Source: Candidatus Poribacteria bacterium | Lineage (GTDB): Bacteria > Poribacteria > WGA-4E > PCPOR2b | Direction: 5' to 3' | Length of the DNA: 64,000 bases | Assembly (NCBI GenBank): GCA_965218095.1 | Contig: OZ244587.1 | Location: 3,840,001 to 3,904,000 of the forward strand | Part shown: piece by piece, positions 1 through 64,000 of the stretch | Layout: each line of letters opens with the position of its first letter | Numbering within the stretch: position 1 is the stretch's first letter | Position numbers and translations under genes: made by a program | Notes under the pieces: generated by a model | Databases searched by the model: none | What the model was told of the DNA's origin: nothing | Seen by the model: only the letters and a program-made list of their open reading frames with translations

Positions 1-321
1 ATAGCGGAAGCAGAAGGGTTGATACTTGGATATAAAAGCGAGTATGTGATTGGAGACAAGGGATATGACTCCGACAATTTTATCGCGGTTATTGAGGCGA
101 ATGGAGCGATTGCGGTGATACCGCCCAAAAGTCATCGTGTGGATCAAAGAGATTACGACAAACATCTGTACAAAGAGAGACATCGGGTTGAATGTTTCAT
201 TAACAAGATAAAATGGTATCGCCGTATCTTCTCTCGGTTCGAGAAGTTAGCTATCCGTTATTTTGGATTTCTCAGCTTTGTCGCCACTCTTATATGGCTC
301 CCTTGAAATGTCAACAGAACC
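1..321 (+). mobile_element. IS5-family (IS427-like) element, copy 1, right end only (orfB C-terminus 19..306)
   Basis: GDKGYDSD and YKERHRVECFINKIK DDE motifs; terminal repeat AAATGTCAACAGAACC ending at 321 followed by TAG; matches five other copies in the window. Confidence 0.95.
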
Positions 322-374
322 TAGCACCATTAGTTTATAAACATCAGGCTGTATCCGTTCAGATTATAGGATTT

Positions 375-409
375 TAACCTTGTGAAGGTTTCAAACCTTC
401 GCAAGGTTA
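375..409. repeat. REP-like palindrome TAACCTTGYGAAGGTT-N3-AACCTTCGCAAGGTTA, copy 1
   Basis: Near-perfect hairpin; second copy at 18507..18541. Confidence 0.8.
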
Positions 410-499
410 GGGCTCTCAAACCCTACATGCATGAATTTAGAAATAGACCAGTAAATCATTCAAAATGAGGTACATTGCAACAATACCCTCGTTATTCAA

Positions 500-1333
500 A
501 TGCCAATCCCAGACTACTACCGCACATTGGAAATAGGCCACCACGCAACGGCGGAGGAGATTAGGCAGGCATTCCGTAAGCTGGCGAAGCGATACCACCC
601 GGATAAAAATCCAGGAGAGGAGAAGTCCGCCGAGCGAATGTTCCGCCTGATCTGCATCGCCCATGAAATTCTTCGCGACCCGCAACGAAAGCTGAAATAC
701 GATCTCACGCTCAAAGCGACGGATAGAGAACGAGAGTTGCGCTCTCGCTACTTTGAAAATCTCAGAAAGTCAGAGCAAATTCAGCACAAGTATCAGCTGA
801 TGTTGCAGGAGTTTCTGAACGCAAACATTGAAGCCGGCATCCGGATTTACGAGCAGTTGAAACGCGAAGAGAAAAAGTTCCGTATTGACGATTTCTTGAG
901 CTATGAGGACAGCCGCGACTGTGAATTCCTGATCGCAGAGGCATACCAGACACTTGGGGATTATCGAACCGCTATGGAAATCTATCAATCATTAATCCAA
1001 TACGAAAAGCGTCGCCCGTGTTTTCACCACTTTATCGATGAAATTAAGGAACGATTGAAACAAATCTATTTTCATAGTCTCATGAACCCACAGCGCGTCG
1101 AAGACATCCCGACCGATTTAGAAGAGATTCGTGCTTTGAACTTGTCGAAACGTGAAACGTCGTGGATTTATAAAAAGTTAGCCGAGTTCTACGTCGATAT
1201 TAACTGGGTCTCCCAAGCGGAAGAGATGTTGACAGAGGCGTTTGAGCTCCACCCACGTCTGGCAGGGGCAAAGAAGATCTGTCAACAGTTGGGTATGGAA
1301 CATCTACTATCCCAAAACGGGAAGCATCAGTAA
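500..1333 (+). CDS. DnaJ (J-domain) protein with C-terminal TPR-like helices
   Basis: DYYxxLxI...IRQAFRKLAKRYHPDKN J-domain with HPD motif; helical TPR-like C-terminus. Confidence 0.88.
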   Translation: MPIPDYYRTLEIGHHATAEEIRQAFRKLAKRYHPDKNPGEEKSAERMFRLICIAHEILRDPQRKLKYDLTLKATDRERELRSRYFENLRKSEQIQHKYQLMLQEFLNANIEAGIRIYEQLKREEKKFRIDDFLSYEDSRDCEFLIAEAYQTLGDYRTAMEIYQSLIQYEKRRPCFHHFIDEIKERLKQIYFHSLMNPQRVEDIPTDLEEIRALNLSKRETSWIYKKLAEFYVDINWVSQAEEMLTEAFELHPRLAGAKKICQQLGMEHLLSQNGKHQ

Positions 1334-1433
1334 GTTGATTGTAACATCCATCGAATTTCCAAAACAAGGTGAAAGCCCGGATTCCATGTTCTATTTCTCC
1401 AGGTTGTGCATGGCGATGTGACTGATGGGATAA

Positions 1434-1700
1434 GTGTACTGCATCGAACAGCCTGTGCCAAGTCAAGAGGAGTTGAACGGTCCTGTTTTCCTTGACTTGA
1501 TGGCAGTAGACGACTTGGAGATTTGTGACCATGTTGTGACCATCCCTGATGAGCCAGGTTTGAGCGTGACGCCGGCTGGGGATTATCTGGCAGCGTATGT
1601 CTTGCCGTTGCAGATCTGAATCTCAAATCTCCATATAGTGGAGAGATCTTATGGATCTGCTTTCACCTTTCTTGATGGCAAAGTGGTCTATCGGAAATAA
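1434..1700 (+). pseudogene. Fused gene scraps: enolase-superfamily (mandelate racemase/MLE) fragment followed by an amidohydrolase C-terminal fragment
   Basis: IEQPVP...IPDEPGLSV resembles MR/MLE motifs with the middle deleted; TFLDGKVVYRK* at ~1665..1700 is a typical amidohydrolase C-terminus. Confidence 0.45.
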
Positions 1701-1742
1701 CGGCTCTGAGAATATTTGAACATTTAGCCACTTTCTTTACCT

Positions 1743-2954
1743 ATGCTCCAACAAATAAAATCAACTCCAAAAGCCAGAGGAAACCTCATTGTTGGGCAAT
1801 CCGGCAATCCAACAGCAGTATTCAATAGCTGTCTCTACGGCGTCATCTAGGAGGCGAGGCGCCACCCCGAGATCCAAAACATCTACGGCATGGCGCACAG
1901 CGTATGAGGACTTCTGAAAGGTGATCTGATCAATCTCGGGCGGCAGAAGCCCGAAACCTTCGAAGGGCTGAAAAACGCCTCATCTGCTGCGCTTGTTGTC
2001 AATCAAGATGCGTTTGCAGACGATGATTACAGCTGCGCTTTGGAAATCTGCGAAAAATATAAGAGCCGTTTCCTCATCTACATGGGCAACAGGAAGGCGA
2101 TGTCTACCGCAGATCGATTGGTAGAACTTGCTGACAGCGAAGGCTACCCGCTCTGTTGCATGGCGATTCCCCACTCCGTGGAGAACGACATTGGCTTTAC
2201 AGATCACTGCTTTGGCTACGGCACTGCAGCGCGGTGGAACGCAATCGTGACGGGAAATGTCGGACGCGATGCTGAAGCGCGCAGGATTGCAGAAGACGTC
2301 AAAATCATCGAAACAATGGGGCATAATTCAGGGTGGCTAGTTGCTGCGACAGCCTTGGCGAAAGATTCCAATAACAGCGCACCACACTTGATCTATCTCC
2401 CCGAAAGTGGACTTGATATAGCTCGATTCCTCGCTGATGTGGAGTCCGTATATAGCCGTTTAGGATACTGCCTCGTCACCGTCAGCGAGGGGGTGAAAGA
2501 CAAGGAGGGCAGCTCCCTTGACCCAGACGATCAGTCGGAAGAAAGCGTGGGTGTGTATCTGTGCAGTCTGATTGCGAAGAAACTCAAGCTCAAAGCAAGT
2601 TGCGACAAACTTAGCATGTTCTCCCAGTCGGTGACGCAGCCTACCTCAGAAGTCGATTCAGGGGAAGCGCTAATGGCGGGACAAGCCGTTGTCCGTTGCG
2701 CTGTTGATGGAATGAACGGCTTCATGATTACGATTTCTTGACACTTAGATCCGAACAAGCCTTACAGTTCATCGATCGGTATGGTACGGTTCAGGCTGGG
2801 AGCGAAATCTGAGAGAGTTGTCCCCGAAAATTTCATTAACGAGGCAGGTGCCTTTGTCACAGAGGCGTTTTGGACGTATGCGCTGCCGTTGATTGGGGAG
2901 AGCCTACCGGAATATGTGCGGTTGGAGCGGATTCCGGTGGATCCAACTGACTGA
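1743..2954 (+). pseudogene. Phosphofructokinase (PfkA/PPi-Pfp family) pseudogene
   Basis: Single frame GNLIVGQSGNPTAVFNS...IETMGHNSGWL...APHLIYLPE...YALPLIG, interrupted by in-frame TAG 1848, TGA 1905 and TGA 2739. Confidence 0.88.
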
Positions 2955-3263
2955 CAATTCCGAACCAGTCCGGAGGAAAAACATGAAAATATACGAGTTT
3001 TTCACTTAGCTACCTCAGATCGACTGGAATCAGTAAATATGCGGGTTTGAGAACAGGATATTCGGTTCGCAGGACACTGATTATGACTGAATTCCTGCCA
3101 TAACTGAAAAAGTCGTAAAAATAGAAGAAACATGTACCCAAACCCATCGGTGGGGCACATTGCTTGCCAAGTCCACTCAGACGGTGCGGATCAAGGTGAA
3201 ATCTGTTTTTTTGGATCGCATCGCAGCTACCTTCGCTGCACGCCCCCACAGTTAATCCCGGTT

Positions 3264-6200
3264 CTAACGCAAAACCACCAACTTGCCTGTCTTCTCCGTT
3301 ACCTCTCCCTCCTTTTCGGCAGTGAGCTTGTAAAGATACACGCCGTTGGATAGTTCCTCGCCATCCGCATCCAAACCCTCCCAGTGGAATTCGTTGTATC
3401 CCGCAAAACTCTCAAGGGTGTCTATCAATGCGACCAAGCGCCCGGTAATTGTATAGACCCTTAAAGTTACCGTGTCTGCGTCTGAAGTGAGGAGGTAAGC
3501 GAAATCCGTCCCTTGCCGGTTCCTGGCCCCGGGGACAAAGGGATTGGGATAGTTCGCAACCTTTTCAATCTCGAATTCCCCTGCGACACGGAATTGGATT
3601 TCTGCTTGATTGGCATTTCCGTTTGCGTCTTGAGCTTGCAAGGCGATTTGATGCGTCCCTGCACGCAAGCTGGGTGTATAGGACAAAAATGCGAGATTGG
3701 AATTCGTTGGGGAAACGGAAATCGTATATTCCGTTGAAGGGATAATCTCTCGATTTTTCGTGAGAGTGATGTGCTCTGGACAGAGGTCAATGCCATTTGC
3801 ATCGACAAGCATTGCTGAAATCACGGGCGTATCAGAAACGTAATCGCCATCAATGAAGCCCTGATGCTCAACAGTCAGGCTGAGTTCCGGATCGGTAAAG
3901 TCGCTATTGATTATCAGCGCATAGCGTCCCGGTAGAGGCACGGATTGCGCCGTGATCTGATTCGCCGACACCCAATCTCCTCCGATCACGATCCATTTCT
4001 GCGTTGCTTCATCCCGCCGATAAATCCTCATCTGCACCCCATCTGCGTTTTGCGCTGAATCCATGTTGAAGGTAAGCGTCGCCATTATGTCAGGAGTTGC
4101 TTCGCCAATCAAATCTAGTTGATAAGCAGATGTGGTGGAAACTCCCGGTAGTGGAACATAGCGGAGATTCGGCTGATCAACGATGGGCATTTCCGGCTGT
4201 TGATCAAGGATGAGCACAGCATTCCCCTGAAAACCTCCGGCAACAAGGGAAATGGTCAGATTGTCGTCTGTGCTTTGGATGGGAGTGTTCATCTTGTCAG
4301 AGGTGATTAGGAAACGGTTGCCGATAAATTCTTTTGTCGCGAGGTTGTTAGCCTCGTTCTGTTCAATGATAGTTCCTTGAGTCGAGCGATTCGATGGGGG
4401 ATCAACGATGACGGTGACTTCGTAGACGCCATGCGCTGATTGCCAAGGGATGCTCACAAGTGTCGTTTCATTAGCAGGTATCTGCTCAATGAGCCCGTCC
4501 ACACCGATCTGGGAATCTCCGTCAAGGAAACGGACGTGGATTCCGTGTGCTGCCAGCCCACCAATATTTTAATCGTTGCTGACAGGAGTAGTGGCAGCTC
4601 GAGCCCCCACTGAATCCCTTTTGCAGTGATAGTGAGGGCCGGACGAGTTTCCACACGATAGAAGCTGATTGGCGTTTTTGTTGTGCGTCTACTTCGATCT
4701 ACCGTCTCGATGTAGTAATTGACAAACGTACTTGTTGGTTGAGGAGGCAGCGGTTGTTGTGTGCGATATCGGATGCCTGTCTGTCGAGCCATTGGGATTT
4801 GGCGCCATTCCGCCCGATCCAGCGACCAGAAGACGGTGACGGATTGGAGGCCGCTTGTTCCCGCAACGTCTGCGAGCAGGTGGACGGGGTGTTCTAGTGG
4901 AACGGGTTGAGGTTCAGTACGCACGTTATCAATCAGCGGTTGGGATATGCTAAAAGTTGCGTGACCAACGGCATCCTGCCTGTCGTTCCAGGTGTAGACG
5001 CTGACACTGCCGACACTTGGCTGCGCCGACTGAGGCAGGACAAACTGCGTTGTGAACCTCCCATTAACGACACTCACAACTTCCCGATGAATGGGTAACT
5101 TCCGCTTCGCTGAATTCTCGGCGAAACCGGAACCACTTTCATCTGCCGATTCGGCAGCGTCAAATATCGTGATTTCTGCCTGCCCCGTAAATCCGCGATC
5201 TATTACATTCCCTGAAATCACTATGGGTTGGTTTGTATCAACTGCGCGAGTGACAGTGAGTTTTACCTGTGAGCGTGGTAGTGCTAAGGCAACGGCCGGA
5301 TCGCCAAACAGCATGAACATCTCCACTAAATCGATATAACCGGGATTTTTGGTGAGAAAACGAATCTTGGCATCGGCAATGATCTCACCGATGATACGGG
5401 TATGGTCATTAAAAATCGAATCGAAGATCTCCTGATTGAGGAAAAAATCTCCGAATAGCCAGCCAAGCCCAGTGGCACCCAGAAAAGCGATTGCACCGCC
5501 ATCCTTTGCGCGAACCATTTCCTCCGCAAGGCAATCCCCACGCGGGTTATCGAAGTATCCTGTGAAGCAGGTCATACTAGTCACGAACGGTAAACGCTGT
5601 CCATTCTCTAATAACGGAACATCTTCCAGTCCCATCATTCGGTTATCCGTCCAAATACTCCCACCGCCGTGTCCAAGAAAATTGACAATCGCTACGCCCC
5701 GGTTAATACCCTCAATCACTTCCCGCGCACCGCCGTATATCAGCGCGGTTGGGTCGTCGGCATAGATCCGAGTCGGTGCAAACTCTGGACGAACTTTGCC
5801 TGTAATGAGGCTATTGTTCTGGCAACTGAATTCCTTCCCAACGCCACCCAACATCAACAACTGTTTGCGCCATGGCCCAATCTCCGGCGTTTTTTCATAC
5901 GCGATGATCCGGTTCACCATCACACCCAGGTCAATTAGATTCGATACCGGCAATCGTCCAATCAGCATGTCCGTGAGTGAATCTTCGCCGCGAAATGTGA
6001 CAAACTGATGATCGCTTGCAGCCGCGCCGTACTTGGGGGTTTGAATCAGGATTGACGGCACAAAGTTTTTCCCTTTCCGGTAGTCCTAGCTGGTATCACC
6101 GACCAGCAGGATATAGGTTGGTGCGGGCGGCTACCAATTCTCGTAGGCATAAGCTATCGCATGCGGGTTGAAGATGCCGTGGTTGAAATCGTCGTAGATG

Positions 6201-7270
6201 TCCTGAACGTCGATTGCCTTGACGCGCAATCCCCCCTGACGCCGCTAGTCGGCGAGATCGGAGACGCCGGGCATGAGGCTTTCGTGCGTGATGAGGAGAT
6301 AATCCGCACCGCTGCTGTGGTCTCGCAGGTCGGCGGGCGCGTCTTCAATGATTGCCTTCGGCTCATGGAATTGATCGCGAGTCAGGGCAATATACTCGAT
6401 TAGTTCCTTACGCGGCTGTATGCTCTGGGTGGCTTGGAAACTGACCTGATAAATGCCGGGATTACGCTCGTCAGGGGAGGCGTTTAATCCTGCATAGCGT
6501 GTTCCATTGACAGCGTAGATCTCGACATCCGGCTTAGAAAAGTTGCTGAGGACAACGCGAAAGTGTGGGCGCTCGGGGGTATGGGGAATAGAAAACGGCA
6601 GTGTATCCGCTTGGGCCGTAAAGTCCCGCCAATAATCAATTTCGATCCAGTTAAGCAGAACCTGATCCAATACCTCAGCCACAGTATCACCGGGCGTGAT
6701 AACCGTAATCGTATTGTTACCGTTTTTCAGAAAAAACTGAGAGATTTCATCACTTTCAAAAAGGTGCTCGCTCTGCCCATCCCACAGTGTATCTTCCAAC
6801 AGGGTCTGCCCATTGAGCCAGATCTGCGTGTGGTGATCGGGATTGGTGGAGTTATTCGTCTGACCCCGTAACATGACACGCATCGCTATGTTGAGGGAGG
6901 TCTCAGCGACATCCGGCAAATCAAATGTGAACATCCGCACGCCTAGGGCGGGGAGGGTCGCCCAATACCAGCTATCATTCGGAAGTGGCGGAAGCGAAAG
7001 CACATCGCCCACACGTTTGAACACACCTCCCCGAAAGAGTTGAAATTGCGCACCGCTATTTTCGTTCACAAGCGCCAACCGGACAAAGAGCCGATCTTCC
7101 TCAAAATGGGCACGGGCGCGAAAGCAACGGTGGGGGCGGAGGGATTCGCGCCCAAGATCTGGTGAGGCGACAAGTTCAATTTCGGGTTCATTGGCAACGC
7201 TTTCAAGGGGAACAAAATACCCCGAAAGCAGAAGGACTGCCAGAAAACAGAAAATTTGCCGATTTTTCAC
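3264..7270 (-). pseudogene. Large secreted C25 (gingipain/PorU-like) peptidase with CARDB/Ig domains and C-terminal FlgD-Ig/T9SS-like sorting domain; disrupted
   Basis: Signal peptide; ADYLLITH, IGRLPV, NFLGHGG, SMTCFTGYF and LFGDPA C25 motifs; NYPNPF...WEGLDADGEELSNGVYLYKL tail; in-frame TAGs at 6245, 6131, 6086 and a frameshift near 4560..4500. Confidence 0.85.
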
Positions 7271-7277
7271 GTCAGTC

Positions 7278-7871
7278 TTACTTCTCCGCTAAGTGATAGA
7301 CTTCGATCTCGCGGATTTGCGCCCTGGCCGGCTTGACGACACGATAGTGTGGATAATAAGCGCCCGCAAGCGTCATCCTTCTATCCACGATCTTATCGCC
7401 GCGCTCGGCTATGGGCTTTGTAATAATCTGATCATCGACTGTGCGAGATACATTAATCCGAATCATGTTCGTCTGGAAGTTTAACCGGTCAATGACGTAC
7501 CGGGGTTGAGCGTTTTGGTTGCCAATATCCCGCCGCTGACGCACGGAATGGACGGTTTTCCATTCTAAAGCCTCGGTATCCCAGTAATCCACATAAAACC
7601 AGAACAGATTACCGTTATGAATAATGATTTTCCGAACAGGTTTTACCGCAGGGAATTTAAGGGTAAAAACGCGTTCATTTTTTGCTTCAGTCACAGCAAT
7701 GGGATCTAGCTTTCCATCGTTGAGCGCCGGATGATTCCCTTCCGCTCCATAGGTGGCCAGCGCAAAGTTCTTGCTCCACGGCGTTGATAACATTGATGAC
7801 CAGACACAACCAGATAAGCTCACACAAATCAATAACAGGACACATACTCCAAATTGTCTTAGTCGGTGCAT
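7278..7871 (-). CDS. Putative lipoprotein with discoidin/F5-8-like beta-sandwich
   Basis: Lipobox-like LSGC after hydrophobic stretch; NFAL...ALNDG...IREIEVY pattern. Confidence 0.6.
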   Translation of the reverse strand: MHRLRQFGVCVLLLICVSLSGCVWSSMLSTPWSKNFALATYGAEGNHPALNDGKLDPIAVTEAKNERVFTLKFPAVKPVRKIIIHNGNLFWFYVDYWDTEALEWKTVHSVRQRRDIGNQNAQPRYVIDRLNFQTNMIRINVSRTVDDQIITKPIAERGDKIVDRRMTLAGAYYPHYRVVKPARAQIREIEVYHLAEK

Positions 7872-7917
7872 TTTTTTACCTCGCAAAATTATTTGAACAT
7901 GAAGTGCCGCAAGCGGG

Positions 7918-8727
7918 CTATCCAGATAAGGATTGGTATTTCGATGCTGAACGCACTGTACGATCCGTGCTAAAAATAGGACGGATTCTATGGGCTTCAT
8001 GTTTAGAAGGAAGCCATCTGCGTTGAAACTGCCGGATCAAAAACATCCCGGCCCCAAATCCACCAATGTGCGCCGCCCAGGCGATTGGCGCACATTGGTA
8101 AGAAAAATAGGCATCGAATAACTGAATGAAGATCCAAGGCACAAGCACAACGCTCGCCGGCAACGAGACAATATAGATCAAGAGAAGGCATCGCACACGC
8201 GCTTTGGGACAGGCGATAACGTGTCCTCCCATTACGCCGGCGATTGCGCCACTTGCACCAATCAAAGGTAAATCAGAATTGTAGTGAGTCATCGCGTAAA
8301 AAAGAGTCGCGGATACACCACATAACAGATAAAACAGAAGGAATTTCAAACTTCCAATCATCTTCTCAAGATTCGGTCCGAAAGCCGACAGGTAAAGCAT
8401 GTTGCCGATAAGGTGAATAAATCCTCCCTGCAGAATGTGAACATCATGCAGGAAGAGACAGGTAATCAGCGCCTTGTGGAAAAGGTTCGGAAGTGGCGGC
8501 AAGAACGGATACCGATGAATAATCTGGTGGGGAATTGCCCCATACTCTTGTATGAGGAGCGGGACTTGATGGTACGCATAAAGCTGATACGCAAAAACCA
8601 GAATATTCGTGATGATTAAAAGTTGTACCGCACGCGGCTTGAAAGATTCTTGCGCCGACGGTGCGCCTGGCAATGGAATGAACAAGATATCACATCCTTT
8701 TCCTACGCAATACACACTACGTTTCAC
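7918..8727 (-). CDS. Rhomboid family intramembrane serine protease
   Basis: HLIGNMLYL, GASGAIAG and AHIGGF catalytic motifs; true start probably slightly downstream. Confidence 0.93.
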   Translation of the reverse strand: MKRSVYCVGKGCDILFIPLPGAPSAQESFKPRAVQLLIITNILVFAYQLYAYHQVPLLIQEYGAIPHQIIHRYPFLPPLPNLFHKALITCLFLHDVHILQGGFIHLIGNMLYLSAFGPNLEKMIGSLKFLLFYLLCGVSATLFYAMTHYNSDLPLIGASGAIAGVMGGHVIACPKARVRCLLLIYIVSLPASVVLVPWIFIQLFDAYFSYQCAPIAWAAHIGGFGAGMFLIRQFQRRWLPSKHEAHRIRPIFSTDRTVRSASKYQSLSG

Positions 8728-8737
8728 GCATTACGTT

Positions 8738-9016
8738 TCATGTTTCACTCGACACATCAAACCGATCAATGATACCCATAACCAGTTCTCTTATCGGTGC
8801 GTTTTCGATCTCGAAGACCTCCTGGGCAACGCCCGGTCCGGCCCCGACGAGAACGATATCCCCTTCACCTGCACCAACATAATCAACAGCAATCGTCGGT
8901 GTCCGCACCAGCTTCGATTCCAAACTCAACGGTTGAACAAGTAACAAGGTTCGGTTCTTATAAGCAGGGTGCTTAATAACCGAGACAACTTTCCCGATCA
9001 CCTTTGCAATGTACAT
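8738..9016 (-). CDS. eutN: EutN/CcmL family microcompartment vertex (BMC-P) protein
   Basis: MYIAKVIGKVVS...AVDYVGAGEGDIVLV...GIID pattern. Confidence 0.92.
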   Translation of the reverse strand: MYIAKVIGKVVSVIKHPAYKNRTLLLVQPLSLESKLVRTPTIAVDYVGAGEGDIVLVGAGPGVAQEVFEIENAPIRELVMGIIDRFDVSSET

Positions 9017-9300
9017 TACGCCTCCGCTTCTTCAGTTGTGGTAATCGAATCAACAATCCCAACGACAGCGACATCAACGGGCATTTGACGGGTTGAAGAG
9101 ACAACCGTGGCATCCCCTCCGGTGACCATATAGATCAGATCGCCATAACCTGCCGTCCCCTGTGTGTCAACAGCGACGAGCGGAGAGCCAACCGATTCAC
9201 CCCTTTCATCCAGAGGCTGCACAATCAAAAGGCGACCGCCGACCAGGCTCGGATCCTTTCGAGGCGCCACGATTGTTCCGATGATCTTTCCAATATCCAT
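9016..9300 (-). CDS. eutN: EutN/CcmL family microcompartment vertex (BMC-P) protein
   Basis: MDIGKIIGTIVA..KDPSL.G.RLLIVQP...AVD...AG.GD...PVDVAVVGIVD pattern. Confidence 0.93.
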   Translation of the reverse strand: MDIGKIIGTIVAPRKDPSLVGGRLLIVQPLDERGESVGSPLVAVDTQGTAGYGDLIYMVTGGDATVVSSTRQMPVDVAVVGIVDSITTTEEAEA

Positions 9301-9306
9301 AAGGCG

Positions 9307-10761
9307 TTACCGACTCTGAATCCCATACTCTTCTATCTTGGAATGCAGTGTGTTTCGATTGATTCCAAGAATTTCAGCGGCTTTGCTGCGATTCCAACTG
9401 GTTCGTTTAAGAACTAGCTCAAACAGCGGTTTTTCAACAGCCACACGGATCTCTGCTTGAAGCGATCCGGTGACTGCTCCGGATTCAATGAGTTCATCCA
9501 CCCGCTCCTGTATCAGAGTGGAAAGGCGACTTTCAAAACTTGTCACAGCCGTCGTCGCAGGCTGAGTTGTGCTTCCCGACAGTTCTGGAAAGTGTTCCGG
9601 GAGAAGCACCTGAGCTGAGCGCATCACAAGCGCGCGCTTGAGGGTGTTTTCAAGTTCACGCACGTTTCCGGGCCAATCATAAGCCATCAATAGTTTGAAT
9701 GCTTCGGGGGAGATTGCCGTCTTAGGCAGACCATAATCTTCAACGAAGCGGGTAATAAAGAGATCCACGAGGTCGGGGATATCCTCTTTCCGTTCACGCA
9801 GGGGAGGCAGATAAATCGGCACCACATTGAGCCGATAGAACAGATCCTCTCGAAAGCTGCCCTCCTGGATTGCCAAATCAAGCCGTCGATTTGTGGCGGC
9901 AACTACTCGTACATCCACCTTGCGAATCTCATTGGATCCGATCGGTTCAACTTCCCGTTCCTGGAGAACACGCAGCAATTTCATCTGAACTTCTATCGGT
10001 AATTCGCCGACCTCGTCCAGAAAAATCGTTCCTCCGTCTGCCTGCTCAAATTTGCCCTGGCGTGCTGTGTCTGCTCCGGTATATGCCCCCTTAACATGCC
10101 CAAAAAGCGCACTCTCAATCAGGTTTGAAGGGATGGCACTACAATCGACCACCACAAATTCCGCATCCGCTCTCCGACTATTTTGGTGAATCGCCTTGGC
10201 AACGGATTCCTTACCGGTACCGCTCTCTCCTATAATCAAAACCGTTTCATCACTGATCGCCGCCCGTCCGATGGTCAGGTAGACCGCATGCATCACATCG
10301 CTCTCCCCAACGATCTGGCTGCCCATATCCTGTCCATCTTGGGACGTAACCCCATCTCGCAGCGGTTGATCTTCCACTGTCGCTGTTTTCGCTTGATCGG
10401 CGGCGTACACGGCGCGAGATACTAAAGATCGGATTTCTTTGATGTCGAAAGGCTTGGTCACATAGTCGTAGGCGCGGCGTTTTGCAGCCTCGATCGCAGT
10501 TTGCGTCGTGCCGTGTGCGGTGATGATAATGATCGATGCGGTTTTATTGATCTCCTGAAGTTCTTCAATCAGGTCCAATCCATTGACATCAGGCATAAAG
10601 ATATCGAGAAAGATCGCGTCGATTGCTTCTGAACGGAAGAAATCGATGGTCTCTTCCCCGTTTCGCGCGGAGAATATGCGATACCCTTCTTTCTGCAGGG
10701 CTTTCTCCAGAACAAAGCGAATGCTATCGTCGTCGTCAGCGATAAGAATTGCGTGCGTCAT
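9307..10761 (-). CDS. Sigma-54-dependent NtrC-family response regulator
   Basis: REC domain, GESGTGKE Walker A, GAYTGA loop, FLDEVGE, WPGNVREL, C-terminal Fis HTH. Confidence 0.96.
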   Translation of the reverse strand: MTHAILIADDDDSIRFVLEKALQKEGYRIFSARNGEETIDFFRSEAIDAIFLDIFMPDVNGLDLIEELQEINKTASIIIITAHGTTQTAIEAAKRRAYDYVTKPFDIKEIRSLVSRAVYAADQAKTATVEDQPLRDGVTSQDGQDMGSQIVGESDVMHAVYLTIGRAAISDETVLIIGESGTGKESVAKAIHQNSRRADAEFVVVDCSAIPSNLIESALFGHVKGAYTGADTARQGKFEQADGGTIFLDEVGELPIEVQMKLLRVLQEREVEPIGSNEIRKVDVRVVAATNRRLDLAIQEGSFREDLFYRLNVVPIYLPPLRERKEDIPDLVDLFITRFVEDYGLPKTAISPEAFKLLMAYDWPGNVRELENTLKRALVMRSAQVLLPEHFPELSGSTTQPATTAVTSFESRLSTLIQERVDELIESGAVTGSLQAEIRVAVEKPLFELVLKRTSWNRSKAAEILGINRNTLHSKIEEYGIQSR

Positions 10762-10779
10762 AGAGATCTAATAATAGTT

Positions 10780-11870
10780 TAGGACTTACGCAAGAGTCAT
10801 TGGAATAGAAGGTGAAAGCAGTTGCTGACGCAGATAATCGTCAAGCAGTGACTCCTTGAGTTGGTAAATCATCTTGCCGGTCTGACGGGCGAGACGATTG
10901 AGTTTGACCCGGACTCACATCGAACACCCAATATGATTTCTCACCCCCCTCTGTTTGCGACACTGGCAGCGTTGAAGACCGGTGACCTGTTTGGCTTGTC
11001 GGTGAAATTGCTCAATCTTCCAACGAGTCGTCGAATCTTGAGTGAGGTTGTTGGTCACGACATATTCCGTGCGCTCGGTGGAGCGCACAAACTTCACTCG
11101 ATGACCTTTGGGGAAATTCTTCAGGTGGATGGATTTTCCATGGGTCTGTTGGGTTTCACTCCAGTTGAGTTGGTCAATTCTTTGGTGTGGGTGTTTGCCA
11201 TCCGAATCGTCAACACGACGGTTGCTCTTTAGCGGACAATAGTAGACCTTTTCAAGCCGTTGAATGTAAACAAGCACTTGACGGGAGGCATACCAACTGT
11301 CAACTAAAACGGTTGTAAAGGGAAGGTTTTTGTCAAAACTCGCATTGCGCAACATCTCAAGTTGCTTTGAATCCCGATCTTATCGGGGTAGATGGTCAAT
11401 TTTACTTTTGCTATCGCGGTCGGGGTCATAGATACGATAATCAACAATCCAGAACGCATTCACATCTAGGTTAACATATATCATCGTGACTCTGCCGATA
11501 CCCCGGATAACTCGCTTGGCATTACCACTCCCTTGCCGACGAGAAGGTTCGATTTTCGACGAATAGTTCTTATCAGCGGCGGTATCGTCAAACAACAGAT
11601 AACCGTTATCCGAAAAGCGGATGTCGTCTTTGACGTTTTCCCAGACTTCTCTGGGGGTAATTCTCTCGTTTCTCAGGTAGCGGTTGATTTGGTCATGACT
11701 CCACTTTTGGGTGTGGTTAGCAAAGTAAGTCTGTGTGTAATTGATGTGGCTGACCAACAAGAACTGGCAATAATCCAATTGAAGGTTAGGCTGGTTTCCA
11801 GTGAATGTTATCATAAGGTCATATTATGAGGTCATATTATGCCATAATTGGCTGGGTTGCGTAAGGCCTA
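10780..11870 (-). mobile_element. IS701-family element with degraded transposase (10915..11814 in pieces)
   Basis: Ends TAGGACTTACGCAA / TTGCGTAAGGCCTA with a 4-bp AGTT duplication; FDDT.ADK, VDSWYA and RWKIEQFHR motifs; frameshift and small deletions; 13-bp tandem duplication at 11816..11841. Confidence 0.88.
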
Positions 11871-11929
11871 AGTTTTATGAACTGAGATTAATAGCTGCAA
11901 AAGGGGCATCAGTGCTATGGATTCGGTGT

Positions 11930-12441
11930 TTATAGTGTAATATCCAACCTGTGGGTGTAGAGTTCGATACCCATCCCTTCCGCCAATTCAACAGCATTTG
12001 GATCAACAAACGGAGAGATGAACAATCTTCGATCCACCTTCACCCCTTCTGCCTGTTCAAAAAACGCAATCTTCCTTTGAAAAAGGGAAAGATCGCCACG
12101 ACTGATTGATGACTTGATTTCAATTGCAATGACCAAACTGTTCCGAATGATTACATCCATTTCAACCTGATCCGGATGTCCATAAACCAATCCAGCATCA
12201 TCATAACTCCGACACCTTTCAACCCGGAAACCAAGTTCATCGGTCAGAATCGCAGCGATCCCATTTCGGAATGCTTCTTCAGACATCAGTCCCCATCGCA
12301 CTCCAAGCCCTTGAACGGCATGTTCAAATCGCCTTAACGCATCACCTACATCGGGATTTTGGCTGATTAAGCGTGGAAATTCATTGGCGATTAATCGACG
12401 GATATCTTTTCAGCTAGTGGCGCGGTTTTTTCATTTGTCAT
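11930..12441 (-). pseudogene. PD-(D/E)xK nuclease-fold protein (DUF3782/DUF1626-like), 5' end frameshifted
   Basis: RWGLMSEEAFRNG...GHPDQVEMDVIIRN...IEIKSS motif; upstream ATG 12441 is out of frame. Confidence 0.7.
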
Positions 12442-12462
12442 ATCCATACTCACTTGATTTTC

Positions 12463-13989
12463 TCAAACCGGCAACGTAATAATAAACGTGACGCCCTGAG
12501 ATTGTGTTACATCAACTTCAATGGCGCCGCCGTGCTCCTCAATGATTTGTTGGCTAATTGCAAGTCCAAGCCCTGTCCCTTTCTGCTTCGTGGTATAGAA
12601 CGGATCAAACAGGCGTGACGCGACATCTGGCGGTATACCGCGTCCGGTATCCCGAACACGAAGTTGAACCGTTCGATTCTCGGAATTATGCTGTGTTTGA
12701 ATCGTCAAGATGCCACCGGCTTCCATTGATTCAACCGCGTTGCGAAAGAGGTTCAACAACACTTGCGTCATTCCATCCGCATTTACGGCAACCGGCGGGC
12801 AATCATCGTCCAGAACCTGTTCAACGCGGATGTCGTTTTGATCTAACTCCGTTTGGCAGATCGAGAGGCTATTGTCAATCAAGTACTCAATGGTGTTCGG
12901 CTTGACACCAGCGGTACGTGGGTTGCCGGACACAAGCAACTGCTCAACAACACCGTTCAGCCGGTCCACCTCTTTAATAATCACCTGGATATATTCTTGG
13001 ATCTCTGAATTCGATGCGCTTTCAAGCAGGAGAAGTTGCGCAGCTCCACGAATCCCTCCAAGCGGGTTTCTCACCTCGTGGGCAACTGTGGTGGTGAGTT
13101 TGCCGAGTGTTGCGAGGCGTTCGGATTGTACGAGCGCATCGATTATCTGCTGAATTTTGACACGCTGTGCCACAATCGCAGCGATAATCGTCAAGACACG
13201 AATATCATCTTCAATGGAAAACTCGTCCGATGCCTTATCAACGGTCAGTGTTCCGATTGCCTTTTCATCAACAATCACAGGAACACACCAGAAAGCTATC
13301 GGATCTTTAGACTGAACCGACTTCGCATCTGGAAACTCTATCTTCGGAAGGGGCGTGCGCGTGTGTGGCACACCAATTGGCTGGCCAGACTCCAGGACCC
13401 TTTGCTGAATCTCATCAATTTGACTATCCGTTCCGCGCCTGAGCTCTGCCTCTGTCAACCCGAAAATAGCCTCAACAGTTTTGACCTGCTCACCATCTTT
13501 CCAGATCCGCAAGGCACCGCGGTATACCCCCATCCGATCCGCGAGGGTTTTGATAATCCTTTGGAAGAGTTCGTCCAACTCCAGCGCAGTGTTTGCTGAG
13601 TCACTGATTTCAAAAAGGGTAGACAGATCACGCACCCGTTGCTCAAGATCTATGTTGGCTTGATCGATTTGCTGAAGCTGTGCTTCAGTGGTAATGCGTT
13701 GCGCTTTGAAAAGTCGGATGGTACGCACGATGAAAAACGCAATGAAGGGATATAAGGTTGCAACCACAGCAAGATGGAACTGCTCATAATAGAAGAAGAC
13801 GTAAATCCAATTTGCTAATGTCGTGAGCACAAGTAATACGCGCTGTCCACAATGCCCATCGTATATTCCCGCGAGGATCATCACTCCGTAGTAAAGATGC
13901 GTGGCGACATCGTAGTTTTGTGGGTTCTGAGAACCGTAGATGAAAAGGTTGATGAGTAAGACGAGGAATACAAGGGGAATTGTTGGCAT
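12463..13989 (-). CDS. Membrane sensor histidine kinase with GAF domain (NtrB-like)
   Basis: N-terminal TM helices, GAF, AHEVRNPL H-box, N, G1 (DTGRGI), F (FDPFYTTK) and G2 (GTGLGL) boxes. Confidence 0.95.
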   Translation of the reverse strand: MPTIPLVFLVLLINLFIYGSQNPQNYDVATHLYYGVMILAGIYDGHCGQRVLLVLTTLANWIYVFFYYEQFHLAVVATLYPFIAFFIVRTIRLFKAQRITTEAQLQQIDQANIDLEQRVRDLSTLFEISDSANTALELDELFQRIIKTLADRMGVYRGALRIWKDGEQVKTVEAIFGLTEAELRRGTDSQIDEIQQRVLESGQPIGVPHTRTPLPKIEFPDAKSVQSKDPIAFWCVPVIVDEKAIGTLTVDKASDEFSIEDDIRVLTIIAAIVAQRVKIQQIIDALVQSERLATLGKLTTTVAHEVRNPLGGIRGAAQLLLLESASNSEIQEYIQVIIKEVDRLNGVVEQLLVSGNPRTAGVKPNTIEYLIDNSLSICQTELDQNDIRVEQVLDDDCPPVAVNADGMTQVLLNLFRNAVESMEAGGILTIQTQHNSENRTVQLRVRDTGRGIPPDVASRLFDPFYTTKQKGTGLGLAISQQIIEEHGGAIEVDVTQSQGVTFIITLPV

Positions 13990-14134
13990 GACTAATACAC
14001 TTTTTCACAATTCATGTACATTTTAGCCAAGCTGCTATTCGGCTCAAAAGTTCATTAGTTCAAGAGTTCAGTAATTCAATGAACCAATGAACGCCTAAAC
14101 CAATTGACCTATGCACGACATTCATGAAGGGACC

Positions 14135-14743
14135 TTACTGTCTATCACGCAAGAAATTATCAAGCATCTTGAGTCCGATCCGACCGCTTTTCTCCAAATG
14201 GAATTGCGTGGCGATCAGGTTCTGATGGGCAACGACGCTGGAAAATTCGACACCGTAGGTGGTTTTACCGGCGATGTATGAATCGTCCTGCGGGATCGGG
14301 TAGTACGAGTTGACGAAATAGAAATGTGCGGGATTGGGGACCTCTTGAAAAATTGGGTGCGACTGCGTCTGATGCACCTCATTCCAGCCAATCTGCGGCA
14401 CTTTCAGCGTCGGTGTCGCCTCAAACTTTTTGACAACGCCGGGTAGGAGGCCGAGGCAATCGGTATCCTCTTCTGCGCTGTGCTCAAACAAAATCTGGAT
14501 ACCGATACAGATGCCCAACATCGGCTTGCCCGACTTGTAAAACGTCGTCAAGACCTCCGCAAGTCCGTCGACGTTCAGGTTATCCATCGTCGCCCGCGCC
14601 GCACCGACGCCGGGGAAGATCGCCTTCTCCGCACCCAAAATGGTCTGGGCATCGGCGGTAATTTTTCCATCGTAACCTAAGTATTTGACGGCGCGTTCAA
14701 CGCTGGTTAAGTTGCCCGCGCCGTAGTCGATGATGGCAATCAT
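14135..14743 (-). CDS. hisH: Imidazole glycerol phosphate synthase glutaminase subunit
   Basis: IIDYGAGNL, PGVG, LGICIG, QFHLEKSG. Confidence 0.96.
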   Translation of the reverse strand: MIAIIDYGAGNLTSVERAVKYLGYDGKITADAQTILGAEKAIFPGVGAARATMDNLNVDGLAEVLTTFYKSGKPMLGICIGIQILFEHSAEEDTDCLGLLPGVVKKFEATPTLKVPQIGWNEVHQTQSHPIFQEVPNPAHFYFVNSYYPIPQDDSYIAGKTTYGVEFSSVVAHQNLIATQFHLEKSGRIGLKMLDNFLRDRQ

Positions 14744-14750
14744 TGGAGAC

Positions 14751-15605
14751 TCATGTTGATAAAAGACTCGTTTGAAAAATTAAGAAACTACCGTTGAAAT
14801 GATGTTGAAGGGTAAAAATTTCCATCTGTGAAAATAGGTTTGAGACGTTCATTTGCTCAAATGCGACCTGCATTCTATTGATATGCAGTTTCTGATCTGC
14901 CCCGCTGTGACAGGGAACGGCAAAGTTCAGCGTATTCTCATCGATTTGGGGATATTGATTTTGATTTAGGAGATTTCCTCCCGCTTTAACCTCAGTCATC
15001 ACGCGGAAACGTAGCCGAACCGATGCGTTTTCGACGCTTCTTGTCTTGCTGAAGGTTTGTTGCTCGCTGAACAGATCCAACAGTTTCTGTTTCATTGAAT
15101 CCGACAACGATGCCCCCAGTTCATTAAGCCGTTCTTCCAGAGCTTGCCCAAATGACTCAGAAATCAACGTTGAAACAGGAATTGTCTCAAAGAACTTTCC
15201 GTGAGCTAGGCAGATTTTCACGCTTGGGTTCTTTCTGCCACGAATCAAGTAAAATACTTGCCGAATAGGTAAGGAAAGAATATTATTACCTGCTTCTTGC
15301 ATCTGTGTCCGAATGATGTTCTCTGTTCCTTCGATCAACTTCTGGACATCTTTTTCACCTGTCGGAATCGTCGAGTTGAAAGAGGCGACTGAATAGGTTT
15401 TGCTATCCTTCAGTTCGATCAGCTCTCCGCTGCTGAACATTAAGTTATTGTGATTGAGTTTGATAGCCAGATCAGGGAACCGTCCTTTGTTGATACATGC
15501 GAGCATCCCGTCATTAAAAGGAAAAGTATCAAGCGCATCCACCGACGTAAGTTTCGTTTTTTTTAGACATAGGTCAGCGAAGAAGTGATAGATTGAGTAA
15601 GCCAT
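14751..15605 (-). CDS. Putative type II restriction endonuclease (PD-(D/E)xK fold)
   Basis: Abuts a methyltransferase gene; FPDLAIK...ELIELKDSK catalytic-like motif; AT-richer than the flanks. Confidence 0.6.
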   Translation of the reverse strand: MAYSIYHFFADLCLKKTKLTSVDALDTFPFNDGMLACINKGRFPDLAIKLNHNNLMFSSGELIELKDSKTYSVASFNSTIPTGEKDVQKLIEGTENIIRTQMQEAGNNILSLPIRQVFYLIRGRKNPSVKICLAHGKFFETIPVSTLISESFGQALEERLNELGASLSDSMKQKLLDLFSEQQTFSKTRSVENASVRLRFRVMTEVKAGGNLLNQNQYPQIDENTLNFAVPCHSGADQKLHINRMQVAFEQMNVSNLFSQMEIFTLQHHFNGSFLIFQTSLLST

Positions 15606-16541
15606 CTATTGATTTGACTCAAAAAGTGCCATCTGTTTGGAAACAGATCTCGATTCTTTTTTTCGCACGTTTGTCCCCCAAATGGCTTCCAAGTCTGGGG
15701 TACATTCGTACTCTTTGAATAAACTGGAAATATCATCCGCATTCTTTTGTTCAGCAAGTCTTTTTCGGATGAGTTCGACGTTGACCGCATCCAGTTCAAT
15801 ACCGATCGGTTCTCGTCCCAATTGTTCTGCAACGACCAGTGTTGTGCCTGAGCCCGCAAACGGGTCCAATACAACATCACCGGCATTTGTCGAAGAGAGA
15901 ATAATCCGAAGAAGAAGTTGAATCGGTGCCTGTTGCTTGTGCAAGCGATTCCCCGCCGCATCGCGTAAGGCTTCATCTCCGGCAAAATAACCTGATGTCA
16001 ACTCCCGAATATCGTCCCACACGTCGGTGACGAACACCCCGTTTTTTCGCTCGTATTTGTAGCCTGTAGGGAGTGGCGGATCGATTCGCAGGCGGTGAAA
16101 TACCCGCGGGCGCCCCGCTTTTGTCGCAAAAGCGATGAGCTGGTAGTGCTTGCCAAAGCGTGTCATACCGGGGACAGCGGACGTTTTCTTTTTCCAAATG
16201 ACTAGGTTCTGAAATGTCCACCCAGATTCCCGCAGACACCGCAGAACGGCTTCAGCGTTCTTCTCGCGCTGCATAAAATAGATTGCCCCCCCCGGAGATG
16301 TCCGGTCATAAATCTTCCCACATACATCGCCCATCCACTTCCAATACCGCGCTTCTGGCAAGTTATCATCCCACTTGTTGTAACTCTTATCTTGATTGAA
16401 GGGCGGGTCTAAAAAGGTGAGGTCAGCGTGCTCAAAAGCGGTGTTCTGTTGGTCTAACAGCGAAACGCAATCTCCATGCAGCACAGTTGCTTTCATGTTA
16501 TTCCTCGTTGTCCGAAGTTTGACGAAACTGTTCGACTGCAT
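15606..16541 (-). CDS. Beta-class N4/N6 DNA methyltransferase
   Basis: DPPF motif IV precedes VLDPFAGSGTT motif I. Confidence 0.93.
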   Translation of the reverse strand: MQSNSFVKLRTTRNNMKATVLHGDCVSLLDQQNTAFEHADLTFLDPPFNQDKSYNKWDDNLPEARYWKWMGDVCGKIYDRTSPGGAIYFMQREKNAEAVLRCLRESGWTFQNLVIWKKKTSAVPGMTRFGKHYQLIAFATKAGRPRVFHRLRIDPPLPTGYKYERKNGVFVTDVWDDIRELTSGYFAGDEALRDAAGNRLHKQQAPIQLLLRIILSSTNAGDVVLDPFAGSGTTLVVAEQLGREPIGIELDAVNVELIRKRLAEQKNADDISSLFKEYECTPDLEAIWGTNVRKKESRSVSKQMALFESNQ

Positions 16542-16910
16542 AATCTATATATTTTTGTTGCGTTTCAATTCCGACATGCGCTCTACCCAGTTTTTCTGCC
16601 GCACAATTTGTCTGCCCACTTCCCGCAAAAATGTCAATCACCGAATCCCCCTTATACGAATAAAATTGGATGACCCGTTCGGCGAGTTCTAACGGCAATG
16701 GACACGGATGCAAATTCTCCTGTGGGGCTAATGGACGGATTTTCCAGACGTTTTTACTCTGCTCGCCCTGGTAATCGTACAAATCGATCTTGTTATTTTC
16801 TTTCTCCTCACTACTTCTGTTTCAGTAGATGTTGTTTTGACTTTTCTTATCCGCCGGTTTCTGGAAGACAAAAATATATTCAGCAACTAAGCTAGGATAG
16901 TAGTATCCGG
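16498..16910 (-). pseudogene. Second N4/N6 DNA methyltransferase, C-terminal half only (truncated by IS3, frameshifted)
   Basis: EYIFVFQKP, NVWKI, HPCPLP, DIFAGSG motifs; 5' half missing at the IS3 boundary. Confidence 0.85.
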
Positions 16911-18169
16911 TAAAGTGGACCCATTGTCCAGTCCAAAATAATGGATAAATAAGTAAGATGATTGAGAGTCACCGACACTGCTTTAGCCGAGATACACCTC
17001 AGCCGGCGTCGCATAATCGAGACTCCGGTGAGGTCGCTTCTCATTATAGAAACGCATATAATGAGTTAATTCATCAAAAAGGGCTTGTCCCGTCGGGTAC
17101 AGTTTCTGGTAAACATCTTCATACTTGACCGAACGCCAAAACCGCTCGATGTAAATGTTGTCAATGGCTCGACCCACGCTATCGATACTCATAGCAATGC
17201 CAGCGGCTTCGATAGTATCGGTGAAAGCATTCGCCGTAAACTGGATGCCTTGGTCGGTATTGAAGATTGCAAGGGTTGCCCCACATAATGCTTGATGCAA
17301 GGCGTCGAGACAGAACTGACCCGCTAAACTATTGGATAACTCCCAAGTGATGACGTAACGACTATACCAGTCGAGTATCGCAACCCAATACATAAACCCT
17401 TTATTCATCGGGATATATGTAATGTCAGCCGACCAGACTTGATTGGAGGCTGTCACCTCATAGTCACGTAATAGGTATGGATAAATCCGATGCTCGCTGT
17501 TAATGGGTGAGAGCTTGGGTTTGGGATAAATTGCTTCTATGCCCATCAAACGCATGAGTCGCCTGATGCGTTTGCGATTCACACGGTAGCCAAGACGCTT
17601 CAGATGCGCTGTCATTCGGCGACTCCCATAGAAAGGTGTTTCCATATACTGCTCATCTATTTGCCGCATCAGATGCAGATTGTCTTCCGACTCTGCAGCG
17701 GGTGGGTAGTAGAGCGTTGACCGAGAGACCGCCAGCAACTGACACTGACGACGCATACTCAGTTTGGGGTGGTCAGGTTCAACGAGTGCCCGTCTCTGTT
17801 CAGCGGCTTGAGGCAGCTTTTTTTTTCAACCAATCGAGTTCCATATTCAACCGCCCCATTTGCTCATACAGATTCGACTCTCTGTCATTTTGCTCGCGTT
17901 GTTGCTTACTCAGACTGGAAGCGCAAATATCGCTCCCATGTTCAAGCAACTGTTTCTTCCACTGGCTGATTTGGCTTGGGTGCAACTGGTGGTCGCTTGC
18001 CAGTTGGTTGATACTCTTGTCTGACTTGATGGCTTTAAGTGCAATTTGAAACTTGAATTTGGCAGTATGCCGAATCCGCTTTGTTGACATATTTAATCCT
18101 CCATTTACGGGGGTGAGTTAGACCTAATTTCTTACTTAACTCCTGGACCGAATATAGGGGACCATTATA
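16911..18169 (-). mobile_element. IS3-family element (orfA 17800..18090, orfB 16983..~17820)
   Basis: HTH orfA ending WLKKK; orfB with WSADITY, FNTDQG, DNIYIERFWRSVKYE; imperfect IRs TAAAGTGGACCC / GGGACCATTATA; no target duplication. Confidence 0.95.
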
Positions 18170-18500
18170 GTAAAGCGGTTGAGCCAGATAGGCACAAACC
18201 GCTTCTCTGATAAGCGAGACTTTCGCTTCAAACCAACTGACGCCGGTCGAGAAACAGTCCCGCTCAAGTCGTAGAAACGCTCGCAATGCCAGTCTAATAT
18301 GATTGCGTTGCGCAACTCCCTTGCGAACCATGCACCTCTCAACACCGACAAATTGCTTGATGCCTCAATGAGATTCTTCAATCGTCCAAGACAGTTCGTC
18401 ATACTTGAGTCGAAACAGTTCATTCATCAACAGGTCGCTCGTTGCCCAGTATTCATAGCCTTTATTATAACCTATTTTCTGTCCAAGTGCGTAACTCCTA
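18170..18500 (-). mobile_element. Internally deleted IS701-family remnant cut by IS3
   Basis: QRNHIRLALRAFLRLE...SWFEAK...IREAV.AYL C-terminal motif; end TGCGTAACTCCTA resembles the IS701 IR. Confidence 0.7.
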
Positions 18501-18506
18501 ATCTGC

Positions 18507-18541
18507 TAACCTTGCGAAGGTTCCAAACCTTCGCAAGGTTA
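18507..18541. repeat. REP-like palindrome, copy 2
   Basis: Perfect hairpin homologous to 375..409. Confidence 0.8.
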
Positions 18542-18802
18542 AATTTCGAGATTATTGACTTTTGGCTTTGGCAAATTAACAAGAGTTCATCGGCAGATCC
18601 ACCGGTGGCTCCGGTCCGAGATCGAGAGTCTTCGACTTGTTCCCCCGGGCCCCAATGCTTCAGGCGCAGACACTTTTGCTCCGTTAGGAGCAGCATGTTT
18701 GTAGAAACCCCTGCTACGTCAGTCTCCAAGCGCCGTAGGCGCGGCATGTTTTTTCATGGCGCCCCGATGGGACTTTCTGAACCATGAGCGCCGTGATTAC
18801 TA

Positions 18803-19639
18803 GGTTCTGTTGACATTTCAAGGGAGCCATATAAGAGTGGCGACAAAGCTGAGAAATCCAAAATAACGGACAGCTAGCTTCTCAAACCGAGAGAAGATAC
18901 GACGATACCATTTTATCTTGTTGATGAAACATTCAACCCGATGTCTCTCTTTGTATTAAGTGTTTGTCATACGTTCTTTGGTCAACACGATGACTTTTGG
19001 GCGGTATCACCGCAATCGCTCCATTCGCCTCAATAACAGCGATAAAAGCGTCCGAATCGTACCCCTTGTCTCCAATCACATATTCACTGTTATATCCGAT
19101 TATCAACCCTTCCGCCTCAGTTATGTCATGTCTCTGACCGGGTGTCAGATGAATTCTTAGGGGATTGCCTAGTCCGTCAACTGTGATGTGAATTTTTGTA
19201 CTGAAACCGCCCCGAGACCGACCTAATGCTTGGTTTTCAGTGCCACCCTTTTTTTTAAGGCGCCAGCTTTTTAAGGCGCCCGCCGCACACGGGTGAGCGC
19301 GGCAGATGGTACTGTCAACAATAAGCGACTCGATATCGGGGTCAGAGGCGAAGTGGGGGTGCATCTGTGTGAAGATACCTTTGTCGCACCATCGAGCAAA
19401 CCGCTTGTAGCGGGTGTTCCATTTGCCATAGGTGTCTGGTAGAAGTCTCCATTGAGCGCCGCTACGAGTCACCCACAGAACTGCTTCGACGAAGCGGCGT
19501 GTAGCAGCTTCGTCGCCAACATAGATGGTGGGACAGCTAAGAAGAAACCGGTATATCTTATTCCATTGTTCATCAGGTAAGGTTATTGGCGTCATTCTTC
19601 TATTATGCCACAACCTTATACTCAAATGTCAACAGAACC
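18803..19639 (-). mobile_element. IS5-family element, copy 2 (fused-frame allele with extra 3' frameshift)
   Basis: 16-bp TIR GGTTCTGTTGACATTT at both ends in CTAG context; transposase 18933..19625. Confidence 0.96.
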
Positions 19640-19640
19640 T

Positions 19641-20748
19641 AGTAGGACCTGACCGTCATACACCGATGAAAGCGATTGAAAAACTGCTTCGATAGCGCGA
19701 GGATGTACCCCGTTCTCTACTTCCTCGATTAAATATACCTCCTGATGGTGCGGTAAGTACGCCAGCAGGGTGAGGGCTAGTAAACGTAGCGTGCCATCAG
19801 ACACCAACCATGAAGGGATAGGATGTTCTAATTTTGAATAACATAACGTACAGCGAGATAGAGATGGCGGTCTTCTGGGCATTCAATGACATCAATCGTT
19901 TGCAGATCCGGCAATACGGTGCGGAGGTGTTCCAACCAGTCTTTGAAATCCTCCTCATGGTGGTTACGAAAATCCCTAACAACAAGTGGAAGATTTGAAC
20001 CGTCCATGCGAAATGCGCGCGGGACGGAAGGACTCGAAGGGCGACGCATAGCAGTGCTGTTAAGTGCCAATACGTGGATACCCTCCATAAGTACATTCCG
20101 TACCCACAAGGCAACAGGAAAACGCTTTTCATCTTGGAACAAGTTAGTCAGTGCAGCTCTGCGGGGACCAATTCGGAGGGGACTGCTCCACCTTCCAATT
20201 TCTGAATTGAAATAATCATTACCGCTCTCTGTCTTGCTGACGACCTTATGCCCCCCTTTCCGGGCACGCTTTGCCAACAAGCTTGCCGGTGGGATTGGTT
20301 CGTTAGGAAAAAGTGAGGGTTGCGGGTTAGTAAGTGACTGCTGCCTTGGACAGAGCCATAGAGTTTCGTTGGTAATTATTAATTTGTCGTTCCTCTGATT
20401 TTTTCCAATTGCAACCTCGTATCGCGCAATTCGATAACGACCGTTCCCTGCAGATTTGCGCAATTCGTCGGGAATCTCCAACTCAACTGCCAATTCAAAC
20501 TGGTCCGCTATCTGATTGAAGATAAGTTCATCCACACTCCTAGCTCTTCCGACTGATTCAATCGGGTCTTCACGCGCAAGGATGGCATCATCGAGCCCTT
20601 TTGTGAGGAGATCGCGAATTAGCCCCACGACATCAAGAAAAGTACTTTTCCCCGATGCGTTCGGACCTACAAGTACGTGGAAATGTTGCAATGGCTGACT
20701 GACGTAGCGCAGGCAACGGTAGTTCAAGGCTTCAATGTGTCGAATCAT
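19641..20748 (-). pseudogene. AAA_21/AbiEii-like ATPase, frameshifted near 19840 and truncated by IS5
   Basis: GPNASGKS Walker A, SDGTLR signature, IEEVENGVHP Walker B; the expected ATHSP end is missing. Confidence 0.88.
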
Positions 20749-20821
20749 CTTTGTTCGTCTCCTTATTAAATCCACAGATCGGCTGACATCGTACCACATT
20801 TCACGTTTGGCGCACTACTCC

Positions 20822-22594
20822 CTACATCTCCTCAAGCGTTTCAATGCCCAGCAAGGCTAAGGCTTTCTTGATAACAGCTGCTGAAGCGTTTATCAGTGCC
20901 AATCGAGCCTTTATCAATGGAGGACTCTCCGCAGAAAGTACAGAGTGCTTGTGGTAGAATTGATTAACAGTTTGCGCAACTATGAACAGATGATTACAGA
21001 TACGAGCGGGGGAGAGATCCCTAGCGGCTTCTTCCAGCACTCCAGGGAATTGGATCAGCGCACGAATCAACTGCAATTCTTCCTCGTTTCCGAGCAGCGA
21101 AAAATCTGGCTCAACCGAGGCAAGGTCTTGGGTTTGCGCTTTTCGCAGGATGCTGGCACAGCGTGCGTAAGCATACTGGCAGTAGGGTCCGGTAAAGCCA
21201 TCGAAGGAGATAGACTCTTTTGGGTCAAAGTTGATGGTGAGTTCAGGGCGGACGCGTAGCAGATAGAATTTAATTGCCGCAAGCCCGATGACGAAGGCAC
21301 GTTTCTGGACCTCCTCATCCGACAGCCTGCCCTCCAAGTCGCGTTGCCGAATTTCATCTGCGGCAAGCTGGGCCATCTCCTCGATTAGGTCATCGGCATC
21401 AATCACTGTCCCCTCACGCGATTTCATTTTCCCCTCCGGAAGATTCACCATACCGTAAGAGAGGTGGTAACACCCGCGTGCCCATTCAAAATCGAGCATG
21501 TCAAGCAACTTGAACAAATACTGGAAATGGTAGTTCTGTTCAGAGCCAACAACATAAATAGAACGGTCAAGTTGGTGCTGTTCAAACTTCATTTGCGCTG
21601 TCCCCAGGTCCTGCGTGATGTAAACGCTGGTACCATCAGCCCGAAGCGCCGTCACCTTCTTTGGACTGCCGTCTTTCTCCGCGCCAAACGCATCGATCGG
21701 AAGATCTGCGACGATTGCACCATCTTCTGCCTTGACGAAAACGCCTTTTTCTAACCCCATCTGGATGATGTTCTTGCCAAGCTGATAGGTATCGGATTCG
21801 TAGTAGAAAACGTCGAACTCTAAACCCAACCGCTGATAGGTTTCGCCAAATCCATCATAAACCCAGTTGTTCATCGTCTCCCAAAGTTTGAGCGTTTCCG
21901 TATCGCCGGCCTCCCATTTCCGAAGCATTTTCTGAATCTTTTGCTCCAGACTCGGATTTTCCTCTTCCTCTTGTGCATAACGGAGGTACCAATCTCCAAC
22001 AAAATGATCGCCCTTTGTGCCAGTCGATTCCGGCGTTGCGCCATCCGCCCACTTCAACCAAGCGAGCATCGATTTGCAAATGTGAACCCCGCGGTCATTC
22101 ACAAGGTTTGCCTTAATCATCGTATATCCCGCTGATTCAAGTAATTTTGACACCGCCATTCCGAGGACGCCGTTGCGAATATGTCCCAGATGTAGGGGTT
22201 TGTTCGTATTTGGAGACAGATACTCGACCATGAGACGTTGCCCCTGACCAATATCAACGTTTCCAAAACGCACTCCCTGTTGCACAATCTCCGCACACAC
22301 GTCACCAAACAGGGCGCGGTTGTAGATCTTAAAATTCAAATATGGTCCAACAGCTTTCACTTCTTGCATCGATTCGCTCGGTTGAATTTCCGCCGCAACC
22401 GCCTGGGCAATCTTGGCAGGGCTTTGACGAAACTGCTTTGCCAACGGGAAACACTCAACTGCAAAGTCACCGAATTCAACCTTTGGCGGATAACCCAATC
22501 TGAGGACTTGGGGCTTTTGTCCGAAGACGCTTTGGCAGACTGATTCTACGATGGTTAAAATCTCGGTTTTAATGCTGGTGATTGACATCATCAA
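20822..22594 (-). CDS. argS: Arginine--tRNA ligase
   Basis: SPNTNKPLHLGH, KMKSREG, GPYCQYAYAR, C-terminal LGIETLEEM. Confidence 0.98.
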   Translation of the reverse strand: MMMSITSIKTEILTIVESVCQSVFGQKPQVLRLGYPPKVEFGDFAVECFPLAKQFRQSPAKIAQAVAAEIQPSESMQEVKAVGPYLNFKIYNRALFGDVCAEIVQQGVRFGNVDIGQGQRLMVEYLSPNTNKPLHLGHIRNGVLGMAVSKLLESAGYTMIKANLVNDRGVHICKSMLAWLKWADGATPESTGTKGDHFVGDWYLRYAQEEEENPSLEQKIQKMLRKWEAGDTETLKLWETMNNWVYDGFGETYQRLGLEFDVFYYESDTYQLGKNIIQMGLEKGVFVKAEDGAIVADLPIDAFGAEKDGSPKKVTALRADGTSVYITQDLGTAQMKFEQHQLDRSIYVVGSEQNYHFQYLFKLLDMLDFEWARGCYHLSYGMVNLPEGKMKSREGTVIDADDLIEEMAQLAADEIRQRDLEGRLSDEEVQKRAFVIGLAAIKFYLLRVRPELTINFDPKESISFDGFTGPYCQYAYARCASILRKAQTQDLASVEPDFSLLGNEEELQLIRALIQFPGVLEEAARDLSPARICNHLFIVAQTVNQFYHKHSVLSAESPPLIKARLALINASAAVIKKALALLGIETLEEM

Positions 22595-22597
22595 CTC

Positions 22598-23086
22598 CTA
22601 TTCCTCGCTTGAATCGGAAGGGAAAAGGCTGTTTTCGTCAAAATCGTAGTCCTCAAGTTCATCGTAGGCTTCATCATCTTCCTGATAATCGGCTATGACC
22701 TCTACATCAGAGACTTCGATTTGTGGCGCTTCTGCCCAAAGGCGCTCGAGGTTGTAGTATTCACGTTTCTCTTCTAGAAAAATATGTACGACAAAATCAA
22801 CATAGTCTAACAGTATCCAGTCCGCGTTTCGATTTCCTTCGCGATGCCAGGGGCGCTCATTCCAGTTTTCTTTCAGTTCTTCTAAAACGGCATCAGATAT
22901 ACCTTCGACCTGCGTATCTGAGATACCGCTACAGATGACGAAGAAGTTTGTAAACGAGGCTAACTCCCTCAGATCGAGGATCACCGCATTGCGAGCTCGT
23001 CGGCTCAAGGCAGTGGCAGCGGCAGCGGCAGCGGCAGCTTGTACTATTTCTAGCGTGTTTTTTTCCACGTTGTTCCTCCTTATCAT
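22598..23086 (-). CDS. rsfS: Ribosome silencing factor RsfS/Iojap with acidic tail
   Basis: FVICSG, WILLDYVDFVVHIF, REYYNLERLW. Confidence 0.95.
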   Translation of the reverse strand: MIRRNNVEKNTLEIVQAAAAAAAATALSRRARNAVILDLRELASFTNFFVICSGISDTQVEGISDAVLEELKENWNERPWHREGNRNADWILLDYVDFVVHIFLEEKREYYNLERLWAEAPQIEVSDVEVIADYQEDDEAYDELEDYDFDENSLFPSDSSEE

Positions 23087-24510
23087 TTACAGGCATAGCT
23101 TAGAAGTAACTCCTTTTTAGGTTGAGACACCCGGCGCTTCTGATAATTTCTTTCGTGCAGATAGTAGATTTCGAGTGACGTAAGCCGTTTTTGACTCTTA
23201 TGCGTCCGATTCCAACGCTGGCAAAGGTAACGCGCATAATCCTCTTTAAACCACAAAGATCTGAAGTGTCTCCGCCACCGATGGTTCTTGTGGATTGCAA
23301 TCACAAGTTCTGGTTTTTCCCAACTCACTGTTCTATCCGGATTGAGAAGATTGACCTGGGTTCCATCTTGAAGTTCACCGACGATTACATGCCAACCATC
23401 TTTTCTTGATGGGCCTCTAAACAACCCCCACCACTGATCTAATCTCAGGGTATACCCAATCGACTGCATAACTTGGGGAAAGGGAAATGATGGATTGACC
23501 ATCCTTAGATTCCAAAGCAGGACGTAGATGATAAAAAACGCAGCGAGCATATTCTTCCAAATCGCTCTCTCCTGAATAGGAAAAGAAACTTCCTGAACTG
23601 AAGTTTTGAATTTTTTTAAGAATTGGTCCCAAAACCAGCTCGGAACAAATAATAGCCAACTAGCTATACAGATGTAAGGAAACAGCCACAACTCCAGGGC
23701 AAGCCCCATACCTAAGTGAAAAATCATGAAACTAGCGATGACAAGGCAGCGCACTGGGCCTGAAAAAAACGGTGAGAAAGCAAGCAGTGGTCCAAATGCT
23801 TCGAGTCCCATCGTGGCATAGGTAAGAAACTTCAACAACAGCGGATGGAATTCGAGCAATAACTTTCCGAAGTTTGTAACGTATCGGTCAAGCATAAGCG
23901 CATAATAAACACTGGTGCCTCTGATTAACCAGTTCTTGGGTGATTTTAATGCGACCGAAAACCAATACACGAAACATATTTGCAGTAAGGCGGCGACTGT
24001 ACCTCCAGAGAACACGAGGTTGGATTCATGGAATTGATGGGGCTTCCTTAAATGGTCGATTGAGTAACGCGCCCCAAGCGGTAAAAACATGCTCCAAAAG
24101 AGCAATAGACATAGCAGATAATCGCCGCCCTGCATCACTAGCCAATTTCGAGAATTCAAGGAAATTGTCAGGAACCAGACAACGGGCGTCACAAAACGTG
24201 TGTGGTATCCTAAAAGCATTGTTGCCGCGAATAGACCCGCGATGATGAATAAAACGGTCTGATACTCTATCGAACCGTTAAGCAGATGCACAGACACGCG
24301 CCACTTTGGGGATTCCTCAATTACAGTGGCTATGGACAGCACACCACGATCTGTATAGTGAGCTTCTAAGTCAGAAAAACGCGCAATCAAATCTACAATG
24401 ATGATGAGCGCAATACTGATACGAAAAATGGCTAATGAACGTAGATCGATTCCAAATAATTCTTGTGCTTTTAACGTCCAGTGATGAATTCTGGATTGAT
24501 TACAGGGCAT
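23083..24510 (-). CDS. HTTM-domain membrane protein
   Basis: GIDLRSLAIFRI, GGDYLL.LLLFW.MFLPLGARYSID, LRLDQWWGLF; start set at ATG 24510 because the upstream ORF extension lies in IS5. Confidence 0.85.
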   Translation of the reverse strand: MPCNQSRIHHWTLKAQELFGIDLRSLAIFRISIALIIIVDLIARFSDLEAHYTDRGVLSIATVIEESPKWRVSVHLLNGSIEYQTVLFIIAGLFAATMLLGYHTRFVTPVVWFLTISLNSRNWLVMQGGDYLLCLLLFWSMFLPLGARYSIDHLRKPHQFHESNLVFSGGTVAALLQICFVYWFSVALKSPKNWLIRGTSVYYALMLDRYVTNFGKLLLEFHPLLLKFLTYATMGLEAFGPLLAFSPFFSGPVRCLVIASFMIFHLGMGLALELWLFPYICIASWLLFVPSWFWDQFLKKFKTSVQEVSFPIQERAIWKNMLAAFFIIYVLLWNLRMVNPSFPFPQVMQSIGYTLRLDQWWGLFRGPSRKDGWHVIVGELQDGTQVNLLNPDRTVSWEKPELVIAIHKNHRWRRHFRSLWFKEDYARYLCQRWNRTHKSQKRLTSLEIYYLHERNYQKRRVSQPKKELLLSYACK

Positions 24511-24548
24511 GTTCAACTTTTCGCAGATTTGAACCGATAAAGCTACTA

Positions 24549-25384
24549 GGTTCTGTTGACATTTCAAGGGAGCCATATAAGAGTGGCGACAAAGCTGAGA
24601 AATCCAAAATAACGGATAGATAACTTCTCGAACCGAGAGAAGATACGACGATACCATTTTGTCTTGTTGATGAAACATTCAACCCGATGTCTCTCTTTGT
24701 ATAAGCGTTTGTCATACGTTCTTTGGTCAACACGATGACTTTTGGGCGGTATCACCGCAATCGCTCCATTCGCCTCAATAACCGCGATAAAAGCGTCCGA
24801 ATCGTACTCCTTGTCTCCAATCACATATTCACTGTTATATCCGATTATCAACCCTTCCGCCTCAGCTATGTCATGTCTCTGACCGGGGGTCAGATGAATT
24901 CTTAGGGGATTGCCTAGTCCGTCAACTGTGATGTGATTTTTTGTGCTGAAACTGCCCCGAGACCGACCTAATGCTTGGTTTTCAGTGCTACCCTTTTTTT
25001 TAAGGCGCCAGCTTTTTAAGGCGCCCGCCGCACACGGGTGAGCGCGGCAGATGGTACTGTCCACAATAAGCGACTCGATATCGGGGTCAGAGGCGAAGTG
25101 GTGGTGCATCTGTGTGAAGATACCTTTGTCGCACCATCGAGCAAACCGCTTGTAGCGGGTGTTCGATTTGCCATAGGTGTCTGGTAGAAGTCTCCATTGA
25201 GCCCCGCTACGAGTCACCCACAGGACGGCTTCGACGAAGCGGCGTGTAGCAGCTTCGTCGCCAACATAGATGGTGGGACAGCTAAGAAGAAACCGGTATA
25301 TCTTATTCCATTGTTCATCAGGTAAGGTTATTGGCGTCATTCTTCTATTATGCCACAACCTTATACTCAAATGTCAACAGAACC
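24549..25384 (-). mobile_element. IS5-family element, copy 3, single-frame 268-aa transposase (24564..25370)
   Basis: Both TIRs present; a 16-nt insertion fuses orfA and orfB. Confidence 0.96.
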
Positions 25385-25487
25385 TAGTCTGTCAACTTTA
25401 GAATTGATGGATGGGACAGCGAGGCTCCCGCGTGAATCCAACTCAACTGAACCACCCATCCATCAAATTGAACTTGACAAAACGCTA
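25385..25487. mobile_element. ~100-bp MITE-like element
   Basis: Imperfect TIRs TAGTCTGTCAACTTTAGAATTGATGGATGGG / CCCATCCATCAAATTGAACTTGACAAAACGCTA; its end supplies the yqeK stop codon. Confidence 0.65.
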
Positions 25488-26108
25488 CTTTGATTCGCCG
25501 ATTTCTTGGAGCGCGCCGTTATAGGCATCGATTGTGTTTGGGTGAATGAGGGCGCTTTTGGCGAGGAGGTGTTCAATTTTATAACGGCTGACCTCAAACA
25601 CCGCCCGATTCAGGTCATGATAGGCAAGCTTACGTACCGGATCTGCCTCCTCATAAGGGCGCTTCGGTTCAGCAAAATCGGCGACATACAAGATCTTATC
25701 GATGCACGTCATCCGGCTGCGCCCGGTTGTGTGGGTTCGGATGGCGCTGAGAATCTCGGGATCATCAACGGCAAAGCGCAAAACTGCGAGCGTAGATCCG
25801 ATGATTGCGTGCAAAAGCGATGGGTTGAGGCGCTCGATTGCATCAAGTTGAATCCCATAATTTACCGCCGCTTCATACAATTCTGAATTGCTCATCCACT
25901 TCGCACAGTCATGTAAAAGGGCAGCGAGGTTCACTTTCTGCAAATCTGCTCCATATTTTTTCGCTAGGTCGATTGCCATATTCCGAACAGATAGGACGTG
26001 CGCACACCGCTTGGGCGTTAGCTTAGATTTGACATACTTTTCGATCTCAACCGCTTTCGGTTGTGCAAGGGGATCTACTTTTTCGATGTCGTTGTTATTC
26101 GTCTTCAT
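25485..26108 (-). CDS. yqeK: Symmetrical Ap4A hydrolase YqeK (HD domain)
   Basis: R.AH..SV, ALLHDCAK, AIRTHTTG, DKILYVADFAEP; nadD context. Confidence 0.92.
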   Translation of the reverse strand: MKTNNNDIEKVDPLAQPKAVEIEKYVKSKLTPKRCAHVLSVRNMAIDLAKKYGADLQKVNLAALLHDCAKWMSNSELYEAAVNYGIQLDAIERLNPSLLHAIIGSTLAVLRFAVDDPEILSAIRTHTTGRSRMTCIDKILYVADFAEPKRPYEEADPVRKLAYHDLNRAVFEVSRYKIEHLLAKSALIHPNTIDAYNGALQEIGESK

Positions 26109-26349
26109 TGATAATTTCGTCAACCTCTCCCACATCAAGCAGGAACTGCGCAAGCGCTTCTTCCTCCTTATCGACCATCGTGTCCGCATTAGGCAGCGGT
26201 GTACTAATTCTGTACTCTTCATTGAGCCACCTTCCGAGATCAATCGCTTTACATTGAGAACTACAGAAGGGAAAATTTGGCGGGAGTTTTTCACCGGGTT
26301 TATAATCAAATTCGTAAATTGTTCCACAGACACTACATCTGTGTTTCAT
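26095..26349 (-). CDS. yacG: DNA gyrase inhibitor YacG
   Basis: CSVCG...PFCSSQCKAIDLGRWLNEEY zinc finger. Confidence 0.92.
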   Translation of the reverse strand: MKHRCSVCGTIYEFDYKPGEKLPPNFPFCSSQCKAIDLGRWLNEEYRISTPLPNADTMVDKEEEALAQFLLDVGEVDEIINEDE

Positions 26350-26410
26350 GTGAAATCACCTTCCCTATGCGTGATGCGTGAATGAACGCTGCCCCCCCCC
26401 TTGGTCAAAG

Positions 26411-26992
26411 TTACCTGTATAGTTGACGGCGTTCAATATATTCCAGAACAGGTTGCGGGACAAGATATTGAATGGAACGTCCGGATCGGATGTGTTCACG
26501 AATCTCAGTTGCGGAAATGTCAACTCCCGTGATTGAAAAGTATTCGACGCGATTACGGAGATCGGGAGGTACTTTGTCAAGACAATAGTTCGGCCGAGTG
26601 GTTGCGATGAAACGACAGATATCCAAAATCTCATCAAAACCCTTCCAGATCTTGAAGTCGATTAACGAATCCGCCCCGATAATAAACGCAAGTTCACATC
26701 CTTCCCCGTAAAAGGCTTGTAGCTCCTTGATAGTCTGAATGGCGTAAGAAGGACCCACCCGATCCAACTCAATCCGCGACACCTCGAAATAGGGATTATC
26801 CGACGTTGCGAGGAGCGTCATCTGATAGCGGTGTTCCGGATCGATGATGTCCCGTCGATCTTTATGGGGCGGACGGGCGGAAGGGATAAAGAGAATCTTA
26901 TCATAACCTAAACCGTCACGCACCTCCTCCGCGCTCAACAGGTGAGCGTAGTGGATGGGGTTGAAAGTTCCGCCCATGATGGCAATTTTCAC
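26411..26992 (-). CDS. nadD: Nicotinate-nucleotide adenylyltransferase
   Basis: GGTFNPIHYAH, PPHK, IIGADS, ISATEIR. Confidence 0.97.
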   Translation of the reverse strand: MKIAIMGGTFNPIHYAHLLSAEEVRDGLGYDKILFIPSARPPHKDRRDIIDPEHRYQMTLLATSDNPYFEVSRIELDRVGPSYAIQTIKELQAFYGEGCELAFIIGADSLIDFKIWKGFDEILDICRFIATTRPNYCLDKVPPDLRNRVEYFSITGVDISATEIREHIRSGRSIQYLVPQPVLEYIERRQLYR

Positions 26993-27012
26993 AATTTAAT
27001 CCTTGATCAATC

Positions 27013-27500
27013 CTAGTTCTCGACCAATCTGTTCATTTCTGCTTCGATTATCGATTTGTTCTTGTAATAATAATCTAGTGCCTCAATGACCGCTTCGACA
27101 GGAAGTTTGAAGTCTTCCGCTATTTCTTTGATACCGAGAGTATCTGTCCCAGAACCATATAGCCCCGCGGGTCTTCCAGCCGACCCAGCAGCCGTTTGGC
27201 CTCTGCCTTTTTGCCCGATTCGGCCAGACTCCACACAAACAAATAAGCTGTCTCCTGATCTTTGGGATGGCGCTTCAGATACTGATCGAAATAGTAAATC
27301 GTTACCTAATCCAGTAGAGACGGGCCAGGTGGCAATACACCCTCGCCTGGGTCGAATCTAGTGCCATTGCCTTCTGAAAATGGGGGACTGGCACCCCGTT
27401 AGTCATTTTTCAAATCCAGGTAGGCCAACCCCAGGTGTGTCTCCACCCACCCCGAATCGGCCTGAACGGACTTGCGAAATACTTTGACAGCATCGCCGCC
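27013..27500 (-). pseudogene. Chimeric scraps: TPR-protein fragment joined to a DUF433-like antitoxin C-terminus
   Basis: YFDQYLKRHPKDQETAYLFVWSLAESGKKAEAKRLL (TPR-like, broken frames); IAEDFKLPVEAVIEALDYY (DUF433-like). Confidence 0.45.
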
Positions 27501-27752
27501 CTTTTTATACAGCAGGTGAAGCTACCCGATCATGGTCAGCACCTGAGCAGGCTCGGGTAGCCGTCTGGCGATCTTTTCCAGATCTTTGACAGCCTGTTTC
27601 ACATTGTCTTTGTGCAAAACCTTCAGCACCCAAGCGTAAATCGACTCGGCTCTGGCATTTCCCGAACCGACCTGAACACCGTATCTTTATGGGCACATCG
27701 AGAAGGAATCTGAAGTGATTGTGTTTCCGGGAGAACATATTGCTACGGTTTT

Positions 27753-28438
27753 CTACGGTCTGCGGCCACTATAAATCCCAAACAATCCGTATCTGTAGTG
27801 ACAAGCTACTTCCATAAATCCAACATTGCGCATGTCTTCTAACTGGTTCTCCAAAATATCATAAAAATTCTCAGGTCTGACACGAGCTTCATCGGGAATA
27901 TGTTCAAATGACTTATCAAGATTGACTTGATTTTCATGATTCTGTATCCATTCTCTCCAAAAATCATAATACCAATCTTCATAAATTTCCATTGCTGGTA
28001 GAACGACATCGACATTTACAAAATGCGAATCCGGTAACAGCATATTCCAGACTTTACCGAATACGGCCCGCCGCTGTGATGGCTCCAGGTGGTGTATTGC
28101 AAATGATGAAATGACAAAATCGAACCTCCCAAGATCTACAGCCTCATCAATTAGATCCTCAAAGCGCAACAGAACAAAACTTTCTATGCTATACTTAGAA
28201 AGCCTATTCTTGGCTGCTGCGAACATATCTTTTGAGCCATTAGCTGCCACAACTCGTATTCCAGAGTCCAAGCGACATAGTTGCTCAGTCACTATCCCAT
28301 CTCCGCACCCAAGCTCAAGCACTCTCGTTTCTCTGTCTCCAGCTACAAACATCTTTCCGGAAGAAAGTGCTGGGAATTGTCTTGATACTCTTGTGTGTAC
28401 TCCTTTTCATGCCACCTTGATTTTTCAAATTTTGCCAT
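27753..28438 (-). pseudogene. Class I SAM-dependent methyltransferase (CmoA-like), N-terminus disconnected by deletion/frameshift
   Basis: VLELGCGDG, FDFVISSFAIHHL; upstream MAKFEKSRWHEKEY...FLPER is in a different frame. Confidence 0.75.
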
Positions 28439-28662
28439 ATTATCTCCTAAAAATCGAATCCTTCTCAGCATTGGATCACGCTGGTATTATCTAGTCGATA
28501 TCCTGGGTGGGTACAGTCGATATCTGGTTCGCTTGGAGCACGTTTTGGCAACACACGGGAATCTGTTAAGGTGGCCTGTTGAAGGCCGAAACCCAGTTGC
28601 ATTTTTTGCAGGCACCCCTTACATTATGCGCTGAACAGCCGCCGTGTCATTCGGAGCCTCTC

Positions 28663-28899
28663 ATGCGCGTCATCATTTCATTCCTCATCCTGCTGGCGCT
28701 CCTATCGGCCCAGGATCGTCCGGTCGTCGCGGTCTTGCCCTTTGAAGAAGCCAATACCGATTGGCTCTCGCAGGGCCTGGCCTGGAGTCTATCGGACAAG
28801 CTTCGCTGCGTATCGGCTCTGAAAATAGCCGATACCGACCTGATTCTTCTGTTCGCATCGTCCCAACCAAGTTCCAGACGATTATATTCCGCCCATTGA
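28663..28899 (+). pseudogene. N-terminal fragment of a secreted TolB-N/CsgG-like protein
   Basis: Signal peptide then VAVLPFE...WLSQGLAWSL...L motif; truncated. Confidence 0.5.
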
Positions 28900-29252
28900 T
28901 CCCAAGTTGTTTCGCTTTTTATAGGGCTTTGGCCCAGATAGCGATAATGATTTTCCGCCTCGCTCAGACTTTTGCCTCGATCCTATGCCTCAAATAAGTC
29001 TTGGGAAAGTTCTTGTGCCAATTGCGGAATGGCATCCCTTTTGATCTGATATGTTCCGTTTAGGCGATAAAGCTCCATTTCAAGCATGTAACAAAGTTGT
29101 TGTGGTGTTTCATATTTAATCGACATTTGTTTCCTCCTCTCCTCTGTCCGTAAAATTAAAATGAACACCGTTCCTTCGACTATTGTAGCAATTGAATTAT
29201 ACTTGCCAGAGCCTCGCATGTCAACGGGAATTCTGACACGTGAAATTCGCTA

Positions 29253-29281
29253 TTGACAGATCGCGGGAGTTCAGTGATAAT
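29253..29281 (+). promoter_or_regulatory. Sigma70-like promoter upstream of rhaM
   Basis: TTGACA-17 bp-GATAAT. Confidence 0.55.
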
Positions 29282-29338
29282 TAGTATGCTAAGACTTCAC
29301 TCAACAACCGAACTATTTCAGTGATGAAGGAGGAAACA

Positions 29339-29671
29339 ATGAAACATTTTGGTTTGACAATCAACCTGAAAGATGATCCACAAATCATCGAACAGTACAA
29401 AGTGTATCACAGCAACGTCTGGCCTGAGGTATTAGACAGCCTGCGGACCATCGGCATCACGAAGATGAACATTTACCTAATCGGTTGCCGCCTGTTCATG
29501 GCGATGGAGGCGATCGATGACTTCGAGGTTGAGCAGGATTTTCCGCGTTACCTCGAACAGCACCCGCGCTGCCGTGAGTGGGATGAACTGATGCGAACGT
29601 ATCAGGATCCGGTACCTGAAAGAAAGCCAGAGGAATGGTGGGCATTGATGGAGCCGGTCTTTGAGCTCTGA
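29339..29671 (+). CDS. rhaM: L-rhamnose mutarotase family protein
   Basis: LKDDP..IEQYK.YH..VWPEV, W..MEPVFEL; AGGAGG RBS. Confidence 0.85.
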   Translation: MKHFGLTINLKDDPQIIEQYKVYHSNVWPEVLDSLRTIGITKMNIYLIGCRLFMAMEAIDDFEVEQDFPRYLEQHPRCREWDELMRTYQDPVPERKPEEWWALMEPVFEL

Positions 29672-29706
29672 TTGCAGGAGGCCAAAGCGGATCTGTCGAT
29701 TGTGGC

Positions 29707-29736
29707 TTGACAGACAAGATCGCAACTTGATATACT
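29707..29736 (+). promoter_or_regulatory. Sigma70-like promoter, now orphaned
   Basis: TTGACA-18 bp-TATACT with TG extension. Confidence 0.5.
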
Positions 29737-29765
29737 GATACGAATCGATCATAAACAACCTACCA

Positions 29766-30267
29766 TATTAACTTGACAATGGTATCCATTGTCAGCAAGC
29801 CGTGTAAATACACAAATGCATACTGACTGGTATCCCACGTCTGGGTAGTAAAACAATAGCGAAAACGCTGCCAGACGCGACGGAGGCTTTCGGCTAAGTC
29901 AGCAACAGCTTCGGTTGGCAAACCCCAACGGTTTATATCCGACAGATCATCCTTTTTGGCTGACTCGGTTTTTCTGATCTTCTGTATTAGTGAGCACGAT
30001 GGTTTACACTTTTTTTCACCGCCGAGGTACAGAGAACACAGAGGGCGCCCCGAGTCAAGATGGGCAATTCGTCCGCCTCTGTTCTCGTTTCCCTCGTTTT
30101 TTTCAACTGTAAACCATCACCTTGACCAATACAGTTTTTCTGGTCTTCTTTCTCATTATCCTACCCTCTAAAAGTTGATGTCAAATGTCGGTAGGATAAT
30201 CTAATGATTCACACAAAGTCGAGTCTGAAGCACTCTTGACGTTTAATTTAACATTGTCAAGTTAATA
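29766..30267 (-). mobile_element. 502-bp non-autonomous IS701-like deletion derivative
   Basis: Perfect 16-bp TIR TATTAACTTGACAATG; minus strand retains RWGLPTEAVADLAESLRRVWQRFRYCF...YAFVYLHGLLTM, resembling an IS701-type transposase N-terminus, ending abruptly at the TIR. Confidence 0.7.
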
Positions 30268-30289
30268 GCCGAAATTCCGACAGCTGAGG

Positions 30290-30390
30290 AGATAAATTAT
30301 TCCAAGACCCAGCAAAGAATTAACGCTCCACATGTATCATAAAATGATGGAGATTCGGCAGTTTGAAGAAGTCGCCGGTGGCCTCTACTA
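30290..30390 (+). pseudogene. 5' fragment of a 2-oxoacid/acetoin dehydrogenase E1 alpha gene, cut by IS5
   Basis: LHMYHKMMEIRQFEEVAGGLY matches the E1-alpha N-terminal consensus. Confidence 0.65.
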
Positions 30391-32330
30391 GGTTCTGTTG
30401 ACATTTGAGTATAAGGTTGTGGCATAATAGAAGAATGACGCCAATAACCTTACCCGATGACCAATGGAAAAAGATATACTCGTTTCTTCTAACTTGTCCC
30501 AACATCTATGTTGGCAACGAAGCGACAACACGCCGCTTTATCGAAACTGTTCTCTGGGCGACCCGTAGCGGTGCTCAATGGAGACTTCTGCCAGACACCT
30601 ATGGTAAATCGAACACCCTCTATAAGCGTTTTGCACGGTGGTGCGACAAAGGGGGCTTCACACAGATGCACCACCACTTTGCCTCTGACCCCGATATCGA
30701 GTCGCTTATTGTGGACAGTACAATCATTCGAGCGCACCCGTCTGCGGCGGGTGCCGAAAAAAAAAGGGTGGCACTGAAAACTAAGCGTTAGGTCGCTCTC
30801 GCGGGGGATTCAGTACAAAAATTCACATCACAGTTGACGGCCTGGGTAATCCCCTAAGAATACATCTGACGCCCGGTCAAAGAAACGACATAGCGGAAGC
30901 AGAAGGGTTGATACTTGGATATAAAAGCAAGTATGTGATTGGAGACAAGGGATTATGACTCCGACAATTTTATCGCTGTTATTGAGGCGAATGGAGCGAT
31001 TGCGGTGATACCGCCCAAAAGTCATCGTGTGGATCAAAGAGATTACGACAAACATCTGTACAAAGAGAGACATCGGGTTGAATGTTTCATTAACAAGATA
31101 AAATGGTATCGCCGCATCTTCTCTCGGTTCGAGAAGTTATCTATCCGTTATTTTGGATTTCTCAGCTTTGTCTCCACTCTTATATGAGGGGTGTGCATAG
31201 TAGTTCATTGGAAAACAGCCGCCATATGAGAGATATTGCGAGCAGGTAACTTCCATATGGCATTGGCAATCATAGCCACTTGCACTGATAACACCCCGAT
31301 AGCTAAACAACAGCGTACATTGAAAAACCCCTTGACCGGTAACTGCTTCTGTTGAGGAGTGGTGCCTATCACTTTAGCAATCAAGTCAAACAACGGTTCA
31401 ACCGAACTGCGACGTTTGCTTAAACAGAGACGCTGCTTGGGTTGGTTGATAAATCGATGATACGCCTTGGCAAACCGTCCCTTTGTCCATCTAAGTGCCG
31501 GGGTAATCAAAGCGACTTGTGCCTTCGCCCAACGACGGATACGGTCTGCTTGGGTATAGGCATCATCGGCAGTGAGTGTCTGCGGTGAAAGTTGTGTCAG
31601 AATCTCAGACGCTTTAGCATCTATCGCCCAACTTTCGGAGACCGACGCACGGTGCACAGTTATCAGTGTTGGGAACGCACCTTGTGTGCAGATAATGTGA
31701 AGTCCGTAGCCATAGACCCAGCCATGATAACCACTCTTGCTCCACGTGGCATCGGTGTCGAGGTTGCGTAGATGTTTAGGTACTTTTCCTGCTTTGCGGT
31801 CAGTTTGATGCCAGACGGGTCCTCGTGCCTTAAATAAACTTTTGTCGGCTACCAGATGAGCCAAGTTGAATTGTTGGGACAAGTCAGTGGCATACTGACC
31901 GATAAACAATACAAATGCCTCTATCACTTCATATAATGCCTTATAGCGACGTGCAATCGTGGTTCGATGAGGGGGCTGTTGCCACCCCAGCATTTGTAAC
32001 ACTTCTGGGTGATTGATTAGCCACCGCCATTGCGTTTTGAAGCCATAGATGCCGTGAAACTGCATCAACATGAAGAAAATGATAAACGAGGTGGTTGAAT
32101 ATGTCAATGGTTTTGCGTGTGTGACACCTGGTTTGTCAATACGGTGTTGCATAAACTGCTCAAAGAGTTGCATAATAAGAGTGACATAATCAGCCAACAT
32201 TGGTCTTTGTACCATATTGGGGCTCCTTTTGCTATGATAACAATAGGAAACCCTTTTGGCTTGATTATGTCAACTATATTTATGCACACCCCTCACTCTT
32301 ATATGGCTCCCTTGAAATGTCAACAGAACC
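30391..32330 (+). mobile_element. IS5-family element, copy 4, interrupted by IS-A
   Basis: Both TIRs; orfA 30405..30791; orfB damaged and split at 31185/32295. Confidence 0.95.
31186..32294 (-). mobile_element. IS-A copy 1: 1109-bp DDE (IS4/IS5/IS982-like) element, transposase 31205..32215
   Basis: TIR GAGGGGTGTGCATA; 10-bp duplication ACTCTTATAT; DKSLF, DATWSKSGYHGWVYGYGLH, ADDAY and RSSVEPLF motifs. Confidence 0.93.
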
Positions 32331-32393
32331 TAAAGAGGGCAGTTACCGGGATTCCTCATAGGGATCAACTTAACAGATCTAGCACACCTCTAC

Positions 32394-32453
32394 GCCCGCT
32401 GATGAATCAGCGGGCACGGTTCTTAAGCGCGGTGACTTCATCACCGCGCTTAA
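32394..32453. repeat. Two adjacent perfect hairpins (terminator- or REP-like)
   Basis: GCCCGCTGAT-GA-ATCAGCGGGC and TTAAGCGCGGTGA-CTTCA-TCACCGCGCTTAA. Confidence 0.5.
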
Positions 32454-32662
32454 CTTGATCCGTATGGGGGGCTGAAAATCCACTTCCACGATCGCGAGGG
32501 AAGACGCCAGTTTCGCGTCAAACCTTGGATCGGTTGCTTCGATCGCTTGATCGTGGATCCACAACGTTGTAATCCCAATCTTTCGATTGTGAACAACGTC
32601 GGGACTGTTAGTTTAGACTGTTCACTTGGACGATTACCGACAAAGGAAGAAGTGAAGGAATA

Positions 32663-33439
32663 ATGAAAAAAACAGTCGATTTCATTCAATCGATGAAACA
32701 AAATGCACAAAAAATCACGATGCTAACGGCGTATGACTACCCGACAGCCCGTATCTTAAATGATGCCGACATCGATATCATCCTTGTTGGTGATTCCCTC
32801 GGCATGGTGGTTTTGGGGTATGAAGACACCCGATCCGTCACGATGGCGGATATGCTCCACCACACCCGAATCGTTGCACGAGCCAACACCGAATGCCTGC
32901 TCGTCGCAGACCTGCCCTACCGAGCTTACGAAACCCCAGAACAAGGGGTTGAAAACGCACGCTTGCTACGCGACGCAGGCGCCGATGCGGTAAAGCCGGA
33001 AGGTCACAAACCGGGGATCGTGGAAGCGATCATTGACAATGGCATCCCGGTGATAGGGCATGTCGGGCTACTCCCGCAGACGAGTGATCGATTTCGGGTG
33101 CATGGACGCAAGCGAATCGAAGCAAAACAGATTGCCGTTGATGCAAAGGCACTGGAAGAAACCGGTTGTTTCGCGGTCGTCCTCGAATCTGTGCCGGATG
33201 AGCTTGGCACGAAGATTACACAAGCATTGCGCATCCCGACAATCGGAATTGGGGCTGGTCCTGACTGTGACGGGCAGGTGCTGGTTATTCATGATCTACT
33301 GGGTCTTTTTGACCGTTTCACACCGACATTTGTGAAGCAGTATGCAAACTTGCGGAAAGAGATCCACCGTGCTGTGACACACTATAAGCTCGAAGTTCAG
33401 CAGAGGCTCTTCCCCGATGAAGATCATTCATACCATTGA
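32663..33439 (+). CDS. panB: 3-methyl-2-oxobutanoate hydroxymethyltransferase
   Basis: MLTAYDY, LVGDSLGM, GHVGLLPQ, PTIGIGAG..CDGQVLV. Confidence 0.98.
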   Translation: MKKTVDFIQSMKQNAQKITMLTAYDYPTARILNDADIDIILVGDSLGMVVLGYEDTRSVTMADMLHHTRIVARANTECLLVADLPYRAYETPEQGVENARLLRDAGADAVKPEGHKPGIVEAIIDNGIPVIGHVGLLPQTSDRFRVHGRKRIEAKQIAVDAKALEETGCFAVVLESVPDELGTKITQALRIPTIGIGAGPDCDGQVLVIHDLLGLFDRFTPTFVKQYANLRKEIHRAVTHYKLEVQQRLFPDEDHSYH

Positions 33440-34326
33440 GTAAGGAGAAGGCCATGTTCAAAATTGGTGTTATCGGTGATGAGGTTTCACAAGACTTTCA
33501 GACAGTGATCAACGTTGCAAAAGAACTCAGTCTCGACTCGATTGAGATTCGATCTGTCTGGGACAAGGCACCGCAGGAGTTAACGGATGGAGATATTGAT
33601 GAAATGAAGCGTATCCTGGACGGGACGGACCTTCAGATCATTGGAATTGCCTCGCCGTTCTTCAAGTGTGACATTGATGACATGGAAGAACGTAAGGCGA
33701 ATCTGGACATCCTGAAGCAGTGCATCAAGCTGGCGAAGGCGTTTGACGCAAACCTGATCCGGACCTTCGTCTTCTGGAAGACGGGTAATGTAGAGAAACG
33801 TTGGGACGAGCTTATCTCCGCCTATGACGAACCGGTACGGATGGCGAATGGGGAAGGAATCACCCTGGGGATGGAAAACGAATCCTCAACTTCACTTTCG
33901 ACGGCTAAGTTGACAGAGCGATTTATCCACGAAATTGATTCGCCCAACGTCCGTGCCATCTGGGACCCGGCAAATGAAGCACATGCAGAAGGCGGAGAGA
34001 CGCCCTACCCCGACGCCTACAATCGACTCAAGCCGCTGATGATTCATGCCCACCTGAAAGACGCGGGCAAAAATCCCGATACTGGTGAGATGGAATCGGT
34101 CCCGGCCGGTGAAGGCGTGATCGATTGGCAGGGACAGCTTCAAGCATTTATCAATGACGACTACGAGGGACACCTCTGCTTGGAGACGCATTGGCGTCCG
34201 GCGCTTAAAATTGACGCAGATCTGCTCAATAAGCCGGGGGGCGATGCATTTTCCGAAGCGGGGGAGGAAGCGTCTCGGATCTGTCTCCAGAACCTGTTTG
34301 GGATGATTGAGAAGCTAAACAAGTAA
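33436..34326 (+). CDS. Sugar phosphate isomerase/epimerase (xylose isomerase-like TIM barrel)
   Basis: MENE, WDPAN, HLKD, GEGVIDW, LETH. Confidence 0.9.
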   Translation: MSKEKAMFKIGVIGDEVSQDFQTVINVAKELSLDSIEIRSVWDKAPQELTDGDIDEMKRILDGTDLQIIGIASPFFKCDIDDMEERKANLDILKQCIKLAKAFDANLIRTFVFWKTGNVEKRWDELISAYDEPVRMANGEGITLGMENESSTSLSTAKLTERFIHEIDSPNVRAIWDPANEAHAEGGETPYPDAYNRLKPLMIHAHLKDAGKNPDTGEMESVPAGEGVIDWQGQLQAFINDDYEGHLCLETHWRPALKIDADLLNKPGGDAFSEAGEEASRICLQNLFGMIEKLNK

Positions 34327-34645
34327 AACGTGATGCGTGAAACGTAAACTGTTAAGGGTTTACCTAACTTGACAACGTCATTAATGAAGCGGAATTTGAA
34401 CGATTTTCTATTAATCGCATTGGGTTCTGTGTCGAGCCCGATGTGAGAATGGAAATTGATAACATTCGTGTCTACGTGGAATAGCAGGATTGGTGTGAAA
34501 ACATGAAGAAAGCAAAGTAGGGTGTAAACAAAGAGAAAAAGGCAGAAGTTAGACTTGAAAATATCAATGCAATTTTCCTCAACTATATGTTATTCAATGG
34601 CTCCAACGACTTCTCCGCCGTTACTTTTCAGCCGACTCTCGGTGT

Positions 34646-37600
34646 TTGTTTATGGGGAAACTCCTGACAACGTTGTATTTATTACTCATTGGAATTCTCA
34701 ACCCCGCGCTTTATGCAGCAGACAACGCCAATTCCGACAAAAGTCCGACGAACGACCTCCAACTTCCTGCCCTCTCCCTTCTGCAAAAAACCGAGGTCAG
34801 CCGATTCAAAGACTTGCCCGACCCTTTCGCCCTGAAGCATTGGCCCCTCGTCCACGAAAGCGAACAGATCACAATCAACGGGGCACGGCTCACTCGAAAC
34901 CTGGATTATCTCACCGACTATCACACCGGAACGATTACCCTCCTGCACGACTATCCTCCCGAAGCCACTCTTCAAATTACCTACCAGACCTTGCCCTTCG
35001 CCATCAAAAAGGAATATAAAAGAGATCTGTTTCAACAAGTTCAGCCGCTGACTGAGGAACCCCCAGGTGAGGTCGAACTTGAACCCCGCGCTGACCTTAC
35101 GCGCCAACAACCGGCAGAAATCCCTCCGCTACAAGTCACAGGAACGCAGACGTTTGGCGTTTCGGTCGGCAGCGGACGTTCTTTGTCACAAGAGCAAGCA
35201 TTGCGAATCAGCGTTGATGGCAAGGTCTCGGAGAACGTAAGCGTTACCGCACTGCTCTCTGATCAAGATCTGCCACTCCAACCCGAAGGCACGACCGAAA
35301 ATATCCAAGAGATTGATCAGAAGCTCATCCGCATTACCAGCCCAAATGTCACAGCAATGCTGGGCGATTTTGAGGGCTCGCTCGGCAACGCCGATATATT
35401 TTTTAACCGCGCTTTAGAAGGTGTGCAGGTCGAGGGAAACTTCAAGTGGGGAAGATTTCATCTCATACCGAGCGCCATCCCAAAAGGTCAATCTGCCAGC
35501 AAGACAATCAGAGGTGAGGAGGGCCGCAGCGAATATCGGATTGATGTCGATGGAGAATTTGTCATCATCAAAGCGGGGACGGAAATTGTCTGGCTCAACG
35601 GTCAACGGATGCAGCGCGGGGCAAACAACGACTATGTGATTCGTGAGTACGGCGACCCGATCATTGAGTTCACGAGCAAACACCTGATTACCAGCAATGA
35701 CATTATCCGCGTCGATTTTGAGTTTATTCCCGAAGAGCTCGCGTATCAGCGAAATCTGCAAGGCGTGAGCGGTCTGCTGAATCTGCCCGGTGGTCGTGCT
35801 ACAATCGGCTTTGGTTATGCTGTTGAATCGGACTTGAATGATCCGGAAAATGCGTTTATCATTCTGGGTGAACAAGACCTTGAAGAACTCCAAAGAAATG
35901 AGTTGGATGCGGACGGCGATGGCAGACCGCTTATCGCCCCACAGCGACGTACCGTATGGGGCATCAACGGGCGTCTCGATCCCGCCGAGAGTCAAGGACC
36001 TCTGCGGTATGCCCCGACCGTAGAAGGACAGATCGCCTTCGGTGCGCTGGATGAGAACACTTTTTCTAATCTCGATGCCAAGGTGCTCAGTCGAGCGTGG
36101 AAACTCCTCGCCAATTCAGCGACTGAAAAACTCCTGTTGAACTTAGAACTCCGCGCCCTTGATGCGGAGTTCGTATCTGTCGGTGCATCAAGCACCAACC
36201 GCACACGCTTCCGCTATGAAGAACAGTATGCTGATGAACAATTCGATGATCTGTATTTATTGGGTGACGCGGGCCCGAGCCAAACCCCTGATGAGAAATC
36301 TGTAGATCTCGACTTACAGGCGAAGCCGTTCAATTGGCTAAGACTCGACTACGGTTTGGGGCGAACGGAGGAGCGTTTTAAGAAATCAGCAAATCAGCAA
36401 GGTCTCGACGGTTTCGATACGTTTGGCGACTCAACCGATTCGACTGGCATCACGTTTCACAGCTCTGTTCCGAGAGTCCGCGAAACGGAGTCCGCTACGC
36501 GAGACCAAGCTCTGCCCCGATCCATTGGGGTTTCACGTCTCAAGCCTGATGACATAACACTTCGTAACAATTTCAGATGGGGATTTGATTTCAATCCACG
36601 GGTGGGGTTAATAAAACGCTCATACCTGCCCCGTCTAAGGGGCGATTACCGAGGAAGCACCTCAAAAGTCAGGGGACAGGACCAATTCCGCAAAGAACGC
36701 AGGCAGGGAAGCCTCTCGCATCGCATCCGTCTCTTCAATCTGAATGCTTCCATCGAACAGTTGGAAGCGATTGATCTAGATCTCGACGATCGCGTGAATC
36801 TGAATCGGCAGCGAAACATTTCGACCGCTCGGATCGATGTTGTGGATTTGCAATGGGCATCAATCAACACACGATATGCTATTGAAGAAGCATTTGATAA
36901 GGAAGCCTTGCTCACCGTTGATGTCAAGACATTAGGCTTCTCGGATTGGCAGCCGGCGACAACAGCGAGGACCTGGACGGTGGGTCTCTTTTCACAACCG
37001 CGTAAGTGGGCAGACATTTCCACAAATATTTCTCGGCGGGTGTTCAAGGTGCAGCAGAGACTCGAATCAGATTCAACGACGCAGTTGGCGGATATTGAAC
37101 TGCGGCTCACACCATTCAATCGTGCGTTGAACGGCCAAATCACTTATGAACTCGATAAAAAGCTGGCGACAGAGCGGCGAGAAATTTATACGAGTTTCAA
37201 TCCGTTTACGGGTCAGGAAATCAAGCCGGGCGAGGGACATTATGTCAAAATCGATGACCTACATTACCAGGAAGATTTCGAGGACGGGAACTATATCAAA
37301 TTCATCCAGAACGTTGATGACAAGCCTGTTTCTGCAATCGATGCCAAGCTGCAACTGCGTTTTCTGCCGCGCCGGCTCATTTCGCGTAGAAGGCGAACCC
37401 GCACATCAGCGACTCGGCGAATGGGCGTTGCGATGCAGATGGAGCCCCGGTCAGATCTGGGTAATCCCAACCTTCAATCGGTACGCGAGCAACTGCACGA
37501 CAAAACTTCAAGCCGCGATTGGGTAGCGTGGCTTGCAAATGCGACTAGACGTGCTGATATTCTAGTGAATATCACAGAGGAGCAGGAAGAACCCGACCCT

Positions 37601-38320
37601 GCTTCCCTCTATCTGTTGCGCAACCTGCGAAACGAACGCACGATTTTCGGACGAATCAACCAGCGGTATCGACTCGACTTTTCCCCTTCGCCGCTATTGA
37701 ACTTAGACCTCGGCTTTGACACCAATCGTCTCCTCAACAAGCGGATTAATAGCCGGGAGCGATGGCGACACAGCCAGGATTGGGAGGTCGCCTTAACACT
37801 GAACCCAACGTTGAAACTTTCATTCAAGGCAAAATGGGAACAGCGTCGGGAAGAGGAAAAGTTTACCGAACTCGATCCGGAGGGGAATACGTCAGAAGCT
37901 ATCTCCGATCTGACGCAGTTTGAGCGCACAAACACGCTCGACTTCAACTACGAGCTAAGCAGCGTTTTACGGTTCGGTGTCGCCGGCAGCCACGAGTTCA
38001 CTGCCGATCTGGAACGCATTGATGACGAACCAGAGGCCCGAACACAAACCTTCTCGCTTGAGAATCGACTGACCTACTCCTCTACTGGCAAAGGGCGAAT
38101 CAACTTCACCTATCGACTCGGCTACGGCAATAGCGAAGGTGGCATTCCTTTCACACGATACAACTTCTACGAGGGGGTCAGCCATGAAGCCCGAGTAACG
38201 GCGGATTACAAAGTTCGGAGGGTGACAGATCTACTGCTGCGATTCAACTACCGATTGCTATCCACGAAACAGAAGAAGCCAGAGCACCGCCTGGGGATGG
38301 AAGTCGTGGCGGAGTTATGA
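34646..38320 (+). CDS. Large (1224 aa) secreted/outer-membrane beta-rich protein
   Basis: Signal peptide; Q.LRISVDGKVSENV.V.ALLSDQDLPLQPEGTTENIQEID and EIVWLNGQRMQRG..NDY motifs of the kind seen in large FCB-group outer-membrane proteins; amphipathic beta C-terminus. Confidence 0.75.
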   Translation: MFMGKLLTTLYLLLIGILNPALYAADNANSDKSPTNDLQLPALSLLQKTEVSRFKDLPDPFALKHWPLVHESEQITINGARLTRNLDYLTDYHTGTITLLHDYPPEATLQITYQTLPFAIKKEYKRDLFQQVQPLTEEPPGEVELEPRADLTRQQPAEIPPLQVTGTQTFGVSVGSGRSLSQEQALRISVDGKVSENVSVTALLSDQDLPLQPEGTTENIQEIDQKLIRITSPNVTAMLGDFEGSLGNADIFFNRALEGVQVEGNFKWGRFHLIPSAIPKGQSASKTIRGEEGRSEYRIDVDGEFVIIKAGTEIVWLNGQRMQRGANNDYVIREYGDPIIEFTSKHLITSNDIIRVDFEFIPEELAYQRNLQGVSGLLNLPGGRATIGFGYAVESDLNDPENAFIILGEQDLEELQRNELDADGDGRPLIAPQRRTVWGINGRLDPAESQGPLRYAPTVEGQIAFGALDENTFSNLDAKVLSRAWKLLANSATEKLLLNLELRALDAEFVSVGASSTNRTRFRYEEQYADEQFDDLYLLGDAGPSQTPDEKSVDLDLQAKPFNWLRLDYGLGRTEERFKKSANQQGLDGFDTFGDSTDSTGITFHSSVPRVRETESATRDQALPRSIGVSRLKPDDITLRNNFRWGFDFNPRVGLIKRSYLPRLRGDYRGSTSKVRGQDQFRKERRQGSLSHRIRLFNLNASIEQLEAIDLDLDDRVNLNRQRNISTARIDVVDLQWASINTRYAIEEAFDKEALLTVDVKTLGFSDWQPATTARTWTVGLFSQPRKWADISTNISRRVFKVQQRLESDSTTQLADIELRLTPFNRALNGQITYELDKKLATERREIYTSFNPFTGQEIKPGEGHYVKIDDLHYQEDFEDGNYIKFIQNVDDKPVSAIDAKLQLRFLPRRLISRRRRTRTSATRRMGVAMQMEPRSDLGNPNLQSVREQLHDKTSSRDWVAWLANATRRADILVNITEEQEEPDPASLYLLRNLRNERTIFGRINQRYRLDFSPSPLLNLDLGFDTNRLLNKRINSRERWRHSQDWEVALTLNPTLKLSFKAKWEQRREEEKFTELDPEGNTSEAISDLTQFERTNTLDFNYELSSVLRFGVAGSHEFTADLERIDDEPEARTQTFSLENRLTYSSTGKGRINFTYRLGYGNSEGGIPFTRYNFYEGVSHEARVTADYKVRRVTDLLLRFNYRLLSTKQKKPEHRLGMEVVAEL

Positions 38321-38349
38321 TTTTTTTGGTGTATTAATCTTTGGTGCTA

Positions 38350-39169
38350 GGTTCTGTTGACATTTGAGTATAAGGTTGTGGCATAATAGAAGAATGACGC
38401 CAATAACCTTACCTGATGAACAATGGAATAAGATATACCGGTTTCTTCTTAGCTGTCCCACCATCTATGTTGGCGACGAAGCTGCTACACGCCGCTTCGT
38501 CGAAGCCGTCCTGTGGGTGACTCGTAGCGGGGCTCAATGGAGACTTCTACCAGACACCTATGGCAAATCGAACACCCGCTACAAGCGGTTTGCTCGATGG
38601 TGCGACAAAGGTATCTTCACACAGATGCACCACCACTTCGCCTCTGACCCCGATATCGAGTCGCTTATTGTGGACAGTACAATCATTCGAGCGCACCCGT
38701 GTGCGGCGGGTGCCGAAAAAAAAAGGGTGGCACTGAAAACCAAGCGTTAGGTCGCTCTCGGGGCGGTTTCAGCACAAAAATTCACATCACCGTTGACGGC
38801 CTGGGTAATCCACTAAGAATACATCTGACCCCCGGTCAAAGAAACGACATAGCGGAAGCAGAAGCGTTGATACTTGGATATAAAAGCGAGTATGTGATTG
38901 GAGACAAGGGATATGACTCCGACAATTTTATCGCGGTTATTGAGGCGAATGGAGCGATTGCGGTGATATCGCCAAAAAGTCATCGTGTGGATCAAAGAGA
39001 TTACGACAAACATCTGTACAAAGAGAGACATCGGGTTGAATGTTTCATTAACAAGATAAAATGGTATCGCCGCATCTTCTCTCGGTTCGAGAAGTTATCT
39101 ATCCGTTATTTTGGATTTCTCAGCTTTGTCTCCACTCTTATATGGCTCCCTTGAAATGTCAACAGAACC
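38350..39169 (+). mobile_element. IS5-family element, copy 5, intact (orfA 38364..38750, orfB to 39154, -1 frameshift at A9GGG)
   Basis: Both TIRs; CTAG context on both sides. Confidence 0.97.
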
Positions 39170-39403
39170 TAGCACCATTAATTATTAGGCTTTCTCAGCA
39201 TCGACTGGTGGCGGTGTAAACAGACCATGTAAATTTTCAACGTGTACAAGCAAAAAGCCCCAGCATCGGTACAACAGTTCGTATCCGTAACAGGGCTTTT
39301 TTGTGCCCCGTGCAATTCCTTTCATCTTGCGTAACGGCACGCAATCTGCTATACTTTCTTCGCAAAAGGCTTCGTAATTGTCAACTAAGAAAGGATGATC
39401 TTT

Positions 39404-40195
39404 ATGAGCCAGATTCCGAAGTATGATATCGGCCAACTCATGCAAGAATGGCAGATCAATGGATTCGTTGTCTTTGAAGACCTCATACGATGGGAGACGA
39501 TTGACCGGATTCGCGAGGCATGGATGCCAATTCGGGATCGCGACATCCAGCGGCAGGGAAAGGATCCGAGCCGAGGTTATCATCGTTATAACGTCCGGGT
39601 GCCATTCGAGCGACCGTTTGTCGATCCGGAGATCTTCGAGCACCTCGCCCTGGTCGAGTTTCTTGAACGGGTGCTGGGGCCGGACTACGTCTGGTCGCAC
39701 TTTGACTCGAACATCCCACTGCCAGGAACAGACTATCAGAAATGGCATCGGGATGGCTATTCCAAAACAATCTCTCCAGGCGTTATGGCGCCGGCTTTCC
39801 AGGTAGGCGTCAAGTTCCCGCTGGTTGACACAAACGAAGAGAATGGGAGTATCGAAATCATTCCAGGGACGCACTACGTTCCCAACAGCGAAGACTTGCT
39901 CACTGATTTGGACGCTGTCTTTGGCGCTGGGGCCAACCGCCGTGGCCGGTATTATCCCATCCGGCTCAACCTCAAGAAAGGCTCGCTCTGGGTGCACGAT
40001 GTACGCATCTGCCATCGCGGCACCCCCAATCGGTCAGATCACGCCCGTGACGAACTGTGTATGGCATGTTGTCGCCCCTGGGTTTTCAACCGGTGGCAGC
40101 ATGAATACACCGAGAAACATTTCCCACGAGATCTCTGGGAAAGCCTGTCAGAACACGCCCGGCAAGTGCTGCGATGGTACCGCGTGAAAGATTAA
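39404..40195 (+). CDS. Phytanoyl-CoA dioxygenase (PhyH) family Fe(II)/2OG enzyme
   Basis: QKWHRD, ENGSIEIIPGTH, HRGTPNRS..R. Confidence 0.92.
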   Translation: MSQIPKYDIGQLMQEWQINGFVVFEDLIRWETIDRIREAWMPIRDRDIQRQGKDPSRGYHRYNVRVPFERPFVDPEIFEHLALVEFLERVLGPDYVWSHFDSNIPLPGTDYQKWHRDGYSKTISPGVMAPAFQVGVKFPLVDTNEENGSIEIIPGTHYVPNSEDLLTDLDAVFGAGANRRGRYYPIRLNLKKGSLWVHDVRICHRGTPNRSDHARDELCMACCRPWVFNRWQHEYTEKHFPRDLWESLSEHARQVLRWYRVKD

Positions 40196-40258
40196 GTATT
40201 GGCTGGTATGATGTGCTATTACACATGCGTGAGAAAATCTGTTCGATTTGGCTTATCG

Positions 40259-40322
40259 AGAAGACGATCCGCGATTTGAGTCCAGGGGTTCAAAAGTTCA
40301 ATGAACCCATGAACGCTTGAAC
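40259..40322. repeat. ~60-bp dispersed repeat with 8-bp GTTCA/TGAAC periodicity
   Basis: Inverted homologue at 54427..54486; related octamer tracts at ~14048..14095 and ~49741..49772. Confidence 0.7.
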
Positions 40323-40418
40323 TTCTGTACTCTTGTAACACTAACTTGCAGTTCCGATGCGGGTTCTCAAAGGTTTAGTGATGGCGCACGTAAACCATCT
40401 TGGAAGGAGATAGATCAA

Positions 40419-41195
40419 ATGCAACATAATGTTGTCAAAGAGAAAGTATTGAGGGGGGAGCCGGCAATCGGCGCAGCACTTGGCTTCCCCTCGCCGGAAC
40501 TGGTCGAAATCTGCGGATTGCTAGGTTTCGAGTGGATCTTTATCGATGCCGAGCATGGGCCGATTGGCTGGGCGGAATGTCAGGCGATGTGCAGAGCCTG
40601 TGATGCGTTCGGCATGTCGTCCATTGTCCGTGTCCCCCAACTTGACCAGGCGCTGATTATGACGTATCTGCAGACGGGACCGCTTGGGGTCGCTGTGCCA
40701 CATATCAACACGGCTGAAGAAGCCGAGGCGGTTGTCCATGCCGCCCGATACGCTCCTGAGGGACGGCGCGGCTGTGATTCGGGTGCCAGATCGTCAGCCT
40801 ACAACCTCATTGAGTCGGAGACTGATTACTTTGCTCGCTCAAATCGGGAGCTCCTGGTGGCGATATGGGTTGAAGAAGTAGAGGCTATGAGGAACCTGGA
40901 CGAAATCCTCCAGGTTCCGGGGGTTGACGCGATCAATGTTGCATCCGGTGACCTTGCCCTGTCAATGGGGCTTCCCGGGGGCTCGGATCACCCGGACGTT
41001 CAGGCAGTTGTGGCCGAAGCGCGACAGAAGGTGTTGGCTGCGGGAAAGGTCTTAATCGGCGAACCGTCCGATGCGGCCTCGGCGAAGCAAATGATAGCTG
41101 ATGGCATTCTGCTCATTTCAAGTTACATGCAGGGGATGTGGATCAATGCCGCCCATGCTTACCTCAGCGAGTTGAAAGAAAAAGGGAACAGTTAA
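40419..41195 (+). CDS. HpcH/HpaI aldolase family protein
   Basis: FIDAEHG, VPHINTAEEA, YAPEGRRG, GDLALSMG. Confidence 0.93.
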   Translation: MQHNVVKEKVLRGEPAIGAALGFPSPELVEICGLLGFEWIFIDAEHGPIGWAECQAMCRACDAFGMSSIVRVPQLDQALIMTYLQTGPLGVAVPHINTAEEAEAVVHAARYAPEGRRGCDSGARSSAYNLIESETDYFARSNRELLVAIWVEEVEAMRNLDEILQVPGVDAINVASGDLALSMGLPGGSDHPDVQAVVAEARQKVLAAGKVLIGEPSDAASAKQMIADGILLISSYMQGMWINAAHAYLSELKEKGNS

Positions 41196-41225
41196 TGTCG
41201 ACACATAACATTTGAGGAGGGCTCA

Positions 41226-42020
41226 ATGGCATCTTCTTTGCCCAACTATGACCTCGATCTGAAACTTGCTGAATTCAAGATCAACGGTTACAGTATCTTT
41301 GATGATTTGATGCCTGGTGAGAAGATCGATCGAATCCGCGAGGCTTTTATGCCGCTTTTGGAAACCGTCAGGGCGCGCAACGACCACACAGCGTCCGGCG
41401 ACCGCCGCACAGGAGAAGGTCGCCTACAGTACGCCAATCGTTACACCGTGGAGGTGCCCTGGAAGCCGCTGTTCTCCGATCCGGAAATCTACGAGAATCC
41501 GGTTCTGCTTGAGTTTCTCGACCGGTATTGGGGCGCAAGCGACTATCTCATCACCGCGTATTCTTCAAACACGCCGTATCCCGGCAGCGAATATCAGCGA
41601 TGGCATCGAGATACGCCGCTTATTGCCCCACAGGTCGGTCTGCAGGTTTTCCCGATTACTGCTATCAAGTTCCCACTGGTTAATACCTCTGAAGCAAATG
41701 GTAGCTTTGAAGTTTTGCCCAGCACCCAATACATCGCTGACCCTGAGTTGGAGACGCGCTATGATAAGATATTGGAGACAGGAGAATTCCTCACTAAGCA
41801 CCGGCTCAACATGAAGAAAGGTACGTTTTGGCTTCAGGACATACGTACGGTGCATCGCGGAACGCCTAACCGCTCGGATTACCCAAGGCCAGAGTTGGTG
41901 ATTGTTGTTAATCGCCCATGGCACACCCAGCGCAGGCATATCGAAATGACGCAGGTGGAATTCGACAAACTCTCTGAGCGAGGCAAGCAGATGCTCGCCA
42001 GGTGCCGGATACTTGGATAA
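41226..42020 (+). CDS. PhyH family dioxygenase, paralogue of 39404..40195
   Basis: QRWHRD, NGSFEVLPSTQ, HRGTPNRS..R. Confidence 0.92.
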   Translation: MASSLPNYDLDLKLAEFKINGYSIFDDLMPGEKIDRIREAFMPLLETVRARNDHTASGDRRTGEGRLQYANRYTVEVPWKPLFSDPEIYENPVLLEFLDRYWGASDYLITAYSSNTPYPGSEYQRWHRDTPLIAPQVGLQVFPITAIKFPLVNTSEANGSFEVLPSTQYIADPELETRYDKILETGEFLTKHRLNMKKGTFWLQDIRTVHRGTPNRSDYPRPELVIVVNRPWHTQRRHIEMTQVEFDKLSERGKQMLARCRILG

Positions 42021-42107
42021 AGGCGAGATTTTTGGATCGACACGAAACCCAATTCCTCCACACATATGAATGTGGCGGCTTCCTCGGAAAAGAACGTGAG
42101 CGTTGAG

Positions 42108-42932
42108 ATGATGAAACTATCACTATCAGGCAGGATCGCAGAAGAAGAACATATCAAAGATGGGACCGCCATCAGCTTTGCGGATCTAGCCCAACTGGCA
42201 AGCGAGATTGGGTTTCAGGCACTCTGTATTAGACCCTCTCAGGTGACAGTGGAAACGCCGGACGAGGAAATCCGGTGTCTGCGACAGATCTTGGACACCT
42301 ATGGCCTTCAGTCCTCGATGGTTTGTCTGCATACCGCTATCGCTGCCAACATGTCGGAGGCAGGCCAGTCCCTCCGGGATTTTGGCCGAGATATAGACGT
42401 GGCGGAGATGCTGGGTTCTAGGTTAATCCGGATCACTATCAAGACCGAAGCAGATGTGAGCTGGGCGCAGCGGGCAGCCGATCAGGCTCAGGAACGCGGG
42501 ATGCGCCTAGTGCATCTGACCCACACCAACAGCCCGTTTGAAACTATCGAGCAGTGCCTGGAGATGACAGCGCGCATCAACCGGCCCAACTTTGGCCTCA
42601 CCGTCGAGCCTGCTAACCTGCTCTTGTGCCGCTAGGACTACGGGCCAGCAGCCCTACAGCGGCTTGGTCCTCACATATTCAACGTTTACGTACAGAACCT
42701 GCGCCTGGATGAGAAAGGAAGCAAGAGCATTCAAACCAATCGAGGAATCGTCCACTACGAACGCCTCATTGTGGGAGAGGGGGCGGGAATCGATTTCGAG
42801 AGCTTCTTCCAGGGACTGAAGTCCATCAATTATGAGGGGTTCGTGACGAACCACCAACCCTCTAATGAGGAGATGAGTACACGAGAACTTGCTCAATACG
42901 TCTTCGACCATCTTACGAGATTTCTGCATTGA
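42108..42932 (+). pseudogene. Sugar phosphate isomerase/epimerase with one in-frame TAG (42633)
   Basis: Frame continues past TAG as DYGPAALQRLGPHIFNVYVQN...GIDF...YEGFVT. Confidence 0.85.
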
Positions 42933-42992
42933 CACGACCAAACAAAAAGGGTGAACTTCATCTGCACACTTAGAAGTTTGTGAGTAAAGACT

Positions 42993-43622
42993 ATGAAACT
43001 AATAAATGGAGTTGAAGTCCTGACTACAGTAGAGGAATTAGTGAACCCTCTCTACGCGGCAGTACTGGTTATCGACATGCAAAAGGGAATCAATAACTAT
43101 GACAGGGACAGTCTTGTGGCCCAGTCAATTCCTCGTATACAACGGCTGATTGCAGTAGCGCGCAAGAGAAGTATTTTGGTTTGTTACGCCGAGTTTATTC
43201 ACAGTGACGCGAGAGGAACGCCCCTTGTAGATGGTCCCAATCTCTTTTGTCATCGCAATAAACAGAGCGTCGTCTCTTTGAAGGAAGATCAGCCCGAAGC
43301 ACAGACGATAGATGAGCTTGCGCCGCAACATGGCGACTTGATTATTCGGAAAAATCGAGCAAGCGCATTTTCTTACACGTCGTTGGATGCCTATCTCAAA
43401 GCGCGCAACATCAAGAGCCTCATAATCACAGGCGTTTCAACTCGCGGCTGTGTGCTGATGACGGCAGTCGACACCCAAATGCATGGATACTACCCGGTTG
43501 TCCTGAGAGATTGTGTAGCCACAGGCTCAATGCAATGGCAGGAACTTGCACTGACATGGATGGAGAGCGAGATGGCTGTCATTACATCTGAAGAGGTTCT
43601 TTCAAACTGGAATAGTTCCTAG
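42993..43622 (+). CDS. Isochorismatase/cysteine hydrolase family protein
   Basis: LVIDMQ, K.R.SAF, GVSTRGCV. Confidence 0.92.
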   Translation: MKLINGVEVLTTVEELVNPLYAAVLVIDMQKGINNYDRDSLVAQSIPRIQRLIAVARKRSILVCYAEFIHSDARGTPLVDGPNLFCHRNKQSVVSLKEDQPEAQTIDELAPQHGDLIIRKNRASAFSYTSLDAYLKARNIKSLIITGVSTRGCVLMTAVDTQMHGYYPVVLRDCVATGSMQWQELALTWMESEMAVITSEEVLSNWNSS

Positions 43623-43625
43623 AAA

Positions 43626-43705
43626 CCCTTTTGGGTGATGTCACGGATTTTGTGGGTTCAGCCGAACAATATGACGATATGACCGTTGTTGTAGCAAAGA
43701 TAGAA
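43626..43705 (+). pseudogene. C-terminal scrap of a SpoIIE/PP2C phosphatase
   Basis: LLGDVTDFVGSAEQYDDMTVVVAK. Confidence 0.65.
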
Positions 43706-43810
43706 TATACCTTTCCACGAAATAAACCCGATCACTGGCTGTAGGTCGACACACGTTGATGGTCGGTAATGAAATCCCGACCTACAGAAGAAATTCTGTG
43801 GAATGGTATA
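43706..43810. mobile_element. MITE-like element enclosing a GTAG-type REP hairpin
   Basis: Ends TATACCTTTCCAC / GTGGAATGGTATA; internal CTGTAGGTCG...CGACCTACAG. Confidence 0.6.
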
Positions 43811-43844
43811 GGAGTACGAGAACGGTTACGTCAGGAATTTTCTC

Positions 43845-44308
43845 ATGCGTGTTATTGCTAATCACGATGTCCTGCGACAATTTGACTTGACGTTGCTAAA
43901 TTGCAGGACATTGTCAATGAGTTAACGCTTGACAGATTCAATTTTGCGCAAGAATTTTTGTTGCAAGCACAAGCACAAAACTTGTCTACGATAAGCGGAC
44001 AGAAAATCGCCATCTCGCGCAGTTACTACGCTATGTACCAAAGCGCACGTACCGTTATCTTTCACTATGGACGCGCTGATATTGAAGGACACGAAGAAAT
44101 TGCCAAGCGATTGCCTTCTACCTTGCCCAATAGAGGGCATTGGGGCATCTGTTTCAATGAATGGCATGATCAACGCAATTAAGTGGATTATTCGCCTTAT
44201 CCGAAGGGTAACCTTCACACCATTGCTCAACAAGCGCTTGTGGAAGCAGGGGATTTTCTTTCCCTTTGCGCTCAATTTTTACAAACAAGAGGTATTCCGC
44301 ATGTTTAG
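43845..44308 (+). pseudogene. HEPN-domain protein pseudogene
   Basis: AISRSYYAMYQSAR...H...R N*VDYSPY (RxxxxY); TAA at 44180 and frameshifts. Confidence 0.8.
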
Positions 44309-44563
44309 AGGAATTGTTAAATTACCTAGTTACATCCGAATAGAGGTAGATGAATACGAACTCGAACAATTTGTCGCTCACCGTTACGAAGGACGTTTTG
44401 GTGAATCTCCACAAAAATTGAAGCCGCCCGGTACCCAGGCGTGATTGATATTGTTATTTACATCAAGGAAACCACTGATGAAAAGCAAAAGTTCGCAAAC
44501 GAAATCAGCGAAAAATTATCTGACGATGGACTGAACAATATTGTCTTGGTGTGAAAACCGGAA
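44301..44563 (+). pseudogene. Small frameshifted gene coupled to the HEPN gene (possible antitoxin-like partner)
   Basis: ATG overlaps the end of HEPN; two coherent frames joined near 44410. Confidence 0.4.
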
Positions 44564-44636
44564 TAACCAAACCGGACGGATTGCGGATGGGATGAAAAAG
44601 TAGAGGCAACTATCAGAAATAATCGTTCAGATAACT

Positions 44637-45741
44637 GAGGGGTGCTCATAAGTCCCCTTATCGAAAGAGTGTAATCAGATGTGTTACATTTCTCAGGGGT
44701 CTTCCCCAAATAGAATTGACTAACATAGCCAGTTGCAGTAAAACCACCCCCAGCATCAAAAAGGTAGAGACATTCGCTTTTCGACTCACCGGCAATTGCT
44801 TATGATTGGTATGGGTCGATAGTAATTGGCTCAACAATCCAAAGATAGGTTCAATAGCAACCTTGCGCTTGTGTTGATAGGTCTGCAACTGCGCCGATTG
44901 ATTCACCGCTTCAACATAACGCCGTGCCCGCTGACTCTTTGCGCCTCTGACGGGAGTGATTAGCAACAGTCCCTGGTTCGCCAAGTGTTGGGTACGTTTC
45001 AAGTCGGTATAGCCGGCATCAGCGACTAAATACCCGATGTTCTGTTCAAGCAGTGTGTCGAGTTGTCGGTCAAGGACGGCTTTTTCACTCACACACGCGG
45101 TGTCAATGGCACTCATACGAGGCAATCCCTCTATAGAGACGGTCAGATGAAGCCCATAGCCGTAAACCCAACCGTGATAGTGACTCTTTGACCAACTGGC
45201 GTCTGTGTCAATGGCACGGATGCCAGTTGGGATGCGATTGGCATTTCTATCCTTCTGATGCCAGACGCTTCCTTTTGCCTTAAACAGACTTTTGTCTTGG
45301 TAAACCACCTCTGGAGGTGAGTCAGGTATCAAAGTCATTCCCACATCACCGAGATACCCGATGAACGCCTCTAGCTGGTAAGCGAGTTGTTTGTAGCGTC
45401 GGCAAAGGGTTGCCCGAGACGGAACACATGCCAGTTTAAGACGACACAGCCACTGCGGGTGTAGCTTGAGCCATCTGTGTTGTGCCTTAAAGCGATGGAG
45501 GCCTTTGAGCGTTAAGATGGCAAAAAGGACAATCAAGCAGTCGTCTGTATACGATTTCGGACGTCCATGGCTCTCAGGTGGCGGTGCATGGCTGGAAGCG
45601 TTGAAATGGTCAAGTTGTTCAAACAAAAATGTGATATAATACGTACTGTCAGGATAACCCATGTTATAATCCTCTCTTTCTTGCACGTTAGATTAGATTA
45701 TAACCGTTATCCTGACTCAAGTCTACTTATGAGCACCCCTC
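44637..45741 (-). mobile_element. IS-B copy 1: 1105-bp DDE element related to IS-A, transposase 44658..45686
   Basis: 17-bp TIR GAGGGGTGCTCATAAGT; AGATAACT on both sides; DKSLF, DASWSKSHYHGWVYGYGLH, ADAGY and RKVAIEPIF motifs. Confidence 0.94.
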
Positions 45742-45749
45742 AGATAACT

Positions 45750-46858
45750 GAGGGGTGTGCATAGTAGTTCATTGGAAAACAGCCGCCATATGAGAGATAT
45801 TGCGAGCAGGTAACTTCCATATGGCATTGGCAATCATAGCCACTTGCACTGATAACACCCCGATAGCTAAACAACAGCGTACATTGAAAAACCCCTTGAC
45901 CGGTAACTGCTTCTGTTGAGGAGTGGTGCCTATCACTTTAGCAATCAAGTCAAACAACGGTTCAACCGAACTGCGACGTTTGCTTAAACAGAGACGCTGC
46001 TTGGGTTGGTTGATAAATCGATGATACGCCTTGGCAAACCGTCCCTTTGTCCATCTAAGTGCCGGGGTAATCAAAGCGACTTGTGCCTTCGCCCAACGAC
46101 GGATACGGTCTGCTTGGGTATAGGCATCATCGGCAGTGAGTGTCTGCGGTGAAAGTTGTGTCAGAATCTCAGACGCTTTAGCATCTATCGCCCAACTTTC
46201 GGAGACCGACGCACGGTGCACAGTTATCAGTGTTGGGAACGCACCTTGTGTGCAGATAATGTGAAGTCCGTAGCCATAGACCCAGCCATGATAACCACTC
46301 TTGCTCCACGTGGCATCGGTGTCGAGGTTGCGTAGATGTTTAGGTACTTTTCCTGCTTTGCGGTCAGTTTGATGCCAGACGGGTCCTCGTGCCTTAAATA
46401 AACTTTTGTCGGCTACCAGATGAGCCAAGTTGAATTGTTGGGACAAGTCAGTGGCATACTGACCGATAAACAATACAAATGCCTCTATCACTTCATATAA
46501 TGCCTTATAGCGACGTGCAATCGTGGTTCGATGAGGGGGCTGTTGCCACCCCAGCATTTGTAACACTTCTGGGTGATTGATTAGCCACCGCCATTGCGTT
46601 TTGAAGCCATAGATGCCGTGAAACTGCATCAACATGAAGAAAATGATAAACGAGGTGGTTGAATATGTCAATGGTTTTGCGTGTGTGACACCTGGTTTGT
46701 CAATACGGTGTTGCATAAACTGCTCAAAGAGTTGCATAATAAGAGTGACATAATCAGCCAACATTGGTCTTTGTACCATATTGGGGCTCCTTTTGCTATG
46801 ATAACAATAGGAAACCCTTTTGGCTTGATTATGTCAACTATATTTATGCACACCCCTC
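45750..46858 (-). mobile_element. IS-A copy 2, transposase 45769..46779
   Basis: Same length and protein as copy 1; flanked by AGATAACT / AGATAAGT. Confidence 0.94.
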
Positions 46859-46944
46859 AGATAAGTAGGGTCGGGTTAAAGAACGGGCAAGGGAAATTCT
46901 TGATGGCAAGAAATAGAACTTTACGTTTTATGTTTCACTGATTT

Positions 46945-47448
46945 ATGCGTATAATCGTTGAGCTTTTCATCCGTTGGATCCATTTGATTGCTGGGATAGT
47001 ATGGTTCAGTGGGATCTTCTTTTCCGCCATCATTGCAACCCCTATTTTGAGACGCAATTTATCCCTCGTTGAAAGCCTCCAGCATACATCGGCGATTCGG
47101 GATCGCCTCCGTGTCATTATCCGTGTTACAATTCATGTGCTGCTAATCACGGGGGCAATGAACTTCTTCATCGTGGGGCTGAATACGAAGATGACATTTT
47201 CGCGGGATTACACCGTGATTTTCGTCGTCAAAATGGGTCTTGTGGCTTTGATGGTGTTGTTTCACAGCCTGCACCTCTCAGTCTTTGGTCGGAAATTGGA
47301 AGAGGTAGTCACCGATCTGAACCCGACTGATTCTACTGTACCGCCATCAACTGCTAAACTTCAAAGACAAACACAGTTGTTCGCAATCCTAACGATTCTT
47401 TCAGGACTGGCTGTGTTTATCCTCGCTCTGGGTCTGAAAGGCGCTTGA
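46945..47448 (+). CDS. CopD/DUF4149-like four-TM membrane protein
   Basis: RWIHLIAGIVWFSG, LLITG..N, KMGLV..M...H. Confidence 0.7.
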   Translation: MRIIVELFIRWIHLIAGIVWFSGIFFSAIIATPILRRNLSLVESLQHTSAIRDRLRVIIRVTIHVLLITGAMNFFIVGLNTKMTFSRDYTVIFVVKMGLVALMVLFHSLHLSVFGRKLEEVVTDLNPTDSTVPPSTAKLQRQTQLFAILTILSGLAVFILALGLKGA

Positions 47449-47482
47449 GGTTATATCAGTCAAATTTAAGAAATGAACCATC

Positions 47483-48340
47483 ATGTTCAAGGGTGAGAAT
47501 GAAATTCAAACAGAAACGTGCTGCATGGCTCTGGGTGGCGCCCTCTTAATGTGCAGTGTTGTGCTCTCAATGAACGTTTGGGCGCAGGCGCCAAAACAAG
47601 CACAAATCACCTTTACATCCACTCGAGATGGGAACTGGGAAATTTACGTGATGGGCCCCGAGGGGAAGAATCCCCGCAACCTGACAAACCATTCTGCGCC
47701 GGATGGTAGGCCGGCGTGGTCTCCGGACAGTCAGCAGATTGTATTCTATTCTAGGCAGCACGGGAACTTTGACATCTACGTGATGGACGCCGACGGGAAA
47801 AACCGCAGCAACCTGACAAATCATCCCGCGATTGACTGGGATCCGGTTTGGTCTCCGGATGGTCGGCAGATTGCATTCTATTCCAAGCGACATAGGAACT
47901 CTGACATCTACGTGATGGACGCTGATGGGAAAAACCGCAGCAACCTGACAAACCATCCCTCGGTTGACGATATGCCGGCATGGTCACCGGATGGTCAGGA
48001 GATTGCTTTCATTTCCAGACGGGATGGGAACTTTGAAATCTACGTGATGAACGCGGATGGAAAAAACCCCCGCAGACTGACGAACCATCCTGCAGATGAT
48101 TACGCGCCGGCATGGTCTCCAGATGGTCAGACGATTGCTTTTCATGCCCAACGGAGCCGGACAGCTGACATCTACGTGATGGATACGGCTGGGAAGAATC
48201 TCCGCAGACTGACAACTCACCCTGCACATGATTATTGTGCTGACTGGTTTAACCCGAAGTTACCCCGTCCTGTTTCTCCCTTGGGCAAATGCCCTTTTAC
48301 GTGGGGGTGGCTCAAGCGGGTGCGATTAAATTTCCGATAA
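47483..48340 (+). CDS. Secreted TolB-like PD40-repeat beta-propeller protein
   Basis: Five ~44-aa repeats (IYVMDADGKN..NLT.H...D..PAWSPDG.QIAF); C-terminal VSPLGK..FTWGWLK. Confidence 0.93.
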   Translation: MFKGENEIQTETCCMALGGALLMCSVVLSMNVWAQAPKQAQITFTSTRDGNWEIYVMGPEGKNPRNLTNHSAPDGRPAWSPDSQQIVFYSRQHGNFDIYVMDADGKNRSNLTNHPAIDWDPVWSPDGRQIAFYSKRHRNSDIYVMDADGKNRSNLTNHPSVDDMPAWSPDGQEIAFISRRDGNFEIYVMNADGKNPRRLTNHPADDYAPAWSPDGQTIAFHAQRSRTADIYVMDTAGKNLRRLTTHPAHDYCADWFNPKLPRPVSPLGKCPFTWGWLKRVRLNFR

Positions 48341-48435
48341 CGTGGGTTCTGCAAAAAACCGATTTGGCGCCTCCATCACATCGTGTGTCATGTAATCCGT
48401 ATCATGCATCACGTTTCACGCTTTAGGGAGCAACA

Positions 48436-49737
48436 ATGGATATGAAAGTCCAGGCCGTCTCGTGGAATATCACGCGGCTATGTAATCTGAAATGTACGCA
48501 CTGCTATCTTCCGGCCGGTTTTGTTGATACGAATGAATTTCCGGATGGATATTACCGCGATTCGGAATTGACTCACTCACAATGCTTTCGCGTGATTGAC
48601 GAGATTGCCGAAATTAACCCTAATATCCTCCTGATTCTTACGGGTGGCGAACCGCTGTTGCGCCCGGACATTTTGGAAATCTCCAAATATGCGGCTCAAA
48701 CCGGTTTCCTCGTTGTCATGGGGACAAACGGCGTGCTTCTGGATGATGAGACCGTTCAGAAGATGCTCGATCACGGCGTCAGCGGAGCCGGAATCAGTCT
48801 AGATTCTATTGATCCGGTCAATCACGACAAGTTCAGGGGGATGGAGGGGGCTTATGAAGCGACGATGAACGGCATCGAAGCCCTCAAACGCGCCAGCGTC
48901 GATTTTCTGGTGCAGACCTCTGTGACGCGCTGGAACTACGATGAGATTCCTCAGATCGTTGAGTTTGCCCATCAGTCAGGCGCGAAAGTCTTGAATCTCT
49001 ATTTTTTGGTGAAGACCGGCCGGGGGAAAACGGTCATGGACATTACCCCCGCGCAGTATGAGCATATGCTCTCGATGCTATTTGAGTTGCAGGCAAAGTA
49101 TCGTGGCAAAATGCTCGTTGCGGCAAAATGCGCCCCGCACTACAAACGGGTGATTTACGAGCAGCAGTCTGACTCCCCCTTCCTCCAAGCCTATCCAAGC
49201 GGCACCTGCCCATGTGGCATCTACTACTGTCGCATCACGCCCGAAGGCAATCTGACGCCATGTCCGTATATGCCGGTGACCGTCGGCAACCTAAAAGAGG
49301 AAAGCTTCGTCATACTCTGGAAAGAATCGAAAATCTTCCAAGATCTGCGAAATCGGAGGTTGTTGGAAGGCAAATGTGGCGCCTGTGAATTTCGTGATGT
49401 TTGCGGTGGTTGTCGTGCCCGCGCCTACGCACTCACGGGAAACTATCTCGCCGAAGATCCCTCCTGCGAATACCAACCGGGACAGTACGGAATTCAGAGC
49501 ATTCGCTTTGAAAAGACAACCCCCTTTGCGGCTGAAATCGCCTTTGAGTTACGATGGACGGATGCAGCCAAAGAACGGCTAAAGCGCGTCCCCTCCTTTG
49601 CGCGGGGGATGGTGACCAAAAGCGTTGAAAAGTATGCCCGTGAGCATAGCTGCCATGAGATTACGCCGGAGATCATGAAGGCTGTGAAGGAGAGCTTTGA
49701 TAAAACGGGAATTCCGTCCTTCAGCCCACGACGCTAG
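48436..49737 (+). CDS. AhbC/AhbD/NirJ-like radical SAM-SPASM protein with C-terminal PCP_red-like domain
   Basis: WNITRLCNLKCTHC, LTGGEPLLR, CAPHY, GKCGACEF..VCGGCRARAY; tail WTDAAKERLKRVPSFARGMV. Confidence 0.9.
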   Translation: MDMKVQAVSWNITRLCNLKCTHCYLPAGFVDTNEFPDGYYRDSELTHSQCFRVIDEIAEINPNILLILTGGEPLLRPDILEISKYAAQTGFLVVMGTNGVLLDDETVQKMLDHGVSGAGISLDSIDPVNHDKFRGMEGAYEATMNGIEALKRASVDFLVQTSVTRWNYDEIPQIVEFAHQSGAKVLNLYFLVKTGRGKTVMDITPAQYEHMLSMLFELQAKYRGKMLVAAKCAPHYKRVIYEQQSDSPFLQAYPSGTCPCGIYYCRITPEGNLTPCPYMPVTVGNLKEESFVILWKESKIFQDLRNRRLLEGKCGACEFRDVCGGCRARAYALTGNYLAEDPSCEYQPGQYGIQSIRFEKTTPFAAEIAFELRWTDAAKERLKRVPSFARGMVTKSVEKYAREHSCHEITPEIMKAVKESFDKTGIPSFSPRR

Positions 49738-49815
49738 AAGAAGTTCAAGAGTTCAGGAGTTTATCAGTTCATTTGCACATTATGCTTTACACTTCACGCT
49801 TGAGGAGAAAAAGTC

Positions 49816-50250
49816 ATGAGTACACAAAACAAGGTTGAAGAACGACTCTCTGCTGTCGAAGACCGACTGGATCGCCTGGAAGATCTGCTGATTGGCATCA
49901 GCCAGAAATTGGATTACAAACCCCAGCCAGCTCCCGTTGATGAAGAGAAGGCGGAAACACTCAAGGGGTGGGTGACCGATTATGTGTCAATGCGTTTACA
50001 ACAGCTTGTGCCTGAAACGTGTGATCATCCCCCCACTGAAACGCAGGTGCTTGCATCCCGATTTGTCGGGGAAGGACCGTTTCTGGGCAACACGTCAATC
50101 CGTTGCACAGAAGAAGTAGTCCACCGCGTTAAACGTATTCCGATCCCATTTGTTCGGGATATGGTTGTCCAACGTGTCGCTGAAAACGCCCGTGATGCAA
50201 ATGTAGATCTAGTCGATATAGAATTTTTTGAGAAAGCGGCGACCTTTTGA
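49816..50250 (+). CDS. Coiled-coil protein with C-terminal PCP_red-like domain
   Basis: CTEEVVHRVKRIPIPFVRDMVVQRVAENAR...VDIEFF; GAGGAG RBS. Confidence 0.7.
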   Translation: MSTQNKVEERLSAVEDRLDRLEDLLIGISQKLDYKPQPAPVDEEKAETLKGWVTDYVSMRLQQLVPETCDHPPTETQVLASRFVGEGPFLGNTSIRCTEEVVHRVKRIPIPFVRDMVVQRVAENARDANVDLVDIEFFEKAATF

Positions 50251-50349
50251 CAGTGCAAAGCAACGGAGGAGTTCCCTCTGCCGCACTTCCATTGGGAGGA
50301 TTTTTTGACGGCTCCGCTCTGAGCCGGTGTCAAATTCCCAACTTTAGGC

Positions 50350-50473
50350 TAGGGCTATTTAATTCTCCAACCAGCCCACAGAAAATCATGATCGAGATCC
50401 TTCGCAAAGCCTCAGGATGACTGAATTTGTCGCTCTGAACGAAGTGAAGAATCTCGAAAACTAAATGACCCTA
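50350..50473. mobile_element. 124-bp MITE with 8-bp target duplication, enclosing a GAGATCCTTCG...AGGATGAC-type REP
   Basis: Ends TAGGGCTATTTAATT / AACTAAATGACCCTA; CTTTAGGC duplicated at 50342 and 50474; the same left end recurs at 58188..58202. Confidence 0.72.
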
Positions 50474-50509
50474 CTTTAGGCACTTTAGCTCACGTTAGGC
50501 ACTTCAAAC

Positions 50510-50890
50510 ATGGAATGGGTACTTAATCTTTTCTCTGAATATCTTGAAAACGACTTCAAAAAACGATTGGGAAATCCCAAACCGACAGTTGATGAACTGT
50601 GGGAAGCGTTTAAGGTGTTTTTTCCAACCACCACTGCGAGGCTATTGGTACAAGAACCTGTCGGAAACACGGTTCGATTTAAGTCGCTTGTGTTCTATTA
50701 TGCCGATGAAATGGGACCGTTGATCGAAGATCCGATGGGCTACATCAAGGAAAATTTCGGTGGCGGGAAATTCAAGATTAACTTCTATCAGGGCATGCAA
50801 TTCATTGCAACGATTAACTTCAAACCAGAGGGATCCGAGATCTGGCGTGATTTGCCGGAACTGGATGAGTCACAAATATCTGTCGATTGA
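50510..50890 (+). CDS. Hypothetical protein
   Basis: Clean ORF co-directional with neighbours; no recognised motif. Confidence 0.7.
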   Translation: MEWVLNLFSEYLENDFKKRLGNPKPTVDELWEAFKVFFPTTTARLLVQEPVGNTVRFKSLVFYYADEMGPLIEDPMGYIKENFGGGKFKINFYQGMQFIATINFKPEGSEIWRDLPELDESQISVD

Positions 50891-50911
50891 GTCGGGCAAC
50901 GTATCGAAATT

Positions 50912-51334
50912 ATGAGCTCTCAACAGAAATTTACAGAGTGCCCCAAATGTCATAGCAAGAACGTACAGGCGGTCGGTGAAGATGGGTGGTTCTGCCTCGA
51001 TTGCGAGTGGGATAATCTGACCGCTGTCACCAAACCAATAGATTCGCTGATTTCCGCCTTGCGACACGGCGATCGGGAAGCACGGCGAGAAGCAGCGCAA
51101 GCATTGATCAATACTGGGGATTTTGATCGGCACCTCGCAACGCCGGATGATATTGAGCCCTTGTTTGAAGCCCTTGGCGATCCGGATGACGACATCCGCT
51201 ATTTTGCGGCTGTTGCACTGGGAAAGCTTGGCGATGCATGTGCACTTACGAGGCTCAAACAAGTCGCACAAAGCGATCCTGCTGTGCTGGTACGTGAGGG
51301 CGCTAAGACCGCAATTGAACGGATTGAGGGATGA
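50912..51334 (+). CDS. HEAT-repeat protein with N-terminal zinc ribbon
   Basis: CPKC...CLDC; two to three PBS-lyase HEAT repeats. Confidence 0.85.
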   Translation: MSSQQKFTECPKCHSKNVQAVGEDGWFCLDCEWDNLTAVTKPIDSLISALRHGDREARREAAQALINTGDFDRHLATPDDIEPLFEALGDPDDDIRYFAAVALGKLGDACALTRLKQVAQSDPAVLVREGAKTAIERIEG

Positions 51335-51420
51335 TTCGATACATCCACGAAATTTTCTCAAGAAAGCCTCTGTGTTTTTGAACATAGAGAACACTTACGC
51401 CTTTTTGGAGTTGAAGACTA

Positions 51421-52240
51421 GGTTCTGTTGACATTTCAAGGGAGCCATATAAGAGTGGAGACAAAGCTGAGAAATCCAAAATAACGGACAGCTAGCTTCT
51501 CAAACCGAGAGAAGATACGACGATACCATTTTATCTTGTTGATGAAACATTCAACCCGATGTCTTTCTTTGTATAAGTGTTTGTCATACGTTCTTTGGTC
51601 AACACGATGACTTTTTGGCGGTATCACCGCAATCGCTCCATTCGCCTCAATAACCGCGATAAAAGCGTCCGAATCGTACCCCTTGTCTCCAATCACATAT
51701 TCACTGTTATATCCGATTATCAACCCTTCCGCCTCAGTTATGTCATGTCTCTGACCGGGTGTCAGATGAATTCTTAGGGGATTGCCTAGTCCGTCAACGG
51801 TGATGTGATTTTTTGTACTGAAACCGCCCCGAGACCGACCTAATGCTTGGTTTTCAGTGCCACCCTTTTTTTTAAGGCGCCCGCCGCAGACGGGTGAGCG
51901 CGGCAGATGGTACTGTCCACAATAAGCGACTTGATATCGGGGTCAGAGGCGAAGTGGGGGTGCATCTGTGTGAAGATACCTTTGTCGCACCATCGAGCAA
52001 ACCGCTTGTAGCGGGTGTTCGATTTGCCATAGGTGTCTGGTAGAAGTCTCCATTGAGCCCCGCTACGAGTCACCCACAGAACCGCTTCGACGAAGCGGCG
52101 TGTAGCAGCTTCGTTGCCAACATAGATGGTGAGACAGCTAAGAAGAAACCGGTATATCTTATTCCATTGTTCATCAGGTAAGGTTATTGGCGTCATTCTT
52201 CTATTATGCCACAACCTTATACTCAAATGTCAACAGAACC
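51421..52240 (-). mobile_element. IS5-family element, copy 6 (two-ORF form)
   Basis: Both TIRs; orfA 51840..52226, orfB ending 51436; A8GGG junction. Confidence 0.96.
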
Positions 52241-54333
52241 TAGTTCAAGCTACATCGCCGGTATCTTGTGGTTGATGAATACTTCCCCGCCGGCGCAACG
52301 TTAGTTGAAGGCTCCGTTGAAGACGGTTCGCACCATTACGAGTACGAGGTCGGCGATGGCGTTATCCGTTTTTATTATCCGCCGGGGAAGTACCTTCACG
52401 ACTATCGTTATCAATTGGTGAGTTATGCGCCCGGCAATTACCGCGTGGCGCCCACTGTCATCCGTGACCCGATGTACCCCGGCGATATGCGAATTGGAAA
52501 CAGGGCTTCGCTCACCGTGTTGGCGCCCGGTGAAAAATCCACCGACCTATACAAGATGAATGATGGGGAACGCTACGCGCTCGGGAAAGCATACTTTGAC
52601 GATGGCAGGTATAGCGATGCCCTCTCACTACTTGAAGAATTCACGCGCACAACCCCGATTACAATGAGAAAGAGACTGCGCGGATGCTGCTGTGGATATA
52701 TACCACGAAAGCACACTACAACGCCCGGAAAGTGGTCGAGGCTTTTGAGATCTTACGTGAGCGATACCCCGAACTCTATATCCCCTTCGACAAGATTCGT
52801 GTTGTTGGGACCGCCTATTGAGACATCGAGGAGTTTGAACGGGCTGCCCTTGTTTATCAGGCGACAATTGACGCTAGCTTCGCCAACGATTCCCATGTGA
52901 GTGCGGTCTTGCAAGACGAAGGGCAGTTCCTGCGTTCGATCGACTTCACGGAAAATCTGTGGTATGCGTATCCAGACACATCGCCGGTAATTTCCGCTTA
53001 CTTTTCGCTCACGCAATCCCTCTACGCGAACAAGGACGCAGAGATGCAGCAGGTGCAGGTGTGGGAGGGTGAGGAAGGGGAATGGAAGAACGGAAGGATG
53101 GAAGGAAAGGAAAGAAGTGGGCATAAGGGACATGCAATATGTCTGACGAAGTGGGATATTCTCAAACGCACCGTAGCGATGCTGTCACAATTCCTGACGT
53201 TGTACCCGAGTCACCCGCTTGCCGATGATGCCGCGTTTTCGCTGGCGAATGCTTTGCTAGACCTTGAAGATTTCTCAAGGGTCGTACGCCTGTGTCAGTT
53301 GAACCAGGAACGGTATCCTGATAGCGATTTCCTAACCAGTTTTTAGTATGTCGAGGCGATTGGTTTGTTCTCAATGCAGCAGCATGACAAGGCGATTGCG
53401 GCAGCAACCGTTGTCACCGAAAGCGAGAACGAAGATCGAGATTTCGCTCGATATATTCTGGGACAGATCTATCACGCACAGGGAAAACCGCCCCAAGCCA
53501 TTGAGTGGTACACCCGCGTCAAGTTGATCTACCCGGATGCGAACGAATCGATCGCCTACTTTGAAGAAAAGCGAATCTCACTGCCCGAAGTGACGATTAA
53601 GCGCCCAGATCAGACTGTGGCGATTTCACTTAAGTATCGGAATATCAAAACGGCGGTGCTTCAGGTGTATCACGTTGATCTGATGAAGCTGTATCTGCGC
53701 GAAAAAGACCTCAGCCGCGTCACCGAAGTTCATTTAGCAGGAATCAAGCCGGAGGTGAGCCAAACTGTGGCGCTTGGTGATGGGAAAGATTATATCAATA
53801 AAACCCGTGAGATTACCCTGTCGCTCAAGGAAGAAGGTGCATACCTCGTGATTTGTCGAGGGGATGACCTGTTTACGAGCGGCTTAATCCTGATTACGCC
53901 GCTGGAAATTGAGGTGCAGGAAGAGCGTGTGAGTGGTTGTGTGCGCGCTAACGTGCGGAACACCGTCACAGGGAATTATCAGTCGAAAGTCCACGTCAAA
54001 GTGGTTGGATCCACGGATGGGCGTTTTATCTCCGGCGAAACCGATCTTCGGGGCGTTTTTATCGCCGATGACGTCCGTGGAAAAGTCACCATCATCGCGC
54101 GTGACGCAGCCAACCGCTATGCGTTCTATTGCGGAGAACAATGGCTTGGGGCGGCGGAAGCGGCAAAGCAGGAGCAGCAGAATCGACCTATGCCCTCGCC
54201 GCGAGAGTCTATGGATTATCGCAGGCATCTAAACCGAAGAAACCGAGCCATCCAGTCATTACAAATTAAGACATATGATCAGATGCGTCGGAGCGCTGGA
54301 AGAGGTGTACAGGTCCAAAACGCGCTTGAATAG
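52241..54333 (+). pseudogene. 3' portion of a large alpha-2-macroglobulin-like/TPR protein gene; 5' part absent, frameshift ~52650, TAG 53344
   Basis: YLVVDEYFPAGA...PGNYRVAP (A2M-like), TPR repeats, GETDLRG MG-like domain. Confidence 0.75.
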
Positions 54334-54426
54334 TGGGATGTGTACTATCACTAACCCCTTAAGAACCCGCATCGGAACTGGACAGTTAACGTCGTAAGAG
54401 TACAGAGCCTGCCCTGATCTATCGGG

Positions 54427-54486
54427 GAGTTCATGGGTTCATTGAACTTTTGAACCTTTGAACTCAAATCGCGGGTCGTTTTCTCA
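54427..54486. repeat. Inverted copy of the 40259..40322 repeat, preceded by REP-like CTGCCCTGATCTATCGGGG
   Basis: Direct sequence comparison. Confidence 0.7.
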
Positions 54487-54518
54487 ATGCGCTAAATGGA
54501 GCAGATTTTCTCACGCAT

Positions 54519-55505
54519 TTAGTGATAGCACACCATTCCCCTTTGTACATCATCTATAATTTGAGTGATTTCTTCATAATTTTTGCAAGTCACTAACCTT
54601 TCTCGATATGGTTTAATGTTCGGTATGCCCTTAAAATAGTTTCGATAATGCTTTCTCATCTCTAAAATACCCAATCTCAACCCCTTCCATTTAATAGAGA
54701 GATCCAGATGTTTTCTTAAAACACTTACCCTTTCCTTTATGGAAGGGGGCGCCAGCAACCGTCTCGTCGAAAAGTAGTGTTTAATTTCTCTAAAGACCCA
54801 CGGGTAACCGATAGCGGCTCGCCCAATCATAATCCCATCTACGCCGTATTCTTTCCGCATCGCCAGTGCTTTCTGTGGACTATCCACATCCCCATTCCCA
54901 AAAACAGGGATTTTCATGCGAGGATTATTTTTGATTTCACCAATCAGCGTCCAATCAGCATCGCCTTTATACATTTGCGCCCGGGTCCGTCCGTGAATCG
55001 TAATCGCTTGAATGCCAACATCCTGTAATTTTTCGGCGACTTCGACGATGTATTTTGTCTTTTCGTCCCAACCGAGTCGGGTTTTTACGGTCACGGGGGT
55101 GGTGGTGGATTTAGCCAGTTCTTCGGTCATTTTTACCATCTTCGGAACATCTAACAAGATTCCCGCCCCCGCCCCTTTGCATGCTACCTTTTTGACAGGG
55201 CAGCCGTAGTTGATGTCAATCAGGTCTGGATTGACCTGTTCAGCAATCTCAACAGCGTCTTTCATCGATTCAATATCACTTCCAAAAACCTGAATCCCTA
55301 TCGGGCGTTCCGATTCAAAGATATCGAGCTTTGCGACACTCTTTTGGGCGTTTCTGATGAGTCCTTCGGAAGAGATGAACTCTGTATACATCAAGTCCAC
55401 CTCATCTTCTTTGCAAACCGCACGAAAAGGTGGGTCGCTCACATCTTCCATCGGGGCTAACAACAGCGGGAAATCCCCTATCTCTATATCGCCAATCTTT
55501 ACCAT
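54519..55505 (-). CDS. dusB: tRNA dihydrouridine synthase DusB
   Basis: LAPMED, DINYGCP, VTVKTRLGW, IHGRT, GNGD, MIGRAAIG.PW. Confidence 0.96.
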   Translation of the reverse strand: MVKIGDIEIGDFPLLLAPMEDVSDPPFRAVCKEDEVDLMYTEFISSEGLIRNAQKSVAKLDIFESERPIGIQVFGSDIESMKDAVEIAEQVNPDLIDINYGCPVKKVACKGAGAGILLDVPKMVKMTEELAKSTTTPVTVKTRLGWDEKTKYIVEVAEKLQDVGIQAITIHGRTRAQMYKGDADWTLIGEIKNNPRMKIPVFGNGDVDSPQKALAMRKEYGVDGIMIGRAAIGYPWVFREIKHYFSTRRLLAPPSIKERVSVLRKHLDLSIKWKGLRLGILEMRKHYRNYFKGIPNIKPYRERLVTCKNYEEITQIIDDVQRGMVCYH

Positions 55506-55809
55506 AGCCAAATCATCTCCAGTTGATCGCCGCAATGTCCACATCGGGTATGGGGTGGATGTCAAATTATAAAAGTAAAACAGACGTTTGTCAATCAAAT
55601 CTGGAATATTGGCTTTTGGCGAGACTCAATGGGCATGCAAGGATGCATAACGCCTGAATGGGCATTTTCGCGCCGAACATGAGAACGGGTTCAAAATCGG
55701 GGATTGCCAACTCGACAGGAAAATTCTTCTAACCCTTTGTACACGATCGAGGTTTCAGCAGTTTAGTTACGGCTTCGCATGTTGCGGACTGTTTGTTTGC
55801 ATTTGTGCC

Positions 55810-56103
55810 TCACACCTCAAGCGCCATTCCCCCCGCACTATAGACGAATATTACCCGCTCAAGGTCGCCTGCCAACCGGTTCATCGCTGCAACGAACGCG
55901 GTCTCCGCGCCTTCGTCGGGCGGCTCAAATCCCAAGAAGACTACAGCCGCGTCAGACGATGCGCGTCGAATTGCCTCCCCGACATCCGTGGATACAACCA
56001 CGACCGGCATCGCCTCAATGCGGGATGTCTCAATCAGTTCGCTCAGGTGCCGGATTGTCTCCGCTTGTCCCGTTTCCAAAGGAATGACGCGAAGCAAGCG
56101 CAT
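55810..56103 (-). pseudogene. C-terminal scrap of an amino acid permease/SLC12-like transporter
   Basis: ASSDAAVVFLGFEPP...VIFVYSAGGM resembles the cytoplasmic tail; no upstream body. Confidence 0.45.
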
Positions 56104-56109
56104 GAAGGT

Positions 56110-56163
56110 TCGGAGTTAGGCGATTTATCGCCGTCAAAACACGCAATGAATCGCGCTACTACT
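56110..56163. repeat. Degenerate GTAG-type REP doublet
   Basis: GGCGATTTATCGCC and GCAATGAATCGCGCTACTAC. Confidence 0.55.
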
Positions 56164-56211
56164 AGCCAACTGCGTAACTTACCTGCACAGCTTTACAAGG
56201 TCAAGTGGTTT

Positions 56212-57243
56212 TCACTGTACAGAATGTGGAGATTGACCGCAAGTGACGACGTCAACCAGGTCTGTGTTGTCCATCACGCCGGAGATTCGCTCGGCATTAA
56301 CGCCCCAGCTATAGAGAGGAACATTGGTCGTTGTATGACCGCCGGTAGACCAGGAGACGGTCGGGAAATTGCCATGACCGTTGTTTTCAAGGACTTTCAA
56401 TCCGCCGGTTTCGTGGTCGGCGGTGACGATAATGAGGGTGTCAGAACGTCCCTTTGCCCAATCAAACGCCACCTGCACGGTCTTGGAAAACTCGATCGTC
56501 TCGAAGACATTGCGCTGGATGTCGTTGGAGTGTCCTGCGTGATCGATCCGTCCGCCCTCGATCATCAGAAAGAAACCATTTGGATCTTTCGTCAATATGT
56601 CCAGGGCGGTTGTAGCCATTTCCGACAGGTGAGGTAACGCGCCGAGTCCATCGAATTCATAAGGCAGGTTCGTGTCGCCAAACTGTCCGGAGACCCTCGT
56701 GACTGTTTCTGTGTCCAAACTTAGCAAACTGTTCCGATCCGTCACGACAGTGTAGCCAGCCGCCTCCGCTGCCGTTTCCGACATCCCGTTGCCACCGCCG
56801 CCAAGTAGCACATTCGGGCAGGTCTGATTCAAGTAATCCCCGGCGATCTCAGCCAGATTGCCGCGCTGTGGTTCGTGGGCGCCGAAGGCGGCGGGTGTAG
56901 CGTGGGTGATAAAGGTCGTGGTGACCAGTCCCGTGCTTTTGCCTTGATCTTTAAAACCCTCCAGGAGCGTATACAATTCCCTCCCATCACCCGGCAGCGC
57001 CGTGCTGATGACCCCGTTGTTGACCTTGAAGCCGGTTGCCATGGCGGTCGCGGCAGCCGCCGAGTCAGTCGTGGAAGAATTGGCTGAGTACGTAGTCATC
57101 TCGGCTTGATAAGGAAACGCCTCAAATGAGAGTGTTCCTGCCTCGCCATGGATGTATATTCCGGCCGCCTTGACCTTCTCGAATCCCATTCCGTCGCCGA
57201 TGCAGAAGATAACGTTTGTCGGCGATGTCGGCTTTTTGCGCAT
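56212..57243 (-). CDS. Alkaline phosphatase (PhoA family)
   Basis: IGDGMG, TDSAAAATA, THATPAAF, EGGRIDHAGH, TADHETGG, GHT. Confidence 0.95.
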   Translation of the reverse strand: MRKKPTSPTNVIFCIGDGMGFEKVKAAGIYIHGEAGTLSFEAFPYQAEMTTYSANSSTTDSAAAATAMATGFKVNNGVISTALPGDGRELYTLLEGFKDQGKSTGLVTTTFITHATPAAFGAHEPQRGNLAEIAGDYLNQTCPNVLLGGGGNGMSETAAEAAGYTVVTDRNSLLSLDTETVTRVSGQFGDTNLPYEFDGLGALPHLSEMATTALDILTKDPNGFFLMIEGGRIDHAGHSNDIQRNVFETIEFSKTVQVAFDWAKGRSDTLIIVTADHETGGLKVLENNGHGNFPTVSWSTGGHTTTNVPLYSWGVNAERISGVMDNTDLVDVVTCGQSPHSVQ

Positions 57244-57479
57244 CGATTTTCCTTTCTATATTATCTTACGTATGGTTGCTTATATCCTTTTCAAACTCCA
57301 ACCGTGTATATCGGATGAAGATACAACCGCTCAGCCGTGCGATGGAACCGTTGACCGCGAGACAGGCGATAACATGCCGCACACCAGGTTCCACGCTTTC
57401 GGAGACCTGCACGCGCTGAGGCGTATTGAAGCCCGATATCGCACCCCATCCCGATTCACCAAACGCAAGGTCGCACTCG

Positions 57480-58012
57480 CTTATTTTTTTAAAAGCTCCG
57501 CCATAATCTGTGGGTGGTACAGCCTGTCGGCGCGCAGGCGATCATACGCCTTGCAGTAAATCCATGTTTTCCGTTGCGGATCGCGAATATCGTATTTTTC
57601 GGGATAGCGGACTGGCAGTTTACCCTACGTTAACATCAGAGACAGCGGATAATCCTGCACGGTCAGCGGCAGACGAACTACCTCGCGATCGCGCGCCGAC
57701 GGGTAAATCGCCATCATGATTTCGACAGCGTGACGTGTCTGCGTCCCTTTGCTGTGGTAGTCAGCATCCCCATCCAGCCACGCCTTCAAACCTCGTGCTT
57801 GAGCAGCGTAGGCAATGTGGAAATACCCCTCCAGCCCCACCGATTGGGCTGCAGATTCCGTGGGAATGACAAAAGTCTCTTGAAACGTACTCGCAGTCTC
57901 GAGGGTCCGCTGCGGCGACGAGATGAAAGCCTAGCACACTCTGATATGCCTGCGTGTGCCGCCGGGCGATGCTGCCACAACCGATGATGCCAACGCGATA
58001 ACTTGTCACCAC
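57480..58012 (-). pseudogene. Gfo/Idh/MocA oxidoreductase remnant (large internal deletion, stops)
   Basis: YRVGIIGCGSIARRH N-terminus; AVEIMMAIYPSAR..EVVRLPL C-terminus. Confidence 0.7.
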
Positions 58013-58202
58013 GTTATGAACCTCCTTTTCAGTTCGCTTATGAGCTATCCCTTCACTCCAGATTCTACATAAACTATTTTAGCAGAAATCAAAAATTCCC
58101 TCAACATTAAAATGTTAAATTCCGTGCCGGCTCTTGGTACGCTTCCAATTCGTACACTTTTCACGAGAAAAGCAGGTCGCTTCGATGTAGGGCTATTTAA
58201 TT

Positions 58203-59307
58203 GAGGGGTGCTCATAAGTCCCCTTATCGAAAGAGTGTAATCAGATGTGTTACATTTCTCAGGGGTCTTCCCCAAATAGAATTGACTAACATAGCCAGTT
58301 GCAGTAAAACCACCCCCAGCATCAAAAAGGTAGAGACATTCGCTTTTCGACTCACCGGCAATTGCTTATGATTGGTATGGGTCGATAGTAATTGGCTCAA
58401 CAATCCAAAGATAGGTTCAATAGCAACCTTGCGCTTGTGTTGATAGGTCTGCAACTGCGCCGATTGATTCACCGCTTCAACATAACGCCGTGCCCGCTGA
58501 CTCTTTGCGCCTCTGACGGGAGTGATTAGCAACAGTCCCTGGTTCGCCAAGTGTTGGGTACGTTTCAAGTCGGTATAGCCGGCATCAGCGACTAAATACC
58601 CGATGTTCTGTTCAAGCAGTGTGTCGAGTTGTCGGTCAAGGACGGCTTTTTCACTCACACACGCGGTGTCAATGGCACTCATACGAGGCAATCCCTCTAT
58701 AGAGACGGTCAGATGAAGCCCATAGCCGTAAACCCAACCGTGATAGTGACTCTTTGACCAACTAGCGTCTGTGTCAATGGCACGGATGCCAGTTGGGATG
58801 CGATTGGCATTTCTATCCTTCTGATGCCAGACGCTTCCTTTTGCCTTAAACAGACTTTTGTCTTGGTAAACCACCTCTGGAGGTGAGTCAGGTATCAAAG
58901 TCATTCCCACATCACCGAGATACCCGATGAACGCCTCTAGCTGGTAAGCGAGTTGTTTGTAGCGTCGGCAAAGGGTTGCCCGAGACGGAACACATGCCAG
59001 TTTAAGACGACACAGCCACTGCGGGTGTAGCTTGAGCCATCTGTGTTGTGCCTTAAAGCGATGGAGGCCTTTGAGCGTTAAGATGGCAAAAAGGACAATC
59101 AAGCAGTCGTCTGTATACGATTTCGGACGTCCATGGCTCTCAGGTGGCGGTGCATGGCTGGAAGCGTTGAAATGGTCAAGTTGTTCAAACAAAAATGTGA
59201 TATAATACGTACTGTCAGGATAACCCATGTTATAATCCTCTCTTTCTTGCACGTTAGATTAGATTATAACCGTTATCCTGACTCAAGTCTATTTATGAGC
59301 CCCCCTC
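58203..59307 (-). mobile_element. IS-B copy 2, transposase 58224..59252
   Basis: Same length and protein as copy 1; variant terminal repeat at 59291..59307. Confidence 0.94.
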
Positions 59308-59315
59308 AGCTAACT

Positions 59316-59448
59316 GAGGGGGGCTCATAATTCTGTCGGAGGGAAATCCTTTTCCCCACCCTCTCGGTGCTGAAGCGACATCATCGCAGGCTGCATCTCC
59401 CACCGGAAGAATCGTGGCAAGGATGCCACATATTTATGCATACCCCTC
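59316..59448. mobile_element. 133-bp MITE of the IS-A/IS-B family
   Basis: Left end GAGGGGGGCTCATAA (IS-B-like), right end ATATTTATGCATACCCCTC (IS-A-like); flanks AGCTAACT / GGTTAACT. Confidence 0.85.
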
Positions 59449-59481
59449 GGTTAACTAACAGCATGTATTGGCTGCACGCAA

Positions 59482-60222
59482 TCAACGGAATAATAAGACG
59501 CCCATGACAAGTAGCCCTGCATTAACATATCCATCAAATTGTCCTTGGGGTATGAATCTGTTTAATTTGCCCCCGAGGAATATCGCCGCCAAAACAAGTG
59601 GCAAGGAACTTCCGTAAAGCCTTAACACATAAGGTGTCCATAGGCCAGCTAATCCGTGACTCGCCAAAATTAGAAAACCAGTAAACACAAAGTAACTCTG
59701 TAATGTCGCCCGAAAACGCCCCGGAGACCAATTGCAAAGCGTACCGTAAATTGCAATAACCAGCCCGCTCGTATTGTAAGCCGCACCGACAACGCCAGCT
59801 AAAAACCCAAACAGATAGGCGAATCTAGCGTCACTCTTTACGATGCTTAGATTCATTATTTTGAAATAACGGTTTGCTAAATTGTAAAGGCTAAACAGAA
59901 TTATCAGGATGCCAAGGAACCCCTTCATCAGTCCCTCAGGGACTTCCTTTAATAAGATGAGCCCCACAGGTATACCGAGAAATGACGATAGCACTAAACG
60001 CCAGGTTGCCTGCAGATCGACCACACCCCAATTTCTTAACAAAATGGTCACCGCGATAATTATCAAGACAGATGCGACCAATGGTGTAGCAGTCTTAAGG
60101 TCGATGCCCATCGTTAGCAGGGGCATGGCGATGAGCGCTTGGCCGAAACCAAGTGCGGAATGTATAAACGTGGAAACAAACAGGATGGTGAGTACCAAAA
60201 GATAAGTCGGAATCGAACCCAT
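59482..60222 (-). CDS. Sulfite exporter TauE/SafE family membrane protein
   Basis: GFGQALIAMPLL, GIPVG, GFLAGVVGAAY..SG, FRATLQ. Confidence 0.9.
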   Translation of the reverse strand: MGSIPTYLLVLTILFVSTFIHSALGFGQALIAMPLLTMGIDLKTATPLVASVLIIIAVTILLRNWGVVDLQATWRLVLSSFLGIPVGLILLKEVPEGLMKGFLGILIILFSLYNLANRYFKIMNLSIVKSDARFAYLFGFLAGVVGAAYNTSGLVIAIYGTLCNWSPGRFRATLQSYFVFTGFLILASHGLAGLWTPYVLRLYGSSLPLVLAAIFLGGKLNRFIPQGQFDGYVNAGLLVMGVLLFR

Positions 60223-60476
60223 GAAATGACCATTCGCTTTTAGATTGGGCTGTGGAAATCCTAGTTGGGATACACGATGTGGCGTAAAACGGTTGTTTTG
60301 AATTAAGCTTAATCAGCAGGCTTGGATGCGCTTGATTTTACCGCGCTTTTATGCCAAAATAGAAATCGTATTACGTGTTTGCATCATTACTGTCACTAAT
60401 ACTACCTGACGCTCGTTATTGCCCATCTCCTTGCAGTATGAGATATACCAGGACAGGCTTTAAGGAGGTTCTTTCA

Positions 60477-61742
60477 ATGGAGACACTTTCGAAAGAATTG
60501 TTTGATGAAATATCTAAAATCCCGTGTATCAACTCCCATTCACATATCACCCCTGAGAGGGATCGATTGGCGGAAGTCCCCGACGCCCTCGCTTTCTTCA
60601 ACCACGCTTATCCCGCCTCCGATCTGGTCTCCGCGGGGATGTCCAGTGAGGAGATGAAAAAGGCTTTGACACCGGGACTTCCGCTTGCAGAACGTTGGAA
60701 AATCTTCGCGCCGTACTTTCGATGGACTCGATTGACCGGGTATTCGCAGTGCATCATTGAAGGGTTCCGAGATTTGCTTGGATTTCCGGACTTGACAGCC
60801 GAGACGGTTGCGACGATCTCCGAGGTGCTCCGTGAGCACAGCAAGCCGGGATTCTATCACGAGGTGCTGAAGCGACGATCGAATATTGAGATCACGGTGA
60901 CGAACATGGAAGACCTCATCGAAGTGGATCGAGAACTATTCCTGCCTCTGCCCCGCCTGAACCGCTTTAGTATGCTCCAATCCGCCGCTCAAGTTCAGGC
61001 AATCGAGCGGGATTACGATGTCAGTATCACCAATCTTGATGCGCACGTCGAAGTCATTCGGCAGGTGTGTCGGGATTGGAAGGCGGCAACAGTCGCGGGG
61101 GTGAAGATGTCCCAATCCTACCATCGGCGTATGGACTTCACGCAGAGAAGGGAGGAAGACGCCGCAAAAGTCTTTGATGGGTTGATGCGAGGAGAGTATG
61201 CCGGATTGGATTCCGAAGAAGGCGTCCTCTTGGAAGACTACCTCGTCTTCGAGTGCTGTCGTGCCGCCGCCGCCGCCGATCTGACCATCCAGTTTCATCA
61301 AGGCATACAGGCTGGAAATTACGGAAGCATGGAGGGGTGTAGTCCCGCGCCGCTTACTGAACTGCTTCAGACGTTTCGAGAGGCGCGTTTTGACCTCTCT
61401 CACTCCGGCTATCCCTACCTTCGGGAAGGCGTTGTGCTCGGCAAGACGTTCAGCAACGTTTATCTAAATATGTCCTGGATTCACATTATCTCCCCAATCG
61501 GTTCACGGCTAGACCTCAAGGAGTGGCTCCGCATGGCGCCGTATAACAAAATCATCGCTTTCGGTGATGACCTCCAGCATGTGGAAGCGGTCTATGGACA
61601 TCTTAAAATGGCGCATCAAAATTTCGCGATTGTGCTTGCCGAAACCATCCGAGAGGGATTGATTTCGGAATCCGTCGCGCTTGATGTCGCGCACGCAGCC
61701 TTCCACGGCAATCCGGCGAAGATCTATGGCGTAGGGGCGTAA
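60477..61742 (+). CDS. Amidohydrolase-family protein
   Basis: INSHSH, QFHQG, DLSHSGYPY, NVYLNMSW, KIIAFGDD, NP.KIY; AAGGAGG RBS. Confidence 0.88.
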   Translation: METLSKELFDEISKIPCINSHSHITPERDRLAEVPDALAFFNHAYPASDLVSAGMSSEEMKKALTPGLPLAERWKIFAPYFRWTRLTGYSQCIIEGFRDLLGFPDLTAETVATISEVLREHSKPGFYHEVLKRRSNIEITVTNMEDLIEVDRELFLPLPRLNRFSMLQSAAQVQAIERDYDVSITNLDAHVEVIRQVCRDWKAATVAGVKMSQSYHRRMDFTQRREEDAAKVFDGLMRGEYAGLDSEEGVLLEDYLVFECCRAAAAADLTIQFHQGIQAGNYGSMEGCSPAPLTELLQTFREARFDLSHSGYPYLREGVVLGKTFSNVYLNMSWIHIISPIGSRLDLKEWLRMAPYNKIIAFGDDLQHVEAVYGHLKMAHQNFAIVLAETIREGLISESVALDVAHAAFHGNPAKIYGVGA

Positions 61743-61816
61743 AAATAGACAGCCTATCGTTTTGATATTGATTTGCCCTTAAATTTCTTCTGTTTATGCC
61801 CGTGCTCGGTATACAA

Positions 61817-62767
61817 TCAGAATCCGCGCCTTTTGCCCACAACGTTTCGCAGTTCTTCGCCTTTGAGGTAGCGCCGCAAGTTCTCGCAGAAGAATTCAAA
61901 AGTCTTGCGGGGGCGGTGTTGGGAAGCGCCAGCGCGGTGAGGGGTGATAATCAGGTTGGGAGCATCCCAGAGCAGACTATCTGGCGGCACCGGTTCTACT
62001 TCGGTCACGTCCAATCCGGTGCCAGCGATTTCACCGTTCTTCAGCGCATCGATTAAAGCCGATTCGTCAATGATGCCGCCTCGCGTGACGTTGACTAGGT
62101 AGGCGGTCTTTTTCATAATGGCGAATTCTTCCCGGCCAATCAGATGATAGGTCTCCCGAGTCTTGGGGCAAGCAATCATGACGGCATCGGAACGCCTGAG
62201 CAGGTCATGCAGGTTTTCCCGCGTCGAGGGTTTGAGTTCGGCAACATCATCCGGTTTGTTCTAGCGCACCGGATCGAGCGCCAAGATGATCATGTCGTAA
62301 CCGCGGGCCCGCTTGACCATCTCCATGCCAAAACCGCCCAGGCCGACAATTCCGAGCGTGCCACCTGTTAGTTCAATCGCCGGCATCTGCCATGCCCTGC
62401 GCCCCTCACTCCCCATGACGTGAGGGATACCCCGCACCAGGGACAGGAACAGCACCCATGCGTGTTCACCTCCCTGGCTGGCGTAGAGGCCAGCCATGTT
62501 GGTGACTATCACATTCCTCTCAACGATCTCCGGGAACAGGAAGTTGTCCATCCCCGCACTGTGGGATTGAATCCAGCACAGCCTGGGGGCGGCTGCACAG
62601 ACCGGGGGCAAGAAAAGGCCCATTAGCACCTCCACTTCCGGGGCCATCCGGATAGCTTCTAACTCACTGGCAGCGTGGAGGACTTCATGGTCGCCACTCT
62701 CGCTAGCGATCCGCTGAAAGGTTTGGATTTGTTCTTCGCTGAAGGAAAAGTGAATCAGTATTTTCAT
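61817..62767 (-). pseudogene. D-2-hydroxyacid dehydrogenase with one in-frame TAG (62261)
   Basis: GIVGLGGFG, VNVTRG, LDVTEVEP, ITPHRAG in one frame across the stop. Confidence 0.9.
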
Positions 62768-63018
62768 AGTTGTCTTCCAGTAATTATGAATGTGACGTGC
62801 TCGATCCGAACATTGACTTCCACAACAACAAAGTTGCGGACAGCCTGGTTTTGTATGCACGCAAAGCTAGCGTCAGGATCTGCCCTACGAGCGCCATACA
62901 AAACCAGAAGTGGAATAACCGTTGTGCCCTTGCTGGACTTTCCTTCACTCGCAAATGCAAGTTGTTAATGCTTCGGATTTATTCTTCCGCGAGCCCTTCA
63001 TAATCGACATTGAGATAT

Positions 63019-64000
63019 TCAGTTCAGTCCAGACGGATAGGAGCTATAGTCTACAAGAATTTCTACTTCTTCAACCGTCACGCCGCCCTCAAGCCCGGCA
63101 GGTCTACTGTCCAGAGATATTTCCAGGACGTTTTGCCCCTGGCGCGGACGTACGTCTTTCAAATCGAAATCAAGCCAATGGTTGCGCGGCGCTGTATGTG
63201 GAAAGGTATCTCGTCTCGTTTTCCGTATGCGCCGGCAGGTCTCACTGGACAGTGACTTTGCATTCAAGAGTATCGTGAACCGGTCGGCGGACACAATGTT
63301 CGTGAAATAAAGCCGCAACCCCACCTGACTGATTCGGTCGGCTGCGCCCTCAATGTCGTCCGCAATGTAGAAGGGAATTTCGTGCCGATTCGCGGGATCT
63401 GCTGACGGGAGACGCAAAGGAATGCTGTGATCATATCCCTGTTCAGTTGCTTGCTGTGCCCGCCTTGCCAGAACGTAATGCTTCTTCTTCTCTTTCACCA
63501 AGTCAGGGTCTCCCATTTCTGTCAGGATGCTGCGTTCTACATGGCCTATCGGCCAGCGCATGAACCATGTGTAGAGACCATCAACGCCGCGAGCCCAGTA
63601 GTTGGCGGTGGCGGCGCGCATAATCTCGGGCGTGGGATATTCCTTCATCGTGGCGCCTGTGTCCTCAGATCTCACATAGTGTTGGAGAAATCCGTAAACA
63701 GAAGCATCGGCTTCATGCGCCAGCGAAATGAGCCAGTCAAAAGGCATGTTCGGATCCAGGCAATTGTACATGTACATAACTGGTACAACAAAGTCGAGTA
63801 GCCCCTCTTTGAGCCATGTGCACACATCCAGTCCTTGCGCGAGGTTCATCTCCTCGGTGGGATATACCCGCGCACCAACCTCGCCGGGTTCGCCCGGTCG
63901 ATTCCGAACCATGTCTGAGACCTTGCGCACCCACTCGGTCATCACTGGCGTGTAGGCTTGCACGTCTTCAGGACGGAAATAGAAAGAGGTTCCGCCAAAG
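63019..64000 (-). CDS. Hypothetical protein, possible glycoside hydrolase-like TIM barrel plus beta-sandwich; 5' end outside the window
   Basis: GLDV.TW.KEGL.DFVVP, RAATANYWARGVDGLY.WF; frame open to the window edge. Confidence 0.65.
   Translation of the reverse strand, partial: FGGTSFYFRPEDVQAYTPVMTEWVRKVSDMVRNRPGEPGEVGARVYPTEEMNLAQGLDVCTWLKEGLLDFVVPVMYMYNCLDPNMPFDWLISLAHEADASVYGFLQHYVRSEDTGATMKEYPTPEIMRAATANYWARGVDGLYTWFMRWPIGHVERSILTEMGDPDLVKEKKKHYVLARRAQQATEQGYDHSIPLRLPSADPANRHEIPFYIADDIEGAADRISQVGLRLYFTNIVSADRFTILLNAKSLSSETCRRIRKTRRDTFPHTAPRNHWLDFDLKDVRPRQGQNVLEISLDSRPAGLEGGVTVEEVEILVDYSSYPSGLN

Follow-up and report, generated by a model that had tools for sequence, protein, structure and literature searches.

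Palindromic targets are known within the DDE_Tnp_1 superfamily of transposases, and one insertion sequence (IS) of this superfamily, IS231A, has the terminal repeat of Tn4430 as its favoured natural target; it inserts inside this foreign repeat, with a target-site duplication (TSD) of 10-12 bp. IS26, of the IS6 family, targets identical IS26 copies, shares the resident copy and creates no new duplication. Members of the IS982 family have TSDs of 3-9 bp, transposases of ~271-313 aa and, according to ISfinder, terminal repeats that end 5'-AC. In the sections of the literature cited here, an incoming IS26 favours a site adjoining an existing copy, leading to arrays (PMC4196232, PMC4894685); IS30 transposes by copy-out-paste-in with a 2-bp duplication and forms exclusively IRL-IRR junctions, which are highly reactive (PMC9333248); and the IS4 subgroups, 1150-5400 bp long, have TSDs of mostly 8-13 bp and display CA/CT tips and a YREK motif (PMC2266710).

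The elements described here, termed ISA and ISB, were found in a window (the whole stretch of DNA analysed) of 64,000 nucleotides from Candidatus Poribacteria. They resemble IS30 inverted-repeat (IR) targeting, as outlined in the cited part of PMC9333248, in that insertion directly beside a resident inverted repeat yields tip-tip junctions. They belong, however, to a different family. An 8-bp TSD serves as the spacer, junctions are seen in every orientation, and the pairs, which are mixed, are stably fixed; the IRL-IRR restriction and 2-bp duplication of IS30-type IR targeting are not displayed. Unlike in IS26, the elements differ from each other and each keeps its 8-bp duplication; unlike in IS231A, insertion is not into the tip but next to it, within the TSD that belongs to the resident.

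Elements of the window and their transposases

At both window loci, ISB abuts either ISA or a 133-bp stretch with exactly 8 bp between them. The preliminary description, made from the sequence of the window, had reported two related transposases, GAGGGG..CATA ends and this exact abutment, and its coordinates and anatomy proved correct at both loci. The features are as follows.

31186-32294, minus strand: solitary ISA, with the direct repeat ACTCTTATAT on both flanks
44629-44636, no strand: 8-bp AGATAACT, left TSD copy of ISB, with the same letters as 45742-45749
44637-45741, minus strand: ISB copy 1, 1105 bp, tips GAGGGGTGCTCATAAG
44658-45686, minus strand: transposase ORF of ISB copy 1, start likely M9 (334 aa)
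45742-45749, no strand: 8-bp AGATAACT common to ISB and ISA, right TSD copy of ISB and putative altered left TSD copy of ISA
45750-46858, minus strand: ISA of locus 1, 1109 bp, tips GAGGGGTGTGCATA
45769-46779, minus strand: transposase ORF of ISA of locus 1, 336 aa
46859-46866, no strand: 8-bp AGATAAGT, right TSD copy of ISA, probably with the letters of the original target
58195-58202, no strand: 8-bp ATTTAATT, flanks ISB copy 2; according to a flank-partner search, the matching TSD copy now lies beside ISB at genome position 4488190
58203-59307, minus strand: ISB copy 2, 1105 bp
59308-59315, no strand: 8-bp AGCTAACT, spacer that separates ISB copy 2 from the 133-bp stretch
59316-59448, plus strand: 133-bp non-autonomous stretch with family tips, single copy, no TSD
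59449-59456, no strand: 8-bp GGTTAACT, outer flank of the 133-bp stretch, different from 59308-59315 and not its repeat

The inverted-repeat tips of ISA and ISB read GAGGGG..CATA, whereas those of a third relative, ISC, start with 5'-GAGGGT instead of 5'-GAGGGG; two of the 14 ISB copies carry ISA-type tips. ISA is present in 39 genome copies of at least 99.7% identity (38 with an intact ORF) and ISB in 14, all with an intact ORF; 14 ISA and 10 ISB copies are identical in their DNA. Because of the intact ORFs and the many copies with identical DNA, ISA and ISB are considered recently active, and together with ISC they are recently active insertion sequences of ~1.1 kb with a single ORF each. 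All four full-length elements of the window point the same way, as had been noted, but genome-wide this does not hold (ISA 20 plus and 19 minus, ISB 7 plus and 7 minus). A transposase of this family was found in 41 of the 121 Poribacteria genomes sampled.

The two transposases share 38% identity (123/328, E 9e-79). The 342-aa ORF first assigned to ISB is present, but it begins at GTG, and its database homologues have 334 aa and start at the equivalent of M9. In Pfam, ISB scored 35.4 bits with DDE_Tnp_1 (cut-off 23) and 35.8 bits with DDE_Tnp_1_3 (cut-off 27), and ISA 29.5 bits (cut-off 23). All 13 aligned homologues have D131, D223 and E279 (numbered as in ISB), and these residues, judging by motif context, would constitute the catalytic triad. 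Scores above the gathering cut-offs and the D/D/E residues, traits shared with IS5 and IS4, place the proteins in the DDE_Tnp_1 superfamily (PF01609/PF13612).

A closer assignment was sought in NCBIfam, where IS982 (NF033520) was the best family for 13/13 members tested (best E 3.6e-17). Its scores of 57.1 bits for ISB and 36.9 for ISA are nevertheless below the cut-off of 130, as is every score shown, and the alignment is confined to the catalytic core (residues 158-298). The IS5 and IS4 models yielded 19-27 bits against cut-offs of 110-140; with 21.5 bits against 115 for model NF033592, the proteins do not qualify as IS4 members, and the N-terminal region displayed a weak match to an IS5 model. 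Like IS982, the elements are ~1.1 kb long (1105 and 1109 bp), with a single DDE transposase ORF and short terminal inverted repeats, and their TSD of 8 bp, in some copies 9 bp, lies within the IS982 range; unlike IS982, the proteins have 334-342 aa and the tips start with 5'-GAG. The GAGGGG tips and the 1.1-kb length also differ from the IS4 subgroups as characterised in the cited part of PMC2266710. ISA, ISB and ISC are best described as an unnamed IS982-like branch of DDE_Tnp_1 transposases, widespread in Candidatus Poribacteria, to which no named family fits; the preliminary description had likewise refrained from naming one.

Target-site duplications and the empty site

Exact repeats, mostly of 8 bp, flank 35 of the 53 genome copies: 29/39 for ISA (8 bp in 22 cases, 9 bp in 6 and 10 bp in 1) and 6/14 for ISB; counted over both elements, 28 copies have a repeat of 8 bp and 6 have one of 9 bp. 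Other Poribacteria genomes display the same, and 52 of their elements, each with exact 8-bp repeats, were used for the target logo, in which the 73 solitary sites show A1 in 69/73, T4 in 69/73, A5 in 72/73 and T8 in 71/73. The duplication and the consensus are directly observed, and the 8-bp "spacer" is a TSD of the element itself, at a palindromic A-N2-T-A-N2-T target. A "conserved spacer", as it was initially called, is therefore a misnomer: junction spacers vary in sequence and have only the target consensus in common.

According to the mechanism we propose, the transposase would bind the terminal inverted repeats (~16 bp, GAGGG(G/T)G..CATAA) and insert via an 8-bp (occasionally 9-bp) staggered cut at the palindromic target. 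Repair of the cut would leave an intact favoured target copy against each tip, and any family member later inserting into such a copy would generate a tip-8 bp-tip arrangement with the shared TSD as spacer, in any relative orientation because the target is palindromic. The earlier suggestion of a specific target that survives insertion agrees with the data: insertion leaves target copies on the two sides of the element, and related strains with an empty site have a single one.

Such an empty site, a comparison proposed in the preliminary description, was directly observed for locus 1, where the 8-mers read, in order, AGATAACT/AGATAACT/AGATAAGT. In contigs of related strains (runs X4 and X6, from two other studies), position 44626 continues at 46857, the two sides having 8 letters in common, and exactly 2230 bp (1105+8+1109+8) are skipped; the one 8-mer copy left reads AGATAAGT. 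ISA may have been the first arrival, at AGATAAGT, after which its left copy would have changed to AGATAACT and been duplicated by the incoming ISB.

At locus 2 the 8-mers read ATTTAATT/AGCTAACT/GGTTAACT, the last matching the target consensus at 3/4 fixed positions (position 1 is G, not A). Of the three positions at which ISB copy 2 differs from copy 1, two lie close to the start-proximal end, the mirror of the G7 tip variant included; with a normal stop-proximal tip, a variant start-proximal tip and exchanged flanks, ISB copy 2 is probably a recombinant. The 133-bp stretch was at first taken for a MITE. Its ends are indeed inverted repeats of the family type, but they are mixed (15 nt of one end match the ISB variant, and ~20 nt of the other match ISA with 1 mismatch), and neither a second copy in the genome nor a TSD flanking it was found, the flanks being AGCTAACT and GGTTAACT. 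Multi-copy ISC-type MITEs are present elsewhere in the genome, for example at 4489303-4489546 (TSD ACTTAACT).

Number and origin of the junctions

The genome contains nine tip-tip junctions with an 8-bp spacer, and since start::start, stop::stop and tandem arrangements are all present, the stacking is not only head-to-tail as had been stated. Nor is the spacing due to chance: the genome scan recommended at the outset gave 8 occurrences of CCCCTC-Nk-GAGGGG at k=8, whereas each other k in 0-30 had 0-2; seven of the eight k=8 sites are family junctions, and the reversed arrangement at k=8 was not found genome-wide. Eight further junctions are present across five other, independently assembled Poribacteria genomes, and in 121 Poribacteria genomes the pattern CACCCCTC-N(0-20)-GAGGGGTG occurs at 17 places, of which 13 have N=8, and 13/13 of these spacers fit A-N2-TA-N2-T. 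All nine spacers of the genome fit this consensus, and spacers and ordinary targets score alike (median 8.4 and 8.75 bits for the former, 8.3 for the latter; Mann-Whitney P 0.32).

These counts make it hardly conceivable that the tandem junctions are assembly artefacts, i.e. collapsed or mis-joined repeats: the spacing is exactly 8 bp in all nine, the independent assemblies display more of them, and the empty-site contigs are short by exactly both elements and two 8-mers. This check is limited in that the short k-mer contigs do not bridge the ISB::ISA junction, both sides of which are multicopy. Abutted tips with a TSD-length spacer also resemble the circles and dimers of IS3- and IS30-type elements (for IS30, in the cited part of PMC9333248), and the junctions might accordingly be intermediates of a copy-out-paste-in element and not two insertions. 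We regard this as very improbable, as every full-length pair consists of two different elements with 38% protein identity, which a single-element circle or dimer cannot yield; moreover, all orientations are seen here against IRL-IRR only in the cited description of IS30, and the junctions are chromosomally fixed and turn up again in other assemblies.

Both window junctions fold into hairpins, as previously described (folding energies of -16.6 and -21.2 kcal/mol, with z scores of -7.2 and -9.7; 0/200 shuffles as good), an automatic by-product of two abutting inverted-repeat tips. No ISA::ISA or full-length ISB::ISB pair was found in the genome. Tandem copies of one element may recombine away, and inverted copies would form unstable 1.1-kb palindromes; through such losses only mixed pairs would survive, hence the mixed arrays. 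The sole trace of such a loss is a 21-bp solo ISB tip facing ISB at genome position 5073967. Triples of identical 8-mers surround an ISB+ISC pair in the genome (AATTATAT) and an ISA-like + ISB-like pair in another genome, L028 (AATTACTT), while the ISA::ISB pair at genome 3683172-3685393 has ATTTTTAT on both outer sides and a different inner 8-mer. IS pairs can apparently move as one unit.

To compare adjacency with chance, as had been advised, target reuse was modelled with a weight matrix trained on other genomes only. The model places 2.1% of the genome's insertion propensity in resident flanks and expects 0.6-1.4 junctions where 7-9 are present (Poisson P from 6e-4 to 2e-8). Selection adds a factor of ~1.7 (10/35 insertions lie in ORFs of at least 150 aa, against 58% when propensity-weighted) and regional clustering another ~1.7 (10 gaps <15 kb vs 5.9 expected, P 0.057); combined (~x2.9), they raise the expectation to ~1.8-4, and nine junctions are then only moderately surprising. 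Selection and mild clustering, along with aspects of site quality that the model leaves out, could account for a large part of the gap. We lean, by a modest degree, towards the ISA/ISB/ISC stacks being independent insertions that reuse duplicated palindromic targets, mostly by ordinary mechanics and with no need for dedicated recognition of resident ends; high-quality sites and selection would account for the surplus.

Several observations count against plain reuse. As predicted from sequence alone, reuse is too rare; spacing is all-or-nothing, exactly 8 bp or ~2 kb and more (the smallest locus-to-locus midpoint distance is 3105 bp), which a loose "safe neighbourhood" does not predict; and tip variants common to both sides of a junction, along with the ISA-type ISB tips, hint at physical interaction or conversion of abutting ends.

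An additional scenario, which takes up the earlier suggestion that a relative's end is recognised and is plausible though in our judgement somewhat short of an even chance, operates on the same TSD mechanism, with the tip-bound transposase or the tip DNA of a resident relative attracting the incoming complex. It predicts insertions against kin ends far above the sequence-only rate and is similar to IR targeting by IS30 or the targeted reaction of IS26, except for being independent of orientation and retaining a full 8-bp duplication. The nine junctions are in line with it, the more so if only mixed pairs are counted (expectation ~0.6, by simple proportion), as are the unequal shares of ISB (7/14) and ISA (5/39) copies in junctions, the ISA copies inserted against decayed solo ends (genome 2029444 and 5150680), the G7 variant on both sides of two junctions and the ISA-type tips on ISB; IS30 IR targeting, according to the cited part of PMC9333248, reportedly yields sequence-conversion products. 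Junction frequencies are similar in the five other genomes, where 16/213 strict ends are in junctions, a figure biased by the choice of these genomes for having them. Conversely, the flanks of the 73 solitary sites display no tip-like GAG/CTC preference (position +9: A 36, G 20), the spacers are no weaker than ordinary targets, so that a resident end does not visibly replace target quality, and the corrected expectation leaves a smaller surplus; the weight matrix, moreover, is blind to properties through which a site that has been used once outperforms its score. That the transposases seek resident kin tips in any orientation with full 8-bp duplication, and thereby give rise to mixed stacks, tip exchange and movement of compound units, we hold to be slightly more doubtful still. 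If true, kin-end targeting would span elements just 38% identical, in a family and a phylum without an earlier description of it.

Significance for Poribacteria genomes

The leftover junction surplus is a testable hint of end-directed targeting; the remaining behaviour is that of standard transposon mechanics. Large inversions are attributed to recombination between dispersed copies, and the stacked pairs apparently further form compound units. Candidatus Poribacteria, among which are sponge symbionts, are an uncultivated phylum; a recently active IS family of theirs is now named and delimited, and its defined tips, 8-bp TSD and A-N2-TA-N2-T target are of help in annotating Poribacteria genomes. 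It provides a clean natural case in which a palindromic target, restored through duplication, gives rise to mixed IS pairs in stacks.

Elements in the window and their target site

ISA and ISB are related DDE-transposase insertion sequences (ISs) with inverted-repeat tips (GAGGGG..CATA), and throughout the window each element carries a single ORF on the minus strand.

Family elements in the window
31186-32294, minus-strand ORF, ISA, second window copy, 1109 bp
44637-45741, minus-strand ORF, ISB copy 1, 1105 bp
45750-46858, minus-strand ORF, ISA in the stack, 1109 bp
58203-59307, minus-strand ORF, ISB copy 2, 1105 bp
59316-59448, 133-bp stretch with family-type tips

The two transposases are 38% identical (123/328, E 9e-79); the ISB ORF is 342 aa long when counted from GTG, and its database homologues, of 334 aa, start at the equivalent of M9. 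Exactly 8 bp lie between the neighbours both at locus 1 (ISB copy 1 and ISA) and at locus 2 (ISB copy 2 and the 133-bp stretch), and the abutting tips were computed to fold into hairpins of -16.6 and -21.2 kcal/mol; the arrangement noted in the preliminary description is therefore correct. Its term "MITE" suits the 133-bp stretch in a loose sense only: the tips are of the family type, but the stretch is single-copy in the genome and has no target-site duplication (TSD). The stack at locus 1 is intergenic and lies upstream of a CopD-like gene (46945-47448, plus strand; 31.5 bits, just below the cut-off of 32.1). An unrelated pair of IS-like ORFs at 51436-52226 (minus strand), matching DUF4096 (69.9 bits) and DDE_Tnp_1_2 (26.9 bits, just missing the cut-off of 29.2), looks like an IS5/IS427-type element split over two frames.

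The source genome, a single contig of 6.35 Mb, holds 39 copies of ISA (identity at least 99.7%), 14 of ISB (at least 99.6%), and three copies plus fragments of a third relative, ISC. As nearly all ORFs are intact (38/39 in ISA, 14/14 in ISB) and many copies are DNA-identical (14 ISA, 10 ISB), the ISA/ISB family has been active recently. Exact direct repeats mark solitary copies: they flank 29 of the 39 ISA copies (22 of 8 bp, six of 9 bp and one of 10 bp), and exact 8-bp repeats flank six of the 14 ISB copies; the 8 bp between stacked elements is the TSD. The target, deduced from 73 solitary sites pooled from this and other Poribacteria genomes, is a palindromic A-N2-T-A-N2-T (A1 69/73, T4 69/73, A5 72/73, T8 71/73).

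ISC copies in the genome (1098 bp)
3575189-3576286
5938668-5939766
5956546-5957643

The tips of ISC are GAGGGTGG..CATAA, and its transposase either spans two frames or has a TAG within it. Elsewhere in the genome lie several MITEs of ISC type (130-250 bp) together with solo ends, and a rearranged family copy at genome 4422445-4424482 has its transposase halves on opposite strands.

Histories of the two loci

In contigs from two public sequencing runs of two other studies (X4 and X6), window position 44626 is joined to 46857, with 8 letters common to both sides. The skipped sequence measures 2230 bp, exactly 1105+8+1109+8, that is, both elements and two 8-mers; related strains thus hold an empty site, in which the single 8-mer reads AGATAAGT. 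We infer that the most economical history places ISA before ISB: ISA would have inserted first, duplicating AGATAAGT; the left copy would then have changed to AGATAACT, and ISB would have entered this copy, duplicating AGATAACT in turn. At the ISB::ISA junction (:: denoting abutting elements) the public k-mer contigs break within the multicopy elements and do not bridge it. One X6 contig joins window 45763 to 46844, skipping 1080 bp, its shorter side being only 20 letters; this may be noise, or else reflect a deletion derivative of ISA that a related strain carries.

At locus 2, the two flanks of ISB copy 2 are unlike each other. Its left 8-mer, ATTTAATT, recurs beside an inverted ISB at genome 4488190 (4488190-4489294), and tip variants are divided between these two copies, a pattern which fits an inversion of ~590 kb through their recombination; the exchange of ATTTAATT is one way. 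In a second inverted ISB pair (genome 2092912-2094016 and 2542273-2543377) the flanks AGTTAAGT and AGCTACTT are swapped reciprocally, which points to an IS-IS recombination that inverted ~450 kb. The genome's GC skew, inspected for inversions and orientation bias, was weak and noisy.

Junctions across the genome and their surplus

A genome-wide search for CCCCTC-Nk-GAGGGG (k 0-30) yielded eight places at k=8 and 0-2 at each other k. Family junctions account for seven of these, and two more with degenerate tips bring the total to nine: three ISA-ISB, one ISB-ISC, two of ISB with a short non-autonomous element, and three of an IS with a solo or truncated family end. Start::start, stop::stop and tandem orientations were all found, so that the "head-to-tail" order proposed earlier is no rule. 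Spacer sequences vary, with nothing in common beyond the target consensus. Two stacks display three identical 8-mers (AATTATAT around ISB+ISC, and AATTACTT in another genome, L028). The pair at genome 3683172-3685393 is bounded at either end by ATTTTTAT, encloses a different 8-mer and has two outer tips of the ISA type, which fits its having moved as one unit. Neither an ISA::ISA pair nor a complete ISB::ISB pair occurs in the genome; we infer that identical copies in tandem are lost by recombination and that, when inverted, they make an unstable palindrome. At genome 5073967 an ISB is faced by a solo ISB tip of 21 bp, which may be the remnant of a lost same-element pair.

The frequency of stacking was compared with that expected from target reuse, using a weight matrix trained solely on sites of other genomes. 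Resident flanks make up 2.1% of the genome's insertion propensity by this matrix, and 0.6-1.4 abutting insertions were predicted versus 7-9 observed (P between 6e-4 and 2e-8); including the source genome's own sites raised the prediction to 2.0-2.7. Insertions within ORFs of at least 150 aa numbered 10/35 versus 58% expected by propensity, a correction of ~1.7-fold, and selection accounts for little of the surplus. Regional clustering was mild (10 gaps below 15 kb versus 5.9 expected, P 0.057). Since the modelled expectation and the measured corrections fall short of the observed count, a few-fold surplus of junctions remains, due either to site quality outside the model or to a real attraction to resident ends.

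Weaker junction spacers, as a sign of help from a resident end, were not seen; the spacers match ordinary targets in quality. The idea that the target extends into tip-like flanks (CTC-8mer-GAG) was rejected, A being commoner than G at +9 of solitary sites, whose flanks show a weak T-Y / R-A preference and none for tip-like sequence. Nested insertions, relevant to the idea of resident elements as safe DNA, were too few to discriminate (0 seen versus 0.4 expected). At two junctions both abutting tips carry a G7 variant, and two of the 14 ISB copies bear ISA-type tips; both observations hint that abutting tips interact. Targeting of inverted repeats by IS30 has been reported to leave conversion products (PMC9333248).

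Family placement and occurrence

Matches to Pfam DDE_Tnp_1 and DDE_Tnp_1_3 exceed the cut-offs, and D131, D223 and E279 are invariant in the transposase alignment. The best NCBIfam model is IS982 for all 13 members tested, yet at 57 bits versus a cut-off of 130, which bears out the earlier reluctance to assign a named family; the IS1182, IS5 and IS4 models match more weakly. IS982 elements have AC tips, in contrast to the GAG tips seen here. The family profile found no match below E 0.18 among PDB sequences, the nearest relatives in a plasmid collection (26-32% identity) are annotated merely as "transposase", and a search of the literature on Poribacteria insertion sequences and transposases found nothing on this family. 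Set against NCBIfam and Pfam models, it is best described as an unnamed, IS982-like family.

All 80 related loci retrieved are from Candidatus Poribacteria assemblies, and the transposase was detected in 41 of 121 sampled Poribacteria genomes (E of 1e-20 or better). Among these 121 genomes, CACCCCTC-N(0-20)-GAGGGGTG occurs at 17 places, 13 of them with N=8 (five in the source genome, eight in five others), and each of these 13 has a spacer that conforms to the target consensus. One related genome (G098:C1) has 88 strict family tips as well as an array of the tip motif with a 100-bp period (e.g. 3712758-3713271), and an ISB query finds no transposase in it at E of 1e-20 or better.

Taken together, there is a modest hint of end-directed targeting, and stacking is the product of an ordinary mechanism, namely TSD and reuse of a palindromic target, in an undescribed, active IS family.
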